NCBI GenBank assembly: GCA_963754655.1
Contig: CAVWGN010000001.1
Coordinates: forward strand, 512,001 to 576,000
Length of the DNA: 64,000 nucleotides
Source: an uncultured Chlamydiae bacterium
Lineage (GTDB): Bacteria; Chlamydiota; Chlamydiia; Chlamydiales; Parachlamydiaceae
Direction: 5' to 3'
In this document: positions 1-64,000 of the stretch, piece after piece
Position numbering within the stretch: position 1 is the first letter of the stretch
How the letters are laid out: every line of letters begins with the position of its first letter
Position numbers and translations under genes: made by a program
Notes under the pieces: generated by a model
Databases searched by the model: none
Seen by the model: only the letters and a program-made list of their open reading frames with translations
What the model was told of the DNA's origin: nothing

Positions 1-446
1 ATTAAAATGAATATTCATGATATTTGTTTATAATTTTTAAAAATTAAACTGATTGTCTTATTTATGTTTATTAATGTCAATAAGTACATGATCTTGTGTC
101 AGAACGACGCATGAAAATCCATTTACACTGGCTTAAAATGTTTGACGGGCTATATGACGCATTCAGTCGCCACGCCGCTTCGCTCTGGGCTCTAGGTAAG
201 GGGTTGTTAACCCACCGTTCGGTCGCCCTCCGGGCTTGGTCACGGTGGGCTAGTAACAGTCGTCCTACGGACTCTCGCGGCAATTTAGAACCGATTGAAT
301 GTTAGAAAAGGCGTTTTGATAATGCCGCGAAAGTTCGTAGGACGACTGTTACTAGGGCGTGTCTGAAAAACATTATCAAAAAGTGATATAAATGATAATA
401 CACGCAATTATAACTACTCCTCTATATTTTTTTCTAACTCATAACG

Positions 447-995
447 GGTGTTTTACTAAATATTTGACACTTGCAGCCCTTCAGGCTGCATCACACAACT
501 CACTCATACCCTGGTCTAGGGGGTTCATTTTGTGCAAAAAATGGGCTTTATTTTTCACAATAAGTGGCATAGTTGAATTGAAGGTCGCATGTTTATGCCG
601 TCCTTTCAGGACTCGATGTCTTTTGATAGAACCCAGGCCTCCGCTTCGCTGCGACCTGGGCTGTAACATGGCGGCCCTTCAGGCCTTAACAAGAGATGTT
701 TAAGTCCCTCTTCTATAGTCCCTAAATCATTTTTTTGTTAAGGCCTGAAGGGCCGCCATGTTACAGCCCAGGTCGCAGCGAAGCGGAGGCCTGGGTTCTA
801 TCAAAAAGACATCGAGTCCTGAAAGGACGGCATAAACATACGACCTTCAATTTAACTATGCCACTTATTGTGAAAAATAAAGCCCATTTTTTGCACAAAA
901 TGAACCCCCCAGACCAGGGCGTTGCTCTGGGTATGAGTGAGTTGTGTCATGCAGCCTGAAGGGTTGCCAGAGTGTCAAATTTTTAGTAAAATACC
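447..995. repeat. Palindromic element family F, expanded copy carrying element B
   Basis: Arms GGTGTTTTACTAAATATTTGACAC...CTCATACCC / GGGTATGAG...GTGTCAAATTTTTAGTAAAATACC. Minimal relative at 59522-59604, half copy at 39097-39140. Confidence 0.8.
512..916. repeat. Palindromic element family B (REPIN-like, about 400 bp), copy 1
   Basis: Near-perfect inverted arms of about 175 bp around a spacer of about 45 bp. Arms contain REP-like hairpins GGCCTGAAGGGCC, CCCAGGTCGCAGCGAAGCGGAGGCCTGGG and GTCCTGAAAGGAC. Copies at 23662 and 41515. Confidence 0.95.
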
Positions 996-1260
996 AGTCA
1001 TGAAATACATCCTATGGGCCCTACAACTATTATTTATATCATAAATAATCTTTTTCAAACACGCCCTAGCCCACCGTGACCGAGCCCGGAGGGCGACCGA
1101 ACGGTGGGTTAACAACCCCCTCACCTAGAGCCCAGAGCGAAGCGGCGTGGCGACTGAATGCGTCATATGGCCCGCCATACATTTTAAGGCCATGTGATTG
1201 GAGTATGGCATCAAAGCCAGATGGGATTTTAATGCGTCGTCTCTGAATCTTGTGTCTATT

Positions 1261-2076
1261 TTATTGATGTAAATGCTCTGGCGACAATCGGTCTACTCGT
1301 TGAATAGAATGGCCAAAGAGCCGTTCGGCTAAAGAGAGAAATTTTTCAGGATCGTCAGAAACATAATATTGGTGTTGTCCTTGAAGAATTGGAGATAAAA
1401 GCTGGTGCTGCTTTAAGAGATAAGCAACCTGATGGGCACATGTTGAAGCGGAATCGACCAAAGAGACTTTTCCCCCTACTTCTTGCTGAATGAGCGAACT
1501 GAGTAAAGGATAATGCGTGCATCCTAGCAAGACGGTATCTACTTCTTGGTTTCGTAATGGGTGTAAATATTCTTGAATAATAAGACAAGTAGCTGGGTGC
1601 TGAAGCCAGTGCTCTTCGACTAAAGGAACAAAGAGAGGGCAGGCAATAGGTATGAGGGTCGCTTGCGGGGCTAGCTTGCGAATGGCTGCTTGGTAGACTC
1701 CTGATTGGATAGTGCCTTTCGTTCCAAGAACAGCGATGAATTGATTGTGCGAGACTTGAACAGCTTTTTCTGCTCCAGCTTCAATGACTCCTACAATAGG
1801 AAGATTAAAAAGTCGGCGTAATTTGGGAAGAGCAAATGCTGAAGCAGTATTGCAAGCGACAACTAATAGCTTAATGTTCTTTTCGAGTAAACAAATGGTG
1901 TTTTCTATAGAATAACGAACAATTGTTTGGCTGCTCTTATTGCCATACGGGACGCGAGCTGTATCGCCAAAATAAATCAAGCGTTCATGGGGCAGGAGAT
2001 GCATGATTTGCTGCATCACCGTTAAACCTCCAACACCTGAATCAAATATTCCAATTGCATTCGATGACAAAGACAT
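1261..2076 (-). CDS. murI: Glutamate racemase
   Basis: Motifs IGIFDSGVGGLTV, GDTARVPYG, VVACNTASA, LLGCTHYP. Confidence 0.97.
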   Translation of the reverse strand: MSLSSNAIGIFDSGVGGLTVMQQIMHLLPHERLIYFGDTARVPYGNKSSQTIVRYSIENTICLLEKNIKLLVVACNTASAFALPKLRRLFNLPIVGVIEAGAEKAVQVSHNQFIAVLGTKGTIQSGVYQAAIRKLAPQATLIPIACPLFVPLVEEHWLQHPATCLIIQEYLHPLRNQEVDTVLLGCTHYPLLSSLIQQEVGGKVSLVDSASTCAHQVAYLLKQHQLLSPILQGQHQYYVSDDPEKFLSLAERLFGHSIQRVDRLSPEHLHQ

Positions 2077-2176
2077 GAGGCATATCCTTCAGTTTAGCAG
2101 CGCATAGGCAATCGTTTTAGGCGGAGGTAGAGCAATGGGTGTCAACTTAAAAGTGTTTATTGATGCAAAGACCCTT

Positions 2177-2908
2177 CTAAGGAATTTTTAGCGTTTGTCC
2201 TACCATGATGCGATCATTGGCAAGTTGATTGGCATCACGTAAGGCCTGAACCGATACTTTTTGTGCGCGGGCAATTTTTTCCAAAGAATCACCTGGCTGA
2301 ACCTTATAGGTTTTTAATTCCTCGTTCGCTTTCAAGGTGAATTCTTGTGCTGCTTCCTTTGCTTGCCACACCTCCATCATCGATTGCAAAGCAGCTTCCA
2401 AATTTTGCATGTGTTGGCTTTGCGTTTGAAGGAGATTCTCTAACTCAGCAATTTTCTGCTTGTATTGTCCTAAAACAGAAACAGAATCATTGGCTTGGGT
2501 CTTGATTTGACGCAAGTCAGCCATCACGTTTCGGACCAGCGTTTCTAAATTGCGAATGGAGTGATCTAAAGTCTCTGTTTTTCCCTCCAAATTGACATTG
2601 GAGGCTCTCACGAAATCACGCTGTGATTGCACGTCATCTATGAGCTGTTGCCGCAATTGATCAAAAGAAGCTTCTTGGCTTTGAAGTTGATTTTCAAAGG
2701 TGCGAATTTCAGATTCGTGATTGCGCATTTCATGTTTGAGATCAGCTAAGCCCGTTTTCAGTTGGCGTAAAACACTGGTTAAGTCATCCCCTGGAGCAGG
2801 AACAGGACGCGCGACTTGATAGGGTTGCGAATAAGTTTGTGGGGCAGCCCATCCTGTTGTAGTAAATAGGAAAAGGGCTGCAGCTAGATAAAACCGTTTA
2901 ACGTTCAT
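2177..2908 (-). CDS. Exported coiled-coil protein with C-terminal LysM domain (chlamydial pal-adjacent protein)
   Basis: Signal peptide from MNVKRFYLAAALF (start moved to ATG 2908). Long coiled coil. LysM motif YKVQPGDSLEKIAR...GQTLKIP. Overlaps the pal stop codon. Confidence 0.85.
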   Translation of the reverse strand: MNVKRFYLAAALFLFTTTGWAAPQTYSQPYQVARPVPAPGDDLTSVLRQLKTGLADLKHEMRNHESEIRTFENQLQSQEASFDQLRQQLIDDVQSQRDFVRASNVNLEGKTETLDHSIRNLETLVRNVMADLRQIKTQANDSVSVLGQYKQKIAELENLLQTQSQHMQNLEAALQSMMEVWQAKEAAQEFTLKANEELKTYKVQPGDSLEKIARAQKVSVQALRDANQLANDRIMVGQTLKIP

Positions 2909-3742
2909 AAATCTTAAACTCACCACGGCGGTTTTTTGCCCAACCTTCTTCATGACGTTCTAAAATGACAGGACGCTCTTTTCCATAGGAAATCGTAAAT
3001 AAACGATCGGGATCGACCCCTTCATTAATCAATAAATTGCGTACGGTGTTGGCGCGGCGAGATCCCAACGCTAAGTTATAAGCTTGAGGTCCTCTTTCAT
3101 CGGTATGACCCTCAATAAAGATATAGATATTAGGATGGAAGCGCAAAAAATCTGCAATATTATGAATAGTTTGAAGGTTTTGCGGCCCTTTAACTAAGCT
3201 GCTGTCATAGTCAAAATAAATGGGGCGGAAAATCCCTGCTAGCTGAGGATTAGTACTGGGATCGCGAAATGCTTGAATGCCTGGAATAAAACTTCCTTGT
3301 TCTCCCGGCGTTTCACGAGGGGGGGAGCCATCATATCTGACATCGCCAGCTCGTTAGTGGGATCCTGAAGTGGAATAAAATCATTATTTGCTGAAGCGTT
3401 GTTTCCATAATAGGAGTCTTGAGAAATCGTATAGGAATCTGTCGGGCTATAAAAGTCTTGCGGTGTGTAGTAGTCTTGATTGTTGCTGGTGTCTTGGTAG
3501 CAGCAATCCTGGAAATTGCCTTCGGGACAGCAATTTTCATCTTCAATGCATTCAAAATCGTTACGACTACGGATCTGGCGCGAGTTTTCATGGTTTCCAC
3601 CTAAAGCTCTGACTCCACGTCCCATGTGTCGGCCAGCAGATTTAGTGTCTTCCCATACATCACTGCTGGATCTCTTACAGCTTTGTAAAGTAAAAACAGC
3701 TGCTAAAACGCTTGTCAAAAAGAAAAATTGCCGTGTTTTCAT
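2898..3742 (-). pseudogene. pal: Peptidoglycan-associated lipoprotein Pal (OmpA family), frameshifted as given at a C7 run; may be a sequencing error
   Basis: Lipobox LQSC in ORF 3239-3742 and OmpA motifs EGHTDERG...YNLALGSRRA...NRR in ORF 2898-3146. Adding one C at 3319-3325 gives continuous APPPRETPGEQGSFIPGIQAFRDP...IYFDYDSS. Confidence 0.9.
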
Positions 3743-3906
3743 AAGGGTTCCTTAGAAATTAGAAGAAGATCAAGAAAGATTTATTGATGGAAACACAGTT
3801 TAGCATAAGAGAAAGCATATTGGCAAAAAAAAATGAAATCAAAATGCTTTTTGCTCACAGTGAATGAATTATGAATAAAAAATTGGCCTAAAAATTTTGC
3901 AACTCT

Positions 3907-4683
3907 TTATTCTTGTTTACTGCTTGCATTTAAAATTTCTTCAGAGGATAGAAAGGGCCTATTAAGAGGATCTTGAAAGTGCCCTCCATTGGGTCCTCTA
4001 CCATATCCAGGAGGCTTATATATTTTTGAAACGTTATTTTCATTTATAAAATGCAAGTTGAGGACCTCTAAAATATCATTTCTTATGAAAAATAAGTTTA
4101 CTCCACACTTGTCTGCATAAACTAACGTATATCCATGTCTTTCGCCTAGTCGTTGGAGCGATAAGATGCTGGCTCCGAAATAATTTGTTCCATCCCAACT
4201 ATTGAATGGTTGATAAACGACGACTTTATCTTCATCTGGTAGGTGAGTTGCATTATATTCAATAATGACGACACGGGGACTATATTTAGAGCTAATGGTA
4301 TTCCAAATATAAAAGTCATTGAAATCAATATCGATTGATAAGAGATCGAATTCTTCTGGAACCTGATATTTTTCAAAAAGATCATTGATGTTTTCTGCTG
4401 TAATAAATTCTTGGTGAAGATTGATGCTTTTATTTTCAAATCTTCCATCCATCATTAATCCTTGCCAGTCAAAAGATTCTCTTAGAACTCTTGTATTACA
4501 TTCGATGCCATTTTCAGCGCCAAACTCAACATAATATTTATTGGTAGTACCTAAAAGATTAAAAATTGCAAGAGTTATCCCATCTTCACCATTTTGGCTA
4601 AAAATTTTTTGTTCATATGGTCTTAAATTAATTTGAGCAAAACAGATACTAGGAATTATGAAAAATACTATCAATCTTAACAT
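3907..4683 (-). CDS. FkbM-like SAM-dependent methyltransferase-family protein with N-terminal signal peptide
   Basis: Motifs FSQNGEDG, YVEFGA, LLSIDIDFNDFYIW, PRVVIIEYN, GVNLFFIR. AT-rich gene between tolB and pal. Confidence 0.65.
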   Translation of the reverse strand: MLRLIVFFIIPSICFAQINLRPYEQKIFSQNGEDGITLAIFNLLGTTNKYYVEFGAENGIECNTRVLRESFDWQGLMMDGRFENKSINLHQEFITAENINDLFEKYQVPEEFDLLSIDIDFNDFYIWNTISSKYSPRVVIIEYNATHLPDEDKVVVYQPFNSWDGTNYFGASILSLQRLGERHGYTLVYADKCGVNLFFIRNDILEVLNLHFINENNVSKIYKPPGYGRGPNGGHFQDPLNRPFLSSEEILNASSKQE

Positions 4684-4782
4684 AAGTGATCCTTATAATA
4701 AAGGGATTGATAATTTTCGTATTTATATGAATTTCTGCGAGATTGTCAATTAAATTTTTAAATATTTTAAAAATCGTCTATT

Positions 4783-6177
4783 TTATGATTTTAAGCGAGG
4801 CTCCCAATTGGGGAAACGCTTTTCACCAGGTCCAAAAGTAATTTGCGTGGCTTCTGCCTGATTGAGATTAATAATAAACAATTCGCTTGATTTGGGGGTC
4901 GATGAATTAAAGACTAGGTGCAAATTATTAGGAGCCCAAGAGGGATTCTCTTTATGACCACTTCCTTGGGTAATTTGCGTCTCTTGATTTGTGTTAAAGT
5001 CATACACCCAAATTTGGCGATCCCCTTTACCGCGTGCACAATAAGCCAGTTTCGTGCCATCAGGAGACCAAGAAGGAGCTGTGTTTTCACGATTGGTTTT
5101 AGAAATTAAGGTTGCTTGAATATTTTTTATATCAGTTCCAGGTGCTGGAATTTGAATGACGTAAATTTTGGGAGAGCCGTCTTTATCCGATACAAATGCG
5201 ACGCGCATGCCATCGGGACTAAATGTCGGAGACCCTTGCGTCGCTTGCCGAGCTGAAAAAATTTGTTGAGGCTTGCCAATCGCTCCTTTTTCTGGACTAA
5301 ATGGCTGCAAAAAGAGATCGGGATTGCCCGTAATATCGCAAATAAAGGCTACTTTATCCCGCTGCTGAGAAATAGCGGGCATGAGTTGATTGCCTCTAAT
5401 CGAGGTTAACCGCCGCTTTTTTCCATCTTTGATAGAAGAAAGGTAAATTTTAGGTTGGCCGAGTTGATAGGAGACATATAAAAAACCGCCAGTTGCAAAG
5501 CCAGGCTTTGGGGGTAAATAAACAGGGGTGACGCAAGTTGAGCGCTCTTGTGTCAATTGGTGAGGGTTACCCCCATCATAATCTGCTTCCCACACTTCTG
5601 AAATCCATTTGCTGCTATCCGAGGAATTTTGTGTTTTAATCGTATATAAAATGCGCGTTGAAGCAATCCCATCCTTTCCAAAAAGAGCTTTATAAATGAC
5701 GTCAGCTAAACGATGAATTTGACGTCGATCTTCTCCTAAATCGCCTGTTAAAGGAATAGAATCGATGGTTTTCAAAGACTGCTCTTGAACATCTAATAGG
5801 ATAGTTCGGATAGATCTGTTTTGAATTTGCGGTTTGATGACATAAAAAATGTGACGCTCTTTCCAGACGCTTGTAGAGCCAAGCTGATTAAAAGCTGCAC
5901 CTTGTCCAATTTGATTGCTATCAGAGGTGCGCTTAGCAACAGTTGTTGATCCATTATGAGAGAGATCAAAAGCTAAAATCTTTTCTAATTGCTGGGCATA
6001 ACTTTCTTGCAGATCTGATGCTTCTTGACTAATGGGAAGGAGATATAAGGGAGTTAAGCTGCTCTCAGTTGCCAGTTTGACAACAAAGGGCTCTTCGATT
6101 GCCTCTGCTAATACAAAATTGAAGCACAATCCATTTAAAATGGCGACGAGCCAAATCCATACTATTAAAGCTCTCAT
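4783..6177 (-). CDS. tolB: Tol-Pal system beta-propeller protein TolB
   Basis: Signal peptide, DYDGGN motif and PD40 repeats (PTFSPDG, PSWSPDG, PSWAPN). Operon context. Confidence 0.95.
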   Translation of the reverse strand: MRALIVWIWLVAILNGLCFNFVLAEAIEEPFVVKLATESSLTPLYLLPISQEASDLQESYAQQLEKILAFDLSHNGSTTVAKRTSDSNQIGQGAAFNQLGSTSVWKERHIFYVIKPQIQNRSIRTILLDVQEQSLKTIDSIPLTGDLGEDRRQIHRLADVIYKALFGKDGIASTRILYTIKTQNSSDSSKWISEVWEADYDGGNPHQLTQERSTCVTPVYLPPKPGFATGGFLYVSYQLGQPKIYLSSIKDGKKRRLTSIRGNQLMPAISQQRDKVAFICDITGNPDLFLQPFSPEKGAIGKPQQIFSARQATQGSPTFSPDGMRVAFVSDKDGSPKIYVIQIPAPGTDIKNIQATLISKTNRENTAPSWSPDGTKLAYCARGKGDRQIWVYDFNTNQETQITQGSGHKENPSWAPNNLHLVFNSSTPKSSELFIINLNQAEATQITFGPGEKRFPNWEPRLKS

Positions 6178-6204
6178 CCTACGACCTTTTTATTTTTTTT
6201 AAAT

Positions 6205-7509
6205 TTAAGAATCATTTTGAAGAGTGATGACAAAGGTGTTTTGCTGCACTCCTTGAAATCGCTGACCAAAGGATGGGAATAAAAGGGTTGGAATTTTGCT
6301 TTCCACATACGCTTTGTTTTTGCTGCTTTCGCTTTGAACTGTTTCCACTTTCACTATTCTTCCCGTTCTGTCCAACGTGAGTTTAATTTTAACAGCTCCG
6401 TAATCGGGAAAACGCAATGCCATTTTTAAGCGGTAGGCAACCTCATCGCTATAACTGATTTCCTTCGTTCCCCATTCTCCTGAGCTTCCTGTTTCTCCCC
6501 ATGGTAAAGCATCTACTTGTAAGACTCCCAATTCTTGAGGCAGGGCAGCAGCTTCTAAGTTTACCGATGAGGAAGAAGAGCTCATCTTATCGCGTGTTTC
6601 GCCCATTTTTGCAAGAGTTTCTTTGGCTTTAGCTAACAGAGCTTGTTCCTTCTGCCGGGCAGCTTCTTGAGCAGCTGCAATTTCTTGTTGTCGTTTTTTT
6701 TCAGCTTCTGCTATCTCTTGTTGTCGCTTTTTCTCTGCTTCAGCTATCTCTTGTTGCCGCTTTTTCTCTGCTTCTGCTCGCTCTTTTTGTCGCTTTTTCT
6801 CCGCTTCCGCTTGCTCGCGCTGCTGCTTTTTTTCGGCTTCTTCTTTTAGTTTAGATTTTGTTGCCTCAGTTTTAGGGGGTTTTTTAGCAGCTTCAATGGG
6901 TTTTTTGACAGGAGCTGATGTTTTATTCGTTGTTTTTGGAGTTTCTTGAAGCATAGGTTTAGGAGAAGGGGCTTTTGGTTGAGGTTTATTTTCCGTTTTA
7001 ATGGGAAGAGGAGGGAAAACAGGAAGGGGAGGAGGGATAGTAGGAGTCGAAATAGGAGCTGCCTCTTGCATAGAGGCAACTACCTGAGATTCTTCTTTCT
7101 TAATAGGCACTTCTTGAATAGGAAAGGCCTCTTCTTTTTCCAAAGAAATATCAGGTTGAGGTGAGGTTTCTTCTTTAAGAGGCTGAGAAATCGCAGGGGG
7201 TTCTATTTTCGGCGGTTCGATAGGAGAATGAAGAGTTGGCATTGGTGCAGCAACGGGCTGGACAGTAGGAGTAGACGCTGGCATTTGAACGACCGCTGAT
7301 TCAAAGGGTTTGAGGCGAACTGTTTGAACAATGATTTTAGAGCGTGGTTTTGGAGCAGGGGGAGCAGGATTCCAAAAGGTGCCCAACCCTAATAACACAA
7401 GATGTATAGCGATGACGATCAGCACAATGGTAAACAGCTGAGAGTGATAGCGAGGAGAAGAAAAAGTAGAAGGAGAAGGAGGGATATGATGGGGCATGTG
7501 CTTCGACAC
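6205..7509 (-). CDS. tolA: TolA/TonB-like inner-membrane-anchored protein
   Basis: Single TM helix with His (IAIHLVLL), Pro-rich linker, tandem AEKKRQQEIAE repeats and TonB_C-like end (VKIKLTLDRTGRI). Lies between tolR and tolB. Confidence 0.8.
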   Translation of the reverse strand: MSKHMPHHIPPSPSTFSSPRYHSQLFTIVLIVIAIHLVLLGLGTFWNPAPPAPKPRSKIIVQTVRLKPFESAVVQMPASTPTVQPVAAPMPTLHSPIEPPKIEPPAISQPLKEETSPQPDISLEKEEAFPIQEVPIKKEESQVVASMQEAAPISTPTIPPPLPVFPPLPIKTENKPQPKAPSPKPMLQETPKTTNKTSAPVKKPIEAAKKPPKTEATKSKLKEEAEKKQQREQAEAEKKRQKERAEAEKKRQQEIAEAEKKRQQEIAEAEKKRQQEIAAAQEAARQKEQALLAKAKETLAKMGETRDKMSSSSSSVNLEAAALPQELGVLQVDALPWGETGSSGEWGTKEISYSDEVAYRLKMALRFPDYGAVKIKLTLDRTGRIVKVETVQSESSKNKAYVESKIPTLLFPSFGQRFQGVQQNTFVITLQNDS

Positions 7510-7515
7510 CTTGCC

Positions 7516-7941
7516 TTATGCGGGCTTTAAAATAATATCTATCTGGGAAAAACCAGCCTCTTCAGCTGCATTCTTAACAGCTTGATAGGTTCCAAAATGA
7601 GCTTTTTTGTCATGAAAAATTTGTGGGCGAATCTGTGGATATTTGACTTTCGCTTGCTTGAGCACTGCTACAAGATCTTTTGGAGTAATGAGTTGATTGT
7701 TAAACCAAATGGTATTGTCTTGGTGCACATGAATTGTAATGGGGCTGCTCTCCTGCACAGAAGTATTAGCTAGCATAGCAGTAGGGCCATCGGCGAGTTC
7801 AACCCGATCCAATTCCAACAGAGGAGCAATGACGATAAACATAATTAAAATCACGAAGACAACATCAATAAGAGGGGTTAAATTGACCGTCGGTTCTTCA
7901 AACGTTGAATGGCCCATAAATGAAATGCGACTTCTTGTCAT
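7516..7941 (-). CDS. tolR: Biopolymer transporter ExbD/TolR
   Basis: TM motif VNLTPLIDVVFVILIMF with conserved Asp. Confidence 0.92.
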   Translation of the reverse strand: MTRSRISFMGHSTFEEPTVNLTPLIDVVFVILIMFIVIAPLLELDRVELADGPTAMLANTSVQESSPITIHVHQDNTIWFNNQLITPKDLVAVLKQAKVKYPQIRPQIFHDKKAHFGTYQAVKNAAEEAGFSQIDIILKPA

Positions 7942-8152
7942 GGCTGAAATTCCTCAAGCATATCGGGTAGAGTATCCTTAAATGTTTTAATCTCAAGTGT
8001 CTGTATTACCGAGCAGACATCAGGCAAAAGCGGGTCAAGCAAAGCGACGCATTCAGTCACTATCCGCGCTGCGCTCTATGTTTGATGTTAGCCACCGGGA
8101 CCCACCATTTGGTCGTATACGCTGCCGCAGAGGTTAAGAGCGGGCGCTAGAT

Positions 8153-8457
8153 TAAGCGACGCATTCAGTCGCCCGCCGCTTCGCTCTGGGCTCTGGATAA
8201 GCGGTTGTTTAACCCACCGTTCGGTCGCCCTCCGGGCTCGGTCACGGTGGGCTAGTAACAGTCGTCCTCCGGACTCTAGCGGCATTATCAAAACGTCTTG
8301 TCTAACATTCAATCTTTTCTACATTGCCGCTAGAGTCCGGAGGACGACTGTTACTAGCCCACCGTGACCGAGCCCGGAGGGCGACCGAACGGTGGGTTAA
8401 ACAACCGCTTATCCAGAGCCCAGAGCGAAGCGGCGCGGCGACTGAATGCGTCGCTTA
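8153..8457. repeat. Palindromic element family A, copy 2 (uninterrupted), between tolQ and tolR
   Basis: Near-perfect inverted arms of about 130 bp. Spacer is the reverse complement of the copy 1 spacer. Degenerate outer arms to about 8095 and 8512. Partial extra arm at 8042-8078. Confidence 0.95.
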
Positions 8458-8646
8458 GCCTAGCTTCCACTCTTAGCCTAAGACGTATGCGACCAAACGG
8501 TGGCACCCCCGGGTTCTATGGCCTAATGCCTGTGTGACCAACAAAAAAAAGCGGCGACCACATCGTCGCATAGCTCAACCTCAACTCTTGCTTAACACTT
8601 AGGCTCATGCTCATGTTGCTAAATGTTTTGCAAATACATCTTAGTG

Positions 8647-9423
8647 TTAAGCGTCAACTTTGCGATATTGAAGTTCGACTGTTGCTAGGATTTCATTGGA
8701 GAATCCTTCCATTTCTGTTGCAAAATCGCGGATATTATTTTTCAAATAATTATAACCTACAAGAGCGGGAATGGCATCAAGTAGTCCCAAAACAGTTGTG
8801 GCTAGAGCCAGAGATAATCCTCCTAGGACCATTTGATGCGTGCTACCTACACTTTGCGCCTGTAACTCGGAAAATGTCGTTAAAATTCCCCATACTGTAC
8901 CCAATAGCCCCAAAAAAGGAGCAAGACTGACAGTAGTCGATAAAATATAAAGGTGCCTTTCGAGAAATTTGACTTGTTGAGCAACTTGCGTAGATAGATG
9001 AGAGGAAATATAATCGATATCACTTAACGACAAATAAGAGGAGGGCAAAGCAGGCTGGCCAAATCCCGTTCCTATTGATTCACTTTGTTGAAGTTTGGTA
9101 AAATGTTTGTTCTTATTTAAAACCTCTAAGCATTGTTTTTTTAAGACTTGGTAAAGATCTAAAAAAGGATTAATCATTTTCTTCTTATTGATGCCTTCGC
9201 AGTCTAAACTTAAAGGATTCAGTTTTTGAAGTTGAAAAGCTTCATGAAAACGAAAAGCATGCTTTTTTGCCTGATAAGTAATCCAAATTTTATAAAGCAA
9301 AATCGACCAACTGCAAATGGAAAGAGCATAAAGGCCCAAGAAAATAAGCTTGCCGAGGATGTCCGCTTGCGAGTAAGCTTCAAAAAAAGGATTACCATTT
9401 AGCATAATAATGTTTACATCCAT
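8647..9423 (-). CDS. tolQ: MotA/TolQ/ExbB proton channel protein
   Basis: Motifs LAPFLGLLGTVWGI and ALATTVLGLLDAIPA. Confidence 0.92.
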   Translation of the reverse strand: MDVNIIMLNGNPFFEAYSQADILGKLIFLGLYALSICSWSILLYKIWITYQAKKHAFRFHEAFQLQKLNPLSLDCEGINKKKMINPFLDLYQVLKKQCLEVLNKNKHFTKLQQSESIGTGFGQPALPSSYLSLSDIDYISSHLSTQVAQQVKFLERHLYILSTTVSLAPFLGLLGTVWGILTTFSELQAQSVGSTHQMVLGGLSLALATTVLGLLDAIPALVGYNYLKNNIRDFATEMEGFSNEILATVELQYRKVDA

Positions 9424-9637
9424 TGATAATTCCTTTATACTCGATATAAGTTTTTATAATTTTAATTTTATAAATTAAGGGATTGTTAACTTGATACAAG
9501 TTGGATAACTGATTATGTCCTATTTGTCAAGTTTTGTTTACAAAGTGAGAGGTCAAACCTTGCATCTTGTCTCAAATGAGTATCATCCCCAGTTTAAAAG
9601 GCTTTTTGATGAGCCGTATAAAGTAAGGAGATTTTTC

Positions 9638-11887
9638 ATGCTAAACTCTGTGCGTTTCTTTCTAATATTTATGATGGGATGGATGCTGCCCTTTCAAGTA
9701 TCAGCAATGATAGGCGGCTCCTCGCATGTTAGAGTAGAGCTTATTCAAGAGGAAGAGACTATCCAGGCTAGCCGTCCTTTTTGGGTCGCCCTTCGTTTAA
9801 ATTTAGAGGATAACTGGCATGTTTACTGGAAAAATCCTGGGGATGCTGGAATTCCGCTCAAAGTAGAATGGAAATTACCTGATGGCTTTGAGGCAGGTCC
9901 GTTGCAATGGCCTTTCCCTGAAAAATTTACGGTGGCTGATATGGTAGGATTTGGCTATAATGGAGAAGTCATTCTTTTAAGCCAAGTCACTCCGCCAGCG
10001 CACATGAATCCCCAGGCTAAAATGGATATGCAAGCTCAAGTCAAATGGCTTGTTTGCTCTTCACTGACTTGCCAGCCTGGTTCTGCGACTGCGACTCTAC
10101 CTTTAATGGTTTCTGCCGAGCAGCCTCATATAAGATCAGAATTTGCTGCAGTTTTTGAAGAGGCCCGTGCCAAAATTCCTCAGACACATGTAGAAGTCAA
10201 AACCATTCGTAAACAAGGAATTGTTCAACTTGAAGTTCCGCAAGAAATGACGGGATCTCAAGCAGAGACGATTCGTGGTGTCTATTTCTTTCCTGAGCAT
10301 AAAGATGTCATTGATCCTTCTTTTGAACCTATTGTTGCCTCAAGTACGAGTGAATCCAACCGCTATCTAGTCAATCTTAAGGGAAGCGATGAAATTGGAG
10401 CTGCAAGCCAATATTTAAAGGGAGTGCTAGTGCTGCACAAACAGAATGGCGCGCGCGAGAGTGTTCAGGCCTTTGATATCGATTGTCCTATTGAACAAGA
10501 AGGCGATCAAAATGTCTTAAGTTTACTTTCTTCTACGCCCTCTTCTCCTTTGGCAATTGGCAATCCAACAATAAAATCCAATTCTTCCTCGTTGACTTTT
10601 GAAGGAGGAATAGGACTTGCTTTGGTTTTTGCCTTTATGGGTGGGATGCTTTTGAATTTAATGCCCTGCGTTTTGCCTGTCATTTCTTTTAAAGTCATGA
10701 GTTTTGTGAAAATGGCGGGACAAAGCCGTTCTTTAACTCTGAAACATGGATTGATGTTTTCTTTAGGTGTGATCTTGTCCTTTTGGCTACTGGCTTCGGC
10801 TATGCTCATGCTGCGTGCTTATGGACAAGCAGTGGGCTGGGGATTCCAATTACAAGAACCTCTTTTCGTTGTCATCTTGGCCTCGGTGCTCTTTGTCTTT
10901 GCCTTGAGCTTATTTGGTCTCTTTGAGTGGGGAATGTTTTTTGCCTCATGGGCAGGGCAGACACAAGTTGAAACGTCACAAAAATCTTCTAGTTATACGG
11001 GTTCCTTTTTGAGTGGTGTCTTAGCTACAGCTGTTGCCACTCCTTGTACAGGCCCATTTTTAGGTTCGGCTGTCGGATTTGCTGTTACTCTACCCGTTTT
11101 TCAAGCCCTTTTAATTTTTACCTCTTTGGGATTGGGAATGTGCTTTCCCTATCTTCTCTTATCTGCATTTCCCTCTTACTTACGCTTTATGCCAAAACCG
11201 GGCGCTTGGATGGAGACTTTTAAGCAATTGATGGGCTTTATTCTCCTTGCCACTGTGCTTTGGTTGATGTGGGTGTTTAGTGCGCAAACCGATGCTTTTT
11301 CCTTGATTTGCCTGCTTGCTGGTTTCCTCTGTTTCTCAATAGGAGGTTGGATTTATGGCAGAGGCTGTTCGCTTGTTGCCACGCGTAAAAAGCGCATTTT
11401 TGCCTCTCTTTTAGTCATTTTGTTTGCTTTTGTGGGAGGAGAAGCCATTTTGTTTCCACGTGCGTCCTGGTATAGTCAAGATTCAGGATCCTCCCATGCA
11501 AAATCTTCTAAAGATCATTGGGAAGGATGGGAAGATTTTTCGCCAGAGCGGTTGGCGCAACTCAGGAGTGAAGGTAAACCAGTTTTTATTGATTTCACGG
11601 CAAAGTGGTGTTTAATCTGTCAGGCCAACCACCTCGTCTTATCTTCTGATTACGTAAGAAAGCAATTGGATGATTCAGGTGTTGTAAAGATGAAAGCGGA
11701 TTGGACGAAAAGTGATCCCATCATTACTCAAGCGTTAAGCACATTTGGTCGTAATAGCGTCCCTTTATACGTGCTTTATGGAAACAATGAGAAGCAAGAA
11801 CCTCTGATTTTACCTCAAGTTTTGACTCCAGACGTTGTAGCGGATCATCTCAACAAGGCGATTTCGGAAGAAATTGCTTTAAAATAA
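9638..11887 (+). CDS. dsbD: Thiol:disulfide interchange protein DsbD
   Basis: WHVYWKNPGDAG N-domain, TM Cys motifs MPCVLP and TPCTGP, thioredoxin WCLIC. Start set at ATG 9638 after AAGGAG. Confidence 0.93.
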   Translation: MLNSVRFFLIFMMGWMLPFQVSAMIGGSSHVRVELIQEEETIQASRPFWVALRLNLEDNWHVYWKNPGDAGIPLKVEWKLPDGFEAGPLQWPFPEKFTVADMVGFGYNGEVILLSQVTPPAHMNPQAKMDMQAQVKWLVCSSLTCQPGSATATLPLMVSAEQPHIRSEFAAVFEEARAKIPQTHVEVKTIRKQGIVQLEVPQEMTGSQAETIRGVYFFPEHKDVIDPSFEPIVASSTSESNRYLVNLKGSDEIGAASQYLKGVLVLHKQNGARESVQAFDIDCPIEQEGDQNVLSLLSSTPSSPLAIGNPTIKSNSSSLTFEGGIGLALVFAFMGGMLLNLMPCVLPVISFKVMSFVKMAGQSRSLTLKHGLMFSLGVILSFWLLASAMLMLRAYGQAVGWGFQLQEPLFVVILASVLFVFALSLFGLFEWGMFFASWAGQTQVETSQKSSSYTGSFLSGVLATAVATPCTGPFLGSAVGFAVTLPVFQALLIFTSLGLGMCFPYLLLSAFPSYLRFMPKPGAWMETFKQLMGFILLATVLWLMWVFSAQTDAFSLICLLAGFLCFSIGGWIYGRGCSLVATRKKRIFASLLVILFAFVGGEAILFPRASWYSQDSGSSHAKSSKDHWEGWEDFSPERLAQLRSEGKPVFIDFTAKWCLICQANHLVLSSDYVRKQLDDSGVVKMKADWTKSDPIITQALSTFGRNSVPLYVLYGNNEKQEPLILPQVLTPDVVADHLNKAISEEIALK

Positions 11888-11896
11888 AATATCAGG

Positions 11897-12691
11897 ATGC
11901 CACGCGTGTTAATCGATTCGCATGCTCATTTGACTAGTCCCTCTGTTTTTGATCATCTCAATTCTGTCTTGGAAAGAGCTCAGCAAGCGGAAGTAAAGGC
12001 AATTGTCAACATTTGCACTGATCCCCTATCTTTGGAGCGAGGCCTTTCCCTTTCTCAACGCTGCCCATGGATCTATCAAGCTGCTGCTACGACTCCTCAT
12101 GATGTGGAAAAAGAGGGGGAGCAGGTTTTTGAGATCATGGCTGCCAGTGCTCGTCAGGGGCTGTTAAAAGCCGTTGGAGAAACAGGCCTCGATTATTATT
12201 ATGAACATTCCAATCCTGCAATTCAAAAGCAATTTTTGCGGCGCTATCTTCAGTTGGCGCTGGAATGTCAGCTTCCAGTCATTATTCATTGTCGAGAGGC
12301 TTTCAGCGATCTTTTCGAAATTCTCGATGCCGACTATCAAATCAATGGGCGCCATGCACCAGGAGTCTTACATTGCTTTACAGGCACAATGGCTGAAGCC
12401 GAAGAAGTCATTAAAAGGGGATGGATGCTTTCTTTAAGTGGAATTGTGACGTTTAAAAAAAGTATCGAGCTGCAAGAAGTGGCGCGAAACATTCCTCTTA
12501 CGCAATTGTTGATTGAAACAGACACTCCTTACTTGGCTCCTCAAAAGCATCGCGGTAAGCAAAACGAACCCGCTTTTTTAGCCGAAACAGCTCAGTTTAT
12601 TGCCTCTTTAAAGCAAATTCCTTTTGAGGAGCTAGCAATGATAACGGCGCAGAATGCATGCCAGTTGTTCAAACTTCCTCTCTTGGCCTGA
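11897..12691 (+). CDS. tatD: TatD-family deoxyribonuclease
   Basis: Motifs DSHAHL, VGETGLDYY, IHCREA, LHCFTG, ETDTPYLAP. Confidence 0.96.
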   Translation: MPRVLIDSHAHLTSPSVFDHLNSVLERAQQAEVKAIVNICTDPLSLERGLSLSQRCPWIYQAAATTPHDVEKEGEQVFEIMAASARQGLLKAVGETGLDYYYEHSNPAIQKQFLRRYLQLALECQLPVIIHCREAFSDLFEILDADYQINGRHAPGVLHCFTGTMAEAEEVIKRGWMLSLSGIVTFKKSIELQEVARNIPLTQLLIETDTPYLAPQKHRGKQNEPAFLAETAQFIASLKQIPFEELAMITAQNACQLFKLPLLA

Positions 12692-12710
12692 TGCCTAATG
12701 GCTAACACCT

Positions 12711-13991
12711 CTAGAAGAGATAGCGAGCTTCCACCCAAACTCTTTCCCCATCTTTATCATGAGAGCTATGAACTTGCATAATTTCAATTACGCCCTTTGC
12801 TTGAAGCGCATCTATTGCTTCTCTAATCCAAACAACGTAGTCATCAATCAATAAAATTGTTTCTTTATTAGCTAACTTTTGGCAATTAAGAATGTCTTGA
12901 GTACAAGAATCATAAGAATGATTGCCATCAATATAAATCAAGTCGAATGTTTGGTTAGGAAACATCTCAGTATATTCAGGAATTGTTAGTGCGGAATCCC
13001 CTTTGATGAATTCAAATTTCTTCTTGTATTTGCGAGAGAGATATTCTACAGCTACAGGAGTATAGGCATGCCAGCAAATATCGAAAGAGGCAAACTGTTT
13101 GAGATTTTTGCAACACTGAAAGAAATTCTCAGCACTATGCCCTCCATTAAGACCAATTTCCAAAATGCTTTCAATATTTGGGTAATGAGAAAGGAGCGTT
13201 TTAATTTGTTCTTTTTGCGTCTGACTCATATATCCTTCATTATTACTCGAGTGAACAGGGGAAAGTTGGAATCCATAATAACTAAGATATTGATCCAATG
13301 TCACTAAATGACGGTCATTTAGAACAAGTGGAAAATAATTATCAAATAAATAGTTTAATTTTCCCTTTTGATCAGCAAAATGAAGAAGAAAATCTCCTGG
13401 TTGATAGGTAGAAGTTAATGAAGAAATTTTTTCAATAGAATAGGAATTAAATACTCTTTGAGGAAAAATTTTGGTATGTGAGCCAAATTCTGGTTGTTGC
13501 AGTTCTGCAGCAATTGACATTTGTTCTGGCCATATGTGAGAAAGAAATTCTGTATGTCCATAAGCTTGAGTTAAAAGTTTTTGACTCCACTCAGAGTTTC
13601 TAATGAAAAATACTCCCGTATTAATTCCATTCCAATCCTTAGCAATAAGAAAATGATATTTTTCATCAATCAAATCTTCTAGAGGAATGTCTTGATTCAT
13701 GATTAATGTATCAGCATCCAACCATACAACCCATTTATAATTAGGATTTTCAAATGTTTTCAGAACCAAAAGAATTTTACTCCAATAAATATGACGAGAA
13801 AGATCAAGAGATTCTTCGCAATAAATAAAATCATATCCATGTCGTTGGCAATAGGCTCGCTTATTTTCTACTCCTAGTCTCACAGATTTTTGATAATCCT
13901 CGCCATAAGCGATAGTGACAACAGCAATATCACTTGCGGAGAGAAATGTTGTATATAAGAGAAAAAAAAGGCTCCAAAGAAATTTTCTCAT
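12711..13991 (-). CDS. GT34 (GMA12/MNN10-like) glycosyltransferase fused to a class I SAM methyltransferase
   Basis: N-domain YCQRHGY, WSKI, WLDAD, INTGVFFIRNSEWS, WPEQ. C-domain LEIGLNGGHS, IKGDS, FDLIYIDGNHSY, LLIDD. Signal peptide. Confidence 0.8.
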   Translation of the reverse strand: MRKFLWSLFFLLYTTFLSASDIAVVTIAYGEDYQKSVRLGVENKRAYCQRHGYDFIYCEESLDLSRHIYWSKILLVLKTFENPNYKWVVWLDADTLIMNQDIPLEDLIDEKYHFLIAKDWNGINTGVFFIRNSEWSQKLLTQAYGHTEFLSHIWPEQMSIAAELQQPEFGSHTKIFPQRVFNSYSIEKISSLTSTYQPGDFLLHFADQKGKLNYLFDNYFPLVLNDRHLVTLDQYLSYYGFQLSPVHSSNNEGYMSQTQKEQIKTLLSHYPNIESILEIGLNGGHSAENFFQCCKNLKQFASFDICWHAYTPVAVEYLSRKYKKKFEFIKGDSALTIPEYTEMFPNQTFDLIYIDGNHSYDSCTQDILNCQKLANKETILLIDDYVVWIREAIDALQAKGVIEIMQVHSSHDKDGERVWVEARYLF

Positions 13992-14212
13992 TAGGATTAT
14001 CTCACTTGTTTAGGTTAGGTATTTATCATTAAATAAAGAGTATTAAAATTTTTTTGCAAATAAATTCAAAAGGCTAAAATCAATGTTGTTAACCGAGTGA
14101 GTTATTTCAAGAAATTGATACTCTTTTTATTTGTAAAATTCGCTTGGTCTCTTTATGTTGAAATTAGTTCTTTAAAAACAAGAATTGGTTTTAACATTCA
14201 AACATTGATCTT

Positions 14213-15175
14213 ATGGCTTATTCCTATCCAGCCTCTCCTATTCCACGTGCGTTTATTTGGCGGCGTGCTCATTCCTTGACTGGCTTATGGCTGGTGCTTT
14301 TTTTATTTGAACACTTGCTCACAAATTCGCAAGCCGCTCTTTTTATTGGAGACAATGGACAAGGCTTTGTCAGTGCGGTCAACTCTATAAAAGATCTTCC
14401 TTATTTGCCCGTCATTGAAATCTTTTTGTTAGGAGTTCCTTTTCTCATTCATGGTTTATGGGGCATTCGTTATTTATTAACAGCAGAATATAATTCTATT
14501 CCCTCCGACGGCTCCTCTCCTTCTTTGCCTCAGTATAGGCGCAATCATGCTTACACTTGGCAGCGCATCACTTCTTGGATTTTGCTCGTGGGAATTCTGG
14601 CTCATGTCATTCACATGCGCTTTGTCGAATATCCCACTTCAGCTCAACTTGGTGCCCAGCACCTCTACATCAGTCGAGTGGAAGCAGATGATGGACTTTA
14701 TACTCTTTCCACGCGTTTAGGCTTTGAGATTTATAATCAAAAAAACATTCAAGAAAGAAAGCAAGATATTTTGTCACAACCGAAAATCCAAGTGCAGCAA
14801 AATAGCAAGCCTCAAGAACTGATTGCAGCTCAAAAACAACGTGAAGAGGATGCTTGGCTGGTAGCTGTAGAAAAATGGCCTTTGCAAAAAAATCAGCTCC
14901 TTGCTGTCTCTCCTTCTTTTGGTGTTGCAGAACTGTTGCTGGTGCGCGACACTTTTAAGAATCCCACTATGATCCTTCTTTATACAGGTCTTGTGTTAGC
15001 CACTTGCTTTCATGCTTTTAATGGATTATGGACATTTATGATTACGTGGGGAGTCACATTAACTGCTCGATCTCAGCAAGTCATGCGTTCTTTGGCAACT
15101 GCTTTAATGGTACTAGTGACTTTTTTAGGCTTAGCGGCTATTTGGGGAACCTACTGGTTTAACTTAACACATTGA
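14213..15175 (+). CDS. sdhC: Succinate dehydrogenase cytochrome b558 subunit
   Basis: Heme-ligand His motifs RRAHSLTG, FEHLLTNS, WQRITS, FHAFNGLWTF. Precedes sdhA. Confidence 0.93.
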   Translation: MAYSYPASPIPRAFIWRRAHSLTGLWLVLFLFEHLLTNSQAALFIGDNGQGFVSAVNSIKDLPYLPVIEIFLLGVPFLIHGLWGIRYLLTAEYNSIPSDGSSPSLPQYRRNHAYTWQRITSWILLVGILAHVIHMRFVEYPTSAQLGAQHLYISRVEADDGLYTLSTRLGFEIYNQKNIQERKQDILSQPKIQVQQNSKPQELIAAQKQREEDAWLVAVEKWPLQKNQLLAVSPSFGVAELLLVRDTFKNPTMILLYTGLVLATCFHAFNGLWTFMITWGVTLTARSQQVMRSLATALMVLVTFLGLAAIWGTYWFNLTH

Positions 15176-15187
15176 AATGAAGACACG

Positions 15188-17086
15188 ATGACCTACGGTA
15201 AAAAAAAGAAAGAGATTATTGTCGTTGGAGGAGGCCTTGCAGGGCTATCTGCCGCCATGCGACTGGCTGAAAATGGATGTTATGTCAAAGTGGTGTCTGT
15301 CACAAAAGTCAAACGTTCACACTCTGTTTGTGCTCAAGGTGGCATTAATGCTGCTATCAATCTCAAAGGCGAGGAAGACTCTCCTCTTATTCACGCCTAT
15401 GACACTATTAAAGGAGGCGATTTTTTAGCCAATCAGCCCCCTGTTCTTGAAATGTGTCTGGCCGCGCCCCATATCATTAATATGATGGATCGACTCGGCT
15501 GTCCTTTTAATCGAACGCCAGAAGGAAATTTGGATTTTCGTCGTTTTGGCGGAACTTTATATAATCGTACTGCATTTTGTGGGGCTTCAACAGGTCAACA
15601 GTTATTGTATGCTTTAGATGAACAAGTCCGAAAATATGAAGTAATGGGACGTGTGGAAAAGTTTGAAGCACACGAATTTATGCGTTTGGTTCTCGATGAA
15701 CAGGGTGTAGCTCGTGGCATTGTCATTATGGACTTGTTCAACATGAAATTAAGCGTTCTTAAAGCTGATGCAGTTGTCGTGGCCACAGGTGGAATAGGGG
15801 TCATTTTCAAAAAATCAACGAATTCTACGTTTTGCACAGGAGCCGCTAATGGGCGTCTTTTCAAACAAGGAATGCAGTATGCCAATGGAGAATTTATTCA
15901 AGTTCATCCCACAGCCATCCCCGGAATTGATAAATTGCGCTTGATCTCAGAATCGGTACGTGGAGAAGGAGGGCGCGTGTGGGTTTATGGTGATTCTTCT
16001 AAAACAATTGAAACTTCGGATGAGAGAAGAATTCTCTGTGGGAAAACGGGAGAGCCTTGGTATTTTTTAGAAGAACTTTATCCAGCTCTTGGCAATCTTA
16101 TTCCACGCGATATAGCATCGCGCGAAATTCTCAGAATTTGCGAAATGGGTCTTGGCGTCGATGGGGAGATGCAAGTGTACCTTGACGTCACGCACTTGCC
16201 ACATGCCCAGCAAGAAAAGCTGCACTCTGTCTTGGATATCTACCAAAAATTTACGGGTGAAGATCCAAGAAAAGTTCCCATGCGCATTTTCCCTGCTATG
16301 CACTATACCATGGGAGGTGCTTGGGTCGATTGGCCTGCTGCAGATGATCCTGACCGTTGGACAAGATATCGTCAAATGACCAATTTGCCTGGATGCTTTA
16401 GTATTGGGGAAGCAGATTATCAATACCACGGTGCCAATCGACTTGGAGCCAATGCTCTGCTGGCTTGCATTTTTAGCGGATTAGTTGCAGGGCAGGAAGT
16501 TCCGCGCTATATTGATGACTTGACCTCCTCTTATCATGAAACACCTTCAAAGGTTTACGAACAAGCCATTCAATTAGAAGAAGAACTTAAGCGTGACCTT
16601 TTAACTCGCAATGGATCGGAAAATATTCATCAACTGCATGATGAAATGGCTTACTGGATGATGTGTCATGTGATGGTGAAGCGGAATAACCGAGACCTAC
16701 AAGAGACTCTAAATAAATTGAAAGAGCTGCGCGAACGCTATAAATCCATCTCTCTAGATGATCGCGGTCAATTTGCCAATCAAACCTATGTATTTGCTAA
16801 TGAATTCGGCCCCATGCTCGAGTTAGCTATGGTTATCACTAAAGGGGCTTTACTGCGTAATGAATTTCGGGGCGCGCACTTCAAACCCGAATTTCCAAAG
16901 CGCGATGATGAACAATGGCTGAAAACGACGATTGCAACCTATGATCTTAATGGAAATGAACCTCTGATTTCTTACCAACCAGTCGATTTGCGTCATTTGA
17001 AGCCAAGTTTGCGTGATTATTCCCAAGCTAAAAAAGTAAAACCGACTTTAGAAAATATCCCGGTTAACCTGACATTGCCGGTTTAA
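15188..17086 (+). CDS. sdhA: Succinate dehydrogenase flavoprotein subunit
   Basis: Motifs VGGGLAG, RSHSVCAQGGINA, QVHPT, HYTMGG, HGANRLGAN. Confidence 0.98.
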   Translation: MTYGKKKKEIIVVGGGLAGLSAAMRLAENGCYVKVVSVTKVKRSHSVCAQGGINAAINLKGEEDSPLIHAYDTIKGGDFLANQPPVLEMCLAAPHIINMMDRLGCPFNRTPEGNLDFRRFGGTLYNRTAFCGASTGQQLLYALDEQVRKYEVMGRVEKFEAHEFMRLVLDEQGVARGIVIMDLFNMKLSVLKADAVVVATGGIGVIFKKSTNSTFCTGAANGRLFKQGMQYANGEFIQVHPTAIPGIDKLRLISESVRGEGGRVWVYGDSSKTIETSDERRILCGKTGEPWYFLEELYPALGNLIPRDIASREILRICEMGLGVDGEMQVYLDVTHLPHAQQEKLHSVLDIYQKFTGEDPRKVPMRIFPAMHYTMGGAWVDWPAADDPDRWTRYRQMTNLPGCFSIGEADYQYHGANRLGANALLACIFSGLVAGQEVPRYIDDLTSSYHETPSKVYEQAIQLEEELKRDLLTRNGSENIHQLHDEMAYWMMCHVMVKRNNRDLQETLNKLKELRERYKSISLDDRGQFANQTYVFANEFGPMLELAMVITKGALLRNEFRGAHFKPEFPKRDDEQWLKTTIATYDLNGNEPLISYQPVDLRHLKPSLRDYSQAKKVKPTLENIPVNLTLPV

Positions 17087-17092
17087 ATCTTC

Positions 17093-17152
17093 TCCTTCTG
17101 ATCCATTTGATCGCTTTTGGTTGTCCAAAAGCGATCAAATGGATCAGAAGGA
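17093..17152. promoter_or_regulatory. Perfect 28-bp-stem hairpin in the sdhA-sdhB spacer
   Basis: TCCTTCTGATCCATTTGATCGCTTTTGG-TTGT-CCAAAAGCGATCAAATGGATCAGAAGGA. No following U-tract. Function inferred only. Confidence 0.6.
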
Positions 17153-17169
17153 ATACAAAGAGGAAAGTT

Positions 17170-17943
17170 ATGCCAGATAGTTATGTCCTCAGAATTTTCC
17201 GTGGCCATCCTGGTCATCAATATTGGGAGGAATTTGAGCTCGAGCTCTTGCCTTTTGCTAATGTCATTTCCTCTTTAATGGAAATTCAACGACGCCCTAT
17301 TAATCGCCTAGGAGAAAAAGTGACCCCTGTCGTATGGGAATCTGGATGTCTAGAAGAAGTTTGCGGTTCTTGTTCCATGCTCATCAATGGCTATCCGCGT
17401 CAAGCCTGTACCGCGCTTATTGACAATTTAGTAAAAGCAACAGGAGAGTCTATCATTCGGGTTGCCCCTTTAACCAAATTTCCTCTCGTTCGTGATTTAA
17501 TTGTTGACCGCAGCCGCATGTTTGAAGATCTCAAGCGTGTTCATGGATGGATTGATGTTGGCAGTACATTTAATAATCAAGAGCCTGGTCCAAAAATTTC
17601 TCCCGAAAAGCAAAAAGTCATGTATCATCTTTCGACTTGCATGACGTGTGGATGCTGCTTAGAAGCTTGCCCTCAAGTCAATGATCATTCCGCTTTTATT
17701 GGGCCAGCAGCTGTCTCTCAAGCGCGGCTTTTCAATGCGAATCCTGTAGGCTATACGCAGCGATCCACGCGTTTGCATCCCTTGATGCAAGAAGGGGGAA
17801 TCAGCGATTGTGGGAATAATCAAAATTGCGTCAAGGTGTGCCCCAGAAATATCCCTTTGACAGACTCTATCGCTGCCATTAGCCGTGACGTGACCTTGCA
17901 AGCTCTAAATGACTTATTTAGCTTTCCCGATCGAGAAGATTGA
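17170..17943 (+). CDS. sdhB: Succinate dehydrogenase iron-sulfur subunit
   Basis: Cys motifs CLEEVCGSC, CMTCGCCLEACP, CGNNQNCVKVCP. Start at ATG 17170 after AGAGGA. Confidence 0.97.
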   Translation: MPDSYVLRIFRGHPGHQYWEEFELELLPFANVISSLMEIQRRPINRLGEKVTPVVWESGCLEEVCGSCSMLINGYPRQACTALIDNLVKATGESIIRVAPLTKFPLVRDLIVDRSRMFEDLKRVHGWIDVGSTFNNQEPGPKISPEKQKVMYHLSTCMTCGCCLEACPQVNDHSAFIGPAAVSQARLFNANPVGYTQRSTRLHPLMQEGGISDCGNNQNCVKVCPRNIPLTDSIAAISRDVTLQALNDLFSFPDRED

Positions 17944-18010
17944 CAAAGAATCAATCAATTGACTATAAGGCCGTGTGATTCTTATCACATTTTATCATTG
18001 TTGGTTCATC

Positions 18011-18952
18011 ATGCGAACTTATCTTTGGAAAGAAATTTTGCTATTTTCTGCGCTTTTTTTTGCCATTGCCTTTACTGCTATCAAATTTTTTACAAAAGAA
18101 AATTACAAGTATCAATTGTCGGTATTAGCCATTTTTCAAAATGAAGATCGTTTTTTAAAAGAGTGGTTAGATTTTTATCGCGTTTTAGGTGTTGAACACT
18201 TTTATCTATTCAATAATTTAAGTGAAGATAACTATCTTGAAGTTCTACGTCCTTATATTCAATCTGGAATTGTAGAGCTTTATGATTGGCCTTATGTGAA
18301 TCAGCCTGGAAGTGAAGCAGATTGGACAAAAATTCAGTCGGCTGCTTACCGTCAAGGGCTTGACTTTGCAAAGGGGCAATCCAAGTGGGTGGCTATTTTA
18401 GATACAGATGAATTCATGTTTCCCAAGCAGAAAGAAAACCTTGTTGATTTTTTAAAAGACTATGAAGAATGTAGTGCAATATTGGTGAATTGGCAATTGT
18501 TTGGCACTTCGCACGTTTCGCGCATTCCTGATAACCAATTGATGATAGAAACGCTTATGATGCAAACGCCAATTCAATCAGATGTGAATACCTATTGTAA
18601 AAGCATTGTACGTCCTGAAAAAGTGAAATATTGCTGCGAGCCTCATTACGCAATTCATTATCCGTGGAGCTATTCAGTTGATCCCAATAAAAGAATTTTT
18701 ATATGGGAATTTCATCAATCACGCCCTATCAATATCGATAAAATCCGTATTAATCATTATTGGTCTAGAGATGAAGAATTTTTTTATACCAATAAGCTTG
18801 CGCGTTATGAAAATTGGGGGAAAAAGCAAGATTGTATAGAATGTAACGAAGCGGCCAATCAATTAGTTAACAAAGAAATTTTTTTTTGGGTTCCTCGCAT
18901 TTATCAATTGCAAAAAAATGATCCCATTTATCCTTCTCTATCATCATCTTGA
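18011..18952 (+). CDS. Glycosyltransferase family 92/GT2-like protein with N-terminal anchor
   Basis: Motifs AIFQNEDRFLKEW, GVEHFYLFNN, WVAILDTDEF, KSIVRP, RINHYWSRD. Confidence 0.82.
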   Translation: MRTYLWKEILLFSALFFAIAFTAIKFFTKENYKYQLSVLAIFQNEDRFLKEWLDFYRVLGVEHFYLFNNLSEDNYLEVLRPYIQSGIVELYDWPYVNQPGSEADWTKIQSAAYRQGLDFAKGQSKWVAILDTDEFMFPKQKENLVDFLKDYEECSAILVNWQLFGTSHVSRIPDNQLMIETLMMQTPIQSDVNTYCKSIVRPEKVKYCCEPHYAIHYPWSYSVDPNKRIFIWEFHQSRPINIDKIRINHYWSRDEEFFYTNKLARYENWGKKQDCIECNEAANQLVNKEIFFWVPRIYQLQKNDPIYPSLSSS

Positions 18953-18958
18953 GGTTCT

Positions 18959-19174
18959 ATGCGAAAAATAGGTTATCTTGCTTTAAGTCTTTATTTATTA
19001 TTGGTAGGCTTATTATCTCTTATTCCAAATTTAATTGTTCCCAGCGGATTCATGACTGTATTAGTTTTAATTGCTAGCTTTGGAATTTTTCTTGATACTT
19101 GTATTCCAGCCAAAAAATACGAAAAAAAAGCGAATATGAATGCAAGACCAAGAAATCTCAATAACACCTATTAG
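18959..19174 (+). CDS. Small two-TM membrane protein of unknown function
   Basis: GAGG RBS, two hydrophobic segments, 6 bp downstream of the GT92 gene. Confidence 0.6.
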   Translation: MRKIGYLALSLYLLLVGLLSLIPNLIVPSGFMTVLVLIASFGIFLDTCIPAKKYEKKANMNARPRNLNNTY

Positions 19175-19212
19175 TAATTGAAAAACTCCATCTTAATCCT
19201 CATTCGTGCTTA

Positions 19213-19378
19213 GAGTTTATATTTTTAGCAGATCGATAAGAAATGGTAGGGCGGCGGTAGCCACTTGCAGTGGGAAGCCCCGCATTCCGTTCGCAAGCTC
19301 GCTTCATACGGGGCTTCCCACTGAAAGCGGCTACCGCCGCCCTACCATTTCTTATCGATCTGCTAAAAATATAAACTC
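19213..19378. repeat. 166-bp palindrome with GTAG-REP-like core (family H)
   Basis: GAGTTTATATTTTTAGCAGATCGATAAGAAATGGTAGGGCGGCGGTAGCC...GGCTACCGCCGCCCTACCATTTCTTATCGATCTGCTAAAAATATAAACTC. Confidence 0.9.
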
Positions 19379-19485
19379 CCAGATTTAATCACACACCCGT
19401 TACATGGTTTAAGAAAATTTCATTCAATGAATTCTTTCCATTTGTGTATACTTTGAGGAAATCCTCAATTTTGGATCATTTCAAG

Positions 19486-21036
19486 ATGCCAATCATTTCC
19501 TTTCACTCTTTGCTGACTAAGCGTTTGCTGCTTTTACTTGCTGCCAAAGCCTTTATTCTCATAGCTATCATTGTCTATGCTGGAATTGAATTAGGTCCAG
19601 ACGAAGCGCAGTATTGGACATGGAGCCAGGCTTTGGATTGGGGGTATTACAGCAAACCACCTGGTATTGCTTGGCAGATTTGGTTGGGCACCCAATTATT
19701 TGGTCAAACAGAAGGGGGAGTGCGTTCGCTCACGGTTCTATTAGCCTTTTTTCAAGCTTGGGCCATTTATCAAGTGGCTTTAAAAGCAGGATTATTACCA
19801 CGAACAGCCTTTTGGTGCGGCCTATTCATGGCACTTTCCCCTCTAGGCATTTTGGGATCCTTTTTTGCTATTACTGATGTGGGATTTCTTCTCTGTTGGA
19901 CGGGAGCTTGTCTCAGTGTTGTTTCAGCTCTCCATCAAAAGCAAGAACCTCATCCCTTCATCATAGGAGGGTGGGTGATGGCAGGCGCTTTGTTTAAATG
20001 GCCTATCTATTTCTTTTGGATTTTCTTTTGTTTGGGCCGCTATTGGTATTTTCCTCAACAAAAAAGAAGTTCTATTTTGGGAGGAATTTTGCTGTCTTTA
20101 GTGGGGTTACTTCCCAGCGTTTGGTGGAATTGGTCACATGATTGGGCAACGTTTCGTCATGTTTTGGCTACTCTTCAAGGAGGAAGTGGACAACGATCAA
20201 CTGGCAACCTAGTAGAATTTTTGGGCTCTCAGGCAATGCTCTTATCGCCTGTCCTTTTTATTCTGCTGATGTGTGGACTTTGGCAGTGGCTGTGTCAAAA
20301 AAAACATTTAACTCCGGCTTTATATTTTTGTGGATTTGTGACACTCGTCAGTTTAGGTTGTGCAGTTTTCCTCTCTTGTTTCCAAAAAATCCAAGGCAAT
20401 TGGATCATTCTTGCTTATCCTACGGGCTTAGTTATTCTTGGATGGGACTCTTTTCAAAACTCTTCCTTAAGAGCTTGGTGGGCAAAAATGGGAGTTGGAT
20501 TATCTGTAATTTTAACTTCTTTATTTTTCTTTTTTCCCTCTTTTTATACTGTTCCAAATCTTGTTTCTTACACCCCCTCTTATCGATTCAATCCTTTTAA
20601 GCATAATCTGGGTTGGACAATGCTGCAAAACGCTCTTACTAGTCAGGGTTATGATCCCCATAAGCACTTTCTGGTAAGCGATAAATATCAAACAACGAGT
20701 ATTTTAAGTTTTTATGGAGAGGGTCAGCGCCGTGCTTATTTTCTCAATCTTCAAGGTGCGCGTCACAATCAATTCTCTTATTGGCCAAGTTTGCAGGAGG
20801 AACAGCAAGAAAAGACAGGGTATTTTGTCTGGATAGAAAACATGCCTCATCTAGAACGTCATTGGCAAGCAAAATTCAATTTTTATCAAAGCGAGCTTCA
20901 GCACTATTTTGAAGAGGTAGAGTTTTTAGAATTGGCTCCATTGGTCTACGAAGGACCCTCTATTGCTAAGGGGGCATTGATCTTCCGCTGTCATCGGTGC
21001 AAGAATTTCTATCCCGCTCATTCTCAACTTTATTAA
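19486..21036 (+). CDS. GT-C fold glycosyltransferase (family 39/ArnT-like)
   Basis: PDEAQYWTWSQALDWGYYSKPPGIAW motif and many TM helices. Start (ATG 19486) uncertain. Confidence 0.88.
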   Translation: MPIISFHSLLTKRLLLLLAAKAFILIAIIVYAGIELGPDEAQYWTWSQALDWGYYSKPPGIAWQIWLGTQLFGQTEGGVRSLTVLLAFFQAWAIYQVALKAGLLPRTAFWCGLFMALSPLGILGSFFAITDVGFLLCWTGACLSVVSALHQKQEPHPFIIGGWVMAGALFKWPIYFFWIFFCLGRYWYFPQQKRSSILGGILLSLVGLLPSVWWNWSHDWATFRHVLATLQGGSGQRSTGNLVEFLGSQAMLLSPVLFILLMCGLWQWLCQKKHLTPALYFCGFVTLVSLGCAVFLSCFQKIQGNWIILAYPTGLVILGWDSFQNSSLRAWWAKMGVGLSVILTSLFFFFPSFYTVPNLVSYTPSYRFNPFKHNLGWTMLQNALTSQGYDPHKHFLVSDKYQTTSILSFYGEGQRRAYFLNLQGARHNQFSYWPSLQEEQQEKTGYFVWIENMPHLERHWQAKFNFYQSELQHYFEEVEFLELAPLVYEGPSIAKGALIFRCHRCKNFYPAHSQLY

Positions 21037-21160
21037 ATGCCTGAAGGTAAAGAAAGACTAGTCAAAGAATGTGCTTTTTTTTATAATAAAAGTGTAAAAA
21101 GTTTAGACTTACTGCTAATTGGGATTTTAGGCTAAAAGAGCCAATCAACGATATTTATTT

Positions 21161-21332
21161 GTTTAGGGACCATGACGCTAAAGGAAGAGTTTCGATTGCT
21201 TGTCAATTTAAGAACTCGAACTTTAGGAAGCGGACCCACTTGCACAAACCGTGTTGATCGTGCATTAGCCAGTCCCTTTTGGCGGTATTTTCATTTCGAT
21301 GCAAGTGTAGTCTACTGACGTTATGTTTAAAC
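21161..21332. ncRNA. Candidate structured non-coding RNA, family not recognised
   Basis: Nested stems plus a possible pseudoknot in an ORF-free gap between convergent genes; see findings. Confidence 0.3.
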
Positions 21333-21375
21333 ATGCTTGACATATATTTTCTTCATAATTTTTGAGTGCCTTATT

Positions 21376-23190
21376 TTAACCTTGAATATCGCTTTGATAT
21401 CTATGAATATTAAACTCTGCAATCAAATAGGGTGAAAAATAGGGAGGGGAAAGATAATTTTTTATTCCCCATTCAGGATGAATGAATAAAATTCCTTGTT
21501 CACCCATTTTCATTAAAGGAAAGCTAACGCGAAATGCTTTTATCGTACGATTCAAGTCCAAGATAGCACCTGCTTGATGGTCCTCAATTATATTTCCATA
21601 AATTGTTTTCAAAGTATATGAAACTCGAATCAATTGATCTTTAGATATATTTGCTCCTGTGCCTGGAATTATTGGTTGATAATAAAGACGATTTTTCTCT
21701 AAACACTTGATCTCAGAATTTGGTTTATTCTCTAGCTTCTGAAAGTGAGAAATTGCTAGAGATTTTTCATGATCATCAATACCTTCAAAAATTTGTTGAT
21801 AAATAAGAGGAAGAATAGTTGATAATTGATTTGATAGAATTAAATCAACTTTAGTCTTTTGCATAACTTCTAAGTGATGAATAACCGAAGATAATGAAAT
21901 CAATCCCTTATTGAATTTGTAATAACTCCATATTTTGAAACCAGTTAAGAAAGCCTGATCATGAAAAGACAGAGGATCTTCGGCTCTATGCAAAAAAGAA
22001 GTAACGTAATGGGCATCAATTTTTTTCTCGGCTTCTTGCATTCCTTTAATTAATTCCGAAAATTTATTTATTTTCTCATCCTCAAATTCATCATTAAAAC
22101 GATTAAAAATAGCTTGAGCAATGACCTGGGGAAAATCCATTTCACGATTTATATAAAAGATGTCTTTTACTAATTCATTTTCACTGAAAATTTTTACAGG
22201 TTCTCCATAAAAGTGAGACAAAATTTGCTCAAGCCATTGCGAGTGATCTAACATGTTGATAATTTTCAATTGAGTTTCTTGATAAGAGTTGATCAATACA
22301 TATGAAGAATTAGAGCGATCGATAGCTTTTCCAAAAATCAATTTTGGAGAATAATTTTCAAGAGCGTCTGAGGCAATATCTATTTTATCACTGATAGCAT
22401 TAAGTTCTTGCGCTAAAGAAGAATAACCTAAACTGGGTTGTATAGGGAAATTTTCAAAAGGTGGCATAAATTTTTTATTGTTCTTGCCTTTAAAGACAAT
22501 GAAATCATCGAAAGATAAAGAAGATTGTTTACAGATTTTTGAAGAATCTAAAATTTCTAGAATTTGCTCAAAACGACCCACATATAAAGAATTTTCCAAT
22601 CCAAAGCCCAGTAAAATTCCTATCAAAATATTATCATTTTTAAAAAAAGAAAAGAAATCTTGTTGGCTATTTTTTATCTCCCTTAACAATTTATCAGCCG
22701 TTAATTCTGGCCCCAAGGCATAACGAAAAAGAAGAGAGTGATTAGAAAATACTTTGTGAAATGCCTTTTTATTAATAAAAATAATATGTGAATGAGGTTT
22801 CTCATGTTCATCAGAAGTTTCCTTTATGAGAAAAATAAATTCGGAAGTTTCGGAAGGAAGAGACAATTTTTTCCAAATTCGTACACCTTCAGCTATAGAT
22901 GTAGAGAGATGATGCGTCATTTTCCCACTGAAATCAATATGGCCTATACTATAAGGTTCAATACAAATAGGTTTTTCCCCATATAAAACGTATCCAACCT
23001 CGGATCCCCAAAGAATTGCATGGAAAAATTCAGTAAGAGATTTCTTATCTCTTTCTGATAAAGTAATTACTAAATCAGCCTTCCCAAAAAGGGGTTTTAA
23101 ACAAAAAATAAAAGATAAAAAAATTATCAAGCAATTATGCAATTGTTTGAAAGCTTTAAAATGAAGGTTTAATTTTTCCAGATAGAACAT
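21376..23190 (-). CDS. Exported uncharacterised protein (YGEKP / GILLGFG domain) fused to a C-terminal FKBP-type (Mip-like) PPIase domain
   Basis: N-half paralogous to 26252-27163. C-terminus LYYQPIIPGTG...IRVSYTLKT...FPLMKMGEQGILFIHPEWG is FKBP-like. Confidence 0.75.
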   Translation of the reverse strand: MFYLEKLNLHFKAFKQLHNCLIIFLSFIFCLKPLFGKADLVITLSERDKKSLTEFFHAILWGSEVGYVLYGEKPICIEPYSIGHIDFSGKMTHHLSTSIAEGVRIWKKLSLPSETSEFIFLIKETSDEHEKPHSHIIFINKKAFHKVFSNHSLLFRYALGPELTADKLLREIKNSQQDFFSFFKNDNILIGILLGFGLENSLYVGRFEQILEILDSSKICKQSSLSFDDFIVFKGKNNKKFMPPFENFPIQPSLGYSSLAQELNAISDKIDIASDALENYSPKLIFGKAIDRSNSSYVLINSYQETQLKIINMLDHSQWLEQILSHFYGEPVKIFSENELVKDIFYINREMDFPQVIAQAIFNRFNDEFEDEKINKFSELIKGMQEAEKKIDAHYVTSFLHRAEDPLSFHDQAFLTGFKIWSYYKFNKGLISLSSVIHHLEVMQKTKVDLILSNQLSTILPLIYQQIFEGIDDHEKSLAISHFQKLENKPNSEIKCLEKNRLYYQPIIPGTGANISKDQLIRVSYTLKTIYGNIIEDHQAGAILDLNRTIKAFRVSFPLMKMGEQGILFIHPEWGIKNYLSPPYFSPYLIAEFNIHRYQSDIQG

Positions 23191-23227
23191 AATATTTAAT
23201 ATTTAGATTTTAATTGTTTATTTAGGC

Positions 23228-23479
23228 TTAGCGTCTTAGTGGGCATTTACAGCGATATGGGCATCTATTGCGAGGATTACAGCCCTCACAAGTTGGACAA
23301 TAAACAACATGCCCACACTCTGGATCCTTATATGTAACGATGAGACATAAGCCATCTTGTAACCAAGTTAAGTTTTTAACTGGAACTAATCCAAGATTCT
23401 CCAAATTCACAAAAATTCCTTCATTTGATATGACAATGAACGATTTGGTGTCAATATCTGAGGGAAGAGTCTTATGCAC
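23228..23479 (-). CDS. Small protein with Cys-rich C-terminus; 5' end uncertain, possibly disrupted
   Basis: EGIFVNLENLGLVPV core and CGHVVYCPTCEGCNPRNRCPYRCKCP tail. Similar to 25931-26125. Confidence 0.65.
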   Translation of the reverse strand: MHKTLPSDIDTKSFIVISNEGIFVNLENLGLVPVKNLTWLQDGLCLIVTYKDPECGHVVYCPTCEGCNPRNRCPYRCKCPLRR

Positions 23480-23661
23480 TAATATTGCACGGGTCTGTGC
23501 GGGGAGATGTAAGTAACCTTCATTCCTACCGTGACCGGATGATTCAAAAATTTGAGCCTTTGATCAAAACATTCCATGATTGAACTCAGGCATGTGCATA
23601 AAATGAGTTGCATTAGCTTTATGCGTAGGAGCCTGAAGGGCTCTAAATTGAAATAGCCCAG

Positions 23662-24060
23662 GGTTAGGGTGTTCATTTTGTGCAAAAATGAGCTTTATTT
23701 TTCACAATAATTGGCATAGTTGAATTGAAGGTCGCATGTTTATGCCGTCCTTTCAGGACTCGATGTCTTTTTGATAGAACCCAGGCCTCCGCTTCGCTGC
23801 GACCTGGGCTGTAACATGACGGCCCTTCAGGACTTAACAAGAGATGTTTAAGTCCCTCTTCTATAGTCCCTAAATCATCTTTTGTTAGGCCTGAAGGGCC
23901 GTCATGTTACAGCCCAGGTCGCAGCGAAGCGGAGGCCTGGGTTCTATCAAAAAGACATCGAGTCCTGAAAGGACGGCATAAACATGCGACCTTCAATTCA
24001 ACTATGCCAATTATTGTGAAAAATAAGGCTCATTTTTTGCACAAAATGAACACCCTAGCC
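23662..24060. repeat. Palindromic element family B, copy 2
   Basis: Near-identical to 512-916. Flanked by CCAG on both sides (23658-23661, 24061-24064). Confidence 0.95.
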
Positions 24061-24067
24061 CCAGGAT

Positions 24068-25911
24068 GGGATGAGAAAACGAGGGCTAAAAACCGATTTT
24101 TACACAGCTAAAATCGCTAACGGTTCTGGTTCCAATTTATTTGATTTTATAGTAAGTTCAATGACATCTGAATTTACTTTGCCCAAACTCAAAACTTCTT
24201 TTCGTTTTGCTAAATCCGTTTTGCCAATCCATGTTTCTTCCCATTCCTCCAACATTTCGACTGACACCGTTTCTAAAGCCTCTTGTAAGATATCACAATT
24301 ATTTTCCCCAACCATTCCTGCAAGACTTAGGATACTTTTAGTTATACTAGATGTCGCTTTGGTTCTCTCTACTATTATTTTCTGTCTTCCTATCAAAGAC
24401 TCTATTCCTTCGCTGCTTCCCACTAACACCTGTCCCTTGGATAGCACTCTACCTTCCTGTTTCAAAAAATAAAAAATCTCTTTTGCCAAATGTAGTGCTT
24501 CTGGTTTCAAACTTCTAAAGTGAAGTCTTGCTTTAAGAAAAAAAGTCGCATAGCTTCGTCTATGAAGACCTTCAGTTCTTACTAAATGCCTTGCCAAACG
24601 AATGATTTCTATCATCTGAGCATATTTTTCAATGACTTCTTCGAAATCGACTATCCAACCAGCTTTATCTTTTAATCTATTTATATCTAAATGGGGAATC
24701 GTCTCTTGCATTTGAAGAAGGTTTAAAATATCTTGTAGCCAATCAATTAAAATATCAGCATTCATGAATCGCGCTTTTTCTCTTTGTTTGGGAGGGCTCA
24801 AAAAAGCCTCTGGACTCTGTTTTGTCTTTTGTTTTGTATCTGTAATCAATTGAATTATGTGTTTCCAAGTATCATCTTTTTCCAGTTCCTTTTTTAATAG
24901 AATTGCTAGTTTATGGACCACATCATAGGTGTTTATTGTTTTTTCATGGTTTTGGCAATATAGTCTTACACCTTTATTTACATCACTGCCATGATCTGCC
25001 ACTATCTGCAGAAATGGGCCAATTTTTTCCGATATTTCTTCTAAAACATGCGCAACTTTTTCACCAGTTGATGAATTCATGGGTTGTAGCGCTAGTGGTT
25101 GGAAATCTTCATGATGAATATCAAAGCTGCCCCTTTTTTCAAACTTACTTTGTAATGTACTTAATTGAACTCCAAGAACTATTAAGCACTTTTGGTAACC
25201 AGCTTGAACTTTAAAATCAACAAGGATAATCCAATCTGAAGCCTTTTCCTTAGCCTTTATAAGCTTGTAAAGCCCATATCGTAAAAACCACAATTCGACG
25301 CTTTTCCATGAAGGCTGGAAATTGAAATATTTAAATATTGGAATGTTACAACTCTGCATGGAGATGAAAATTCGCTGAATCGCTCTAAATGCTATTGCAG
25401 CTAATGCAAGTGAAATCACAAAAAATATAAATAATATAGGATATTGATGTCGAGCGACCCTTCGATTGTTGCTAATTTCTTGCTCAATTATTGCACAAGC
25501 TTTTTTTTTAATTCATCAATTTGCTTGTCTTTGATTTTACTTTTCTCTTCCACCTCTTCTAATCTCGACTGAAGGCATTTTATCTGTTTGTTTAATGCCA
25601 AGATATTATCTTGTTCCTTTTGTAGCCTTTCTCCTAATCGTTTCTTATCAGTCATTAGAGCTTGAATCTTAGTTCTTTTTTCTGCGTTTCTTTGCTTCCA
25701 TTCATCACGACTTTCCTGGTAATGCTTCACTTGTTTACGTATATCTGAAGGACGCTCATGCTTTTGAGTGCTTTTTGAATCCATTTTATGCCTCATCTAA
25801 TTTTGAGCAATCAATTATAAAAGCCTCTTTTTAAAAAGCCAAGCGAATTTAAAATAGGAGGAAAAGCGTTCTAATAATTAGTTGTTAAATATTTTTTTGT
25901 TTTCTCATCCC
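24068..25911 (-). mobile_element. Insertion sequence, probably Mutator-like (IS256/ISLre2/ISKra4-related), 1844 bp
   Basis: TIRs GGGATGAGAAAAC / GTTTTCTCATCCC. 11-bp TSD AGCCCCAGGAT at 24057-24067 and 25912-25922. Confidence 0.9.
24100..25796 (-). CDS. DDE transposase in two ORFs (25488-25796 coiled coil, 24100-25419 catalytic) joinable by a -1 shift at A9G
   Basis: Motifs ILVD, VADHGSD, YDVVHKLA (DxxH), GSSEGIESLIG. The -1 frame from TTAAAAAAAAAG (25500-25511) is open into ORF2. Confidence 0.8.
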
Positions 25912-25930
25912 AGCCCCAGGATCGGTTTAT

Positions 25931-26125
25931 GTGGCTCCTGATGCCATTTATGTCAATATAGATGGGAATTTTGTTCCTGTTAATAGCGTCAAGATCGATG
26001 AAAATGGAGTTTATGTTGAGGGATTACAGACTGGTTGTATGGTTCATTGTGCAAGATGTGGCCAAACCTATGATCGGGAAAAATATACTGCGAGATGTCC
26101 TCACGATAAACCAAAGTATAGATAG
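25931..26125 (+). pseudogene. 5'-truncated small Cys-rich protein, paralog of 23228-23479
   Basis: Frame reads LAPGSVYVAPDAIYVNIDGNFVPV through the TSD back to the B element end, so the N-terminus is missing. Tail CMVHCARC...RCPH. Confidence 0.6.
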
Positions 26126-26251
26126 ATTTCAACTGTAGACTTAAATACGTTGGTGAAGAATTTGATGAGAATCGCTAGCTTCTCATCAATTCATTATTAA
26201 AGTTCATTGTTGTTTTTTTTATACCAATCTTCACATATTTTTTTTCCTGCT

Positions 26252-27163
26252 ATGTCAAATTCAATATTTCGCCTTCTCTTTTTTATATCATTTGTTTTTT
26301 TGATCCAATCCACTCTCTTTGCTAAGGTTGACTATTTGGAAAGAAAACAAAAACTACAGCAACAGTTGAATGCCATCCCTAAAGCAGATATTCAAGATAT
26401 TAAATTTTTATTTCATCATCTCTTTTATTTTCATGAAATTGGCTCTACTTTATTTGGAGATAAACCAGTATCGTTTTGTCAACCTGAATTCATTAACAGC
26501 TATGCAGAACTAGAAGTACATCAAGATATATATAGTTATTCTCAATCTATATTAAAACCAAGTAAGAATTATAAAAAAGAGTGGTTAATTTGGGAGAAAA
26601 ACAAGCACGTATTTGAAATTAAAAAATTTGTTATCGTTAGAGAAAGTCTCGGTGTTCTGTTATTGAACAAAGAAAATGTAAAAGATGTTGTAATTAAAAA
26701 CCGCGATATTTTTCATTCTATCATAAAAAACTTCGACGTAAATGAGTTCATAGAAAACGTTAAAAAAGGAAAGGGAGCGTTTGACTTGCTAGCAAGAAAT
26801 CATGAACTTTTTGGCATCCTACTGGGTTTTGGAGAATATAACTCACATCTTTTTCAAAGGTGCGAAGATCTTAATCCTTACGAGATTCCTGTGAATCTTA
26901 GAATTAAAATTCCTCCTTCTCCAGGATATAATTCAATTCAAAGCGAATTAGAGGATTTATCCCAAAAATTATGCAGTTTCAATGAATATGAGCGATGCTT
27001 TCCTCTTGTCACCTTTAATCGAGTCATATTTGCCACTGATCCTAACCATCCAGAAACAATTTTTCTTAGAAAGAAATATGAGGCTCAAAGGAAGAAAATT
27101 CATCAGATTCTTAATCGGGAAGATTGGTTTGAACAAATTCTTCTGCGATTGACTTCTGAATAA
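26252..27163 (+). CDS. Exported uncharacterised protein (LFGDKP / GILLGFG domain)
   Basis: Signal peptide from ATG 26252. Motifs LFGDKPVSF, HELFGILLGFGEYNS and PSPGYNSIQSEL shared with 21376-23190. Confidence 0.8.
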   Translation: MSNSIFRLLFFISFVFLIQSTLFAKVDYLERKQKLQQQLNAIPKADIQDIKFLFHHLFYFHEIGSTLFGDKPVSFCQPEFINSYAELEVHQDIYSYSQSILKPSKNYKKEWLIWEKNKHVFEIKKFVIVRESLGVLLLNKENVKDVVIKNRDIFHSIIKNFDVNEFIENVKKGKGAFDLLARNHELFGILLGFGEYNSHLFQRCEDLNPYEIPVNLRIKIPPSPGYNSIQSELEDLSQKLCSFNEYERCFPLVTFNRVIFATDPNHPETIFLRKKYEAQRKKIHQILNREDWFEQILLRLTSE

Positions 27164-27286
27164 AAGTGATGCAATGAACTTATTTGTATATTTGGGTCAG
27201 TACACACGGTAAGCTCGGCTTATCGTGCTTTATAATTCAAAATCTTAGATGAAATCAATTAAACTTTTGATGCCTACTATGAACAT

Positions 27287-27994
27287 TTACACGCAAGTGA
27301 CGACCTTGCGATGAGGCAGAGAAGCAATTTGCTCAATTTCGTTTATTTCTTTTTCCACTAAATTAAAATGATGGCTTAACTGTTCAACTAATTGATCTTG
27401 AAACAGTTCTGGATGGGGCCAATAGTCTCGCAAACGGCATAAAAACTCGGCATGCGAACGTCCTTGTCGATAAGCAGGCGTTTTAGGTGGCATGGCTAAG
27501 TAATCCATATATTCAAGACAATAATCCCAAAGCAGCGAACTATGATGCAGCCAACGTCCTCTAACAATGGACTGTGCATTGCCTCCCCATTTTCGCTCGT
27601 CTATTGCATAGTCGTTTTCCTGCAGCTGAAAGGAATGCAAAGAAAATAAAGGTCGATAAAGTGTTGCTGTCCATTGCATGAGAGGGCGAGGAAAAGGAGA
27701 AATGGGAAGAGCATCTGCTTGACAAATCAAAGTGACAAATAAGGTATTCTCATCCACAACAACTGTTCCTCCTCCGCTAAAACGGCGGATGAGAGGAATA
27801 GGCGCTTGCTCGAGTTTTGCTTGGTGGATCAAGTGCTGCACTTGTCCTGAGATTCCCATCACAATGGCTGGAGGCGATCCTTGATTGAAAATGCACCAAT
27901 TACGTGTATCAGCGCGTAAGAGAGCTTCTTCCCATTGTAATTGCTGGAGAATGGGAATAGAGGCCAATTTAATCAGATTTAATACTGGTTTCAT
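27287..27994 (-). CDS. lplA: Lipoate-protein ligase A family protein
   Basis: Motifs EEALLR, RRFSGGGTVVVD, ENDY, KWGGNAQ. ATGA overlap with the mnmG stop. Confidence 0.88.
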   Translation of the reverse strand: MKPVLNLIKLASIPILQQLQWEEALLRADTRNWCIFNQGSPPAIVMGISGQVQHLIHQAKLEQAPIPLIRRFSGGGTVVVDENTLFVTLICQADALPISPFPRPLMQWTATLYRPLFSLHSFQLQENDYAIDERKWGGNAQSIVRGRWLHHSSLLWDYCLEYMDYLAMPPKTPAYRQGRSHAEFLCRLRDYWPHPELFQDQLVEQLSHHFNLVEKEINEIEQIASLPHRKVVTCV

Positions 27995-29874
27995 GGACAA
28001 TCGTCGCAAACTGAAGAAGAGCTTGTCTCTTCGCTTTGCGGCTTTCTTGTTTTGTTGCGCATTAAGGCAATCATTAAAATAGAAATATCAGCAGGTGAAA
28101 CACCGGAAATGCGTTGTGCTTGTCCCACTGTTCGAGGAGCAAATTTAGCCAGTTTTTGGCGAGCCTCGTTGCGCAAGCTCTGAACGCTTGAATAATCAAA
28201 GTCAGGCGGAATGAGAATATTTTCGACATGAGCAAGCTTAGCGACTTCCTGGGTTTGCCGATCAATATAACCCGCATACTTGAGAGTGAGCTCAATTTGG
28301 AAGTTAGTTTCCTCCCCAAAATCTTGAATGACATCAGGATAAGCCTGAAGTAAAGAAGCATAGGTATTTTCTGGGCGGCATAAAAGCTGAGCGATCGAAT
28401 AGCCTTTGCCATTGACTTGCTTGTAAATTTTATGCAATCGCTGGCTTTCCTCTTCCATGATTCGTTTTTTATTGCAAACGCGCTGGTAGCGTGTGGCATC
28501 AATGAGTCCTGCCTCATAGCCATAGTGGCGTAAGCGCAAATCGGCATTATCTTGCCTAAGGAGAAGGCGGTGCTCGGCCCGGCTGGTAAACATACGATAG
28601 GGCTCATCTAATCCTTTGGTGACAAGATCATCAATCATGACTCCAATATATGCTTCTGAGCGTTGTAGAATAAGAGGCGGCTTGCCCATTACTTTGTAGG
28701 CAGCATTGATTCCTGCCATCAGGCCTTGCCCAGCTGCTTCTTCATAGCCTGAAGTTCCATTGATTTGTCCAGCTAAAAATAATCCTTCAATGGTTTTGCA
28801 TTCTAAAGAGGAATGGAGCTGCCCGCTCACGACATAATCGTATTCAATTGCATAGGCTGGACGCATGATTTCGGCATTGCGCAAAGCAGGAATGCTATGA
28901 ATAAAGCTCAATTGAACGTCAAAGGGGAGAGAAGAAGAGACTCCATTCACGTAAACTTCTTGGGTATTGAGCCCTTCAGGCTCTAAGAAAATCTGATGAC
29001 GTTCTTTGTCTGCAAATCGTACGATCTTGTCTTCAATGGAAGGACAATAACGAGGGCCAATTCCTTTAATTTTTCCCGAATACATGGGCGAGCGATGGAT
29101 ATTGGATAAAATGATCTTCTTTGTTTCTTCCGTTGTATAGGTAATGTGGCATGAGACTTGAGGCAGGCGAGGAATTTCCTCGTCGTCATAGGAAAATTTT
29201 ACTCCAGGCTCACCCGGCTGTTCTTCTGTGTAGCTATAATCGATAGAGCGTTTATTCACTCGGGGGGGAGTCCCCGTTTTAAGACGTCCTAATTTGAGGC
29301 CATATTTTTCTAAACTGGCAGACATTCCGATTGAAGGCTGGTCTCCCGCCCTTCCACCAGAGTAATTGGTCTCTCCAATATGCAGGAGCCCGCGAAGAAA
29401 AGTCCCTGATGACAAGATAACGGCTTGGCCATCGTAGGCAATACCCTCTTTGGTTAGAACACCTATGACGCGATCTTGATGAACAATTAAATCCTCAATC
29501 GTTCCCTGTTTAATTTCTAGATGCGAAGTTTTTTCTAAGCGATGTTTCATTTCTATTTGATAGGCCCATTTATCTGCTTGCGCTCGAGGAGCCCAAACGG
29601 CAGGTCCTTTGGTGGCATTGAGCATGCGATACTGGATTCCCGTCATATCAATGACTTTACCCATTTCGCCCCCTAAGGCATCAATCTCGCGTACCATATG
29701 CCCTTTGGCAATTCCACCTATAGCAGGATTGCAGCTCATTTTGGCAATTGTATCTAAATTCATCGTTAATAAGAGGGTGCGCAATCCCATGCGAGCAGAG
29801 GCTAAAGCAGCTTCACAGCCAGCATGTCCTCCTCCAATGACGATGACGTCGTAAGGGGTGGGAAATTTCCACAT
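27991..29874 (-). CDS. mnmG: tRNA uridine-5-carboxymethylaminomethyl synthesis enzyme MnmG (GidA)
   Basis: Motifs GGGHAGCEAA, MSCNPAIGG, RLKTGTPPR, GPRYCPSIEDK, AGQINGTSGYEEAA. Confidence 0.98.
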   Translation of the reverse strand: MWKFPTPYDVIVIGGGHAGCEAALASARMGLRTLLLTMNLDTIAKMSCNPAIGGIAKGHMVREIDALGGEMGKVIDMTGIQYRMLNATKGPAVWAPRAQADKWAYQIEMKHRLEKTSHLEIKQGTIEDLIVHQDRVIGVLTKEGIAYDGQAVILSSGTFLRGLLHIGETNYSGGRAGDQPSIGMSASLEKYGLKLGRLKTGTPPRVNKRSIDYSYTEEQPGEPGVKFSYDDEEIPRLPQVSCHITYTTEETKKIILSNIHRSPMYSGKIKGIGPRYCPSIEDKIVRFADKERHQIFLEPEGLNTQEVYVNGVSSSLPFDVQLSFIHSIPALRNAEIMRPAYAIEYDYVVSGQLHSSLECKTIEGLFLAGQINGTSGYEEAAGQGLMAGINAAYKVMGKPPLILQRSEAYIGVMIDDLVTKGLDEPYRMFTSRAEHRLLLRQDNADLRLRHYGYEAGLIDATRYQRVCNKKRIMEEESQRLHKIYKQVNGKGYSIAQLLCRPENTYASLLQAYPDVIQDFGEETNFQIELTLKYAGYIDRQTQEVAKLAHVENILIPPDFDYSSVQSLRNEARQKLAKFAPRTVGQAQRISGVSPADISILMIALMRNKTRKPQSEETSSSSVCDDCP

Positions 29875-30403
29875 AGGTCAACCTTTTAAACAAAATTCTT
29901 TATTGGATAGCGAGAATAGCAGACAAAAAGAACAGGGATAAGACAAGCTATGCTATGAGAGACCATCATGAAACTGCGGACTGCTTTTGAGCAGTCCGCA
30001 AAGTTAGGTAGACCCAGTATTTTATTAATCAATTCTCTCGGTGTGTGACGCTAGGCCGTGTCTTAAACCAAACCGAGGAAGTTAATCAATCGAGCACTAG
30101 GATTCCTAGTTTATTTTCCCTTATGCCGATCGCGTCGGCTACGCTTCTTGCGCTTATGCTTCGCAATTTTGTACTTGCGCTTCTTTTTTACAGAAGACAT
30201 ATCCTCTCCACTTCACTTATTCAGGTTATTTCCTTAACTTTGCAAACATGCAACTATCGTAGAAGAAAGTCGAGAAAAAGTAAACAATAACATTATTAAA
30301 AGAGGAGTTAGGAGGGGAGAAGAGCAAAAGAAGATGACTTTATGATTGACCCAAGACAAAAATTAGAGTAAATAAATTTTCGAATAAATTAAAGGAGGGT
30401 TGA

Positions 30404-30829
30404 ATGTTTTTAGATGACGTTCCTATCAATTATATGGGTGTTGCTGTAGCCACTATCATTTATTATGTCATTGGACTCATTTGGTATTCCCCTTGGATTT
30501 TTGGCAATCAATGGGGAAGACATGAAGAATCCGTAAAGGAAAATCAAGAGCACTTTTATAGCCATCCCTTTGTCTCTTACCTAACAGAATTTGTGATTTC
30601 TCTGATTATCGCCTATGTCTTAGCTGTTTTTATTCAAATTAGCCAAGCAGAGGAAATTGTAGAGGGAATAACAATAGCATTTTGGGTATGGATTGGATTT
30701 ATTGCCACTACCCATTTTTCTGCTGTTCTTTGGGGACGTAAAACTGTAAAGCATTTCTTGATCCATGCTGGTTTTATTCTTGTTGGATTAATGGCAATGG
30801 GGGCTATCATTACCTATTTTGGATTCTAA
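30404..30829 (+). CDS. DUF1761-like four-TM membrane protein
   Basis: IGLIWYSPWIFGNQW motif, four TM segments, AGGAGG RBS. Confidence 0.75.
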   Translation: MFLDDVPINYMGVAVATIIYYVIGLIWYSPWIFGNQWGRHEESVKENQEHFYSHPFVSYLTEFVISLIIAYVLAVFIQISQAEEIVEGITIAFWVWIGFIATTHFSAVLWGRKTVKHFLIHAGFILVGLMAMGAIITYFGF

Positions 30830-30839
30830 ATCGTTCTTC

Positions 30840-30875
30840 CATCATCCTCCTATGATGACAAATAAGAGGATGATG
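30840..30875. terminator. Hairpin downstream of the DUF1761 gene
   Basis: CATCATCCTC...GAGGATGATG inverted repeat. Confidence 0.5.
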
Positions 30876-31226
30876 AAAAATTCAAATAAGCCGTGCTAGC
30901 GGTTTTCACAGACAGGTTTCCCATGTAAAGCGAATAAGTAGAAAGTGGTCATGGGTAAGCCATCAAAAAGAATCAGTTGAATATTCGTACTCAATCGCGT
31001 ATATAGAATAAAGTCAACTTGATGAGTTTGACATCCGCTGCTAACCGCATGTGGATAGGTTCGAAATGATTTGGGCATTTGAAAAGGAATCACTCAAATT
31101 TTGGAATGAACCAATGGTTTTTAATATTTCATCATTTTCAAGCTATTTTAAATAAGATTCGATTGCATGAATTTATAAAAAATATTTTAATGCAAAATGA
31201 ACATTCAAAACCAAGGAGGAATGTTT

Positions 31227-32063
31227 ATGACCCAAGGTGATAAATCCAGTTATACGGATAAACAACAAAGGCAAGCTGAACATATTGAAGAAGGATATGA
31301 AAACAAAGGAGTAGATGAAAAAGAAGCTGAAAAGCGTGCGTGGGCTACTGTAAATAAAGTTTCCGGTGGCGGAAAAAAGAGTGGTTCTGGACGCAAGCGT
31401 TCTGCTTCATCAACTGGAGTGGTTAAAAAGACCGGCGTGAAGCAATCAAGCAGTGCCCAAAATAGTGCTGGCGGTGCGAAAAAAGCAACAGGCGGTGCGA
31501 AAAAAGCAACAAGTGGTGCGAAAAAAACGACTGGTGGTGCTAAAAAAGCGACTAGTAGTACCCAAAAAAGTACGGGCGGTGCTAAAAAAGCGACTAGTAG
31601 TAGTGCCCAAAAGAGCACGGGCGGTGCGAAAAAGGCGACTAGCGGTACGAGAAAAACAACTAGTTCTAGAAAAAGTACTGATGATGCGAAAAAAAGCTCA
31701 GCCAGTAATAAAAAGAGTACTGGTGGTGCAAAAAAATCAACTAGTGCAAACAAAAGTGCGGGTGTGAAAAAGTCGACTAGTACCAAAAGTCGCACATCTT
31801 CCACCAAACAAAGTTCTTCTAGAAGCGAGGGCGCTCGTACAGGTGAAAAGAAGTCGGCGAGCTCTGCAAAAAAGAAGTCAACAAGCTCTGCAAAGAAGCC
31901 CGCTCCGGCTAAAAAGACAGTTTCAAGAAGTGCAACAAGAAGCTCAGCTAGCAACTCAAGAGGAGCTGCTTCTAAGAGCCGTCCTAAAACTGCAACAAGA
32001 AAAACCACAGGTAAGTCTAAACCAAAGAGTAAAAGCCTATTAGGTTCTATTTTCTCTTTTTAA
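31227..32063 (+). CDS. Basic histone-H1-like repeat protein with conserved N-terminal GDKSSYTDKQ domain
   Basis: N-terminus GDKSSYTDKQQRQAEHIEEGYE...EAEKRAWATVNK, then GGAKKAT/STGGAKK repeats; very K/S/T/A/G-rich. AAGGAGGA RBS 6 nt before ATG 31227. Confidence 0.8.
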   Translation: MTQGDKSSYTDKQQRQAEHIEEGYENKGVDEKEAEKRAWATVNKVSGGGKKSGSGRKRSASSTGVVKKTGVKQSSSAQNSAGGAKKATGGAKKATSGAKKTTGGAKKATSSTQKSTGGAKKATSSSAQKSTGGAKKATSGTRKTTSSRKSTDDAKKSSASNKKSTGGAKKSTSANKSAGVKKSTSTKSRTSSTKQSSSRSEGARTGEKKSASSAKKKSTSSAKKPAPAKKTVSRSATRSSASNSRGAASKSRPKTATRKTTGKSKPKSKSLLGSIFSF

Positions 32064-32142
32064 GAAAGTCGTTTTCTAGAATTTTCTGATAGTAAGATCA
32101 CTAATTGATAGATTCCTTATTAGTGATCTTATTTCTTATTTC

Positions 32143-34014
32143 TTATACCTTCATTTTCTTTAAAACCGCTGGAAGGTTAATCCCTTTCCCTAAGATAGGT
32201 TTAAATAAATCACCCACTTTTTCGAAGCGCTGTAAAACTGTCTTAATTGTGAAATCAGCGGGATTTAAACCTGCTGTAACTTCGGACCATTTTAAAGGGG
32301 TAGAGACAGTTGCTCCTGGACGGGGACGGACTGAATAGGGTGCAGCCACTGTTTGAGCAAAGTGATTTTGGAGATAATCTAAATAAATTTTTTTTTGTCG
32401 TTTTCCAGGGCTGCGTTCTAATGATGTCAAATCAGGCAATCGCTGATGGATGACATTAACAATTAAATTGGAAAATTGTTTGACCTCTTCAAATGGATAA
32501 CGTGCTCCCATTGGAATGTAAATATGCAAACCTGTTGCCCCGGATGTCTTGCATAGATTTGGAATTTTCCACTCTTCTAAAAAAGTGTGGACAGCTTGTG
32601 CAACTTCTATGACTTGGTCAAATGATACAGATTCAGGATCGAGGTCTATCACAAGATAATCTGGAGAATATAGAAATTGAACGCGGGAATTAAAAGGATT
32701 GAGATCAATGCAGCCTAAGTTGACGACATAGAGGAGACTTCTTTCATCTTCAATCAATAAATAGTGCACTTGATGATCTTCATGTTGAATGACCTCTGTT
32801 CTCACCCAGTTAGGAGTATCTTGAATCTCTTTTTGATAAAAACTTGCGCCTTCAATTCCATTTGGATAACGCCTCAAGGTTTCGGGGCGATCTTTTAAAT
32901 AGGGAAGAATAAGAGGTGCCACTTGTCGATAGTAATTAATAAGATCGCCTTTAGTATATCCCTCATGGGGCCAATAAATTTTATCTAAATGAGTTAATTC
33001 AGCTGAAGGAAGAGAAGAAGATTTTTTTCTAGATTTTACTGGTTGAGGAGAAGAATCTTTTAAATTTGATTGCTCATTTAAAACGTTCTTGGTCGATACT
33101 GTGCGTTCAAGTACCACTTCAGTTGCCTGCTTATCTTCTCGCATGTCGATAAAAATGGCTTGGCGCATTTGTCTCTCTTGGGTCCATTCGGCAAAATTCA
33201 CTTCGCATACGACTTCAGGTTTCACCCATGTCACGGGCGATCGAAGCTTAGGGACAGAGGGAAAAGGGCAGGAATCTTGAATAAGAGGTTGGAGACATTC
33301 ATAAACCTTATTCAATTTTTGACGGTCAAAGCCACTGCCGGTATGTCCAACATAGATAAGTTGCTGTTGATCATAGACACCTAATAACAAGGAGCCAAAT
33401 TTTATTCGTGCACCTTTGGGAGGCGTAAAACCGCAAATGATGGCTTCTTGACGCTGATGGACTTTAATTTTGACCCAATCATGACTTCGGCCTTCTTGAT
33501 AAGGACTTTGAGATTGTTTGCCTATAATACCTTCCAAATCTTTATCGCGGGCGGCTTTGAAAAAAGCTTTTCCCTTTTCTTTGATATGATCGCAGTAGCG
33601 CACCTGTGGAATATCGGGCAAAAGTTTTTTAAGCAATTTTTTGCGTTCAATAAGTGGAAGATGGCGAATATCATAGCCTTCTAAATAAAGTAAATCGAAG
33701 ACAAAATAGACTAAAGTTCCTTTTTGCGTGCGTTGATAATTTTGGACAAGTTGAAAAGAAGGCTTGCCCTCCTCGTCGAGCACCACAATTTCTCCATCCA
33801 ATACAGCTTCTGTTTGGATAGAACGTAAATGATCAATCAAAGAAGGGTAGCGTTTATCGAATAATTGGAAGCTACGCGAATAGAGATGGACACTTTCTTT
33901 TTGAATTTCAGCAAGTGCTCGATAGCCATCCCACTTAATTTCGAAAATCCAATCTTTGGCATCAAAGGGTTCATCTACCAAAGTGGCTAACATGGGCTTA
34001 ACAGAGGCAGGCAT
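32143..34014 (-). CDS. ligD: NHEJ DNA ligase D, ligase plus polymerase domains
   Basis: Ligase EIKWDGYR, DGEIV, LEGIIGK, WVKIK. Polymerase TKGDLINYY, RYPNG, DLDP, KTSGATGLHIY, APYSVR. Confidence 0.95.
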   Translation of the reverse strand: MPASVKPMLATLVDEPFDAKDWIFEIKWDGYRALAEIQKESVHLYSRSFQLFDKRYPSLIDHLRSIQTEAVLDGEIVVLDEEGKPSFQLVQNYQRTQKGTLVYFVFDLLYLEGYDIRHLPLIERKKLLKKLLPDIPQVRYCDHIKEKGKAFFKAARDKDLEGIIGKQSQSPYQEGRSHDWVKIKVHQRQEAIICGFTPPKGARIKFGSLLLGVYDQQQLIYVGHTGSGFDRQKLNKVYECLQPLIQDSCPFPSVPKLRSPVTWVKPEVVCEVNFAEWTQERQMRQAIFIDMREDKQATEVVLERTVSTKNVLNEQSNLKDSSPQPVKSRKKSSSLPSAELTHLDKIYWPHEGYTKGDLINYYRQVAPLILPYLKDRPETLRRYPNGIEGASFYQKEIQDTPNWVRTEVIQHEDHQVHYLLIEDERSLLYVVNLGCIDLNPFNSRVQFLYSPDYLVIDLDPESVSFDQVIEVAQAVHTFLEEWKIPNLCKTSGATGLHIYIPMGARYPFEEVKQFSNLIVNVIHQRLPDLTSLERSPGKRQKKIYLDYLQNHFAQTVAAPYSVRPRPGATVSTPLKWSEVTAGLNPADFTIKTVLQRFEKVGDLFKPILGKGINLPAVLKKMKV

Positions 34015-34619
34015 TGAGGTATGCAGGAGTGTTGGAGCTGATTTTTTTCAGAGGCTGAAGAGGCTGAACGCTTAGATGTAGCATGTGTTTTTGGGGTAAG
34101 AGAAGATGCTTCACTTGCAAAGGTGTCTCGCTTTTTGATTAAAAGCCATTGATTGCTTCCCTTTCCTTTGAGTTGAATCAAGGAAAAAGCCCCTTTCAGC
34201 TTTCGACCTTTCATGATAAAATTTAAACGACCCTCTTTTAGCCCTTTCTCCATTAAACGTTCACTTTCTTTTGCCGTCGTTGCTCCTTCTGCATAATAGG
34301 TTCCTTTATCCCAAATTTTGACAACTCCTGCACCATATTGTCCTGCGGGAATAGTGCCCGTAAATGTGCGATATTCAAAGGGATGATCTTCCACCTGTAT
34401 GGCAAGTCGTTTTTCTGATGGATCAAGGGAAGGACCTTTGGGAATGGCCCAGCTTTTGAGAACACCGGACACTTCTAAGCGAAAATCATAGTGTAAATGC
34501 GTAGCATGATGTTCCTGCACAACAAATTCTAACTCACCGCGATGTGTAGGAGTTTTGTTGCCCATAGGCTCTTTTGTTTCTTCAAAATTTCTTTTTTGGT
34601 GATATTCTTTTAATCCCAT
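33987..34619 (-). CDS. LigD 3'-phosphoesterase domain, separated from the ligase by a frameshift at A7 or encoded separately
   Basis: Motifs FVVQEHHATHLHYDFRLE, LKSWAIPKGP, VEDHP, YGAG..IWDKG. Confidence 0.92.
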   Translation of the reverse strand: MGLKEYHQKRNFEETKEPMGNKTPTHRGELEFVVQEHHATHLHYDFRLEVSGVLKSWAIPKGPSLDPSEKRLAIQVEDHPFEYRTFTGTIPAGQYGAGVVKIWDKGTYYAEGATTAKESERLMEKGLKEGRLNFIMKGRKLKGAFSLIQLKGKGSNQWLLIKKRDTFASEASSLTPKTHATSKRSASSASEKNQLQHSCIPQCLPLLSPC

Positions 34620-34849
34620 TCTCTGCCTCCTTTACGTAATAGAGGAAAATTTATTTATGAATAAGGAATAGAAAATTTTAAAGCAAAAAAAAATTAATAG
34701 AGAGAACTTTGCATCTTATCATGCAAAAAGTTTTTTTCTCATCGCACTTTGATGCCTCATGTTTGAGTCATGAATGTTTGAAGAGAGGATATTCAGAAAT
34801 AAGGATATAAAAAAATGAAGAAGTATTTTAAATTTAAACATTTAGAATC

Positions 34850-34880
34850 AAGATTTCCCATCAGGCTGATGGGAAATCTT
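34850..34880. terminator. Perfect hairpin at the 3' end of the 441-aa gene
   Basis: AAGATTTCCCATCAG-G-CTGATGGGAAATCTT, 9 bp past the stop codon. Confidence 0.6.
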
Positions 34881-34888
34881 ATTAGGAT

Positions 34889-36214
34889 TTAGGAATTTTC
34901 TCGTATTCGGGGTACACAGGATGCAGGAATTTCCTCATATAAATGATACTCGGGTTTATCAACTACTGTGCCTGGACTCCTTAAATATAAAAACTGCTCG
35001 CGGAAGTGGATAATGGCTATTAACATATCATCAATGTATTTTAAAGTTTTCTCTCTATCAGCCATCATTTTAGCCATTTCTGCTTCAAATTCTTTTTTAC
35101 AAAAGCAATCTTTATCGGCTTTAGTTTGTGTGTAGAGAATTCTTTCTTGAAGCTCAATCAAACGCAAACCATAACTTCTAGCAAATGTATGAGCAACTTC
35201 CTCGAAACGTTCCTCGCCACTTTTGACCGCCTCTAACAGTTCATAAGCAAATTGTCTTAAATAATATTCTGCATACCAATCGATGGAATTGATAATAACA
35301 GGAGCAATATCGCAAATATTGAAAAAATGATGTAAATTCGTCTCAATTTTTCTGGCTGTTATATCCAGTTTGTCCTCCATTGTAAATAAACAATTGTTTT
35401 TATTGACAACAATTTTATTTATTAAACTAATGTGAGCGCGCTCGAATTTGCTATCATGATCTGTCAATTTGTTAGATGAAGCAGGAACAACAGCAGCCAT
35501 TGCTTTAAATTGATTTTTTGAATGTGTGGGAAAATTGCACCCCTTTAAATGTTCTGCTCTATTTGCTATATAACGACAGGTGACCAGGAAAAAATTGAGC
35601 CTTTTCCACATATGAAGCTTTGCCACCTGTTCTATAGGAGAAAATCGAAAATCTACTCCTATTTTATTCCGATCTTCAATTTGCTCTTTGTATTTCCAGT
35701 GCAGTAGGGGTTTTAGCTTAAAATTTGTTTGCTGATTTGCTTGTGTCAACGTTTTTTGCTGCGGCTGTTGATTCAGCTTCTCCCTGGCTTGCTTTTCTTT
35801 TTGCTCTTTTTCAGCTGCTCTTTTTTGACAATTTAATTTCCGCTTTTTCTTTTTGTTTATCTTTTTAGGTGAAGCTTGAACTTGCAAATTTTCTAAAATT
35901 TTTGTCATTTCTTGAGTTGTATCGGGAACAACTACAAAAGGAAAAATAACTTCCTCAATATCTAATTTATTATCATTTTTTGACTCTTCGATGCACTCAA
36001 CAACACTTTCTACCATGTTTTCTTTTATCTCTTGACTAAGCAAAGGATAATGAGAAGGATGGTTAGAAGCAAAAGACGATCCCTTTATTTCTACCTTAAT
36101 TGCTTTTTTAGCATCTAATAAAACATTAGGATGTAAATCTTTAGCATTTTTCTGAACTTGAGGATATTGTAATCCTATAGGTTCTTTAAAAATCATACCA
36201 ACTGAATTATTCAT
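34889..36214 (-). CDS. Hypothetical protein, candidate effector with NLS-like basic patch
   Basis: 441-aa AT-rich ORF containing KKINKKKKRK. No family recognised. Confidence 0.75.
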   Translation of the reverse strand: MNNSVGMIFKEPIGLQYPQVQKNAKDLHPNVLLDAKKAIKVEIKGSSFASNHPSHYPLLSQEIKENMVESVVECIEESKNDNKLDIEEVIFPFVVVPDTTQEMTKILENLQVQASPKKINKKKKRKLNCQKRAAEKEQKEKQAREKLNQQPQQKTLTQANQQTNFKLKPLLHWKYKEQIEDRNKIGVDFRFSPIEQVAKLHMWKRLNFFLVTCRYIANRAEHLKGCNFPTHSKNQFKAMAAVVPASSNKLTDHDSKFERAHISLINKIVVNKNNCLFTMEDKLDITARKIETNLHHFFNICDIAPVIINSIDWYAEYYLRQFAYELLEAVKSGEERFEEVAHTFARSYGLRLIELQERILYTQTKADKDCFCKKEFEAEMAKMMADREKTLKYIDDMLIAIIHFREQFLYLRSPGTVVDKPEYHLYEEIPASCVPRIRENS

Positions 36215-36492
36215 ATTATTGCCTTTATTAAAATCCTTTAAAATTATTTAATAAATATCATATAATTATGTTTTCTTTATATTAAGTGAGAGTTAATAAA
36301 TTATTAATTAATTATAGTTAAAATATGAATGACTTGTAAATTTATTGTGAAGTTTTTGTAATTAATTAATTTAATAATTTAAATAAATTAGTAGTATTTT
36401 AATAAAAAACAGTTCGAGGCAATTATTTGAAATAGGTGAGATTTCAAACAGAAGTTAATAGTAAGCGGAAAAAATAATTAAAAATACATTTA

Positions 36493-38754
36493 TTAATAGA
36501 TATCCAAATAATTTATATGTTGGAATATAGGGCTTACTTCTTTACGACTTTGAATAGAAGTGTTTTTTAACCATAAGTAAAGCAATCTAGAACAAGCAGA
36601 GAGTGAGTGTAAGAAGGATACGTCGAGCCATTCATTATTGACTAAATAAAGGCTGGAAAGTTGTTGTTGATAAGGAAGAATAAGCGACAGAACTTGGTTT
36701 TTTGTTGCCTGAATAGCAGGCAAGCCTAAATGGGTAATATTTAAGCATCTTCTGGTAAAGAAGTGGATGGTTTTTTCTACGGATAAGTGAAGATTAGTAG
36801 AAGGAAGCAAATTTAAATGGCTTAGATTGAGGTGGCTAAGAGATGGGCAATGTTCGGCTAAATGTTGTAAACTTAATGCTGAGAATTGCCAAGGATGGTT
36901 TGCGGCTTGGGAAGGGGTGTCTGATTTAAGAGTCAGCATCTTTAGAGGGCAACTTTTGGCAAGTTGTCCGATACTTATGTCATCAAAAGGTTGAGAATGG
37001 GATTCTTCTGTCATTTCGATTTCTAAATTTTCTAATGTAGGGCAATATTGAGCTAAAGCTATTAAAAGAGGCGATCCAAAAGCTCCACAATTCATAATTT
37101 GAAGTTGTTTAAGTGCAGCATTTTGCAAATAAGATACAAGCTGATTTTCCTCTAACTTGCAATTGACTAAAGCTAACCGTTCAAGTTGAGTGCATTTTTT
37201 GAGATGTGCGAAATGTTGTTGGGATAAATTGATAGGCTTCATCGGATGCAATTTGAGATATTTGAGTTGTTTGCAAACGAATAAATGATTAAAAAGACTT
37301 TGCGAAAAATTATTTCCGCTCAACTCTAATTGAATCAGATTGCGACAATGATTCAAAATTTTTCTTAAATCTTTTGAAGATAAATAAGTACAATCCTTGA
37401 GTTTAAGAGAGCGCAGATTAGAGCAGTTGATTGCAACGTTAAGAAGTCCTGCGCGCTTATTGAAACAATCACTGATACATTGAGTTGTCGCAAAACCTAA
37501 TTCTAGCGATTCTAAATTGGGACAATGATGGGCTAAATAATTGAATAAGGATGCATCGATAACACTGCAATAAGAAAAATTCAAATGTTTAAGCAAATGT
37601 CCTTTTAGGATACGTGTGATCGGATCAATAGAGTGATTAATATAGGAAATAATAGAGGCTTGCGTCACTTTAGGGCAGCCCGTTAGTTTGATGGATTCTA
37701 ATTGAGACATGCGGCTAAGGAAAGAAATTAAACCATAATCAGTGATGGAACCTATACATAAGTTGTTTTCATATTCGAATGAACGTAAGGGCGGTGCGGA
37801 AAGACTAAGACTAAAAAGAGATTGATCACTCATCTGGCAATCGCTGATTTTAAGATGTTCTAATTGATTAGCATAAAGGCTTACAACAGTCATATAGTCA
37901 TCAAAATTGAAATTGCCGCACTGATAGAATTCAAGAGATCGCAAGCAAGGGCAGCATTGAATGAAATGTGCTAAACCTTGGGGAGTAAATTGACTACCAA
38001 GCAAACTTATACTCTCTAAATTTGAGCCCTGGCTTGCAATAAGTGCGAGATCTGCATCATTAACATTCATATGTATATGTCCGAAGCATACTGGATGAAA
38101 ACCTGTAAAGATAAGAAGATCGCGACTCAAGTGAGAGTGAGTAATCGAAGGAAAAAGGTGAGGTGACGTTTCAAAAAATTTATTTAAACAATGAGGATCT
38201 TCGATGATATGAGAAAAATTTTTACACGTTATTGCTAATTTGCCTACCGATTGCCAACTATCAGCGATATAACTAAAAATAAGCGATAACACCTCTTTAG
38301 GTAATGATAATATTTCTTTTCCAGAATTATGAGGATTCATACAAAAGTGGGAAGGTAACTCCTCTTGTTGCTTATTCAACACGCTCTGCATCACGGGCGG
38401 TTGGCTTTTTCTAGGAAAGTGTGCTTTTTGATCAAAAGAGCGCCGAAAAAAAGTGTCTGCACTCAGGAGCAGGCGCGCTTGTTTGGAATTGATAGAGATT
38501 TCTTGTTGTGTCGATAAGAGGGTAATCTTATTCGAAACAAAACTAAATTTTTCTTGAAATTTACGATAACTTTCAAGTCTATTAGTTCCTCCTTGCGGTA
38601 AAAAGTACTCCTTAACCATTTGGTCAAAAAAAATGTAAAATTGGTTTAAAGCTCTCATATAAGCTGCGGGATAATGCTCTTGCGCGTCTAAAGCTCGAAG
38701 AGGTCGTAGAGGATAGATCAGCGAAGAAGTAGAGGGCGTAATTTCTAAATTCAT
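36493..38754 (-). CDS. Eukaryote-like F-box / cysteine-containing LRR protein
   Basis: F-box LSLPKEVLSLIFSYI followed by many LRR_CC units (CPNLESLEL, CSNLRSLKLKDC, CPSLSHLNLS). GGAG RBS. Confidence 0.88.
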   Translation of the reverse strand: MNLEITPSTSSLIYPLRPLRALDAQEHYPAAYMRALNQFYIFFDQMVKEYFLPQGGTNRLESYRKFQEKFSFVSNKITLLSTQQEISINSKQARLLLSADTFFRRSFDQKAHFPRKSQPPVMQSVLNKQQEELPSHFCMNPHNSGKEILSLPKEVLSLIFSYIADSWQSVGKLAITCKNFSHIIEDPHCLNKFFETSPHLFPSITHSHLSRDLLIFTGFHPVCFGHIHMNVNDADLALIASQGSNLESISLLGSQFTPQGLAHFIQCCPCLRSLEFYQCGNFNFDDYMTVVSLYANQLEHLKISDCQMSDQSLFSLSLSAPPLRSFEYENNLCIGSITDYGLISFLSRMSQLESIKLTGCPKVTQASIISYINHSIDPITRILKGHLLKHLNFSYCSVIDASLFNYLAHHCPNLESLELGFATTQCISDCFNKRAGLLNVAINCSNLRSLKLKDCTYLSSKDLRKILNHCRNLIQLELSGNNFSQSLFNHLFVCKQLKYLKLHPMKPINLSQQHFAHLKKCTQLERLALVNCKLEENQLVSYLQNAALKQLQIMNCGAFGSPLLIALAQYCPTLENLEIEMTEESHSQPFDDISIGQLAKSCPLKMLTLKSDTPSQAANHPWQFSALSLQHLAEHCPSLSHLNLSHLNLLPSTNLHLSVEKTIHFFTRRCLNITHLGLPAIQATKNQVLSLILPYQQQLSSLYLVNNEWLDVSFLHSLSACSRLLYLWLKNTSIQSRKEVSPIFQHINYLDIY

Positions 38755-38822
38755 AATCTCCTTTAATTAACAAGGCTTCCTATTCTATTGTCTAATTTTT
38801 ATGGCGTTCTTTGCAAGGCCGG

Positions 38823-38952
38823 GTCTTTTGATTAAAAGATTTGAAGCGCGATACTTGTTTGGGCAGTGCGATAACTTATATTTACAATCATCTTCTCTAC
38901 CGCCGCTGCCCAAGAACGTTTAAGGCTATCAAATCTTTTTAATCAAAAAGAC
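38823..38952. repeat. Degenerate 130-bp palindromic MITE-like element
   Basis: GTCTTTTGATTAAAAGATTTGA...TCAAATCTTTTTAATCAAAAAGAC with inner TTGGGCAG/CTGCCCAA stem. Confidence 0.65.
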
Positions 38953-39232
38953 TCTATTTACGAGATAAAACTTTTAAAGAAGTGTGTTCTGTTTGAGTTA
39001 AAAAACAAGAATTAAATCTTATTTTGTTTATTATAATAAAACTTATCGCTTTCAAAATCAACAAATTTTCATTTATAAAGTCTTGTTTTTAATCAAGGTG
39101 CTTTACTAAAATATTTGACACTGTCAGCTCTTCCGGCTGATGCAGGGAATTTGAGGTGACAATATTAGATCGGGTCTAAAAGTGCAAGAGTAGATAATAG
39201 TTGTTGAAAAATATACGTGAATAAGCCAAAGT

Positions 39233-39835
39233 ATGCTTATGAAAAACACGTATTCTCCTAAGCATTTTGGTTCTTTGATTGGCCGTACAACAAAAACTTT
39301 GCAGAAGTGGGATCGGGATGGTATTTTGAAAGCTCATCGTTCAATTACCAACCGACGTTATTATACACATGACCAGTATTTGCAAGTCGCTCGGAAGAAA
39401 CCAGTCTCTAAGAAGTTGATTACCTACTGTCGTGTATCAAGCGCCGGACAAAGAAATGATTTAATTTCTCAGAGGAAAGCAATAGAAGCCTTTTGCTTGG
39501 CCGCAGGCAAAGAAGTCCAGGAGAAATTAGAAGATATTGGATCAGGGCTAAATTATAAGAGAAAAAACTTTGTCAAACTCATGGAAATGGTAGAACAAGG
39601 TGAAATATCAGAAATTGTGATTGCACATAAAGATAGGCTTGTTCGCTTTGGCTTTGAGTGGTTTGAGAAATTTTGCCAAGATCATGGGGTAAAAATTGTT
39701 ATCATGAATGCAGATTCATTGTCTCCCGAAGAAGAAATGACAAAAGATTTGCTGTCTATTATTCATTGCTTTTCAAGCAGATTGTATGGACTGCGTAAGT
39801 ATAAGAAGAAAATTATTGAGATGGCAAAAGAGTGA
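39233..39835 (+). CDS. tnpA: IS607 serine-recombinase transposase
   Basis: MerR-like HTH (TLQKWDRDG...RRYY), YCRVSS, DIGSGLNYKR, HKDRLVRFGFE, FSSRLYGLR. Confidence 0.96.
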   Translation: MLMKNTYSPKHFGSLIGRTTKTLQKWDRDGILKAHRSITNRRYYTHDQYLQVARKKPVSKKLITYCRVSSAGQRNDLISQRKAIEAFCLAAGKEVQEKLEDIGSGLNYKRKNFVKLMEMVEQGEISEIVIAHKDRLVRFGFEWFEKFCQDHGVKIVIMNADSLSPEEEMTKDLLSIIHCFSSRLYGLRKYKKKIIEMAKE

Positions 39836-41379
39836 GAACAATTAAACGCAAAGCTTTACCGTTAAACAAAAACAAATTGATTGCAATTCAATTACTTTGC
39901 AAAGCCTATGCAAAAGAAAAAAATTACTGGCTAGATGTTTTAAAGGCATGGAAATACCAATCCCTTCTTGGAGTGCCCCGTAAGATTCGAGATGAATTTA
40001 TCAATCGAAAATATCATTCAAGTTATTGCCTGCAAGCGCGTCATTGGAAGCTTGCTTTGCAAGATGCGGTGGAAACTTGGGACAAGAATTGGAAGTCTCA
40101 GTTTGTCATTATTCGCTCAAAGATTGCCTCTCATTTTAAAAGAGAACAAGAGCGTCATTATGCTTATTGGCTGATTAAAGGTTATTCTCAATTTTCAGCA
40201 ATGATGCAGGGAAAAGTTCCGAAGCCAAGCTTTGAAATCGATGAAAAAAGTTGCAAGAAGATAGCCAGTTATATTCAAAGGCAAGTGAAAAAGCAAAGAC
40301 CAAAAAAAGTTGTTGTTAAAAAGGCTCGTAGCATTAAATTCGATTCTAGTTGTTATACCGTTTTCGAAGAGAATGGATGTCAATATATTAAAATCATGTC
40401 TTTAGAGAAAGGCAAACGCATTGTCATTCCTGTAAAAGGCAAGGGACGCATAGAGGGCAATATCACTTTAGTGATAGATGAAACAGATCTTTTCATCCAT
40501 GTGACAGAAGAAATCGCACCTTTACAGGCTTCTTCTCAAGAGACCATTGAAGCGGTAGATTTTGGGTATAGCGAAGTCATGACTGATACGGAAGGCAAGC
40601 GTTATGGAATTCAATTTGGGAAAATCTTGAGCCGGATCTTGAATCATCGGCACCAAAAAATGCAGAAAAGACACAAACTGCATGCTTATGAGAAAAAACA
40701 ATTTCAGAAATGTTTGAGAAAAACAAACATCAAAAAATATAACCTTGGCAATAAAAAATTGAATAAGGTGAAAAAAAAGGGAAGAAGTTCTTTAGAAAGA
40801 GAAATCAATACAGGGATTAATGGGTTATTAAGAAATAAAAAACCTTGCATTTTGATTACTGAAGATTTATCTCACCTCTTCTCTTATTATCAACCAAAAA
40901 TTGTCAATAGAAGGTTTTCTTCATGGCTGCGGGGAAAGCTTCAAGAAAGAGTTGCATTTAAGGCATTGGCGGAAGGTTTCCGTCATGAGCAGGTCAACCC
41001 AGCTTATGGATCTCAAACTTGTGTTTGTTGCGATTTTGTGGATTCTAAAAATCGCAATAAAGATAAGTTTAAATGTCTCAATTGTGGGCATGAGGACTTA
41101 AGTGATCGGGTTGCCGCAATGAATTATGCAAGAAGATTTGGCGATCAAGAGATCGGGCTGCATGTGCCATACCGCCAAGTGAAAACCATTCTTCTTGATA
41201 GGTTCCATCGCCGATTGGAAACAGGGCAACCTGTGACTGTTCCGGGCAGGACTCTAGAAACCGTAAAAGACATTTGTCCACAAATGTCTTTCGAGATAGA
41301 AAAACTATCACAGCCGGGAGAAATGATTTCGGGGACCAGGCGGTCAATCAGAGAGCGAAACAAAATAAACACGTTTTAA
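39832..41379 (+). CDS. tnpB: RNA-guided endonuclease TnpB (IS607-associated, 515 aa)
   Basis: RuvC AVDFG / TEDLS / SDRVAAMN and Zn ribbon SQTCVCC...FKCLNCG. Confidence 0.92.
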   Translation: MRTIKRKALPLNKNKLIAIQLLCKAYAKEKNYWLDVLKAWKYQSLLGVPRKIRDEFINRKYHSSYCLQARHWKLALQDAVETWDKNWKSQFVIIRSKIASHFKREQERHYAYWLIKGYSQFSAMMQGKVPKPSFEIDEKSCKKIASYIQRQVKKQRPKKVVVKKARSIKFDSSCYTVFEENGCQYIKIMSLEKGKRIVIPVKGKGRIEGNITLVIDETDLFIHVTEEIAPLQASSQETIEAVDFGYSEVMTDTEGKRYGIQFGKILSRILNHRHQKMQKRHKLHAYEKKQFQKCLRKTNIKKYNLGNKKLNKVKKKGRSSLEREINTGINGLLRNKKPCILITEDLSHLFSYYQPKIVNRRFSSWLRGKLQERVAFKALAEGFRHEQVNPAYGSQTCVCCDFVDSKNRNKDKFKCLNCGHEDLSDRVAAMNYARRFGDQEIGLHVPYRQVKTILLDRFHRRLETGQPVTVPGRTLETVKDICPQMSFEIEKLSQPGEMISGTRRSIRERNKINTF

Positions 41380-41825
41380 CACGTTTTTAGGAACAGTCCT
41401 AATACTCCATTACATTAGTTTTTACTTATTGTGACTGCTTCAAAGCCCGGGGTTGGGATGAGATGATTCTCTTGTAGTCCTTCAGACTACATGATGAGGG
41501 CTAATCTAACCCGGGGTTAGGTGTTCATTTTGTGCAAAAAATGAGCTTTATTTTTCACAATAATTGGCATAGTTAAATTGAAGGTCGCATGTTTATGCCG
41601 TCCTTTCAGGACTCGATGTCTTTTTGATAGAACCCAGGCCTCCGCTTCGCTGCGACCTGGGCTGTAACATAACGGCCCTTCAGGCCTTAACAAAAAGATG
41701 ATTTAGGGACTATAGAAGAGGGATTTAAACATCTCTTGTTAAGGCCTGAAGGGCCGTTATGTTACAGCCCAGGTCGCAGCGAAGCGGAGGCCTGGGTTCT
41801 ATCAAAAAGACATCGAGTCCTGAAA

Positions 41826-43287
41826 GGGACAATTGCAGAATTATTTAGCGTGTTATACTGCGATTTTTTTTCTGTCAATTGTACCTGAGATCGAAAAGAA
41901 TCGATTCTAGACGACTAAGTTTTAATGAAAAAAAAACACTTTTATGCAAAACATTCGAATTTTTTGAATTTTTTTAAAAATTGATCTAATTTTGGCAGGG
42001 GGTAACGTAAGAAGATACTGTCAATCTTTGAAATTTAATCGATCTTTAGGAAGTGAATTTCAATAACATCATAGCGGCCGCTGTTAATACTCCAAATAAT
42101 GCATGGCAAGAGACTTTCTGATATCCTCTGTAATATATCCTATGTCCTCCACAATAGTCCTTAAAGAATGCATTAAAGGATTCTTTGGGAAATCGCTCTG
42201 CGTACCTCTTTTCTTCAGCTGTTTTAAAATTTAAAAGAGTTTTTCTTTTTTTCTCTTCCATTTTTGCCTTTTTTTGAGCTGCACTTCGCGAACACTGATC
42301 GATAATTGGTATATGATTAAGGGATCGGCTAAATTCCTTGATTTCTGGATAATCGTAAGCTGCATCCATTAAATCGTACAAATTAGTTACTACCTTGCTT
42401 GTTTTTAGAGATAAAGGAATTGCAACTTCACAGTCATTACACGATGCAGATGTGACAATTGCAGCCAAAGGGACTCCATTATCATCAACATTAGTATGCA
42501 ACTTATAGCCTTTCCAAAAAATGTGAAATCCCTGAGGATTTCTTTTCATGCCTTTGTCACATGCTATAGGAAGATGTTCTACCATTTTTCGAAGATCTGG
42601 TTCATTCAACTGCTGTTGACGTAGATTTGGTTCTCCAGCACTTTTCATTCTTCTTCTTTCTTTGTCTTTTTCTTTTCGACGTGTTTTTGCACATGGTTTT
42701 TTTAATGATTTTTCACGTGCTTCTAAGGGTGTAGAATCTGTTATCACATGTCCTATGATCTCTCCCTTGTAAAATTCTTTAACCAATGCTTGGTGAACCC
42801 TATCCGGAAGGGTTATTTGGCTAAATTCTTTGAAAGCTCTAGAAAATTTAGATTCAGAAGGAATTTTATGATTTGCCTCCCAACCACAAATAATCCTCAA
42901 TTGTTCATCCTGGTTTAGCAGGCGAATAATTTGTTTAGTGTAAGGTTGTTTTAGGACTACTTTTGCGATAAAACTTCTAGCCATTGCGATGCGATCTTTT
43001 GGTGGCCTTCCTAATTTGAAGGATCGCGGAATATGACTTTCAATACGAACAAGTTCCAGAATTGATACTAATTTTTTATACTCAGGGCAGAGTTCATGAG
43101 TTCGTTTGATTAAATCAGGAAAAAGAGTAGACTGTACGTTATTCCACATTTGCGATAATTTTTCTCTGAACATTTTTCGGTTCCTTGTATAGTTTAAGAC
43201 GGTTTTTCTACATCTAGACTATATTAAGGAGCCTTTTTTTGAAAGTGGTAAATTAAAATAATTTATTGTTTATTCTGCAATTGTCCC
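41826..43287 (-). mobile_element. IS5/IS1182-like insertion sequence, 1462 bp
   Basis: Perfect 16-bp TIR GGGACAATTGCAGAAT. 5-bp TSD TGAAA at 41821-41825 and 43288-43292, in the loop of the GTCCTGAAAGGAC hairpin. Confidence 0.93.
42046..43173 (-). CDS. DDE transposase (DDE_Tnp_1-like)
   Basis: Motifs PSESKFSRAF, DSTPLEARE, WKGYKLH, DAAYD, RYAERFPKE. Confidence 0.92.
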   Translation of the reverse strand: MFREKLSQMWNNVQSTLFPDLIKRTHELCPEYKKLVSILELVRIESHIPRSFKLGRPPKDRIAMARSFIAKVVLKQPYTKQIIRLLNQDEQLRIICGWEANHKIPSESKFSRAFKEFSQITLPDRVHQALVKEFYKGEIIGHVITDSTPLEAREKSLKKPCAKTRRKEKDKERRRMKSAGEPNLRQQQLNEPDLRKMVEHLPIACDKGMKRNPQGFHIFWKGYKLHTNVDDNGVPLAAIVTSASCNDCEVAIPLSLKTSKVVTNLYDLMDAAYDYPEIKEFSRSLNHIPIIDQCSRSAAQKKAKMEEKKRKTLLNFKTAEEKRYAERFPKESFNAFFKDYCGGHRIYYRGYQKVSCHALFGVLTAAAMMLLKFTS

Positions 43288-43485
43288 TGAAAGGACGGCA
43301 TAAACATGCGACCTTCAATTTAACTATGCCAATTATTGTGAAAAATAAAGCTCATTTTTTGCACAAAATGAACACCCTAACCCCGGGCTTTCAAGCAGTC
43401 CAATAGGTAAAAACTCATGTAATGGAGTATAGTCTATTAAAACTTCCTCATGCATAAGACGCAAAAACTCAGGTAAACAGCAATA

Positions 43486-44268
43486 CTAAGCGCTTTTGCG
43501 ATGATGGGTTTCTAAACTTTCTTTGAGCATACGCATAATGTCTTTGACATCTGTAAGTTTAGCCTCTTTGTTTTTAGTGGGACGCGGTTTTTTGCCTTTG
43601 ATTTTTTGCTCGATAATTTCTTTTAATTCTTCTGTATAGGTATCATGATATTCTTCAGGATGAAAGTGCGAAGCGAGCTGTTCGATTAACTTTAAAGCCA
43701 TAGTCACTTCTTGAGTGGACATTTTAGCTGATTCTGGAATATGAAGTTGAGTGGGTTTTTTGATTTCAGTATTGTAGCGCAATTGATTCAGAATGAGGAG
43801 GTGATCATGAGGTTTAATGATTCCAATATGGCCACGATTATGGAAAACATAGTGTGCCAGCCCAACTTTCTTCGACTTTTTAAGTGATTCACGCAAGAGA
43901 ACGTAAGCCTTATCAGCCCCCTTGCCAGGCTCTAAATAATAAGGTTTTTCATAATAGATAGAATCGATTTCTTTTTCGTCGACAAAATCTACGATGTCAA
44001 TCGATTTAGTTTTTTTGACATCGGCACGTTTAAAATCTTCATTGACAAGAATCACGTAATCTCCTTTTTGATATTGATAGCCTTTCACAATATCTTCATA
44101 AGGGATTTCTTTCCCATCAGATTTGCAAATGCGAGCATAGCGAATAGGAGAAAGATCTTTTTTATGCAGCATATCAAAGCTTAGGCCATGATCTTGTATT
44201 GCACTATAAAGCTTCATGGGAATATTGATGAGACCAAAACTTAAAGCCCCATTCCAAAGCGCGCGCAT
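43486..44268 (-). CDS. ku: NHEJ DNA end-binding protein Ku
   Basis: MRALWNGALSFGLINIP, IVKGY, YYEKPYYLEP. GGAGG RBS before ATG 44268. Confidence 0.96.
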   Translation of the reverse strand: MRALWNGALSFGLINIPMKLYSAIQDHGLSFDMLHKKDLSPIRYARICKSDGKEIPYEDIVKGYQYQKGDYVILVNEDFKRADVKKTKSIDIVDFVDEKEIDSIYYEKPYYLEPGKGADKAYVLLRESLKKSKKVGLAHYVFHNRGHIGIIKPHDHLLILNQLRYNTEIKKPTQLHIPESAKMSTQEVTMALKLIEQLASHFHPEEYHDTYTEELKEIIEQKIKGKKPRPTKNKEAKLTDVKDIMRMLKESLETHHRKSA

Positions 44269-44332
44269 CGTATACCTCCAAGCTTGTTGAGTAATTCTTA
44301 AATAACAGACTTGGTATGAAAGGTCAAGAATC

Positions 44333-45400
44333 TTAGACACCTTGATCGCGTGTCATATCAAAAACCCATTGGGTTAACAAGGGGAAGTAATGCGCACAGC
44401 GTATGGCTGCTGATCCTAAGGAAGGATTCAAAAAACAGTGGTGCAGACCCTTGCCTAATCTTATTTGGGAAGCGCAACGTCTTTGCCATGCCAACTTAAA
44501 GCCTGCAGGATTATTTTTTGCAGCAAATTCAGCTGCAAGATAGCCGCTGGCAATAGCTAAAGAGAGTCCATTGCCGCAAGCAGGTGGAATAGTGCTAGCT
44601 GCATCTCCAATCCAATAAGTTTGCGGCCACTGAGGCGGAGAACGCATACCGAATTCCGGAACATACGCCTCCATCCAATTCTCAAAAACATTGTGACCTG
44701 AAGAAAGAAGCTGATTTAAAACGGGATGAGAAGCGATCAAGCTTTGTATGAAATCCTGCGAAGAAGGAGCTTGTTGAACCCTTTCTATTTTTGCCAAGCA
44801 AGCTAAATTGGATCGCCCATTTTCAACAGGAGAGAGCCCCAAATAAGCTCCTTTAAAGGAAAAGAGATAGAGAGTAGAATCGAGGTTGAGTTCTGAAAAG
44901 TGAGCTTTAAATCCTATGTAGCGAAAGTGAGGAGCTTGTGCAGAGGAGTGAGAAAGACGACCGGTTGCAATCAATAAGTGCTTAGCAATAATTTTTTCTC
45001 CAGTAGAGAGCAAAAGAGTATGATTGTCTCCTGGAGAAGAGGATGGAAATAGATCTTGGACTTTTGTGTATGTTAAAAGAATAGCTCCTTGCTGTGCAAT
45101 TTGATCAGCCAATTGAGAATCAAGGGTTAAGTGCGATAGACTCCCAGCAGGAGGAGAAAAAGGGAATTGCAGCGCACACGTATGAGTATGCACATGGACT
45201 TGGTTAACAGGAACAGGGTGGATATCCCATTTTTTCAAGATAGACAAACTGGAAGGAGAGAGGAACTCACCGCATACTTTATGAGAGGGATAGCCACCAG
45301 CTTCAATGACAAGGGGTTGGATACCCAGCTCAAGTAGGCGTTTTGCTGCGCATAAGCCCGCTATACCTCCTCCAAGAATAACATAATCAAATTGATTCAT
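44333..45400 (-). CDS. FAD-dependent oxidoreductase (geranylgeranyl reductase/monooxygenase-like)
   Basis: Motifs GGGIAG, HKVCGEFLS, ATGR, IGDAA..IPPACGNG. Confidence 0.88.
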   Translation of the reverse strand: MNQFDYVILGGGIAGLCAAKRLLELGIQPLVIEAGGYPSHKVCGEFLSPSSLSILKKWDIHPVPVNQVHVHTHTCALQFPFSPPAGSLSHLTLDSQLADQIAQQGAILLTYTKVQDLFPSSSPGDNHTLLLSTGEKIIAKHLLIATGRLSHSSAQAPHFRYIGFKAHFSELNLDSTLYLFSFKGAYLGLSPVENGRSNLACLAKIERVQQAPSSQDFIQSLIASHPVLNQLLSSGHNVFENWMEAYVPEFGMRSPPQWPQTYWIGDAASTIPPACGNGLSLAIASGYLAAEFAAKNNPAGFKLAWQRRCASQIRLGKGLHHCFLNPSLGSAAIRCAHYFPLLTQWVFDMTRDQGV

Positions 45401-46103
45401 TATCGTCCGTTGTATGAATTGTTACAATCCAACGGAAAGCCCAATGCCAAGTCACACTGCACTTTCTTTCATCAATGCCAGCGGCCTTTAAAAGGTTCCA
45501 CCATTCTTGACGGGTAAAGGAACGCCGAATTGACAATAATCCATCATGCCAAATCAGGCGATTGCGAAAAAAGATCGGAACAAGAGTTGCAAATCCCACA
45601 GTCGCGAGAGGATGACGGTGTAAATCATTAAGAATCACCGCTTGCTTGGCAATGCGGCAGGCTTGTTGAAGAAAAAAAATGAGCTCTTGATCGGATAAGT
45701 GATGGCAAACTAAAGTTGCCATGATGATGTCAAATTGAGATTTTTCATCCAGTTGAGCTGAAGGAGGAACAAGAAAGTGAATATTGGACAACGAGGGCTG
45801 ATTTTCTTGCAGATGTTCTTGAGCAAACGCAATAGCTTCTTGAGAAATATCAATACCCACAATGTCAGCTTGTGGATAATGAGCAGCAAGACGCAAAGTA
45901 AAAAGCCCTCCTCCGCATCCAACATCTAAGATTGAGGTAGGAGAAGTTGAAAGCTGCTTCAGAGCCCAAAAAGTTGCACTATCTCCCCCCAAAAAACGCC
46001 CAATACGATCAAGTTGATAAAGACAGGCGCGATATTCTTCTCGTGTATAATAAGAAGGCCCTAAATCCATCCATTCTGGCTGATGGGAGCGTTTGCTGAG
46101 CAT
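45387..46103 (-). CDS. SAM-dependent methyltransferase of the type III PKS cluster
   Basis: Motifs RSHQPEWMD, ILDVGCGGG, CHHL, LNDLHR, DGLLSIRRSF. Start ATG 46103 lies 1 bp after the PKS stop. Confidence 0.88.
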   Translation of the reverse strand: MLSKRSHQPEWMDLGPSYYTREEYRACLYQLDRIGRFLGGDSATFWALKQLSTSPTSILDVGCGGGLFTLRLAAHYPQADIVGIDISQEAIAFAQEHLQENQPSLSNIHFLVPPSAQLDEKSQFDIIMATLVCHHLSDQELIFFLQQACRIAKQAVILNDLHRHPLATVGFATLVPIFFRNRLIWHDGLLSIRRSFTRQEWWNLLKAAGIDERKCSVTWHWAFRWIVTIHTTDDNESI

Positions 46104-46104
46104 A

Positions 46105-47208
46105 CTATTGCTTCGATTTTCGAACAGATTGTAATAAAATTCCTTCAGCAGATAGACCTGGTCCAAATCCAATTCCAGCTGTCCAAGGACGTAGATAGGA
46201 ACGACGCGAAAGGCTTTCCAAAACAAATAATAAAGTTGCACTTGACATGTTGCCATAATTCGCAAGCGTTTCCCAGGAAGACTCTGTTTGATCTGACTGC
46301 AACTCTAATGCTCTTTCAACAGCCTGTAAAATTGATTTCCCTCCAGGATGAAGAGCCCAATCACATTGCTCAGCTTGGATTTCATCTCTTAGCAAGCCTT
46401 GGGTAAACTCTTGCATATGACGTCCAATAAGAACAGGAATTGTATGAGATAAACGCATAAGAAAGCCATGATCACTTGCTTCCCAAGACATTTTATCGAG
46501 CGAATTTTTAAATCCAAGAGAATGTGTGCGGATGATTGTCCAAAGAGGGTTTTCATCTTTTCGTGGATTGCCTCCAATAATCGCTGCAGCAGATCCATCG
46601 CTAAAAAGAGAATTAGCCGTTAAGGTTTCAATATTGTCGTCTGCTTGTAAATGGAGTGAACAAAGTTCAGTACACACTAATAAGATGCGAGCATCGGGAT
46701 CTTCTTGAGTAAAAGCACGAGCAACGGATAATCCTTTAAATGCTCCAAAGCATCCCATAAAGTTGATTCCAATGCGATTGACCGTAGAAAGAAGACCTAA
46801 ATTTTGCATTAAATGATATTCAATCCCAGGAGCGATAATACCTGTGCATGAGACAGAAATCACATGCGTAATGCGTTTTCCTTCTCCTCCCCACTTTTCT
46901 AGCACTTGCCGTGCTGCTTTTTCCGCTAGTTCAGGTGCATCCTTTTTATAGCGCAAATTCCGCTCAGTCATTCCAGGAATTGTTTGTGGATATTCAGAAC
47001 CCCAAAATTCCCATTCTTCTCGAGGTTTATGAAAATCACCCGTAACTAAATAACGTTTTTCAATCGCTGAATTTTGATAAATGCGATTAACTTGTTTGGC
47101 TTTTTCTTGATTGAGAGAAAAAATAGCAATAGATTGTTCAGCAAGAGTTTGCTGCTCATAGAGATAAGAAGGAACAACTGCAGATAGAGCAAAAATAGTC
47201 GAATTCAT
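46105..47208 (-). CDS. Type III polyketide synthase (chalcone synthase-like)
   Basis: Catalytic triad motifs FMGC, LHPGG, YGNMSS; also VSCTG, ELCSLH, FGPGL. Confidence 0.95.
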   Translation of the reverse strand: MNSTIFALSAVVPSYLYEQQTLAEQSIAIFSLNQEKAKQVNRIYQNSAIEKRYLVTGDFHKPREEWEFWGSEYPQTIPGMTERNLRYKKDAPELAEKAARQVLEKWGGEGKRITHVISVSCTGIIAPGIEYHLMQNLGLLSTVNRIGINFMGCFGAFKGLSVARAFTQEDPDARILLVCTELCSLHLQADDNIETLTANSLFSDGSAAAIIGGNPRKDENPLWTIIRTHSLGFKNSLDKMSWEASDHGFLMRLSHTIPVLIGRHMQEFTQGLLRDEIQAEQCDWALHPGGKSILQAVERALELQSDQTESSWETLANYGNMSSATLLFVLESLSRRSYLRPWTAGIGFGPGLSAEGILLQSVRKSKQ

Positions 47209-47437
47209 AATTTTTCTATCATATATAATCAAAAATTTATTCGCAAATTTTTAAGATTCAATTTATTTTGACTTGGACAGGAGGTCCCAAATGTTGATTT
47301 TAACTAATAATAATAAATTTAATTAAAATGTAAAAAATTAATTACATATAAATTTAATTATTTAGTTTGAGAAATATTATTATTTGTATTAAGATTCTTT
47401 CTTTTAATAATTTAAGTATGGAAAAGAGGAGTAAAGT

Positions 47438-49381
47438 ATGGGAGTAGCATTTTCAGCGGGATGGACATCGGCGGAGCCTTTTTTTCGAGGATTGAAGTTT
47501 GGTGGCTTAATGAATCAAGCTCTTGAGCAAGATGAGACATATCGGCAAGGACGTCATCATTTTATGACAGCCATTAACCAAATTTTGGAATGGGGTTTAG
47601 CTCTAGAGCAGGTGTCGGTGTGTTTACAAGCTGCAAATGTCAACTATTCTTTGACAAAGTGGAATATCGCTCAGTTTGTGGTTCCCATGGGAGTGGCCTA
47701 TTTATCAAGCCGCCAAATTGAGGTTTTACATATTAGTGAAGCAGCCAATTTTGTTCAAAACCATTTAGGGAAACTGAGTCTCCTTGCCATGGCCGTTTCC
47801 ACTATTGGTTTGTTGATTCTAGGTCACACCTTCTTAGCTGTCACAACACTTGCTTATTTAACAGTGGGTCTATTAGAGCGTCAGAATGTGTTACCCGAAT
47901 CAGCACAAAAGGTGCTGCATTACGCGAACTTTTTCATTGGTAATTTCACAGGCCTTTACTTAGGAGGCCTATTTGTTCGTGTGATATGTACATTGAATTT
48001 GATTGTGGCGACAGTCAAAAAATATTTCGAACATAGGTTATTCAATGAAGAAAAAGCGTTTCAAGCGTTAGAGCGACTGAAGACAGATGATGGAGAAGAC
48101 TTCCAAGAAGGGACAGAGGCTCGAAAGAACCAGGTGTCTTTGAATGAACTTCAAAAATTGACTCATGACACGGTGTGTACGATGCGTCAATCACATATTC
48201 AAGAAAAACCTCTTCCATCAGTGGATGAAAAAGTTCAGATAACGGATATTCTGGATCTAGCTGATCAAGTGGATTGGTTGCAGCATGAACATGTGATCAA
48301 AGGCAAATTAGCAAAAGATAAACGCTGGCTAGAAGTTGGACAATTTGAAGCGGAACCCATCGAGTATTTTCAACGCAATCTCAAAAGTTTAATTGAAAGC
48401 ATTAGAGATCGTCAAATTTTGCAAGGAAAGCCTTTAAATTATGAGATGCTTGAGTTTTATTGCCGCTTTATTGCTCAAGAGCTTCAAAATATTCACAAAA
48501 AAAATGAGGAAGAATGCAACGAAGATATAAAGAAGCAAAATGAAATCACAATAGCCGATACGTTGATTTGGCTAGGAGTAGAAGGAGGGGAGTATTGCGG
48601 GACGGGCAAATTTGGTATTGTTGAAGAAGTTTACGAAAATCTACTTGCTCAGGCTGAAGGACTGCCATTAGAAACGCGTGTATTGGCTTGTGAGCAGCAA
48701 GAGCGCCAACGCATTTGGCAGCACATTTATCAGCTCGTCTGGACAACCAATCCTATTACGCAGGCGTTTGGTTATTTCAGTGAGATCAATGCCATTCATA
48801 ATGCGAATCTCTTTATCAACCTCGTACAAGCAGGCGAAAAATTTGGCATTCCGCACCAAGCTGCAAAAAATGATCAAGCTGCAACGATTAATCCCATTAC
48901 CCATTATTTAGCTTTCATATTTGTTAATACTATTGAAAAGTGCTTTTGGAAAGGACATTCTATGCCCCAATGTTATATTTCCATTGACAAACCTCAAGAA
49001 GAAGAGTGGTGGAAAGCGTGGAAATGGGTTCAATTAAAAACAGAAACCGTCGATGTCAAGCCTTATAATGAAGAGGCAATCTTAACACGCCTCAACGAAA
49101 CTATTGGCTCGCCGCAAATTCCGAAATTTGACATTTATATTTGGTGGCAAAAGTGGATCTATCGGCAAAATTATCTCTCAGAGGATCAACAAGATGAATT
49201 ATGTGGGCAATTGCAAGAAGTTCCAAAAACGGATTCACAAGGAAATCGAGTATTAACTTTTAATGGCGAGCCCTTTGAAGTAAATGGTAAAATTCAGCCT
49301 AAATTTCTCAAAGTTATGTTGATTGAAATGGGGATTTTTAATAAACCTTCGGAGTTATCACAGGATGAGGAAAATTCTTAG
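47438..49381 (+). CDS. Hypothetical protein with N-terminal TM helices
   Basis: 647-aa ORF with GAGGAG RBS. Hydrophobic segments at about aa 75-195, then a soluble domain with GVEGGEYCGTG. Confidence 0.8.
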   Translation: MGVAFSAGWTSAEPFFRGLKFGGLMNQALEQDETYRQGRHHFMTAINQILEWGLALEQVSVCLQAANVNYSLTKWNIAQFVVPMGVAYLSSRQIEVLHISEAANFVQNHLGKLSLLAMAVSTIGLLILGHTFLAVTTLAYLTVGLLERQNVLPESAQKVLHYANFFIGNFTGLYLGGLFVRVICTLNLIVATVKKYFEHRLFNEEKAFQALERLKTDDGEDFQEGTEARKNQVSLNELQKLTHDTVCTMRQSHIQEKPLPSVDEKVQITDILDLADQVDWLQHEHVIKGKLAKDKRWLEVGQFEAEPIEYFQRNLKSLIESIRDRQILQGKPLNYEMLEFYCRFIAQELQNIHKKNEEECNEDIKKQNEITIADTLIWLGVEGGEYCGTGKFGIVEEVYENLLAQAEGLPLETRVLACEQQERQRIWQHIYQLVWTTNPITQAFGYFSEINAIHNANLFINLVQAGEKFGIPHQAAKNDQAATINPITHYLAFIFVNTIEKCFWKGHSMPQCYISIDKPQEEEWWKAWKWVQLKTETVDVKPYNEEAILTRLNETIGSPQIPKFDIYIWWQKWIYRQNYLSEDQQDELCGQLQEVPKTDSQGNRVLTFNGEPFEVNGKIQPKFLKVMLIEMGIFNKPSELSQDEENS

Positions 49382-49393
49382 TCGTTAAAGAAA

Positions 49394-50272
49394 TTGAACA
49401 TTCAACTATTAAAAAAATTAAACCGAGTGAAGCTCTTACAGCCCTTAAATCGTTTACTTCAGCTTGATGTTCACCTCTTAAAACAAGACTTGCAAGATGT
49501 ATTTCTGTCTGCTTGTGCCATTTTTGTCTGTTGTTGCCCTTTGGTTCTCTATGCTGTAGTTGAGCAACTTGTACCGATTGTTGTTTCCAAACTGCCCCAT
49601 GAGCTCCCTGCTTTTACTCAAGGGCTTGCTATTGAGGACGATCAGCTCTATGAAAGCACAGGTTTGTATGGCCAATCAAGCTTGCGTATACTCGATATTA
49701 AGACGGGAAAAATCTTACGCAAATTGCCACTGGCAGAAGACATTTTTGCTGAGGGGATTGCTGTCTTCCCTCATCAAATTGTTCAAGTGACTTGGCGTGA
49801 GCAGCAGGCTTTCGTTTATGACCGCAAGAGCTTAAAGCTAAAACATATTTTGTTCTATTTTGGAGAAGGATGGGGTCTTTGCCGTGATGAAAATACGGTG
49901 TGGATGAGCAATGGAACATCCATGCTGACTCAACGCGACTTGTCTACTTTTGCTCTGCTAAAAACAGTAGAGGTGCGCTTAAGAGGAATACCCGTGGAAA
50001 ATCTTAATGATTTGGAATGCGTAGGAAATGAGCTTTATGCGAATGTCTGGCAGAAAAATTGGATTGTACGTATTAATAAATTGACTGGAGATGTGACTGG
50101 CATTATGGATGCTTCTCCTCTTTTATCTGTTTCAGAAAAAGCGCGCTTGCACTTAGATGAAGTGTTAAATGGCATTGCCTTTCGCTTCAACACAGGAACA
50201 TTTTTTCTGACAGGAAAAGGGTGGCCTTGGATTTTTGAGGTGCGTTTGATTGTTCAATCTGAAACATCATGA
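49394..50272 (+). CDS. Glutaminyl-peptide cyclotransferase (plant/bacterial type); start uncertain
   Basis: Motifs FTQGL, ESTGLYG, FAEG, EGWGL, LNDLE, ANVW, VLNGIA, TGK.WP. Confidence 0.9.
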   Translation: MNIQLLKKLNRVKLLQPLNRLLQLDVHLLKQDLQDVFLSACAIFVCCCPLVLYAVVEQLVPIVVSKLPHELPAFTQGLAIEDDQLYESTGLYGQSSLRILDIKTGKILRKLPLAEDIFAEGIAVFPHQIVQVTWREQQAFVYDRKSLKLKHILFYFGEGWGLCRDENTVWMSNGTSMLTQRDLSTFALLKTVEVRLRGIPVENLNDLECVGNELYANVWQKNWIVRINKLTGDVTGIMDASPLLSVSEKARLHLDEVLNGIAFRFNTGTFFLTGKGWPWIFEVRLIVQSETS

Positions 50273-50967
50273 CTGATTCTTCTTCCTCGCCTTCTCATCA
50301 GGAGGTCAAAGAGTATTTAGAGCGCCGTTTTGGACAAGAAAGCTCCTTGTTGCATTCAATTCGTACCAAATCCCATGCTGAAAGATTGCCCAATATTCAA
50401 ATTCCCATCCATGTTGGCAAGATTCTTTACCTTTTGGCTAAAATTCAAGCACCACGGCAAATTTTGGAAATTGGAACATTGGGTGGCTATAGCACAGCCT
50501 GGCTTGCACAAGCCCTTCTTCCCAATGGACGTTTGATTTCGCTAGAAATTAATCCTGATCACGCTGCAAAAGCTTATGAACATCTGGAAGAATTGAAGGA
50601 AAAACAAATTGAAATTCGCGTTGGGCATGCAGTTGAACTATTAGCTCAACTTGCAGCTGCTAAAGAAGGACCTTTTGACTTCATTTTTATTGATGCTGAT
50701 AAAGAAAATAATGCACTTTACTTAGATTGGTCTTTGCATCTTAGCCGTCCTGGAACTCTTATTCTCATTGATAACTTAATTCCCAAAGGTCTTAAAGTAG
50801 GATATCCTTCCCATGAAGAAGCCAAGGCAATTTATGCCTTCAATGATTACCTAGCACAACATCCACAGCTTGAAATTGCTGCCGTGCCCACGTTAGTCGA
50901 TTCCCAAGGTCGCTTAGATGCTTTGGGTATTGTATATGTGAAAGAAACTATCTCTTTAATACAATGA
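50269..50967 (+). CDS. O-methyltransferase (caffeoyl-CoA/YrrM-like)
   Basis: Motifs ILEIGTLGGYST, FDFIFIDADK, LIDN. Confidence 0.92.
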   Translation: MTDSSSSPSHQEVKEYLERRFGQESSLLHSIRTKSHAERLPNIQIPIHVGKILYLLAKIQAPRQILEIGTLGGYSTAWLAQALLPNGRLISLEINPDHAAKAYEHLEELKEKQIEIRVGHAVELLAQLAAAKEGPFDFIFIDADKENNALYLDWSLHLSRPGTLILIDNLIPKGLKVGYPSHEEAKAIYAFNDYLAQHPQLEIAAVPTLVDSQGRLDALGIVYVKETISLIQ

Positions 50968-51793
50968 TAGCTTCATAATTTTGCACTTCAAGAGTGATGG
51001 AGTCGTCAATTTCAAATTTTTTCAGATCTTCCAGCCAAGTTTTGCCATCCTCATAACCAAATGTTTTAATAAGTTCTGATTGACCGAGCTCTTCAAGTTT
51101 TTTTAATCCATGTTCGACTCCTATCCGAAACATGCTCTTTTTTTGTTGTCCTTCAACCTTGATGTTAAACAACTCTGTATGATATGAAAATTTATCTGAA
51201 TTTGAAAGATGCGTTACAATTCTTTCAATAGTGTCTTTGTGCGATTGCTGCCATTGATGTTGAAGTTCAACCAACTTTTTCCATGCTTGTATGGGCTTCG
51301 GCAGAGGTTCTTTGTATGTCCTTTTAGCTCCCATTTCTTCCATAATCAAAATACCTCCAGGCTTAACCATAGAGAGCATTGGGTCGACTGCTTTTGCAGG
51401 ATCTGTCAGATGTGATAGAACAAAACGAGAGTGAACAATATCGAAAAGTTCTGGATATTTTTTTTCGAGATCTTTAAGGTAATAAACGTCACAGATATCC
51501 CACGATACATTTGTTAGATTCTCTTCTTTTACTTTTGCTTTGGCGACATCAATTTGTTCAGCGCTAATGTCAACACCAACAACGACAGAATTGCTAAAGG
51601 TTTTTGCAAATAAATTTGTCAAATTTCCATTTCCACATCCTACATCGAGAATCTTTGGATTTTTTGAGGTGCTATTAGAATTGATTAATTGCATAGAAAG
51701 TGAATTACAAATGGCTCCTAGGGAATTCAATCTTTTATCATCGGCTTTTCCCACAGGGATCATATAAATAGGCTCGTTAGAATTTACTTGCAT
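50948..51793 (-). CDS. Class I SAM-dependent methyltransferase
   Basis: Motifs ILDVGCGNG, VGVDIS, FDIVHSRFVLSHL, KPGG. Confidence 0.9.
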   Translation of the reverse strand: MQVNSNEPIYMIPVGKADDKRLNSLGAICNSLSMQLINSNSTSKNPKILDVGCGNGNLTNLFAKTFSNSVVVGVDISAEQIDVAKAKVKEENLTNVSWDICDVYYLKDLEKKYPELFDIVHSRFVLSHLTDPAKAVDPMLSMVKPGGILIMEEMGAKRTYKEPLPKPIQAWKKLVELQHQWQQSHKDTIERIVTHLSNSDKFSYHTELFNIKVEGQQKKSMFRIGVEHGLKKLEELGQSELIKTFGYEDGKTWLEDLKKFEIDDSITLEVQNYEAIIVLKR

Positions 51794-52164
51794 GTTGCCC
51801 CCTTATGTTAAGTAGAAAAGTACCAGGATTCTAATAAAAATTAAAGAATTGGTTATGTTAGCTCGGCAGTCACTGCCGCTATATCCTAGCATTCTAAAAT
51901 GCAAATCATTTGCCCTAAAAATTAATAATTAATCAGTGAGTGAAAATTTAGCTTGAATTTATTAAACGGCAGGGCTTGCAATATAAGCATGCAAGAGATG
52001 CGGTTAGGCTAAGCGACGCTTTCAGTCGCCCGCCGCTTCGCTCTGGGCTCTAGGTGAGGGGTTGAGGACCCCACCGTTCGGTTGCCCTCCGGGCTCGGTC
52101 ACGGTGGGCTAGTAACAGTCGTCCTACGGACTCTAGCGGCAATGTAGAAACCATGGGATGCTAG

Positions 52165-53002
52165 GGAGCGTACCTAAAAGATTAACCATTGTATAATACA
52201 AGCGATCGTCAACATTCCTGCATAATTTTGAGCTTTCATTTCGTATCTTATTCCAATACGCCTAAATCGTTTTATAAACTGAAAAAAATTTTCTACCAAG
52301 CAACGCTCTCTGTAGATATGTTTATCATGTTCAATTAGTTCAGCTCTTGATACTTTGCTGGGTATGACTGCTTGACTTCCCATCTTTTCTATAAAATTTC
52401 TGATTTCATTTGAGTCGTAAGCTTTATCAGCTATAACATTTTTTGGATTTTTTCCACTGAGTAAAAGCTTCATTTGAGTGCTCTCGTGTACTTGACCTTC
52501 TGTCAAGATAAAATCAATACAACGACCTAATCCATCTGTTACTGCATGAATTTTTGTGGTTGTTCCGGCCCTTGATTTTCCCATGGCTTCTTCGGCTTTT
52601 TTTTTATCCTACAAGCATCTTGATGCGCTTCAACAATTGAGCTGTCTACAGAGTAATTTTCTTCGTCAATTTCATCTTTTAAAGCTTGCCAAATCGTTTG
52701 CCAGATTCCAGCCTTTGTCCATCGATTAAAGCGATTATAACATGTGCTCCAAGGACCATACTTGGGTGGTAGATCCCTCCAAGCGGCTCCTGTTCTTAAA
52801 ATCCAAATAATGCCTTCTAAAATCTTACGATGAGGCCGACTTGGTCTGCCCCAATATCCTCGTTCTTTTGGCAATAAAGGTTTTATTTTTATCCATCTTT
52901 CATTAGTTAATACTATCCTACTCATTCAAATTTCCCCCTTGTTTTATCAGAGAAAATTATAAATCATAAGAGTTATTATTTTAAATCTTTTAGGTACGTT
53001 CC
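52165..53002 (-). mobile_element. IS5-family (IS427-like) insertion sequence, 838 bp
   Basis: TIR GGAGCGTACCTAAAA / TTTTAGGTACGTTCC. CTAG on both sides (52161-52164, 53003-53006). Confidence 0.93.
52174..52925 (-). CDS. IS5-family transposase, two ORFs joined by a -1 frameshift at A9G
   Basis: OrfA WILRTGAAWRDLP...VDSS and OrfB TKIH, ADKAYD, RCLVENFF. ATA AAA AAA AAG shifts into KKAEEAMGKSR. Confidence 0.92.
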
Positions 53003-53006
53003 CTAG

Positions 53007-53149
53007 TACTCAACCACACTAGTTTTTGCCCATTGGAACCGGCTTCAAAGCTCCGCGGTTGAATTGGCGTAGCAATATGGATCCACTTACGCTAATTCAA
53101 CCGGGGCTTTAAAGTAACCCCAATAGGCAGAAACTCATGTGGTTGAGTA
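53007..53149. mobile_element. MITE-like palindrome family C, copy 2 (empty, 143 bp)
   Basis: TACTCAACCAC...GTGGTTGAGTA with CTAG on both sides. Confidence 0.85.
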
Positions 53150-53211
53150 CTAGTCAAGGCGTTTTGATAATGCCGCAAGAGTCCGGAGGTCGACTGTTAA
53201 TAGCCCACCGT

Positions 53212-53869
53212 CGGGACTTAACAAAGAACTGTTTTTGGGCTTGATATTCGTCGAGTCAATTTAACAATACACCGCCTGTAACAGGATTTAAAGGCATAAT
53301 TCCCGAAAATGACGCGAAAAACATCAAAGCCCAAAACAGTTCTTTGTTAAGTCCCGGCCATAGGCTAGGAACGAAATGCTTCTGGCAAACTCCAGAAGCT
53401 AAATTTGTCGCTCAAGCGGCGTTAGCCGCGCATGGATAGTAGCCGTGGGTGTAGGCGAAGCCGGAACCCACGGTGTATGGTAAAAAAATGAAGCCACGTT
53501 AGTGGCGTAGGAAATGTGATTGTGGAGCAATGTTTATTTAAACGAATGCTACGCCACTAACGTGGCTCAAATTTGTTTTGAGGGTAACCGTGGGTTTCGG
53601 CTTGCGCCTACACCCACGGCTACTATCCATGCGCGGCTAACGCCGCTCGTCGCTGAGGGAAAGGATATGGATCAAGCAACATTGCAAAAACAAAGATAAA
53701 AATTCCGATTACTTAGCCATATGCCGGGACTTAACAAAGAACTGTTTTGGGCTTGATAATTTTTCGCGTCATTTTCGAGAAATATGCCTCTAAAGCCTGT
53801 TATAGGTGGGGCGTTGTTAAATTGATACGAAGAATATCAAGCCCAAAAACAGTTCTTTGTTAAGTCCCG
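53212..53869. mobile_element. Composite non-coding element: two inverted 145-bp MITEs (D) flanking REP-like palindrome E
   Basis: D copies at 53212-53356 and 53725-53869 (ends CGGGACTTAACAAAGAACTGTTTT). E at 53415-53647. 9-bp TSD GCCCACCGT at 53203-53211 and 53870-53878. Confidence 0.88.
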
Positions 53870-54127
53870 GCCCACCGTGACCGAGCCCGGAGGGCGACCG
53901 AACGGTGGGTCCACACCCCCTCTCATAGAGCCTAGAGCAAAGCGGCGAGCGGCGACTGAATGCGTTGCATCATCTGCTTCCTTTTTCGCTTGATGGCGTA
54001 GCTCTGATAGGCTCTAAAAACTTATTATTCTTTATTTTATTTTAATATATTATTTATGTAATCTTATTTGCGTTAATTTACATTTTGAATAATTTAATTT
54101 ACCAAACAGTTTTGAGGAAAGGAAAAC

Positions 54128-55063
54128 ATGAAGCAGCTTTTTATATTAATTTTTTTGGCTATTAGCGTTTTGAGTCAATCTTTTCTTAGCTCTTCTCGTG
54201 CCCCCCTCGTTTATCCTATTTTCTGTGATTCAACATTGGAAGCTGACATTCCAAATAAATTGCGAGCAGCTCAACAAGTGCAGGTGCAACAATGTTCTTT
54301 AAATCTTCAAGGATTCATTCATTTAAAAATTTCAGGAAGTGCGCAATTTTCTGAAAGAACTTTTATGAAAATGGTGCGCAATCTTTCTCTTCGCCCTGAA
54401 AAGTTAATTGTGCTTGATTTAAGACAAGAATCTCATGGTTTTATTAATGGCAAGCCTGTGAGTTGGACAGATGGAAATTATAACTATGCAAATGTCAATA
54501 AAACAAAATCTGAAATTGAAGTGGATGAAAACCAACTTTTGAGGCTGGCAGCACAAGCTAAGAAAATCTTGATCAATCCTGTTAAAGAGCCTGTTACGTT
54601 AACTGTCTATACTGTTAAAACAGAGCGCGACTTAGTAGAAAGTTTGGGTTCTGCTTATATTCGATTACCCGTTACCGATCATAATCGGCCTACCAATGAA
54701 GTCGTAGATCAATTCATTCAATTAGTAAAAAGCTTGCCTGCCGATTATTGGATTCACATGCATTGCAAAGGAGGCAAAGGAAGAACAACCACTTTTTTAA
54801 CATTGTATGATATGATACATAATGCGCGTTGTGTCAGTTTACAGGATATCTTGGCAAGGCAATATTTAATTGGGGGAATTGACTTGACCGCCGTCCAGAA
54901 ACAAGATAGTGAAAAAACAAGAGCAGCGAATGAAAGGCTTGAATTTATTCAACAATTTTATCTGTATTGTCAACAAGTTCCCGGTTTTGATGTCCGCTGG
55001 TCAGATTGGGTAAAAAAACAACACTCGATCGTGAATAAAAAGTACTATGCTCAATCAGCCTAA
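54128..55063 (+). CDS. Protein-tyrosine-phosphatase-like phytase (cysteine phytase), exported
   Basis: Motifs SGSAQFS, DLRQESHG, VTDH and P-loop HCKGGKGRTT. Signal peptide. Confidence 0.92.
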   Translation: MKQLFILIFLAISVLSQSFLSSSRAPLVYPIFCDSTLEADIPNKLRAAQQVQVQQCSLNLQGFIHLKISGSAQFSERTFMKMVRNLSLRPEKLIVLDLRQESHGFINGKPVSWTDGNYNYANVNKTKSEIEVDENQLLRLAAQAKKILINPVKEPVTLTVYTVKTERDLVESLGSAYIRLPVTDHNRPTNEVVDQFIQLVKSLPADYWIHMHCKGGKGRTTTFLTLYDMIHNARCVSLQDILARQYLIGGIDLTAVQKQDSEKTRAANERLEFIQQFYLYCQQVPGFDVRWSDWVKKQHSIVNKKYYAQSA

Positions 55064-56687
55064 TTTTTTAATTTTAAGTTTATTTCTTCATTTTTGCTTT
55101 TCTTTTTCTTTATTCAGTTTATGCGTTTCGGATCTTTCTCTTGAAGAAAAGATAGGACAACTTTTGATGGTTCATTTTCATGGTCAAGAAGCGAATGAGG
55201 AGGCTAAGCGTTTAATTCAAGAGATGTTTGTAGGAGGAGTGATTTATTACAATTGGGCTAACGAGCTTAGTCATCCAGAGCAAGTCCAAAACTTAAGTCA
55301 AGGTTTACAGCAGTTAGCTCAAAAGACTCCTCACGCCATTCCATTGTTGGTTGCGATAGACCAAGAGGGAGGGCGCGTCAGTCGTCTTAAGCACGGTTTC
55401 ACCGTATTTCCAGGTAACTATGCGCTAGGTCAAACGGGAGAGTGGCAATGGGGAGAAGAGAGCGCTTGGATGATGGGAGAGGAGCTCAAAGCGGCGGGAA
55501 TTTCTCTCAATTTGGCTCCTGTTATCGATGTCTACACGCAGCCAGCCAATCCTGTGATTGGCATACGCGCTTTTAGTTCTGATCCACTCCTCGTGTCGCA
55601 TTGGGGAAAATATGTGATTCAAGGGTATCGAAAAGCGGGCATCATTGCTGCTCTCAAACATTTTCCAGGACATGGAGATGTGCAAGTGGATTCGCATGAG
55701 GCTCTCCCTAGCGTTTCTAAAAAACGTGAAGAATTGGAACAAATCGAGCTCTATCCTTTTCGCTGCCTTGCCCCTCAAGCAGATGTCATCCTAACTGCTC
55801 ACTTATTAGTCCCTGCTTTGGATGCTCAATTCTGTACAACGTTTTCCAAAAAGATCATCACTGGTTTGTTGAGAAAAGATCTCAACTTTCAAGGAGTCAT
55901 TATGACCGATTCTTTAGCAATGGATGGAGTATTGAGCCAGTGTCCCTCACTTGAAGAAGCTGTTCTCAAAAGTTTAGAGGCTGGGCATGATATAATTCTC
56001 TTAGGAGGCAAGCAGCTTTTAGCTTCTCAAAATGGATTGGAATTTACAGTTGCAGATATCATGCGCATTCATCGCTTCCTCATCGATGCTGTTAAACAAG
56101 GAAAGCTTTCTGAAAAGCGCGTGAATGAATCTGTTGACCGCATTCTAGCCTTGAAGCAGAAATATGGATTATTTGATTTTGCACCTCTGACTCCTGCGCA
56201 TTTAAAATCACAAGTCCACACAGATACACATTGCGCTCTTGCTCAACAGATTGCAAGGCGGGCTTTATGCTTAATTCAAGGACAAAACTTAATCCCCCTA
56301 TCTTTTGACTCTTCTTTTTTGGTGGTGGCTCCTGATTGTTTGCGCGATGAAATGACTCAGACTGATTGGCATTTGCTAGGATCCCAAATTTTTTATTTTA
56401 AAGGTTTAAATCCTGATCAAGCAGTGATTCAAGAAATTAAATCGTTGGCAGAAAAAACTAAGAATTGCCTTTATCTTTCGTATAATGCTTGGCAGTATTC
56501 AGGGCAGCGCGCACTTTTTCAGCAACTTCAAGAGTCTTCTTGTTGCATGGTGGCGATTGTGGTTCGCGATCCTCTGGATGCCGAGTATTTGAATTTAGCC
56601 GATGTAGTGCTCTGTACATTTAGTCCAGTTGCTTGCTCGTTACAAGCTGCTTTTGATTACTTGAAAGGAAACATTTCTTTTAGATAG
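55047..56687 (+). CDS. nagZ: GH3 beta-N-acetylhexosaminidase
   Basis: Motifs IDQEGGRV, KHFPGHG...DSH, MTDSLAM. Confidence 0.9.
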   Translation: MLNQPNFLILSLFLHFCFSFSLFSLCVSDLSLEEKIGQLLMVHFHGQEANEEAKRLIQEMFVGGVIYYNWANELSHPEQVQNLSQGLQQLAQKTPHAIPLLVAIDQEGGRVSRLKHGFTVFPGNYALGQTGEWQWGEESAWMMGEELKAAGISLNLAPVIDVYTQPANPVIGIRAFSSDPLLVSHWGKYVIQGYRKAGIIAALKHFPGHGDVQVDSHEALPSVSKKREELEQIELYPFRCLAPQADVILTAHLLVPALDAQFCTTFSKKIITGLLRKDLNFQGVIMTDSLAMDGVLSQCPSLEEAVLKSLEAGHDIILLGGKQLLASQNGLEFTVADIMRIHRFLIDAVKQGKLSEKRVNESVDRILALKQKYGLFDFAPLTPAHLKSQVHTDTHCALAQQIARRALCLIQGQNLIPLSFDSSFLVVAPDCLRDEMTQTDWHLLGSQIFYFKGLNPDQAVIQEIKSLAEKTKNCLYLSYNAWQYSGQRALFQQLQESSCCMVAIVVRDPLDAEYLNLADVVLCTFSPVACSLQAAFDYLKGNISFR

Positions 56688-57608
56688 AGCTTCTTGAATA
56701 CATTCAACAAAATAATCATCATTTAAAATCGCTTCAAGGGTATCAACACGAACGATTTGATTTTGACTTGCAAGTTCTGTAATGGTAACAGGCTTGCCGG
56801 TTTTTGCATCAATGGGTGCTATAATATTTTCTTCATTATCCTTTAGCTCAATGTGATCATCAAAAAAAATTCCAAGAACATCATGATCGCTTAGGTCTAA
56901 GATAAATGGTTTGCCGAACTGACTCCTCATTTCTCCTTTGATCCAATATTCCCAATCATCCCGAATTGCAATATGCGTTAAAGAACATAAGGTTTCATAA
57001 ATCTCAAAAGGATGACTCTTTTTAATTTCATTATCTACAAGAAGAATTCCTTTATTGAATATTCCCATGTGAAGAAACTTATTTTGATAATTTGCATTGA
57101 TTTCATTTGCAATTTCAAAAACCTCAGCGCCAAAACTGCGTAAAATCAGTGTATAGGGGATTGCTTCGCGATCTAATTTTTTTAAAAGATGATAGAAAGA
57201 GGGAAAGACAATTCCTTGAGCACTTTGCAACTTTTCTAAAGCTCGGTGATAGGTGATGAGGGCCTCTGGATATAAAGGATGATGTTTTTCACACAAATCA
57301 TCGATAAAATGATTAAGATAAGCTCTGCGCTTTTTTTTGAGTTCTAAATCATATTCGGGACCGGGTAATAAGATCTCTCGAATATAAGTGTCATAAGAGA
57401 TGGGCTCCTGAAGGGAAGAGTTCCACCTAAATTGATAGTGACAAGACAACAGTTGATTGAGCACATCATGAATAGACTGCCCTCCAGATCTATCACTGGC
57501 AATCAAAGTTTTATTGATATCAAAATTCAACATTAAATGAGGGAATTCCCCAAATACTTGAGAAGTCGCGATTAGAAATAGAAAGATCATTTTGAAAATG
57601 AGTCTCAT
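56640..57608 (-). CDS. Uncharacterised HAD-like protein with signal peptide
   Basis: FDINKTLI (DxNxT variant of HAD motif I), LRSFG, FFDDHI. Confidence 0.7.
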   Translation of the reverse strand: MRLIFKMIFLFLIATSQVFGEFPHLMLNFDINKTLIASDRSGGQSIHDVLNQLLSCHYQFRWNSSLQEPISYDTYIREILLPGPEYDLELKKKRRAYLNHFIDDLCEKHHPLYPEALITYHRALEKLQSAQGIVFPSFYHLLKKLDREAIPYTLILRSFGAEVFEIANEINANYQNKFLHMGIFNKGILLVDNEIKKSHPFEIYETLCSLTHIAIRDDWEYWIKGEMRSQFGKPFILDLSDHDVLGIFFDDHIELKDNEENIIAPIDAKTGKPVTITELASQNQIVRVDTLEAILNDDYFVECIQEALSKRNVSFQVIKSSL

Positions 57609-57773
57609 TCATGCCTGCCTTTCTTTTGATCTTTAAAGCGGGTAATAAAAGGTGCAGATTGATAAAAATAAAAGAGATAAGTGGAGCCTATTTTTTAGTC
57701 TTTTTGTCCTTTCTGTCAACCTATACTTTTTAATCAATCCTAAGTATGGACATTAGCAAATCAAAAAGGTTAA

Positions 57774-57802
57774 TTGACAAAAATAATCAAACTTGTTATA
57801 TT
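57774..57802 (+). promoter_or_regulatory. Sigma66/sigma70-type promoter of the leader peptide-symporter unit
   Basis: TTGACA-17 bp-TATATT with TG extension. Confidence 0.65.
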
Positions 57803-57889
57803 AATATAAGTTCTTTTTGCCTTCTTTGTTAACCTGTTTAGGTTTTGACGGTAAAAAGAAAAGAACATGATAATTAGAAGGATATAACC

Positions 57890-58006
57890 ATGCAACCCAT
57901 CCGTTGGATATTAATAGACAAGCTGCAAATCTTTGCAAATATTTCTACCCTTTCTTCTGTTCTTTTCTTCCCCTCTCATTACCATCATCATTCTCATTCT
58001 TGCTAA
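57890..58006 (+). CDS. Putative His-rich leader peptide (38 aa)
   Basis: AGAAGGA RBS. MQPIRWILIDKLQIFANISTLSSVLFFPSHYHHHSHSC*. Five His codons in seven. Below the ORF-track length cutoff. Confidence 0.6.
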   Translation: MQPIRWILIDKLQIFANISTLSSVLFFPSHYHHHSHSC

Positions 58007-58109
58007 TTCCTCTGACTCTTTGAATTTCTCCTTTGCTTATTTCGAAAATCTAAAGCAAAAAAGATTAAAAAATTAATTACAGGTTATGACTTATTAAGGA
58101 CCAAAAGAT

Positions 58110-59477
58110 ATGAATACAACTGTTTTCGTAGGAATATTAGCCCTACTTCAATTGATTTGCCTTTGGACAGGCAAAAGAGCCTCCAAAAACTTGCAAAATC
58201 AACAAGACTACTTTCTTGCAGGTAAAGACATTCGTTTTTTTCCGCTATTAATGACTTTTGTTGCCACGCAAATTGGAGGAGGATTAGTGCTGGGAGCAGC
58301 AGAAGAAGCCTACCTATTTGGATGGTCTGTCTTGCTTTATCCCTTTGGCGCCTGTTTAGGATTTGTTGTCTTGGCTTTGGGCATAGGCAAAAAATTGGCT
58401 CGCTTTCAAGTGTCCACTGTTGCCGAATTATTGGAGGTGGTTTACCAAACGCGTTTGCTTAAAAGCATGGCTTCTTTGCTTTCGATTGTTTCTCTGTTTA
58501 TGATTTTAATGGCGCAAGTCATTGCTTCACGTAAATTCATGGTCAGCCTAGGTTTAGATCACTCCATCCTTTTCTTAACTTTTTGGGGAATTGTCATCAT
58601 TTATACTGTGATGGGGGGCCTCAAGGCTGTTGTCTCCATTGATATCATTCAAGCACTTTTTTTTATTATCGTCTTTGCTTCAGGGCTGGGATATATTCTT
58701 TATACGGGTTCGTTCTCTTTAGCTAGCGTTGTAGAAGCAGGATGGAAAAGCGAAGTTTTTGATTTCAATGTAGCAAAATTGAGCGGATGGCTTTTAATGC
58801 CCTTGCTTTTTATGGTTATTGAACAAGACATGGCGCAAAGATGTTTTGCAGCGCACTCACCACGTGTGGTCACACGTGCTGCAGCTTATGCTGCTTTATG
58901 TACGCTTCTTGTTTGCTTCATTCCTGTATTTCTAGGAATTTTGGGCAAGCAAATGGGGGTTATAGTGCCAGCTGGATCTAGTGTCTTTATGGATGTCGTG
59001 CAAGCGCTTACCAATCCTTATTTGTCAGCTTTTATTGGATGCGCTGTCTTAATGGCTGTTTTATCTACGGCTATTTCATTGCTTAATGCTGTCAGTTCTA
59101 ATCTCAGCCAAGATTTTGACTTAATAAAGGGGTCTCAAAGTCTCCAATTGTCTCGCCGAATGACAGCAGGAATTGGACTTGCCGCAGTAGGCGGTTCATT
59201 TTATGCAGGAGAGATTGTGGATCTTTTAATTCAAAGTTATGAACTCTCCGTTTATTGTCTTTTTATTCCTGTATGTGCAGCTCTCTTTAAGTCTCGAGGT
59301 AATTCTCTTTCCGCTTGGATGGCTTTTATCTTAGGTGGAATGGGTTTTTGTTTAACGCGCTTTGTCTCTTTTGATATTCCAAAAGAAGTCTTTAGCCTCC
59401 TTCTCTCCGGGACAGGTTATGGTATTGGAGAGGGCTGGATGCGATGGCGAGCACGGTCTTTAGTTAAGACTCATTGA
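58110..59477 (+). CDS. Sodium:solute symporter family protein
   Basis: Motifs DYFLAG, ATQIGGG, YTVMGGLKAV..D, QDMAQRCFAA and many TM helices. Confidence 0.92.
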   Translation: MNTTVFVGILALLQLICLWTGKRASKNLQNQQDYFLAGKDIRFFPLLMTFVATQIGGGLVLGAAEEAYLFGWSVLLYPFGACLGFVVLALGIGKKLARFQVSTVAELLEVVYQTRLLKSMASLLSIVSLFMILMAQVIASRKFMVSLGLDHSILFLTFWGIVIIYTVMGGLKAVVSIDIIQALFFIIVFASGLGYILYTGSFSLASVVEAGWKSEVFDFNVAKLSGWLLMPLLFMVIEQDMAQRCFAAHSPRVVTRAAAYAALCTLLVCFIPVFLGILGKQMGVIVPAGSSVFMDVVQALTNPYLSAFIGCAVLMAVLSTAISLLNAVSSNLSQDFDLIKGSQSLQLSRRMTAGIGLAAVGGSFYAGEIVDLLIQSYELSVYCLFIPVCAALFKSRGNSLSAWMAFILGGMGFCLTRFVSFDIPKEVFSLLLSGTGYGIGEGWMRWRARSLVKTH

Positions 59478-59521
59478 TAATGGCTAAAGTCACGCATTCA
59501 GTATCTTCTTAGCTTTGATAT

Positions 59522-59604
59522 CCAGGATGTTTTTACTAAAAAAATCTGACAATTGCAGCCTTTCAGGCTGCAATTGTCAAATTTTTTTAGTAAAAACATC
59601 CTGG
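59522..59604. repeat. Palindromic element family F, minimal 83-bp copy; may act as a terminator
   Basis: CCAGGATGTTTTTACTAAAAAAATCTGACAATTGCAGCCT-TTC-AGGCTGCAATTGTCAAATTTTTTTAGTAAAAACATCCTGG. Confidence 0.9.
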
Positions 59605-59621
59605 CTTGATACCTGATCTAT

Positions 59622-59674
59622 CTATACGGCTCAATCATCTGCCTATACGGCTCAATCATCTGCTCAATCATCTG
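59622..59674. repeat. Short tandem repeat upstream of cyoA
   Basis: CTATACGGCTCAATCATCTGC x2 plus partial TCAATCATCTG. Confidence 0.8.
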
Positions 59675-59726
59675 TTGGTTTATTTTAATATTGACTTAAA
59701 TACCCCTCATATTTTTTGATCAAAAT

Positions 59727-60596
59727 ATGAAAAGAAATTTTTTAATAGGTTTGCTTGCCATCATACTCGCGTTGATTGGCATCGTGATTGTGTTGGCTAG
59801 TGAAAATACTTTAGTGTTTCATCCCAAAGGAATTGTTGCCCAGAATGAATTGGAACTGATTATTACAAACATCATTCTCATGATGATCATTATCGTTCCA
59901 ACTTATCTCCTTTTATTTGCGGTTGTATGGAAATATTGCATTAAGAATAAAAATGCAAAATATGATCCCAATCACAAATACGGGCCTATGGGTGAATTAA
60001 TGATGTGGGGACTTCCTTCTATCATCGTTACGGTGATGGCTATTGTGACATGGAATGCTACGCACAAATTGAACCCCTATAAACCTCTTGAAAGTAACGT
60101 CAAGCCACTCATTGTACAAATAGTTGCTTTGGATTGGAAATGGTTATTTATTTATCCAGAGCAAGGAATTGCCACATTGAATGAGTTCTATATTCCGGAA
60201 CAGACTCCAATTCATTTACAGTTAACGGCGGACAGCGCGCCGATGAATTCGTTTTGGATTCCACAATTGAGTGGGCAAATTTATGCAATGGCGGGGATGA
60301 CCACCCAACTTTACCTCATGGCCGACGGTCCAGGGGAGTATAGGGGCCGGGCTGTGGAGATCAATGGGGAAGGATATGCAGATATGACGTTTCAAGCAAA
60401 ATCGACTTCTCAAAAGGACTTTGAAAAATGGTTGGTAGGGGTTAAACAATCTTCTCTTCATTTAACTGAAGCTGCTTATGATGAACTTGTCGAGCATTAT
60501 GTGGATAAATCCGTTATCCTCTTTTCGGAAGTAGAAAAAGATCTCTATCATAAAATTGTTTATAAATACATGTATCCAACCACACCGGTATTATGA
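59727..60596 (+). CDS. cyoA: Cytochrome bo3 ubiquinol oxidase subunit II
   Basis: Motifs LDWKWLFIYP and MNSFWIPQLSGQIYAMAGM; no CuA Cys residues. Confidence 0.95.
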   Translation: MKRNFLIGLLAIILALIGIVIVLASENTLVFHPKGIVAQNELELIITNIILMMIIIVPTYLLLFAVVWKYCIKNKNAKYDPNHKYGPMGELMMWGLPSIIVTVMAIVTWNATHKLNPYKPLESNVKPLIVQIVALDWKWLFIYPEQGIATLNEFYIPEQTPIHLQLTADSAPMNSFWIPQLSGQIYAMAGMTTQLYLMADGPGEYRGRAVEINGEGYADMTFQAKSTSQKDFEKWLVGVKQSSLHLTEAAYDELVEHYVDKSVILFSEVEKDLYHKIVYKYMYPTTPVL

Positions 60597-62563
60597 GAGA
60601 ATTTTTCTTAGGAAAATTGACTACAGATGCCATTCCTCACCATTGGTATACGATAGGAGGGACTGCTTTTATTATCTTGATGAGCATTGCGATCGCAGTG
60701 TATCTCACTAAAACCAAGCGCTGGGATTGGCTTTGGCATGATTGGCTTACCACTACCGATCCAAAAAAGATCGGAACCATGTACATGATTTTGGCATCTG
60801 TGATGTTTTTTCGCGGCATGATAGATGCGGGAATGGTATGGCTGCAGCAGTCAATTGCAGCAGATTCACAAGGATATCTTACCGCAGATCATTTTCAACA
60901 GGTGTTTACCTCACATGGCGATATCATGGTTTTTTTTGTGACAATGAGCTTTTTCTTTGGACTCATGAACTGGATTGTGCCGCTTCAGATTGGGGCTCGT
61001 GATTTGGCTTTTCCCTTTGTCAATTCATTAGGGTTATGGCTCACTGTTGCAGGGGCGATACTGATTAATCTCTTTTTTGTCATTGGGGGAGATTTTGCTA
61101 ATACCGGCTGGCTTGCCATTGCTTCCTTCTCAGAGCTTGAATTTAATCCAGGTGTAGGCGTGGATTATTTGATTTGGAGTTTACAGCTCTCGGGCCTTGG
61201 TAGCCTCCTTGCCGGAATTAATTTTCTTGTCACGATCATCAAGAAACGGGCACCAGGAATGAATTTGATGAAAATGCCTCTATTTACCTGGAATTCTTTA
61301 TTGGCAATGGTTCTCATTATTTCGGCATTTCCTGTGCTCACCGCAACGACATTGCTTCTTTGGCTTGATCGCGCTTTAGGGATGCATTTCTTTACGATAG
61401 GGTATGCTGGAAATCAAATGATGTACTGGAATCTTATCTGGATGTGGGGTCATCCGGAGGTTTATATTTTGGTCATCCCTGCCTTTGGCATGTTCTCTGA
61501 AATTGTCTCCACGTTTTCGCAAAAGGCCATTTCAGGATATGTTTCCATGGTATGGGCCGCAATTACAATTACTGCACTCTCCTATTTGGTCTGGCTTCAT
61601 CACTTTTTTGTCATGGGGGCTGGTCCGGATGTTAACTCTTTTTTTGGGATTATGACCATGCTGATTGCGATACCTGCGGGTGTTCAAGTGTTTAATTGGA
61701 TTCTTACAATGTATAAGGGAAAGATAAACCTTGCTTCCCCCATGTATTGGTTTATCGGATTTTTAATCATATTTATGGTAGGAGGAATGGCTGGAATATT
61801 TATGGCCTCTCCCCCCGCCGATTTTCAGGTGCATAATAGCTTATTTTTGGTTGCCCATTTCCATACAATGATCGTTGGGGTTGCTCTTTTTGGAATTTTT
61901 GCCGGCATCACCTTTTGGTTTCCTAAAATCTTTGGATTTAAGCTCAATGAGCGATTGGATAAACGGGCATTTTGGTTTTGGTTTGTTGGATTTTTCGTTG
62001 CTTTTATCCCTCTCTATATATTGGGATTCATGGGGGCGCCGCGGCGTATTGATCACTATGATTCCTCAACTGGCTGGCAGCCCTTATATTTCACTTCTCT
62101 AATTGGATATCTCTTCATTTCATGCGGAATTGCCACTCAAGTTTATCTACTCATTGAAAGCATTAAGCAAAGAAAAAAAAATTTAGACATCACTGGAGAT
62201 CCTTGGAATGGCAGAACGCTTGAATGGGCTACTCATTCTCCTCCTCCCTTCTATAATTTTGCTGTGGTTCCTCCCATTACGAGTTATCAGGTTTTTTGGG
62301 ACATGAAAAAACAAGGCTGGCAGCCGGAAACGAAATATGAAGATATCGAATGTTTTAAAAATACAGGCATGGGACTCTATATAGCCGGTTTTGCCTTCTT
62401 AGCGGGGTTTGCAATTGTTTGGCAAATCATTTGGCTCATCATTGTTGGCCTTGTGGGAGCGATCTGGTGCTTAATTGTTCTTTCTTTTGATGATGAGATG
62501 GAGTATGTGTTGCCTGCTGAAGAGGTTGCCAAAATTGAGAAATCTTATGTTCGAGGTAAATGA
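60593..62563 (+). CDS. cyoB: Cytochrome bo3 ubiquinol oxidase subunit I
   Basis: Motifs WGHPEVY, WLHHF, VAHFH, DPWNGRTLEW. Confidence 0.97.
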   Translation: MREFFLGKLTTDAIPHHWYTIGGTAFIILMSIAIAVYLTKTKRWDWLWHDWLTTTDPKKIGTMYMILASVMFFRGMIDAGMVWLQQSIAADSQGYLTADHFQQVFTSHGDIMVFFVTMSFFFGLMNWIVPLQIGARDLAFPFVNSLGLWLTVAGAILINLFFVIGGDFANTGWLAIASFSELEFNPGVGVDYLIWSLQLSGLGSLLAGINFLVTIIKKRAPGMNLMKMPLFTWNSLLAMVLIISAFPVLTATTLLLWLDRALGMHFFTIGYAGNQMMYWNLIWMWGHPEVYILVIPAFGMFSEIVSTFSQKAISGYVSMVWAAITITALSYLVWLHHFFVMGAGPDVNSFFGIMTMLIAIPAGVQVFNWILTMYKGKINLASPMYWFIGFLIIFMVGGMAGIFMASPPADFQVHNSLFLVAHFHTMIVGVALFGIFAGITFWFPKIFGFKLNERLDKRAFWFWFVGFFVAFIPLYILGFMGAPRRIDHYDSSTGWQPLYFTSLIGYLFISCGIATQVYLLIESIKQRKKNLDITGDPWNGRTLEWATHSPPPFYNFAVVPPITSYQVFWDMKKQGWQPETKYEDIECFKNTGMGLYIAGFAFLAGFAIVWQIIWLIIVGLVGAIWCLIVLSFDDEMEYVLPAEEVAKIEKSYVRGK

Positions 62564-62565
62564 TA

Positions 62566-63129
62566 ATGGAAGTTAGTGATACAAAAGTTTTTGGATTCTG
62601 GATCTATTTAATGACTGACCTTATCATTTTTGCTGTGCTCTTTGCCTGCTTTCTTGTTTTGCACGATAACACTTTCGCTGGACCCTCCGCTAAAGATCTT
62701 TTTCATTTACCCTCTGTGCTTGCTGAAACTCTTATCTTACTGACTAGCAGCTTTACCTGTTCCCTTGGGATGATGGCGATTCATCGGCAGTCAAAAAAAT
62801 GGGCGATTGGTTGGTTCGTCCTGACATTTTTTTTGGGAGTCGCCTTCCTCTTCCTTGAAGTTACAGAGTTTTCTGATTTTGTCGATAAAGGAGCGAGTTG
62901 GCGGCGTAGTGCCTTTCTTTCCTCGTTTTTCACCTTGGTGGGAACACATGGATTGCATATTACAATAGGGCTATTGTGGATGGTCGTTATGATATTTCGC
63001 ATCGCTCTACGCCCCTTAGTAGAACACAGTATTTCAAGGATTTTTCGTATGGCTCTTTTTTGGCACTTCCTTGACTTTGTTTGGATCTTTATTTTTACTG
63101 TTGTCTACGGCATAGGATATTTAATCTAA
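62566..63129 (+). CDS. cyoC: Cytochrome bo3 ubiquinol oxidase subunit III
   Basis: Motifs FGFWIYLMTD, FFTLVGTHGLH, FWHFLD. Confidence 0.95.
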   Translation: MEVSDTKVFGFWIYLMTDLIIFAVLFACFLVLHDNTFAGPSAKDLFHLPSVLAETLILLTSSFTCSLGMMAIHRQSKKWAIGWFVLTFFLGVAFLFLEVTEFSDFVDKGASWRRSAFLSSFFTLVGTHGLHITIGLLWMVVMIFRIALRPLVEHSISRIFRMALFWHFLDFVWIFIFTVVYGIGYLI

Positions 63130-63143
63130 AAGATAGGAGGAGG

Positions 63144-63449
63144 ATGATGCATCATACACTTTCATTACGTATTACAGGCTTTATCGCCTCACTGATCTTA
63201 ACCTTCGCAGCCTACTTCATTATTCTCTATCCACAATTTTTTAGCTTTGATATTAAGACGGCCACCATCGTCATTTTTGTTCTTGCTCTCCTTCAGTCTC
63301 TTATTCAGCTCATCTTTTTCATCAATGTTTGGAAAGAAAAGGGAGAATTTTGGAATTTAGGTATTTTTATTTCTACCGTTTCTATTATCTTCATCATTGT
63401 TTACTTTTCTATTTGGATTATCAACCATCTAAATTACCATATGCGTTGA
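63144..63449 (+). CDS. cyoD: Cytochrome bo3 ubiquinol oxidase subunit IV
   Basis: GFIASLILT, Q...QL.FF, SIWI..HLN. AGGAGG RBS. Follows cyoC. Confidence 0.9.
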   Translation: MMHHTLSLRITGFIASLILTFAAYFIILYPQFFSFDIKTATIVIFVLALLQSLIQLIFFINVWKEKGEFWNLGIFISTVSIIFIIVYFSIWIINHLNYHMR

Positions 63450-63552
63450 TTTAGAACATCTCCTACAATCGTTATAGAAGGAGATCTTCCAAAAATGTCC
63501 AATGTTCAGAGGGGGACAGATGTCCCCCTTACCTCGAGGAGCCAATAGAGAA

Positions 63553-63999
63553 TTAACCTCTGGTACGAGGATTGCCGCCAGCCCGGGCGCCTTGAGAACC
63601 CTCACGGCGTATAGCTCCAGTAGATTGCCTATCTTGGCCTCTACCACTCCGGTCGCCACGCCAGTCTTCTCCTCGATTATGCCATCCTTCATGGCCCCAG
63701 CTGCCACGTCTCTCTTCGCGGCCCTCGCCTCTATTACCCCAGCCTTGACCTTTATTATGCCAACCCTCATGTCCCCAGCCACCACCATTCCAGCCATCAT
63801 GACGATGGTCATTCCAATAATGATGCCAGTGGTCTCTCCATTGAGGATCAGAGATGTAAACACGACTTTGGCCATTCCAATAATAACCTTCTTGGTCTAC
63901 CCAAAAACCATTATACCATAAATAGCCCAATCCTAAAGTTGGGATATAAATGCTGGCTCCAGGTCCAGCCCAACGTGTATCGATATTTACTCCTCCAAT
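63553..63999 (-). CDS. Partial Gly/Trp/His-rich low-complexity protein; 5' end outside the window
   Basis: Frame open to the window edge (IGGVNIDTRWAGPG...). WGHEGWHN occurs twice. Confidence 0.65.
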   Translation of the reverse strand: MGGVNIDTRWAGPGASIYIPTLGLGYLWYNGFWVDQEGYYWNGQSRVYISDPQWRDHWHHYWNDHRHDGWNGGGWGHEGWHNKGQGWGNRGEGREERRGSWGHEGWHNRGEDWRGDRSGRGQDRQSTGAIRREGSQGARAGGNPRTRG

Positions 64000-64000
64000 A

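What the first reader, a model, noticed from the sequence alone, without database searches (positions are those of the whole stretch)
99..1247. Four-level nested palindromes: A contains G contains F contains B
Seen: palindrome A is split at a duplicated CTAG by TIR element G. G contains palindrome F, and an internal hairpin of F is split at a CC|AGG site by the 400-bp palindrome B. A, F and B each also occur separately in the window (8153, 59522, 23662), so the layers are independent units. None encodes a protein. Established: REPINs are associated with RAYT (IS200-like) transposases, and MITEs are moved in trans by DDE transposases. Inference: several non-autonomous families preferentially insert into one another's hairpins. 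I do not know of this being described in chlamydiae.
Basis: partly seen in the sequence, partly recalled or inferred. Interest (0 to 1): 0.8.

Follow-up and report, generated by a model that had tools for sequence, protein, structure and literature searches.

The report
Nested mobile palindromes in a chlamydia
This 1.15-kb stretch really is a Russian doll of non-coding mobile DNA repeats, and its innermost hairpins are the repeats that flank a small transposase gene, which may explain an "orphan RNA" motif catalogued in databases.

Summary
The nest is real at 104-1240, with five layers rather than four. Palindrome A is split at a duplicated CTAG by element G (356-1065). G carries the F arms, and these enclose the 395-bp palindrome B (517-911). 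B is itself a shell around a doublet of inverted repeat units.

G is a miniature derivative of an 840-bp IS5-family insertion sequence that makes 4-bp duplications (CTAG, CCAG, CTGG). The core of B is the repeat unit (REP) that flanks a RAYT-like Y1 transposase gene at C1:395753-396241. This linkage recurs in other chlamydial genomes. It also matches the orphan Rfam motif Acido-Lenti-1.

A 1.85-kb insertion sequence and a 144-bp miniature element make 9-bp duplications at GCCCWGGGC. That word occurs 92 times against 3.9 expected, and 85 of the 92 sites lie in repeats. So the repeats carry the target sites, which explains why elements sit inside elements.

Only the insertion of G into A is shown to be a local event. 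G with F and B spreads as one unit, and B has mirror-image flanks rather than a duplication. The two arms of B and of A change together.

This scan has noted REPIN-type nested palindromes in other chlamydial genomes before. Verdict: a new variant of a known kind, moderately interesting.

The parts
104..355 (.). Left half of palindrome A. It has an outer shell at 104-155 (palindromic with 1165-1240 but not repeated elsewhere), the A core arm at 156-253, and a central sub-palindrome at 250-355 (arms 250-293 and 312-355).
352..355 (.). Left copy of the 4-bp target duplication CTAG made by the insertion of G.
   Evidence: The solo A copy has one CTAG at 8354-8357.
356..1065 (.). Composite miniature element G, with terminal inverted repeats GGCGTGTCTGAAAAAC (356-371 and 1050-1065). 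It carries F and B.
356..445 (.). Left end of G, derived from the 840-bp IS5-family insertion sequence. Positions 356-438 are 87% identical to the left end of that element.
446..507 (.). Left arm of F (GGGTGTTTTACTAAA...GCAGCCCTTCAGGCTGC...CACTCAT).
508..516 (.). 9-mer ACCCTGGTC to the left of B. It is complementary to 912-920 at 8 of 9 positions.
517..911 (.). Palindrome B, 395 bp, with ends TAGGG...CCCCA (family consensus TAGGGTG...CACCCTA). The shell is 517-565 and 863-911. The doublet of inverted REP units is about 566-862.
632..686 (+). REP unit of the B core. It matches Rfam Acido-Lenti-1 at 37.1 bits against a gathering score of 37.
741..795 (-). Mirror REP unit of the B core, with an Acido-Lenti-1 match at 37.1 bits.
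912..920 (.). 9-mer GACCAGGGC to the right of B. It is the first stem of the small F hairpin CCAGGG-CGTTG-CTCTGG at 913-932.
921..995 (.). Right arm of F.
996..1065 (.). Right end of G, derived from the 840-bp insertion sequence. Positions 1004-1065 are 92% identical to the right end of that element.
1066..1069 (.). Right copy of the CTAG duplication.
1066..1240 (.). Right half of palindrome A: core arm 1066-1164 and outer shell 1165-1240.

Best explanation
The locus is a stack of non-autonomous mobile elements from at least three transposition systems, in a genome where 17.7% of bases lie in 14-mers present five or more times.

(1) REP/REPIN-type palindromes tied to RAYT-like Y1 (HUH) transposases. 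The core of B is the REP of the gene at C1:395753-396241. A may belong to the RAYT-like gene at C1:2429356-2429802.

(2) G is a miniature derivative of an 840-bp IS5-family insertion sequence, moved in trans by that element's DDE transposase. It makes 4-bp duplications at CYAG.

(3) A family that makes 9-bp duplications at GCCCWGGGC. It includes a 1.85-kb insertion sequence with TGGGATG ends and the 144-bp element H3. The shell of B and F have similar YAGGGTG ends.

Nesting arises because both target words are built into the stems and junctions of the palindromic repeats, so new insertions land in old repeats. Composites then move as units.

Shown: the anatomy, the G-in-A insertion, the parent of G, the REP-RAYT linkage, the enrichment of the target word in repeats, and the co-variation of arms.

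Inferred: which enzyme moves B, F and A, and the order of events. My reading is that G already carried F and B when it inserted into the CTAG of an older A copy. The mirror-image flanks of B would come from one arm being copied onto the other, or from selection for pairing.
For: G:
- Its ends match an 840-bp element present in 6 full copies, at 87% and 92% identity.
- That element encodes DUF4096 (96.8 bits) and DDE_Tnp_1 (60 bits).
- All 3 complete G copies have duplications: CTAG (window), CTGG (C1:90266-91131) and CCAG (C1:1042413-1044935).
- The 6 full copies of the insertion sequence have CCAG or CTGG, and both flanks of all 6 are repeats.

RAYT-like genes:
- PF01797 gives 10 matches, 9 of them over the cut-off. 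Seven are full-length genes: one classical IS200 type at 144.7 bits and six RAYT-like genes, two of which are near-identical.
- The gene at C1:395753 is followed from its stop codon by about 100 nt that BLAST matches at 254-333 places in the genome. It is preceded by the inverse partial unit, which matches at 211-218 places.
- A B-core-like REP abuts the orthologue in 3 of 3 genomes with 56-72% identical orthologues and intact flanks, and in none of 7 homologues at 45-49% identity.
- Among 20 loci around relatives from public genomes, 10 have an Acido-Lenti-1 match within 600 nt. These include 6 of 7 chlamydial loci. Five loci reach the gathering score and 4 show the arrangement minus strand - gene - plus strand.
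- Control: in 19 loci around other Y1 genes (61 kb), the motif appears only at the gene itself and weakly at one 45%-identical homologue.

Doublets: 238 of 314 core arms form 119 head-to-head pairs.

The 9-bp family:
- 9 of 10 full copies of the 1.85-kb insertion sequence have perfect 9-bp direct duplications.
- 14 of 62 H3 pairings have 8 or 9 of 9 positions matching as direct repeats. In addition there are 655-bp H3-X-H3 composites whose outer 9-mers match.
- GCCCWGGGC occurs 92 times against 3.9 expected from composition, and 85 of those sites lie in repeats.

Nesting: both flanks are repetitive for B in 38 of 42 copies, for the 1.85-kb insertion sequence in 7 of 10, for the 840-bp element in 6 of 6 and for A in 18 of 26, against 14% of random positions.

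Arms:
- B arms differ by 0.76% within a copy and 2.0% between copies. Of variants private to one copy, 16 are symmetric and 24 are in one arm only. The window copy has 4 private symmetric changes.
- A core arms differ by 1.6% within a copy and 9.9% between copies. For the A shell the figures are 13% and 34%.
Against: - B shows a perfect direct 9-bp duplication in only 1 of 42 full copies, and 8 or more of 9 matching positions in 10 of 42. Perfect inverted flanks occur in 13 of 42. So B cannot be shown to insert as the 9-bp family does.
- No compact empty forms of the host palindromes H1, H2 and H5 were found with my patterns. Only 3 compact F hairpins were found among 58 plus-strand arm motifs.
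- Copies are not independent. Many B copies share the same host flanks, so the 38 of 42 overstates the number of events.
- 5 of the 6 full copies of the 840-bp element sit at one site of the B core, in either orientation. They may be duplicates rather than separate hits.
- The link between A and its RAYT-like gene is one-sided, and only one weak match (E = 0.001) was seen among 6 orthologue loci.
- The RAYT-like proteins fall below NCBIfam's cut-off for REP-associated tyrosine transposase (about 22-25 bits against 80) and pass the IS200 model instead.
- The three genomes of the same genus lack the B core, which is unlike the vertical inheritance described for classical REPINs.
- No reads or sister strain could confirm the assembly or show an empty site.
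Confidence: 0.7

Rival explanations
1. The layers are not insertions. The palindromes grow and are renewed by mirror copying. A hairpin forms in single-stranded DNA during replication or transposition, and one arm, sometimes with some flank, serves as template for the other. Shells are therefore added from the inside out and the arms stay symmetric.
For: - Hosts without cargo are rare or absent.
- B flanks are inverted more often than direct.
- The outer shell of this A copy is palindromic but matched nothing else in the genome.
- Symmetric changes private to one copy are frequent: 16 of 40 private variants in B.
- A shells differ by 34% between copies but by a median of 6.7% within a copy.
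- The compact F at 59522 looks like one long F arm folded back at its own local hairpin.
Against: - G, the 1.85-kb insertion sequence and H3 have clean direct duplications.
- B sits between many asymmetric pairs of neighbours, for example H1 on the left and H4 on the right. Mirror copying does not predict this.
- Compensatory change under selection for a hairpin is already described for REPINs (passage in PMC3116915), so symmetry does not require mirror synthesis.
Confidence: 0.17
2. The palindromes are host-function elements, such as structured small RNAs (Acido-Lenti-1), terminators or protein-binding sites. They would be kept by selection, and their nesting would be incidental.
For: - The B core reaches the Rfam gathering score at this locus (37.1 against 37).
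- Hairpin pairing is conserved through compensatory change.
Against: - BLAST finds 314 core arms in the genome. The Rfam search gave 148 Acido-Lenti-1 matches among the 150 candidates it scored, most at 36.4 bits, just under the cut-off.
- The motif occurs in both orientations as mirror pairs, inside transposon shells, and flanking a transposase gene in several phyla.
- The three genomes of the same genus lack it.
- Expression was not tested.
Confidence: 0.08
3. The nest is an assembly artefact made by collapsing or chaining repeats.
For: The genome is rich in near-identical repeats. No read set that covers the locus could be laid on it.
Against: - The junctions are precise and biologically coherent: the CTAG duplication, and IS-type ends matching a parent element.
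- The same G with F and B architecture recurs at other loci with its own sequence differences and different duplications.
- This B copy carries 4 private changes present in both arms, which chaining of other copies would not produce.
Confidence: 0.03

Closest known systems
REP/REPIN-RAYT systems (Pseudomonas fluorescens REPINs, E. coli REP/BIME with TnpA-REP). Bertels & Rainey 2011, PMC3116915 (passages read); Nunvar 2010, PMC2817692 (listing only).
   Same: - A Y1 HUH transposase gene at one or two copies per lineage, flanked by inverted copies of a hairpin repeat.
- The repeat is present hundreds of times, mostly as inverted doublets that form long hairpins.
- Compensatory changes keep the hairpin.
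   Different: - The proteins do not reach the NCBIfam RAYT model.
- The units are larger: three hairpins of about 100 nt, in doublets of about 300 bp.
- Five distinct RAYT-like lineages coexist in one genome.
- The B core was not found in the three genomes of the same genus but was found in other genera.
- The doublets are wrapped in further transposon-like shells.
Miniature inverted-repeat elements derived from IS5-family insertion sequences.
   Same: G keeps only the ends of an 840-bp IS5-family element, has the same terminal repeats and the same 4-bp duplication at CYAG, and has no coding capacity.
   Different: The interior is not a simple deletion. It has been replaced by other repeats (F and B), so the element carries passengers that are themselves mobile-type repeats.
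Insertion sequences that target REP sequences (Tobes & Pareja 2006, PMC1525189; title and abstract seen in the listing).
   Same: The 840-bp and the 1.85-kb insertion sequences both land in REP hairpin stems.
   Different: Here the target words are defined (CYAG, and GCCCWGGGC with a 9-bp duplication). Miniature elements use the same targets, which gives chains and nests several layers deep.
REP dimers embedded in longer palindromes in Anabaena variabilis and Halothiobacillus neapolitanus (Di Nocera et al. 2013, PMC3733652; passages read).
   Same: REP doublets sit inside longer palindromic sequences, and target palindromes without REPs were not found.
   Different: That paper describes one extra layer and no parent insertion sequences. 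Chlamydiae appear there only in a reference title.
Rfam RF01687 Acido-Lenti-1 (Weinberg 2010, PMC2864571; only the table row seen).
   Same: The two-hairpin consensus matches the B core.
   Different: The motif is catalogued as a probable small RNA of Acidobacteria and Lentisphaerae. It was still called 'of unknown function' in an October 2026 preprint. Here it behaves as the REP of a RAYT-like clade.
Nested MITEs of plants (recalled; only plant and fungal titles came up).
   Same: Miniature elements preferentially insert into one another because the target sites lie inside them.
   Different: This is a bacterial genome with a different enzyme mix and much longer palindromes.

Membership tests
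REPIN-RAYT system (for the B core) | The partner gene is a Y1 HUH transposase of the IS200 superfamily, at low copy number. | tested here: met
   PF01797 match at 88.3 bits against a cut-off of 23. The gene is single-copy; the nearest paralogues are 49% identical or less.
REPIN-RAYT system (for the B core) | The protein belongs to the curated RAYT family (NCBIfam NF047646). | tested here: not met
   22.6 bits against a cut-off of 80. It passes the IS200 model NF033573 at 64.4 against 55.
REPIN-RAYT system (for the B core) | The gene is flanked by inverted copies of the repeat. | tested here: met
   The same arrangement occurs in orthologues and is absent from the controls.
REPIN-RAYT system (for the B core) | The repeats are abundant and mostly arranged as inverted doublets that form hairpins, with compensatory change. 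| tested here: met
   314 arms, of which 238 form 119 pairs. 78 variant occurrences are symmetric and 75 are in one arm only.
REPIN-RAYT system (for the B core) | The RAYT cleaves or moves the repeat. | not testable with these tools
   This needs biochemistry or population sequencing.
REPIN-RAYT system (for A) | The repeat flanks a RAYT gene. | tested here: inconclusive
   A full A copy lies 87 nt from the 3' end of the gene at C1:2429356-2429802, and a fragment of the A centre lies 22 nt from it. There is nothing upstream. Only 1 weak match was seen in 6 orthologue loci.
MITE of an IS5-family insertion sequence (for G) | The terminal repeats match an autonomous element in the same genome. | tested here: met
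   The ends are 87% and 92% identical to an 840-bp element present in 6 full copies.
MITE of an IS5-family insertion sequence (for G) | The target duplication is the same as the parent's. | tested here: met
   The duplication is 4 bp in both: CTAG, CTGG and CCAG for G, and CCAG or CTGG for the parent.
MITE of an IS5-family insertion sequence (for G) | No transposase is encoded. | tested here: met
   The longest ORF is 103 aa, and none of 5 ORFs matched Pfam.
IS5 family (the 840-bp parent) | A DDE_Tnp_1 catalytic domain with an N-terminal DUF4096, in two frames. | tested here: met
   Two overlapping frames are seen. Programmed frameshifting was not tested.
9-bp-duplication family of the 1.85-kb insertion sequence (for the B shell and F) | A direct 9-bp duplication at GCCCWGGGC. 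| tested here: not met
   For B, 1 of 42 copies has a perfect duplication and 10 of 42 have 8 or more matching positions. For F the test was inconclusive: 2 usable copies with partial matches.
9-bp-duplication family of the 1.85-kb insertion sequence (for the B shell and F) | The ends resemble those of the autonomous element. | tested here: inconclusive
   The ends are TGGGATG (insertion sequence), CGGGACT (H3), TAGGGTG (B) and CAGGGTG or TAGGGTA (F). Only 5-7 nt are shared.
Rfam RF01687 Acido-Lenti-1 | A score at or above the gathering threshold of 37 bits. | tested here: inconclusive
   The two window copies score 37.1. Of the 148 matches in this genome, 11 are over the cut-off and most score 36.4. 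Relatives' loci reach 39-52 bits.

The most novel reading that the evidence does not exclude
The multi-layer palindromes may be built and kept symmetric by hairpin-templated mirror copying, in which one arm, at times with adjacent flank, is the template for the other. Layers would then be added outward rather than by insertion into hairpins. The enzyme at the centre would be a RAYT-like clade whose REP is the abundant orphan motif Acido-Lenti-1, shared by Chlamydiota, Bacteroidota and Acidobacteriota.
Probability: 0.2. Interest if true: 0.8.

Novelty: new variant of a known kind. Interest (0 to 1): 0.6.

Why it matters
- It gives a concrete, sequence-level reason why bacterial repeats pile into one another. 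The short palindromic target words of two transposases are carried almost only by the repeats themselves.
- It places a multi-lineage REP/RAYT-like system in environmental chlamydiae. My literature searches found no paper that reports REPINs or RAYTs in chlamydiae. The one paper holding 'Chlamydiae' together with RAYT/REPIN terms had it only in a reference title.
- It offers a testable identity for Acido-Lenti-1, an abundant Rfam family still described as of unknown function in 2026 preprints. On this evidence it is the REP of a Y1 transposase clade rather than a small-RNA gene.
- The strong co-variation of arms makes this genome good material for studying how long palindromes are kept symmetric.

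Tried and rejected
- Reads: no public run holds the locus. The best share of sampled words was 0.18, in a soil metagenome. Laying three runs gave only short contigs on the repeated parts, plus one identical 303-bp contig on the flanking gene at 1344-1646. A single contig joins 282 to 1080 with a 30-nt side at 88% likeness, and it probably comes from another A copy. This gives no verdict on the assembly or on an empty site.
- Sister-strain empty site: the three genomes of the same genus match the right-flank gene at only 67-75% nucleotide identity. The left flank has no syntenic match, and the orthologous upstream regions hold no comparable palindrome. The comparison is not informative.
- Target duplication of B: tested and mostly not found.
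- Target duplication of F: my strict pattern caught only 2 copies, with 7 and 8 of 9 positions matching at small offsets. One further case, AGATAAAAC/AGATAAAAT at C1:696222-696751, I read by eye. Inconclusive.
- Compact empty hosts: none found for H1, H2, H5, H4 and H3 with short-arm patterns. However, the G copy at C1:1042413 interrupts what looks like a compact H5 hairpin, so the patterns were not exhaustive.
- The 1.85-kb insertion sequence protein has no Pfam, NCBIfam or PDB sequence match. The resemblance of its TGGGATG and YAGGG ends to Ac-type ends is recalled, not tested.
- One search had a counting bug, corrected. In one search the right-arm coordinate of the window's A copy was mis-set, so I do not use the figures that call gives for the window copy.
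Full report
OBSERVATION

The stretch 99-1247 is a set of nested inverted repeats. As single-stranded DNA it folds into one branched hairpin of -528.8 kcal/mol (no shuffle control at this length).

From the outside in, the layers are:
- Palindrome A: 104-355 and 1066-1240.
- A CTAG present at both 352-355 and 1066-1069.
- Element G: 356-1065, with terminal repeats GGCGTGTCTGAAAAAC.
- The F arms: 446-507 and 921-995.
- Palindrome B: 517-911.

The solo A copy at window 8153-8462 reads ...CGACTGTTACTAGCCCACCGTGACC... with a single CTAG. So G in A is an insertion with a 4-bp target duplication and an empty-site comparator. The longest ORF in the nest is 103 aa, and none of the 5 ORFs of 60 aa or more matched Pfam.

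THE GENOME

The window lies in a genome of 3.12 Mb plus 35 kb. 17.7% of its bases lie in 14-mers present five or more times. Relatives of one of its genes carry titles such as Parachlamydiaceae and Chlamydiae MAGs. I did not test the taxonomy of the genome itself.

B matches 172 merged loci. Forty-six of them are 395-430 bp long, and 42 have both termini by pattern.

WHAT G IS

The ends of G match the ends of an 840-bp element at 87% and 92% identity. That element has 6 full copies. Its two overlapping frames hit DUF4096 and DDE_Tnp_1, the IS4/IS5 type. The six copies are flanked by CCAG or CTGG. The three complete G copies are flanked by CTAG (window), CTGG (C1:90266-91131) and CCAG (C1:1042413-1044935). 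G is therefore a miniature derivative of this IS5-family element, with target CYAG.

Every locus with a G-type left end (5 loci) continues directly into the F left arm. One further locus keeps only the right half, F right arm plus G right end. All six have B or part of B next to the F arm. Three of these loci are complete and three are interrupted by other insertion sequences. So G with F and B is a unit that moves as a whole. The inner levels at this locus need not have formed here.

The copies are not identical in their middle. The small F hairpin CCAGGG-CGTTG-CTCTGG lies to the right of B in the window but to the left of H3 plus B at C1:90266. So the interior has been rearranged since.

WHAT B IS

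B has two parts:
- The outer 49 nt on each side form a shell with ends TAGGGTG...CACCCTA.
- The inner part, about 300 bp, is a head-to-head pair of units of about 100 nt.

The unit is roughly twice as common as the shell. BLAST finds 314 core arms against 182 shell arms. 238 of the core arms form 119 pairs. Of these pairs, 50 have a shell on both sides, 33 on one side and 36 on neither.

The genome has 10 matches to the Y1 transposase family PF01797, 9 of them over the cut-off. Seven are full-length genes: one classical IS200 type and six RAYT-like genes, two of which are near-identical. The RAYT-like gene at C1:395753-396241 is followed, from its stop codon, by about 100 nt of the B unit, which BLAST matches at 254-333 places in the genome. 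It is preceded by the inverse partial unit, which matches at 211-218 places.

Other RAYT-like genes are flanked by their own repeats:
- The pair at C1:2542100 and 2544230 by a GTAGTCTGAAAGACTAC hairpin (70-98 matches).
- The gene at C1:2802165 by a 64-70-match unit.
- The gene at C1:2429356 has a full A copy 87 nt downstream.

THE LINKAGE ELSEWHERE

Homologues of the B-linked gene occur in 28 of 61 related genomes, counting this one. B-core-like DNA occurs in 14 of 61, in multiple copies in seven other genomes and in none of the three genomes of the same genus.

A B-core-like unit abuts the orthologue in 3 of 3 genomes with 56-72% identical orthologues and intact flanks, and in none of 7 homologues at 45-49% identity.

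The B unit matches Rfam Acido-Lenti-1 at 37.1 bits against a threshold of 37 in the window. Genome-wide there are 148 matches, 11 over the threshold.

I took 20 of the 21 loci that the search for related loci returned for the protein; one partial match was left out because the tool takes 20 sources. Ten of them have an Acido-Lenti-1 match within 600 nt of the gene. These include 6 of 7 chlamydial loci. Five loci are at or above the threshold, and four show the arrangement minus strand - gene - plus strand. Weaker matches occur in three Bacteroidota loci and one Acidobacteriota locus.

As a control I searched 19 loci (61 kb) around other Y1 genes. The motif appeared only at the B-linked gene itself and weakly at one 45%-identical homologue.

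Papers that mention Acido-Lenti-1 still call its function unknown. I read passages in three of the six papers that hold the term.

WHY ELEMENTS SIT IN ELEMENTS

A 1.85-kb insertion sequence has 10 full copies, and 9 of them carry perfect 9-bp direct duplications. Its ends are TGGGATGAG...CTCATCCCA. I found no Pfam, NCBIfam or PDB sequence match and did not test that label.

The 144-bp element H3 (ends CGGGACTTAAC) has the same duplication: 14 of 62 pairings match at 8 or 9 of 9 positions. It also forms 655-bp H3-X-H3 composites whose outer 9-mers match. One such composite is at window 53212-53869, inside another A copy.

GCCCWGGGC occurs 92 times against 3.9 expected from base composition, and 85 of those sites lie in repeats. 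The word forms the stems of a small hairpin (CCCWGGG-loop-CCCWGGG) that is part of the F and H5 units. CYAG sits at the junctions of A and in the stem of the B core.

Both flanks are repetitive for 38 of 42 B copies, 7 of 10 copies of the 1.85-kb insertion sequence, 6 of 6 copies of the 840-bp element and 18 of 26 A copies, against 14% of random positions. These counts overstate the number of independent events, because composites are copied as units. Five of the six copies of the 840-bp element sit at one site of the B core.

WHAT DOES NOT FIT SIMPLE INSERTION

- The 9-mers flanking B are perfect direct repeats in 1 of 42 copies and match at 8 or more positions in 10 of 42. They are perfect inverted repeats in 13 of 42 and match at 8 or more positions as inverted repeats in 22 of 42. 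Where the central base is A or T on both sides, it is the same base in 9 of 18.
- I found no compact empty forms of H1, H2 or H5, and only 3 compact F hairpins.
- The arms of a copy change together. B arms differ by 0.76% within a copy and 2.0% between copies.
- Of variants private to a single B copy, 16 are present in both arms and 24 in one arm. The window's B has four private symmetric changes.
- For A, the core differs by 1.6% within a copy and 9.9% between copies. The shell differs by 13% (median 6.7%) within and 34% between.

Compensatory change in REPINs is described (PMC3116915, passage read). REP dimers inside longer palindromes without empty targets are described for two other bacteria (PMC3733652, passages read). 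Copying of one arm onto the other, or selection for pairing, would also turn a direct GCCCAGGGC...GCCCAGGGC duplication into a mirror pair. So the flanks of B do not exclude an original insertion. They do leave room for the rival in which palindromes grow by mirror copying.

VERDICT

The families, the RAYT and DDE partners and the excess of nesting are real. But only the outermost event is a demonstrable local insertion. The preference is for short words carried in hairpin stems, and the enzyme that moves B, F and A is not established.

Compared with what is known, this is a new variant of known kinds: REP/RAYT-like repeats, IS-derived miniature elements, and insertion sequences that target REPs. 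It is notable for its depth of nesting, for occurring in chlamydiae, and for tying the orphan motif Acido-Lenti-1 to a transposase clade. The scan has reported similar REPIN-type nested palindromes in other chlamydial genomes.

Noticed in passing
window 41510-43387: A B copy is split by an insertion sequence of about 1.46 kb. The B parts are at 41510-41827 and 43286-43387. The ORF at 42046-43173 (minus strand, 375 aa) hits DDE_Tnp_1 and DUF772. This protein cluster has 11 members in the genome.
   Followed up: partly
window 23662-25916: A B copy is followed directly by a full copy of the 1.85-kb insertion sequence (window 24067-25913), with the 9-bp duplication GCCCCAGGA.
   Followed up: partly
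window 51993-53947: Another A copy carries a 655-bp H3-X-H3 composite (53212-53869) with the 9-bp duplication GCCCACCGT. It sits immediately beside the CTAG where G sits in the nest. The same A site is hit at several other A copies, for example C1:345294 and 890161.
   Followed up: partly
C1:2542100-2548287: Two near-identical RAYT-like genes lie 2 kb apart, with a third partial copy nearby. Each is flanked by a GTAG-type hairpin (GTAGTCTGAAAGACTAC) that BLAST matches at 70-98 places in the genome.
   Followed up: partly
C1:2939315-2939749: A RAYT-like gene is enclosed in a long palindrome whose arms are low-copy (about 5 matches).
   Followed up: no
whole genome: There are about 12 copies of an IS607-type element (serine recombinase plus TnpB-like OrfB), an IS256-type element (8 copies), a second IS5-type element (about 20 copies), and large families of repeat-containing proteins.
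   Followed up: no
window 31428-31745 and 6644-6841: Tandem repeats of 21 nt (10 copies) and 33 nt (5 copies) occur inside what look like coding regions.
   Followed up: no
window 19213-19378: A further palindrome has 73-nt arms that are 96% complementary. It belongs to another family.
   Followed up: no
window 104-155 and 1165-1240: The outermost arms of this A copy are palindromic (90-94%), yet they matched nothing else in the genome. Other A copies carry different shells, each symmetric within itself.
   Followed up: partly
window 1344-1646: A soil-metagenome run (X1) holds an identical 303-bp contig of the flanking gene, and contigs of the repeat families.
   Followed up: no

Follow-up and report, generated by a model that had tools for sequence, protein, structure and literature searches.

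Two divergent gene pairs at positions 21,376–27,163 of the window (the whole stretch of 64,000 nucleotides that was analysed) belong to a real, conserved and undescribed two-gene module: a small protein, constant in one part and variable in its Cys-rich tail, is encoded together with a dedicated larger partner. The two genes are paired and co-diverge, their products bear signs of export, the module is linked to FKBP domains and known relatives are absent. The initial annotation had singled out the locus as its best candidate for an undescribed protein system, and a conserved two-gene module without a known family is indeed what we find.

Organization of the locus

In both pairs the small gene lies upstream of the large gene. 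The coordinates were checked and give four genes in the divergent, same-order layout that had been described before.

21376..23190, reverse strand: large A, long form (ORF, 604 residues), with a hydrophobic N-terminus, the family domain (about residues 38–330), a helical linker and a degenerate FKBP-like domain near the C-terminus
21391..21678, reverse strand: FKBP-like block of large A (about residues 505–600)
23228..23479, reverse strand: small A remnant (83 residues from GTG), with part of the beta-domain and an 8-Cys tail, without a signal peptide
23525..23662, no strand assigned: repeat of ∼139 bp directly adjoining small A on its 5' side
23654..24062, no strand assigned: palindromic MITE-like repeat of ∼410 bp, with a long inverted repeat visible in the sequence
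24060..25920, reverse strand: insertion sequence (IS) of ∼1.86 kb, the right end of which cuts small B
24100–25419 and 25488–25796: ORFs of the IS (439 and 102 residues, respectively)
25916..26125, forward strand: small B remnant, with the beta-domain and a Cys3-His tail, without a signal peptide
25931..26125, forward strand: small B ORF (64 residues, GTG start at 25931)
26162..26189, forward strand: hairpin with a 10-bp stem between small B and large B
26207..27163, forward strand: large B, short form (ORF, 318 residues from TTG), comprising the family domain of apparently undescribed fold

Large A and large B are paralogues, in line with the shared motifs noted before (BLASTP 58.2 bits, E = 1e-13, 23% identity between residues 21–330 of A and 23–318 of B), and match the large-family profile with E values of 1.5e-75 and 2.5e-100, respectively. 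Large A falls in the long-form clade as the sister of L077 (79% identity); it is collinear with the other long forms, and its orthologue P0137 (590 residues) is 64% identical. An alternative ATG at 26252 gives large B a typical signal peptide. The hairpin is a predicted, terminator-like match, six of which were found against 3.8 expected. Direct comparison of small A with small B is weak (21.6 bits, E = 3e-4); a search with the small-family profile across the genome's 35,206 stop-to-stop frames retrieves small B at E = 4.3e-25 and small A at E = 3.8e-8. By these profile matches the two are one family, in keeping with the shared core noticed earlier, and their Cys-rich tails are indeed of different types.

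Truncation of the small genes by mobile DNA

The sequence from about 23525 to 25920 is entirely repeat or mobile DNA. The repeat at 23525..23662 has five more HSPs elsewhere in the genome (93–97% identity), and the MITE-like repeat has 88 near-full HSPs (both orientations counted). The IS is present in ten near-full copies including that in the window (97.6–100% identity, ends at 24054–24067 and 25914–25920) and has a similar terminal sequence, GTTTTCTCATCCCA, at both ends; no Pfam family matched its ORFs.

Small A aligns to residues 47–115 of P0200, a relative of 116 residues with a hydrophobic N-terminus (78% identity). Residues 1–46 of P0200 have no counterpart at small A or elsewhere in this genome, and the frame upstream of small A is not hydrophobic and enters the repeat at 23525. 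Similarly, small B aligns to residues 32–104 of the 104-residue P0164 (82% identity), which begins with a signal peptide, and the in-frame codons upstream of small B enter the end of the IS. Both small genes are thus 5'-truncated at mobile-DNA borders and lack a signal peptide: these codons and the shared upstream region have been lost to the IS, the MITE and the further repeat. The two window cassettes are therefore probably decaying, though the large A and large B genes are intact. The initial annotation had missed this loss.

Pairing and co-divergence of the two families

Only five frames of this genome match the small-family profile at E ≤ 4e-8, and all five lie directly upstream of large-family genes. 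The genome has seven large-family genes in all, a further one of which is preceded by only a RanBP2-like tail remnant of a small gene. By profile, the adjacency recurs in other genomes. There, 74 large genes were examined after removing five duplicate loci and fragments; two were at contig edges, which leaves 72. A small gene lies directly upstream on the same strand in 52 of the 72, is divergent in four and convergent in one, and the distance between the two reading frames is mostly −50 to +75 nt. The remaining 15 have no match to the small-family profile; inspection by eye shows diverged Cys-rich ORFs upstream of four, so that 11 to 15 of the 72 have no recognisable small neighbour. Among them are four to seven long forms, out of 16 for which upstream sequence is available (L016, the 17th, is at a contig edge). 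The large protein may thus work alone. Within-family distances of the small and large proteins correlate over 57 pairs (Spearman 0.278), a value reached in none of 999 permutations.

Both partners look exported, to judge from hydrophobicity, which was the only basis for calling signal peptides. A hydrophobic N-terminus, claimed earlier for the large proteins of the window, is found in 120 of 140 large sequences and in 40 of 48 small ones, compared with eight of 142 in an internal control stretch.

The small proteins and their tails

Intact small proteins have 90–130 residues. Their signal peptide is followed by a conserved domain rich in beta structure (∼45 residues; consensus 'K.YV.PG.VYVAP..IYVN..G.F.PV..I..D..G.Y') and by a short, highly variable Cys/His tail of ∼25–40 residues with zinc-ribbon patterns. 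At least three Cys residues occur in the last 45 residues of 52 of the 57 proteins, with CxxC in 49 of these 52. The number of Cys residues is odd in 17 of the 52 tails, and 16 of these 17 also contain His. A Cys-Pro dipeptide is found in 38 of the 52 (shuffled mean 12.6, maximum 24). The initial annotation had matched the prolyl isomerase-like domain to the more Pro/Cys-rich tail; this holds only loosely, but Cys-Pro is enriched in all tail types and not only in the partners of FKBP-bearing forms.

Weak Pfam zinc-ribbon matches were obtained to DZR (five of 49 members), zf-C2HC_2 (E = 3e-5) and Zn_ribbon_RanBP (one of 49, E = 2.8e-4). The RanBP2-like pattern W-x-C-x(2,4)-C-x3-N-x6-C-x2-C occurs in ten of the 57 small proteins, and neither window tail (8-Cys and CCCH) fits it (PF00641). 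RanBP2 is thus one tail type among several. Overall, each tail resembles one zinc knuckle or zinc ribbon, with CCHC, CCCH, CCCC/RanBP2-like and 6–8-Cys kinds represented.

The large family

Of 300 genomes of the phylum, 130 (about 43%) contain the large family, often in multiple copies; it was found in none of the 29 genomes of one family with small genomes (f20; 1.0–1.2 Mb). A library of 1.84 billion proteins yields 2079 cluster representatives at E ≤ 0.001. Despite this wide spread, it is without a name, a family model or a relative of solved structure. There was no match in Pfam or NCBIfam, and no PADLOC model (E ≤ 0.01) was matched by the four proteins of the locus or by the L005 pair. DUF4504 (PF14953) was proposed only by language-model features (scores of 0.92 and 0.88); a search of 200 genomes of the phylum with its model gave nothing at E ≤ 0.001, its single match in this genome is an unrelated ORF and none of 76 database relatives carries it. 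The faint resemblance to DUF3793 (PF12672) noted earlier was not borne out: two of 143 members match weakly (best E = 0.0072), and this genome gives no match to the model at E ≤ 1.

The AlphaFold2 model of residues 52–318 of large B has a pLDDT of 90.5 and a pTM of 0.88. A Foldseek search with the large-domain model found no match of known solved structure (best E in the PDB 1.1). VIA-align gave no chain with Z ≥ 5 among 48,161 (best Z = 3.2), the top chains being 8odu_C (r.m.s.d. of 7.5 over 108 residues) and 2guk_B (4.5 over 103). Judging from the model, the fold may be new.

Among 143 sequences, Lys86, Gly203, Gly207 and Gly209 are conserved in 100%, Asn212 in 99%, Tyr291 in 96%, Glu283 in 94% and Asn154 in 92%, and Asp278 is near-invariant. 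These polar residues and the Gly-rich motif (G203-x3-G207-x-G209) are also kept in the long forms. A conserved Cys, Ser or His that could act as nucleophile is missing from these sequences, and Cys is absent altogether from the L005 copy. L008 combines roughly the first 70 residues of the family with a catalytic domain of microbial PARG (PF10021, 30.3 bits), showing that the N-terminal module of the family can carry another enzyme.

The link to FKBP

The prolyl isomerase-like domain that had been reported in large A falls short of the Pfam cut-off: FKBP_C (PF00254) matches residues 515–578 with 13.8 bits (E = 0.074; gathering cut-off 21.1). The assignment is upheld by collinearity, as large A aligns along the entire FKBP block of long forms in which FKBP_C scores above the cut-off (L026, 43.7; L020, 47.2; L027, 33.8; L029, 24.1; P0134, 48.0 bits). 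The signature stretch is altered, with the consensus 'TIPGFA.G..GMK.GE.R.L.IHP..GYG' replaced by 'TIKAFRVSFPLMKMGEQGILFIHPEWGIK' in large A. We therefore read the block as FKBP-derived and its activity as doubtful. This degeneracy of large A's own block sits awkwardly with the client and helper reading given below.

All 18 long forms fall in one clade of 20 rows (SH-aLRT 99), which also includes L015. L040 and L045 carry a separate FKBP_N+FKBP_C gene directly downstream of a short form, and our own FKBP profile detects the same arrangement in L015 and, weakly, in L030; L040, L045 and L030 lie outside the long-form clade.

Possible functions

Tentatively, and short of calling it probable, we read the cassette as a Sec-exported client and its helper working with Mip, the virulence-associated prolyl isomerase of chlamydiae and Legionella. 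The cassette would belong specifically to those Chlamydiota that lie outside the Chlamydiaceae. Its first gene would give a small Sec-exported protein of 90–130 residues and the tightly coupled downstream gene an exported domain of ∼270 residues with no known relatives or fold. After export, the large protein would bind the conserved domain of its cognate small protein. A Mip-type FKBP, fused in the long forms and encoded next door to some short forms, would cooperate, and together they may help the Cys-Pro-rich tail to fold or to load metal, or the small protein to assemble. What the cassette delivers would be the small protein and its tail, directed at the envelope or the host; the binding, the helper role, zinc and the target are all inferred here. 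The initial annotation had offered a maturase or a chaperone, and the chaperone half gains from the repeated fusion to, or adjacency of, Mip-type FKBPs. Against this reading, the invariant residues of the large domain would sooner be expected in an enzyme or a ligand-binding site than in a general chaperone, some large genes have no recognisable small neighbour, and Cys-based zinc sites are unusual in the oxidising periplasm.

It is possible, if somewhat unlikely, that the large protein is instead an enzyme that acts after export, with the small protein as a substrate, an inhibitor or a subunit for targeting; the pair would form a two-part secreted effector or an envelope enzyme. Binding specificity, possibly towards a host molecule, would then come from the polymorphic zinc-finger tail, which in some copies is of the eukaryote-like RanBP2 type. 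The invariant and near-invariant residues of the large domain, the RanBP2-like tails and the PARG fusion of L008 argue for such an enzyme, and the family has several copies, a patchy distribution and mobile DNA at its flanks, as host-interaction genes usually do. However, no enzyme family or fold resembles the large protein, which has no conserved nucleophile; ATP and SAM are absent from the periplasm, the signs of export reach only as far as the periplasm and the FKBP link would be left unexplained.

More doubtful is a 'zinc-finger display', in which a mobile, family-expanded set of exported proteins of novel fold in environmental chlamydiae would, with Mip, mature and present small proteins. 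Their interchangeable tails, including the eukaryote-type RanBP2/NZF, would give each cassette a different specificity. Their site of action would be beyond the cytoplasm of the bacterium, and they would target either the host or the redox state of the envelope during development.

We consider it improbable that the small proteins are structural Cys-rich envelope proteins, disulfide cross-linked in the infectious stage like OmcA of the Chlamydiaceae, with the large protein and Mip as assembly factors. Both proteins look exported, Mip is an envelope protein in chlamydiae and the gene order loosely resembles that of omcA–omcB; the f20 genomes, in which the family was not found, might use other proteins here. 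Neither protein matches a Pfam chlamydial Cys-rich envelope family at E ≤ 0.1, however, and the large protein has no conserved Cys. Tails with three Cys and a His fit a metal site better than disulfides, and a family carried by ∼43% of the phylum's genomes is too patchy for a core envelope part.

Quite improbable is a polymorphic toxin–immunity or bacteriocin-like pair, in which one protein harms competitors or the host and the other neutralises it. As in many antitoxin–toxin and immunity pairs, the small gene is upstream and tightly coupled; a variable tail sits on a constant body, and the multi-copy pairs adjoin IS elements, integrases and a group II intron. This suggestion of the initial annotation is not supported: no toxin, immunity or defence family was detected. 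Both partners have signal-like N-termini, the variable part is too short and zinc-ribbon-like to be a toxin domain, and the FKBP link is again unexplained.

A RiPP-like system, in which the large protein as maturase would modify the tail of a small precursor, is very unlikely: the constant N-terminal part, the variable C-terminal part and the dedicated neighbour that had suggested it are real, and one of 143 large members matched L_biotic_typeA at chance level (E = 0.021), but the small proteins have a Sec-type signal peptide and a folded-looking beta domain in place of a short leader, the large partner also looks exported and neither the proteins nor 37 neighbouring ORFs at 12 loci yielded a recognisable RiPP enzyme, recognition element or leader protease. 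The proteins match no transporter family, and the ORFs include one ABC transporter, at one locus.

The steady pairing with a small zinc-finger-like protein and the repeated Mip link provide a concrete, testable entry point. The natural clients of Mip are, to our knowledge, poorly known, so the cassettes could show what Mip-type enzymes act on in chlamydiae. They might also represent, in chlamydiae associated with amoebae, a new class of proteins that serve host interaction or the envelope.

Comparison with known systems

OmcA/OmcB of the Chlamydiaceae share with the cassette a small Cys-rich exported gene directly upstream of a larger exported one. They differ in that there is no Pfam similarity and the large partner here is not Cys-rich; moreover, the family was not found in the 29 f20 genomes searched. 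RanBP2/NZF and other single zinc ribbons or knuckles have the finger spacing of many small-protein tails, with weak Pfam matches. Here, however, the putative metal-binding tails end a signal-peptide-bearing bacterial protein, and the two window tails are not of the RanBP2 type.

Client-specific helpers are exemplified by the foldase Lif of lipase and by SurA- and trigger-factor-type chaperones with a prolyl isomerase domain. No sequence or fold relation to these was found, and the putative client here is tiny; the likeness lies in a dedicated helper beside one client, in the predicted combination of a prolyl isomerase module with a client-binding module and in the duplication of the pairs as units. 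Compared with the periplasmic FKBPs of the Mip/FkpA type (FKBP_N + FKBP_C), the ∼270-residue family domain N-terminal to the FKBP part is absent from Mip and FkpA, the short forms have no FKBP and the block of large A is below the Pfam cut-off. Like Mip and FkpA, the long forms end in a helical stretch followed by FKBP_C, a full FKBP_N+FKBP_C gene immediately follows some of the short forms and all of these proteins look exported.

Organization of the gene pairs

The two divergent gene pairs each comprise a small and a large gene (small A and large A; small B and large B), and a small gene together with its large partner is referred to here as a cassette. The flanking genes are ordinary, and the two small genes are separated by a stretch of repeats plus an insertion sequence (IS).

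Features of the two gene pairs and their surroundings (window coordinates)
19444-21036, PMT_2 glycosyltransferase (flanking gene)
21376-23190, minus strand, large A, ORF of 604 aa
23228-23479, minus strand, small A, ORF of 83 aa with 8 Cys
23525-23662, repeat of ~139 bp (BLASTN against the genome)
23654-24062, palindromic MITE-like element of ~410 bp (88 near-full HSPs on the chromosome and a second contig)
24060-25920, IS of ~1.86 kb (10 near-full copies in the genome, 97.6-100% identity)
24100-25419 (439 aa) and 25488-25796 (102 aa), minus strand, IS ORFs
25931-26125, plus strand, small B, ORF of 64 aa
26207-27163, plus strand, large B, ORF of 318 aa
27287-28009, lipoate-protein ligase (flanking gene)

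Large A and large B are paralogues, aligning by BLASTP with 58.2 bits (E = 1e-13, 23% identity) over residues 21-330 of large A and nearly the whole of large B. The direct match between small A and small B is weak (E = 3e-4), but both belong to one family. Pfam and NCBIfam searches assigned no family to any of the four proteins, the sole match being a sub-threshold FKBP_C domain in large A (13.8 bits). Promoter-like sites were rarer than in shuffles (16 versus 22.6).

The closest database relatives of small A and small B are P0200 (116 aa) and P0164 (104 aa), respectively, both of which have a hydrophobic, signal-like N-terminus. Small A can be aligned to residues 47-115 only of P0200 (78% identity) and small B to residues 32-104 only of P0164 (82% identity); a tblastn search for the N-terminal parts that they lack gave no match anywhere in the genome. 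BLASTN of positions 23400-26000 against the genome showed that the whole interval between the small genes is repeated DNA. The small B reading frame continues directly into the IS end; upstream of small A, the frame encodes no hydrophobic stretch and meets the 139-bp repeat. Mobile DNA has thus taken the place of the divergent promoter region and of both signal-peptide-coding ends, and both small genes are truncated. The initial annotation overlooked this damage, which affects both cassettes. Large A and large B are intact; the relative P0137 (590 aa) is collinear with large A at 64% identity.

The MITE-like element and the IS are joined as one unit in at least two other places (C1:69953-72238 and C1:2340150-2342442), and IS copies also adjoin three other cassettes (loci L003, L005 and L008). 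The 439-aa IS protein matched no family in Pfam, NCBIfam or PADLOC and may represent an undescribed transposase family; the 102-aa protein is a coiled coil. A short repeat with the translation '...SSLHTGLPTESGYRRPTISYRSAKNINSQI' is found at 19206-19388 of the window and at L004:2640-2798, beside the L004 cassette, where it now stands in place of the 5' part of a small gene. The L002 cassette (G000:C1:2541135-2545013) is flanked on both sides by near-identical 150-aa ORFs in direct orientation, which are putative REP-associated or IS200-type tyrosine transposases, and has an LRR-rich protein nearby. Cassettes often have IS elements, integrases or a group II intron in their vicinity.

Pairing and distribution

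The genome from which the window comes has seven large-family genes. When each of the 35,206 frames of this genome was searched with a small-family profile of 49 proteins, five matched at E ≤ 4e-8, and every one of the five immediately precedes a large-family gene. One weak match (E = 0.11) lies directly upstream of the sixth large gene, where a RanBP2-like tail alone has been kept and the 5' part has been replaced by a repeat; the seventh (L008) has an IS upstream. Loci in other genomes were taken from near relatives, from named MAG records and from 40 regions of a 300-genome phylum listing, the latter being those near-full matches that were listed first and came with upstream sequence (28 short forms, lacking a C-terminal FKBP part, and 12 long forms, possessing one). 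Removal of five duplicate loci or fragments left 74 large genes, two of them at contig edges, so that 72 were counted. A small-family ORF is directly upstream on the same strand in 52 of the 72, upstream and divergent in four, and downstream and convergent in one; the profile gave no match for the other 15, four of which have, as judged by eye, a diverged Cys-rich ORF in the expected place. The pairing is thus the rule and not a coincidence: the paired modules noticed in the initial annotation are confirmed and extend well beyond the window. The small-family and large-family distances correlate over 57 pairs (Spearman 0.278; none of 999 permutations as high), so that the partners have been co-inherited and duplicated as units, which shows that they share a history but not necessarily that they touch.

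A search of 1.84 billion proteins with the large-family profile gave 2079 cluster representatives at E ≤ 0.001, of which 774 reach E ≤ 1e-30. Among whole genomes, 12 of 41 near relatives have the family, as do 130 of the 300 searched across the phylum, which often give 2-8 matches each; it was found neither in three other species of the same genus nor in 29 genomes of family f20, where genome size is 1.0-1.2 Mb. Of 18 named records that carry the family, 11 bear the titles Chlamydiae, Parachlamydiales, Parachlamydiaceae, Parachlamydia, Chlamydiales or Rhabdochlamydia; the other seven are titled 'uncultured Verrucomicrobiae' (five), 'Verrucomicrobia bacterium' (one) and 'uncultured bacterium' (one). 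The cassette, of two and sometimes three genes, is conserved and phylum-restricted. All 76 relatives retrieved through a word index either lack a name or are annotated 'hypothetical protein', nine database relatives that were looked up have neither a name nor an accession, and the titles and abstracts listed contain no account of the family. RanBP2 did not occur in the papers listed on chlamydiae, amoebae and eukaryotic-like proteins, nor did 'FKBP', 'zinc' or 'signal peptide' in a term search of the main text of PMC4209131. The initial claim that this is an undescribed system stands, with no description in the literature searched and no known relatives.

The large protein

A hydrophobic N-terminus is present in 120 of 140 large-family members; an internal stretch taken as control scored as hydrophobic in eight of 142. 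Over 143 sequences (large B numbering), Lys86 (in 'GDKP'), Gly203, Gly207 and Gly209 are 100% conserved, followed by Asn212 (99%), Tyr291 (96%), Glu283 (94%) and Asn154 (92%); no Cys, Ser or His is conserved in this set. A first AlphaFold2 model that included the N-terminus had a pLDDT of 77.1, and the fold search matched residues 1-57 to long helices only. The mature domain (residues 52-318) was therefore refolded with the large-family alignment, giving a confident model (pLDDT 90.5, pTM 0.88). Foldseek found nothing in the PDB for this model (best E = 1.1), none of 48,161 representative chains reached Z ≥ 5 (best Z = 3.2), and comparing the family profile with PDB sequences gave one chance match (E = 0.91). 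The zinc-finger cysteine methyltransferase NleE ranked third in the structure search, but with a Z of 2.8 and an r.m.s.d. of 5.0 over 105 residues it is within the noise. DUF4504, a tentative lead from language-model look-alikes, has no model-level support: its Pfam model gave no match at E ≤ 0.001 when 200 genomes from the phylum were searched, and no mention of it was found in the literature searched. DUF3793, suggested in the initial annotation, likewise has no model-level support. A chimeric paralogue at L008:1492-2721 (G000:C1:2300809-2302038) has the family signal peptide and first ~70 residues, up to 'YTLFGDKPITLSG', fused to a PARG catalytic domain of the microbial type (PF10021, 30.3 bits), which suggests that the N-terminal module is separable.

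The long forms (~580-750 aa) have an FKBP_C domain above the Pfam cut-off; large A is collinear with them, its own FKBP block being degenerate. A tree built from 79 large domains groups all 18 long forms in a single 20-row clade (SH-aLRT 99), and at least three changes between long and short forms are needed, compared with 16.4 in shuffles. The short form L015 lies within this clade and has a separate Mip-like gene directly downstream. Outside the clade, the short forms L040 and L045 have FKBP_N+FKBP_C genes directly downstream and L030 has a weaker FKBP match downstream. When two domains are fused in some lineages and encoded side by side in others, this is a classic sign of a functional link, and it here connects Mip-type prolyl isomerases with the large domain; the cassette is thus linked to Mip.

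The small protein

Intact small-family members have a hydrophobic N-terminus, so that both partners have export-like N-termini, followed by a conserved region that looks beta-rich, in which 'YV.P' motifs recur and which ends in 'D..G.Y(V/I)', and by a short tail. At least three Cys are found within the last 45 residues in 52 of 57 proteins. Of these 52 tails, 49 have CxxC, 38 have a Cys-Pro dipeptide (shuffled mean 12.6) and 17 have an odd number of Cys, 16 of the 17 also having His. RanBP2-like spacing occurs in 10 of the 57, and Pfam gave weak zinc-ribbon matches to the tails. The tail type tracks the clade of the large partner: small B has C-x2-C...C-x-H, and small A has the 8-Cys type 'C.GH...C..C.GC...C..RC.C' that also accompanies other long forms. 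The tails are thus polymorphic and of very different types, yet zinc-ribbon-like and with the logic of a metal site, and may bind metal. In one relative (L049:1021-2055, G089) the large gene shares its frame with a RanBP2-like small-gene tail but not with the front of that small gene, so that either the two genes are naturally fused or the small gene has suffered a frameshift.

Possible function

We tentatively propose, at rather less than even confidence, that the large protein is a post-export docking partner or helper of the small protein, acting with Mip. After Sec export the large protein would dock to the constant domain of the small partner and, with Mip, would aid folding of the Cys-Pro-rich tail, metal uptake or assembly of the small protein, the latter being the working product. 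For the complex of small B (72 aa) and residues 52-318 of large B, predicted from one alignment per partner, the score was 0.01 against a mark of 0.32, the fold of the partner itself being uncertain; this counts neither for nor against binding. In the main rival reading, which the invariant polar residues of the large family favour and which we consider possible but somewhat unlikely, the large protein would be an enzyme and the small protein its substrate, targeting subunit or inhibitor, possibly directed at the host.

Compared with the helper and enzyme readings, the remaining candidates fit less well. Cross-linking of the envelope is improbable, and a toxin-immunity pair, one of the proposals of the initial annotation, even more so. 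Least probable is a RiPP system with a conserved leader, also proposed there, as the intact small proteins begin with a hydrophobic segment that leads into the conserved beta-looking region.
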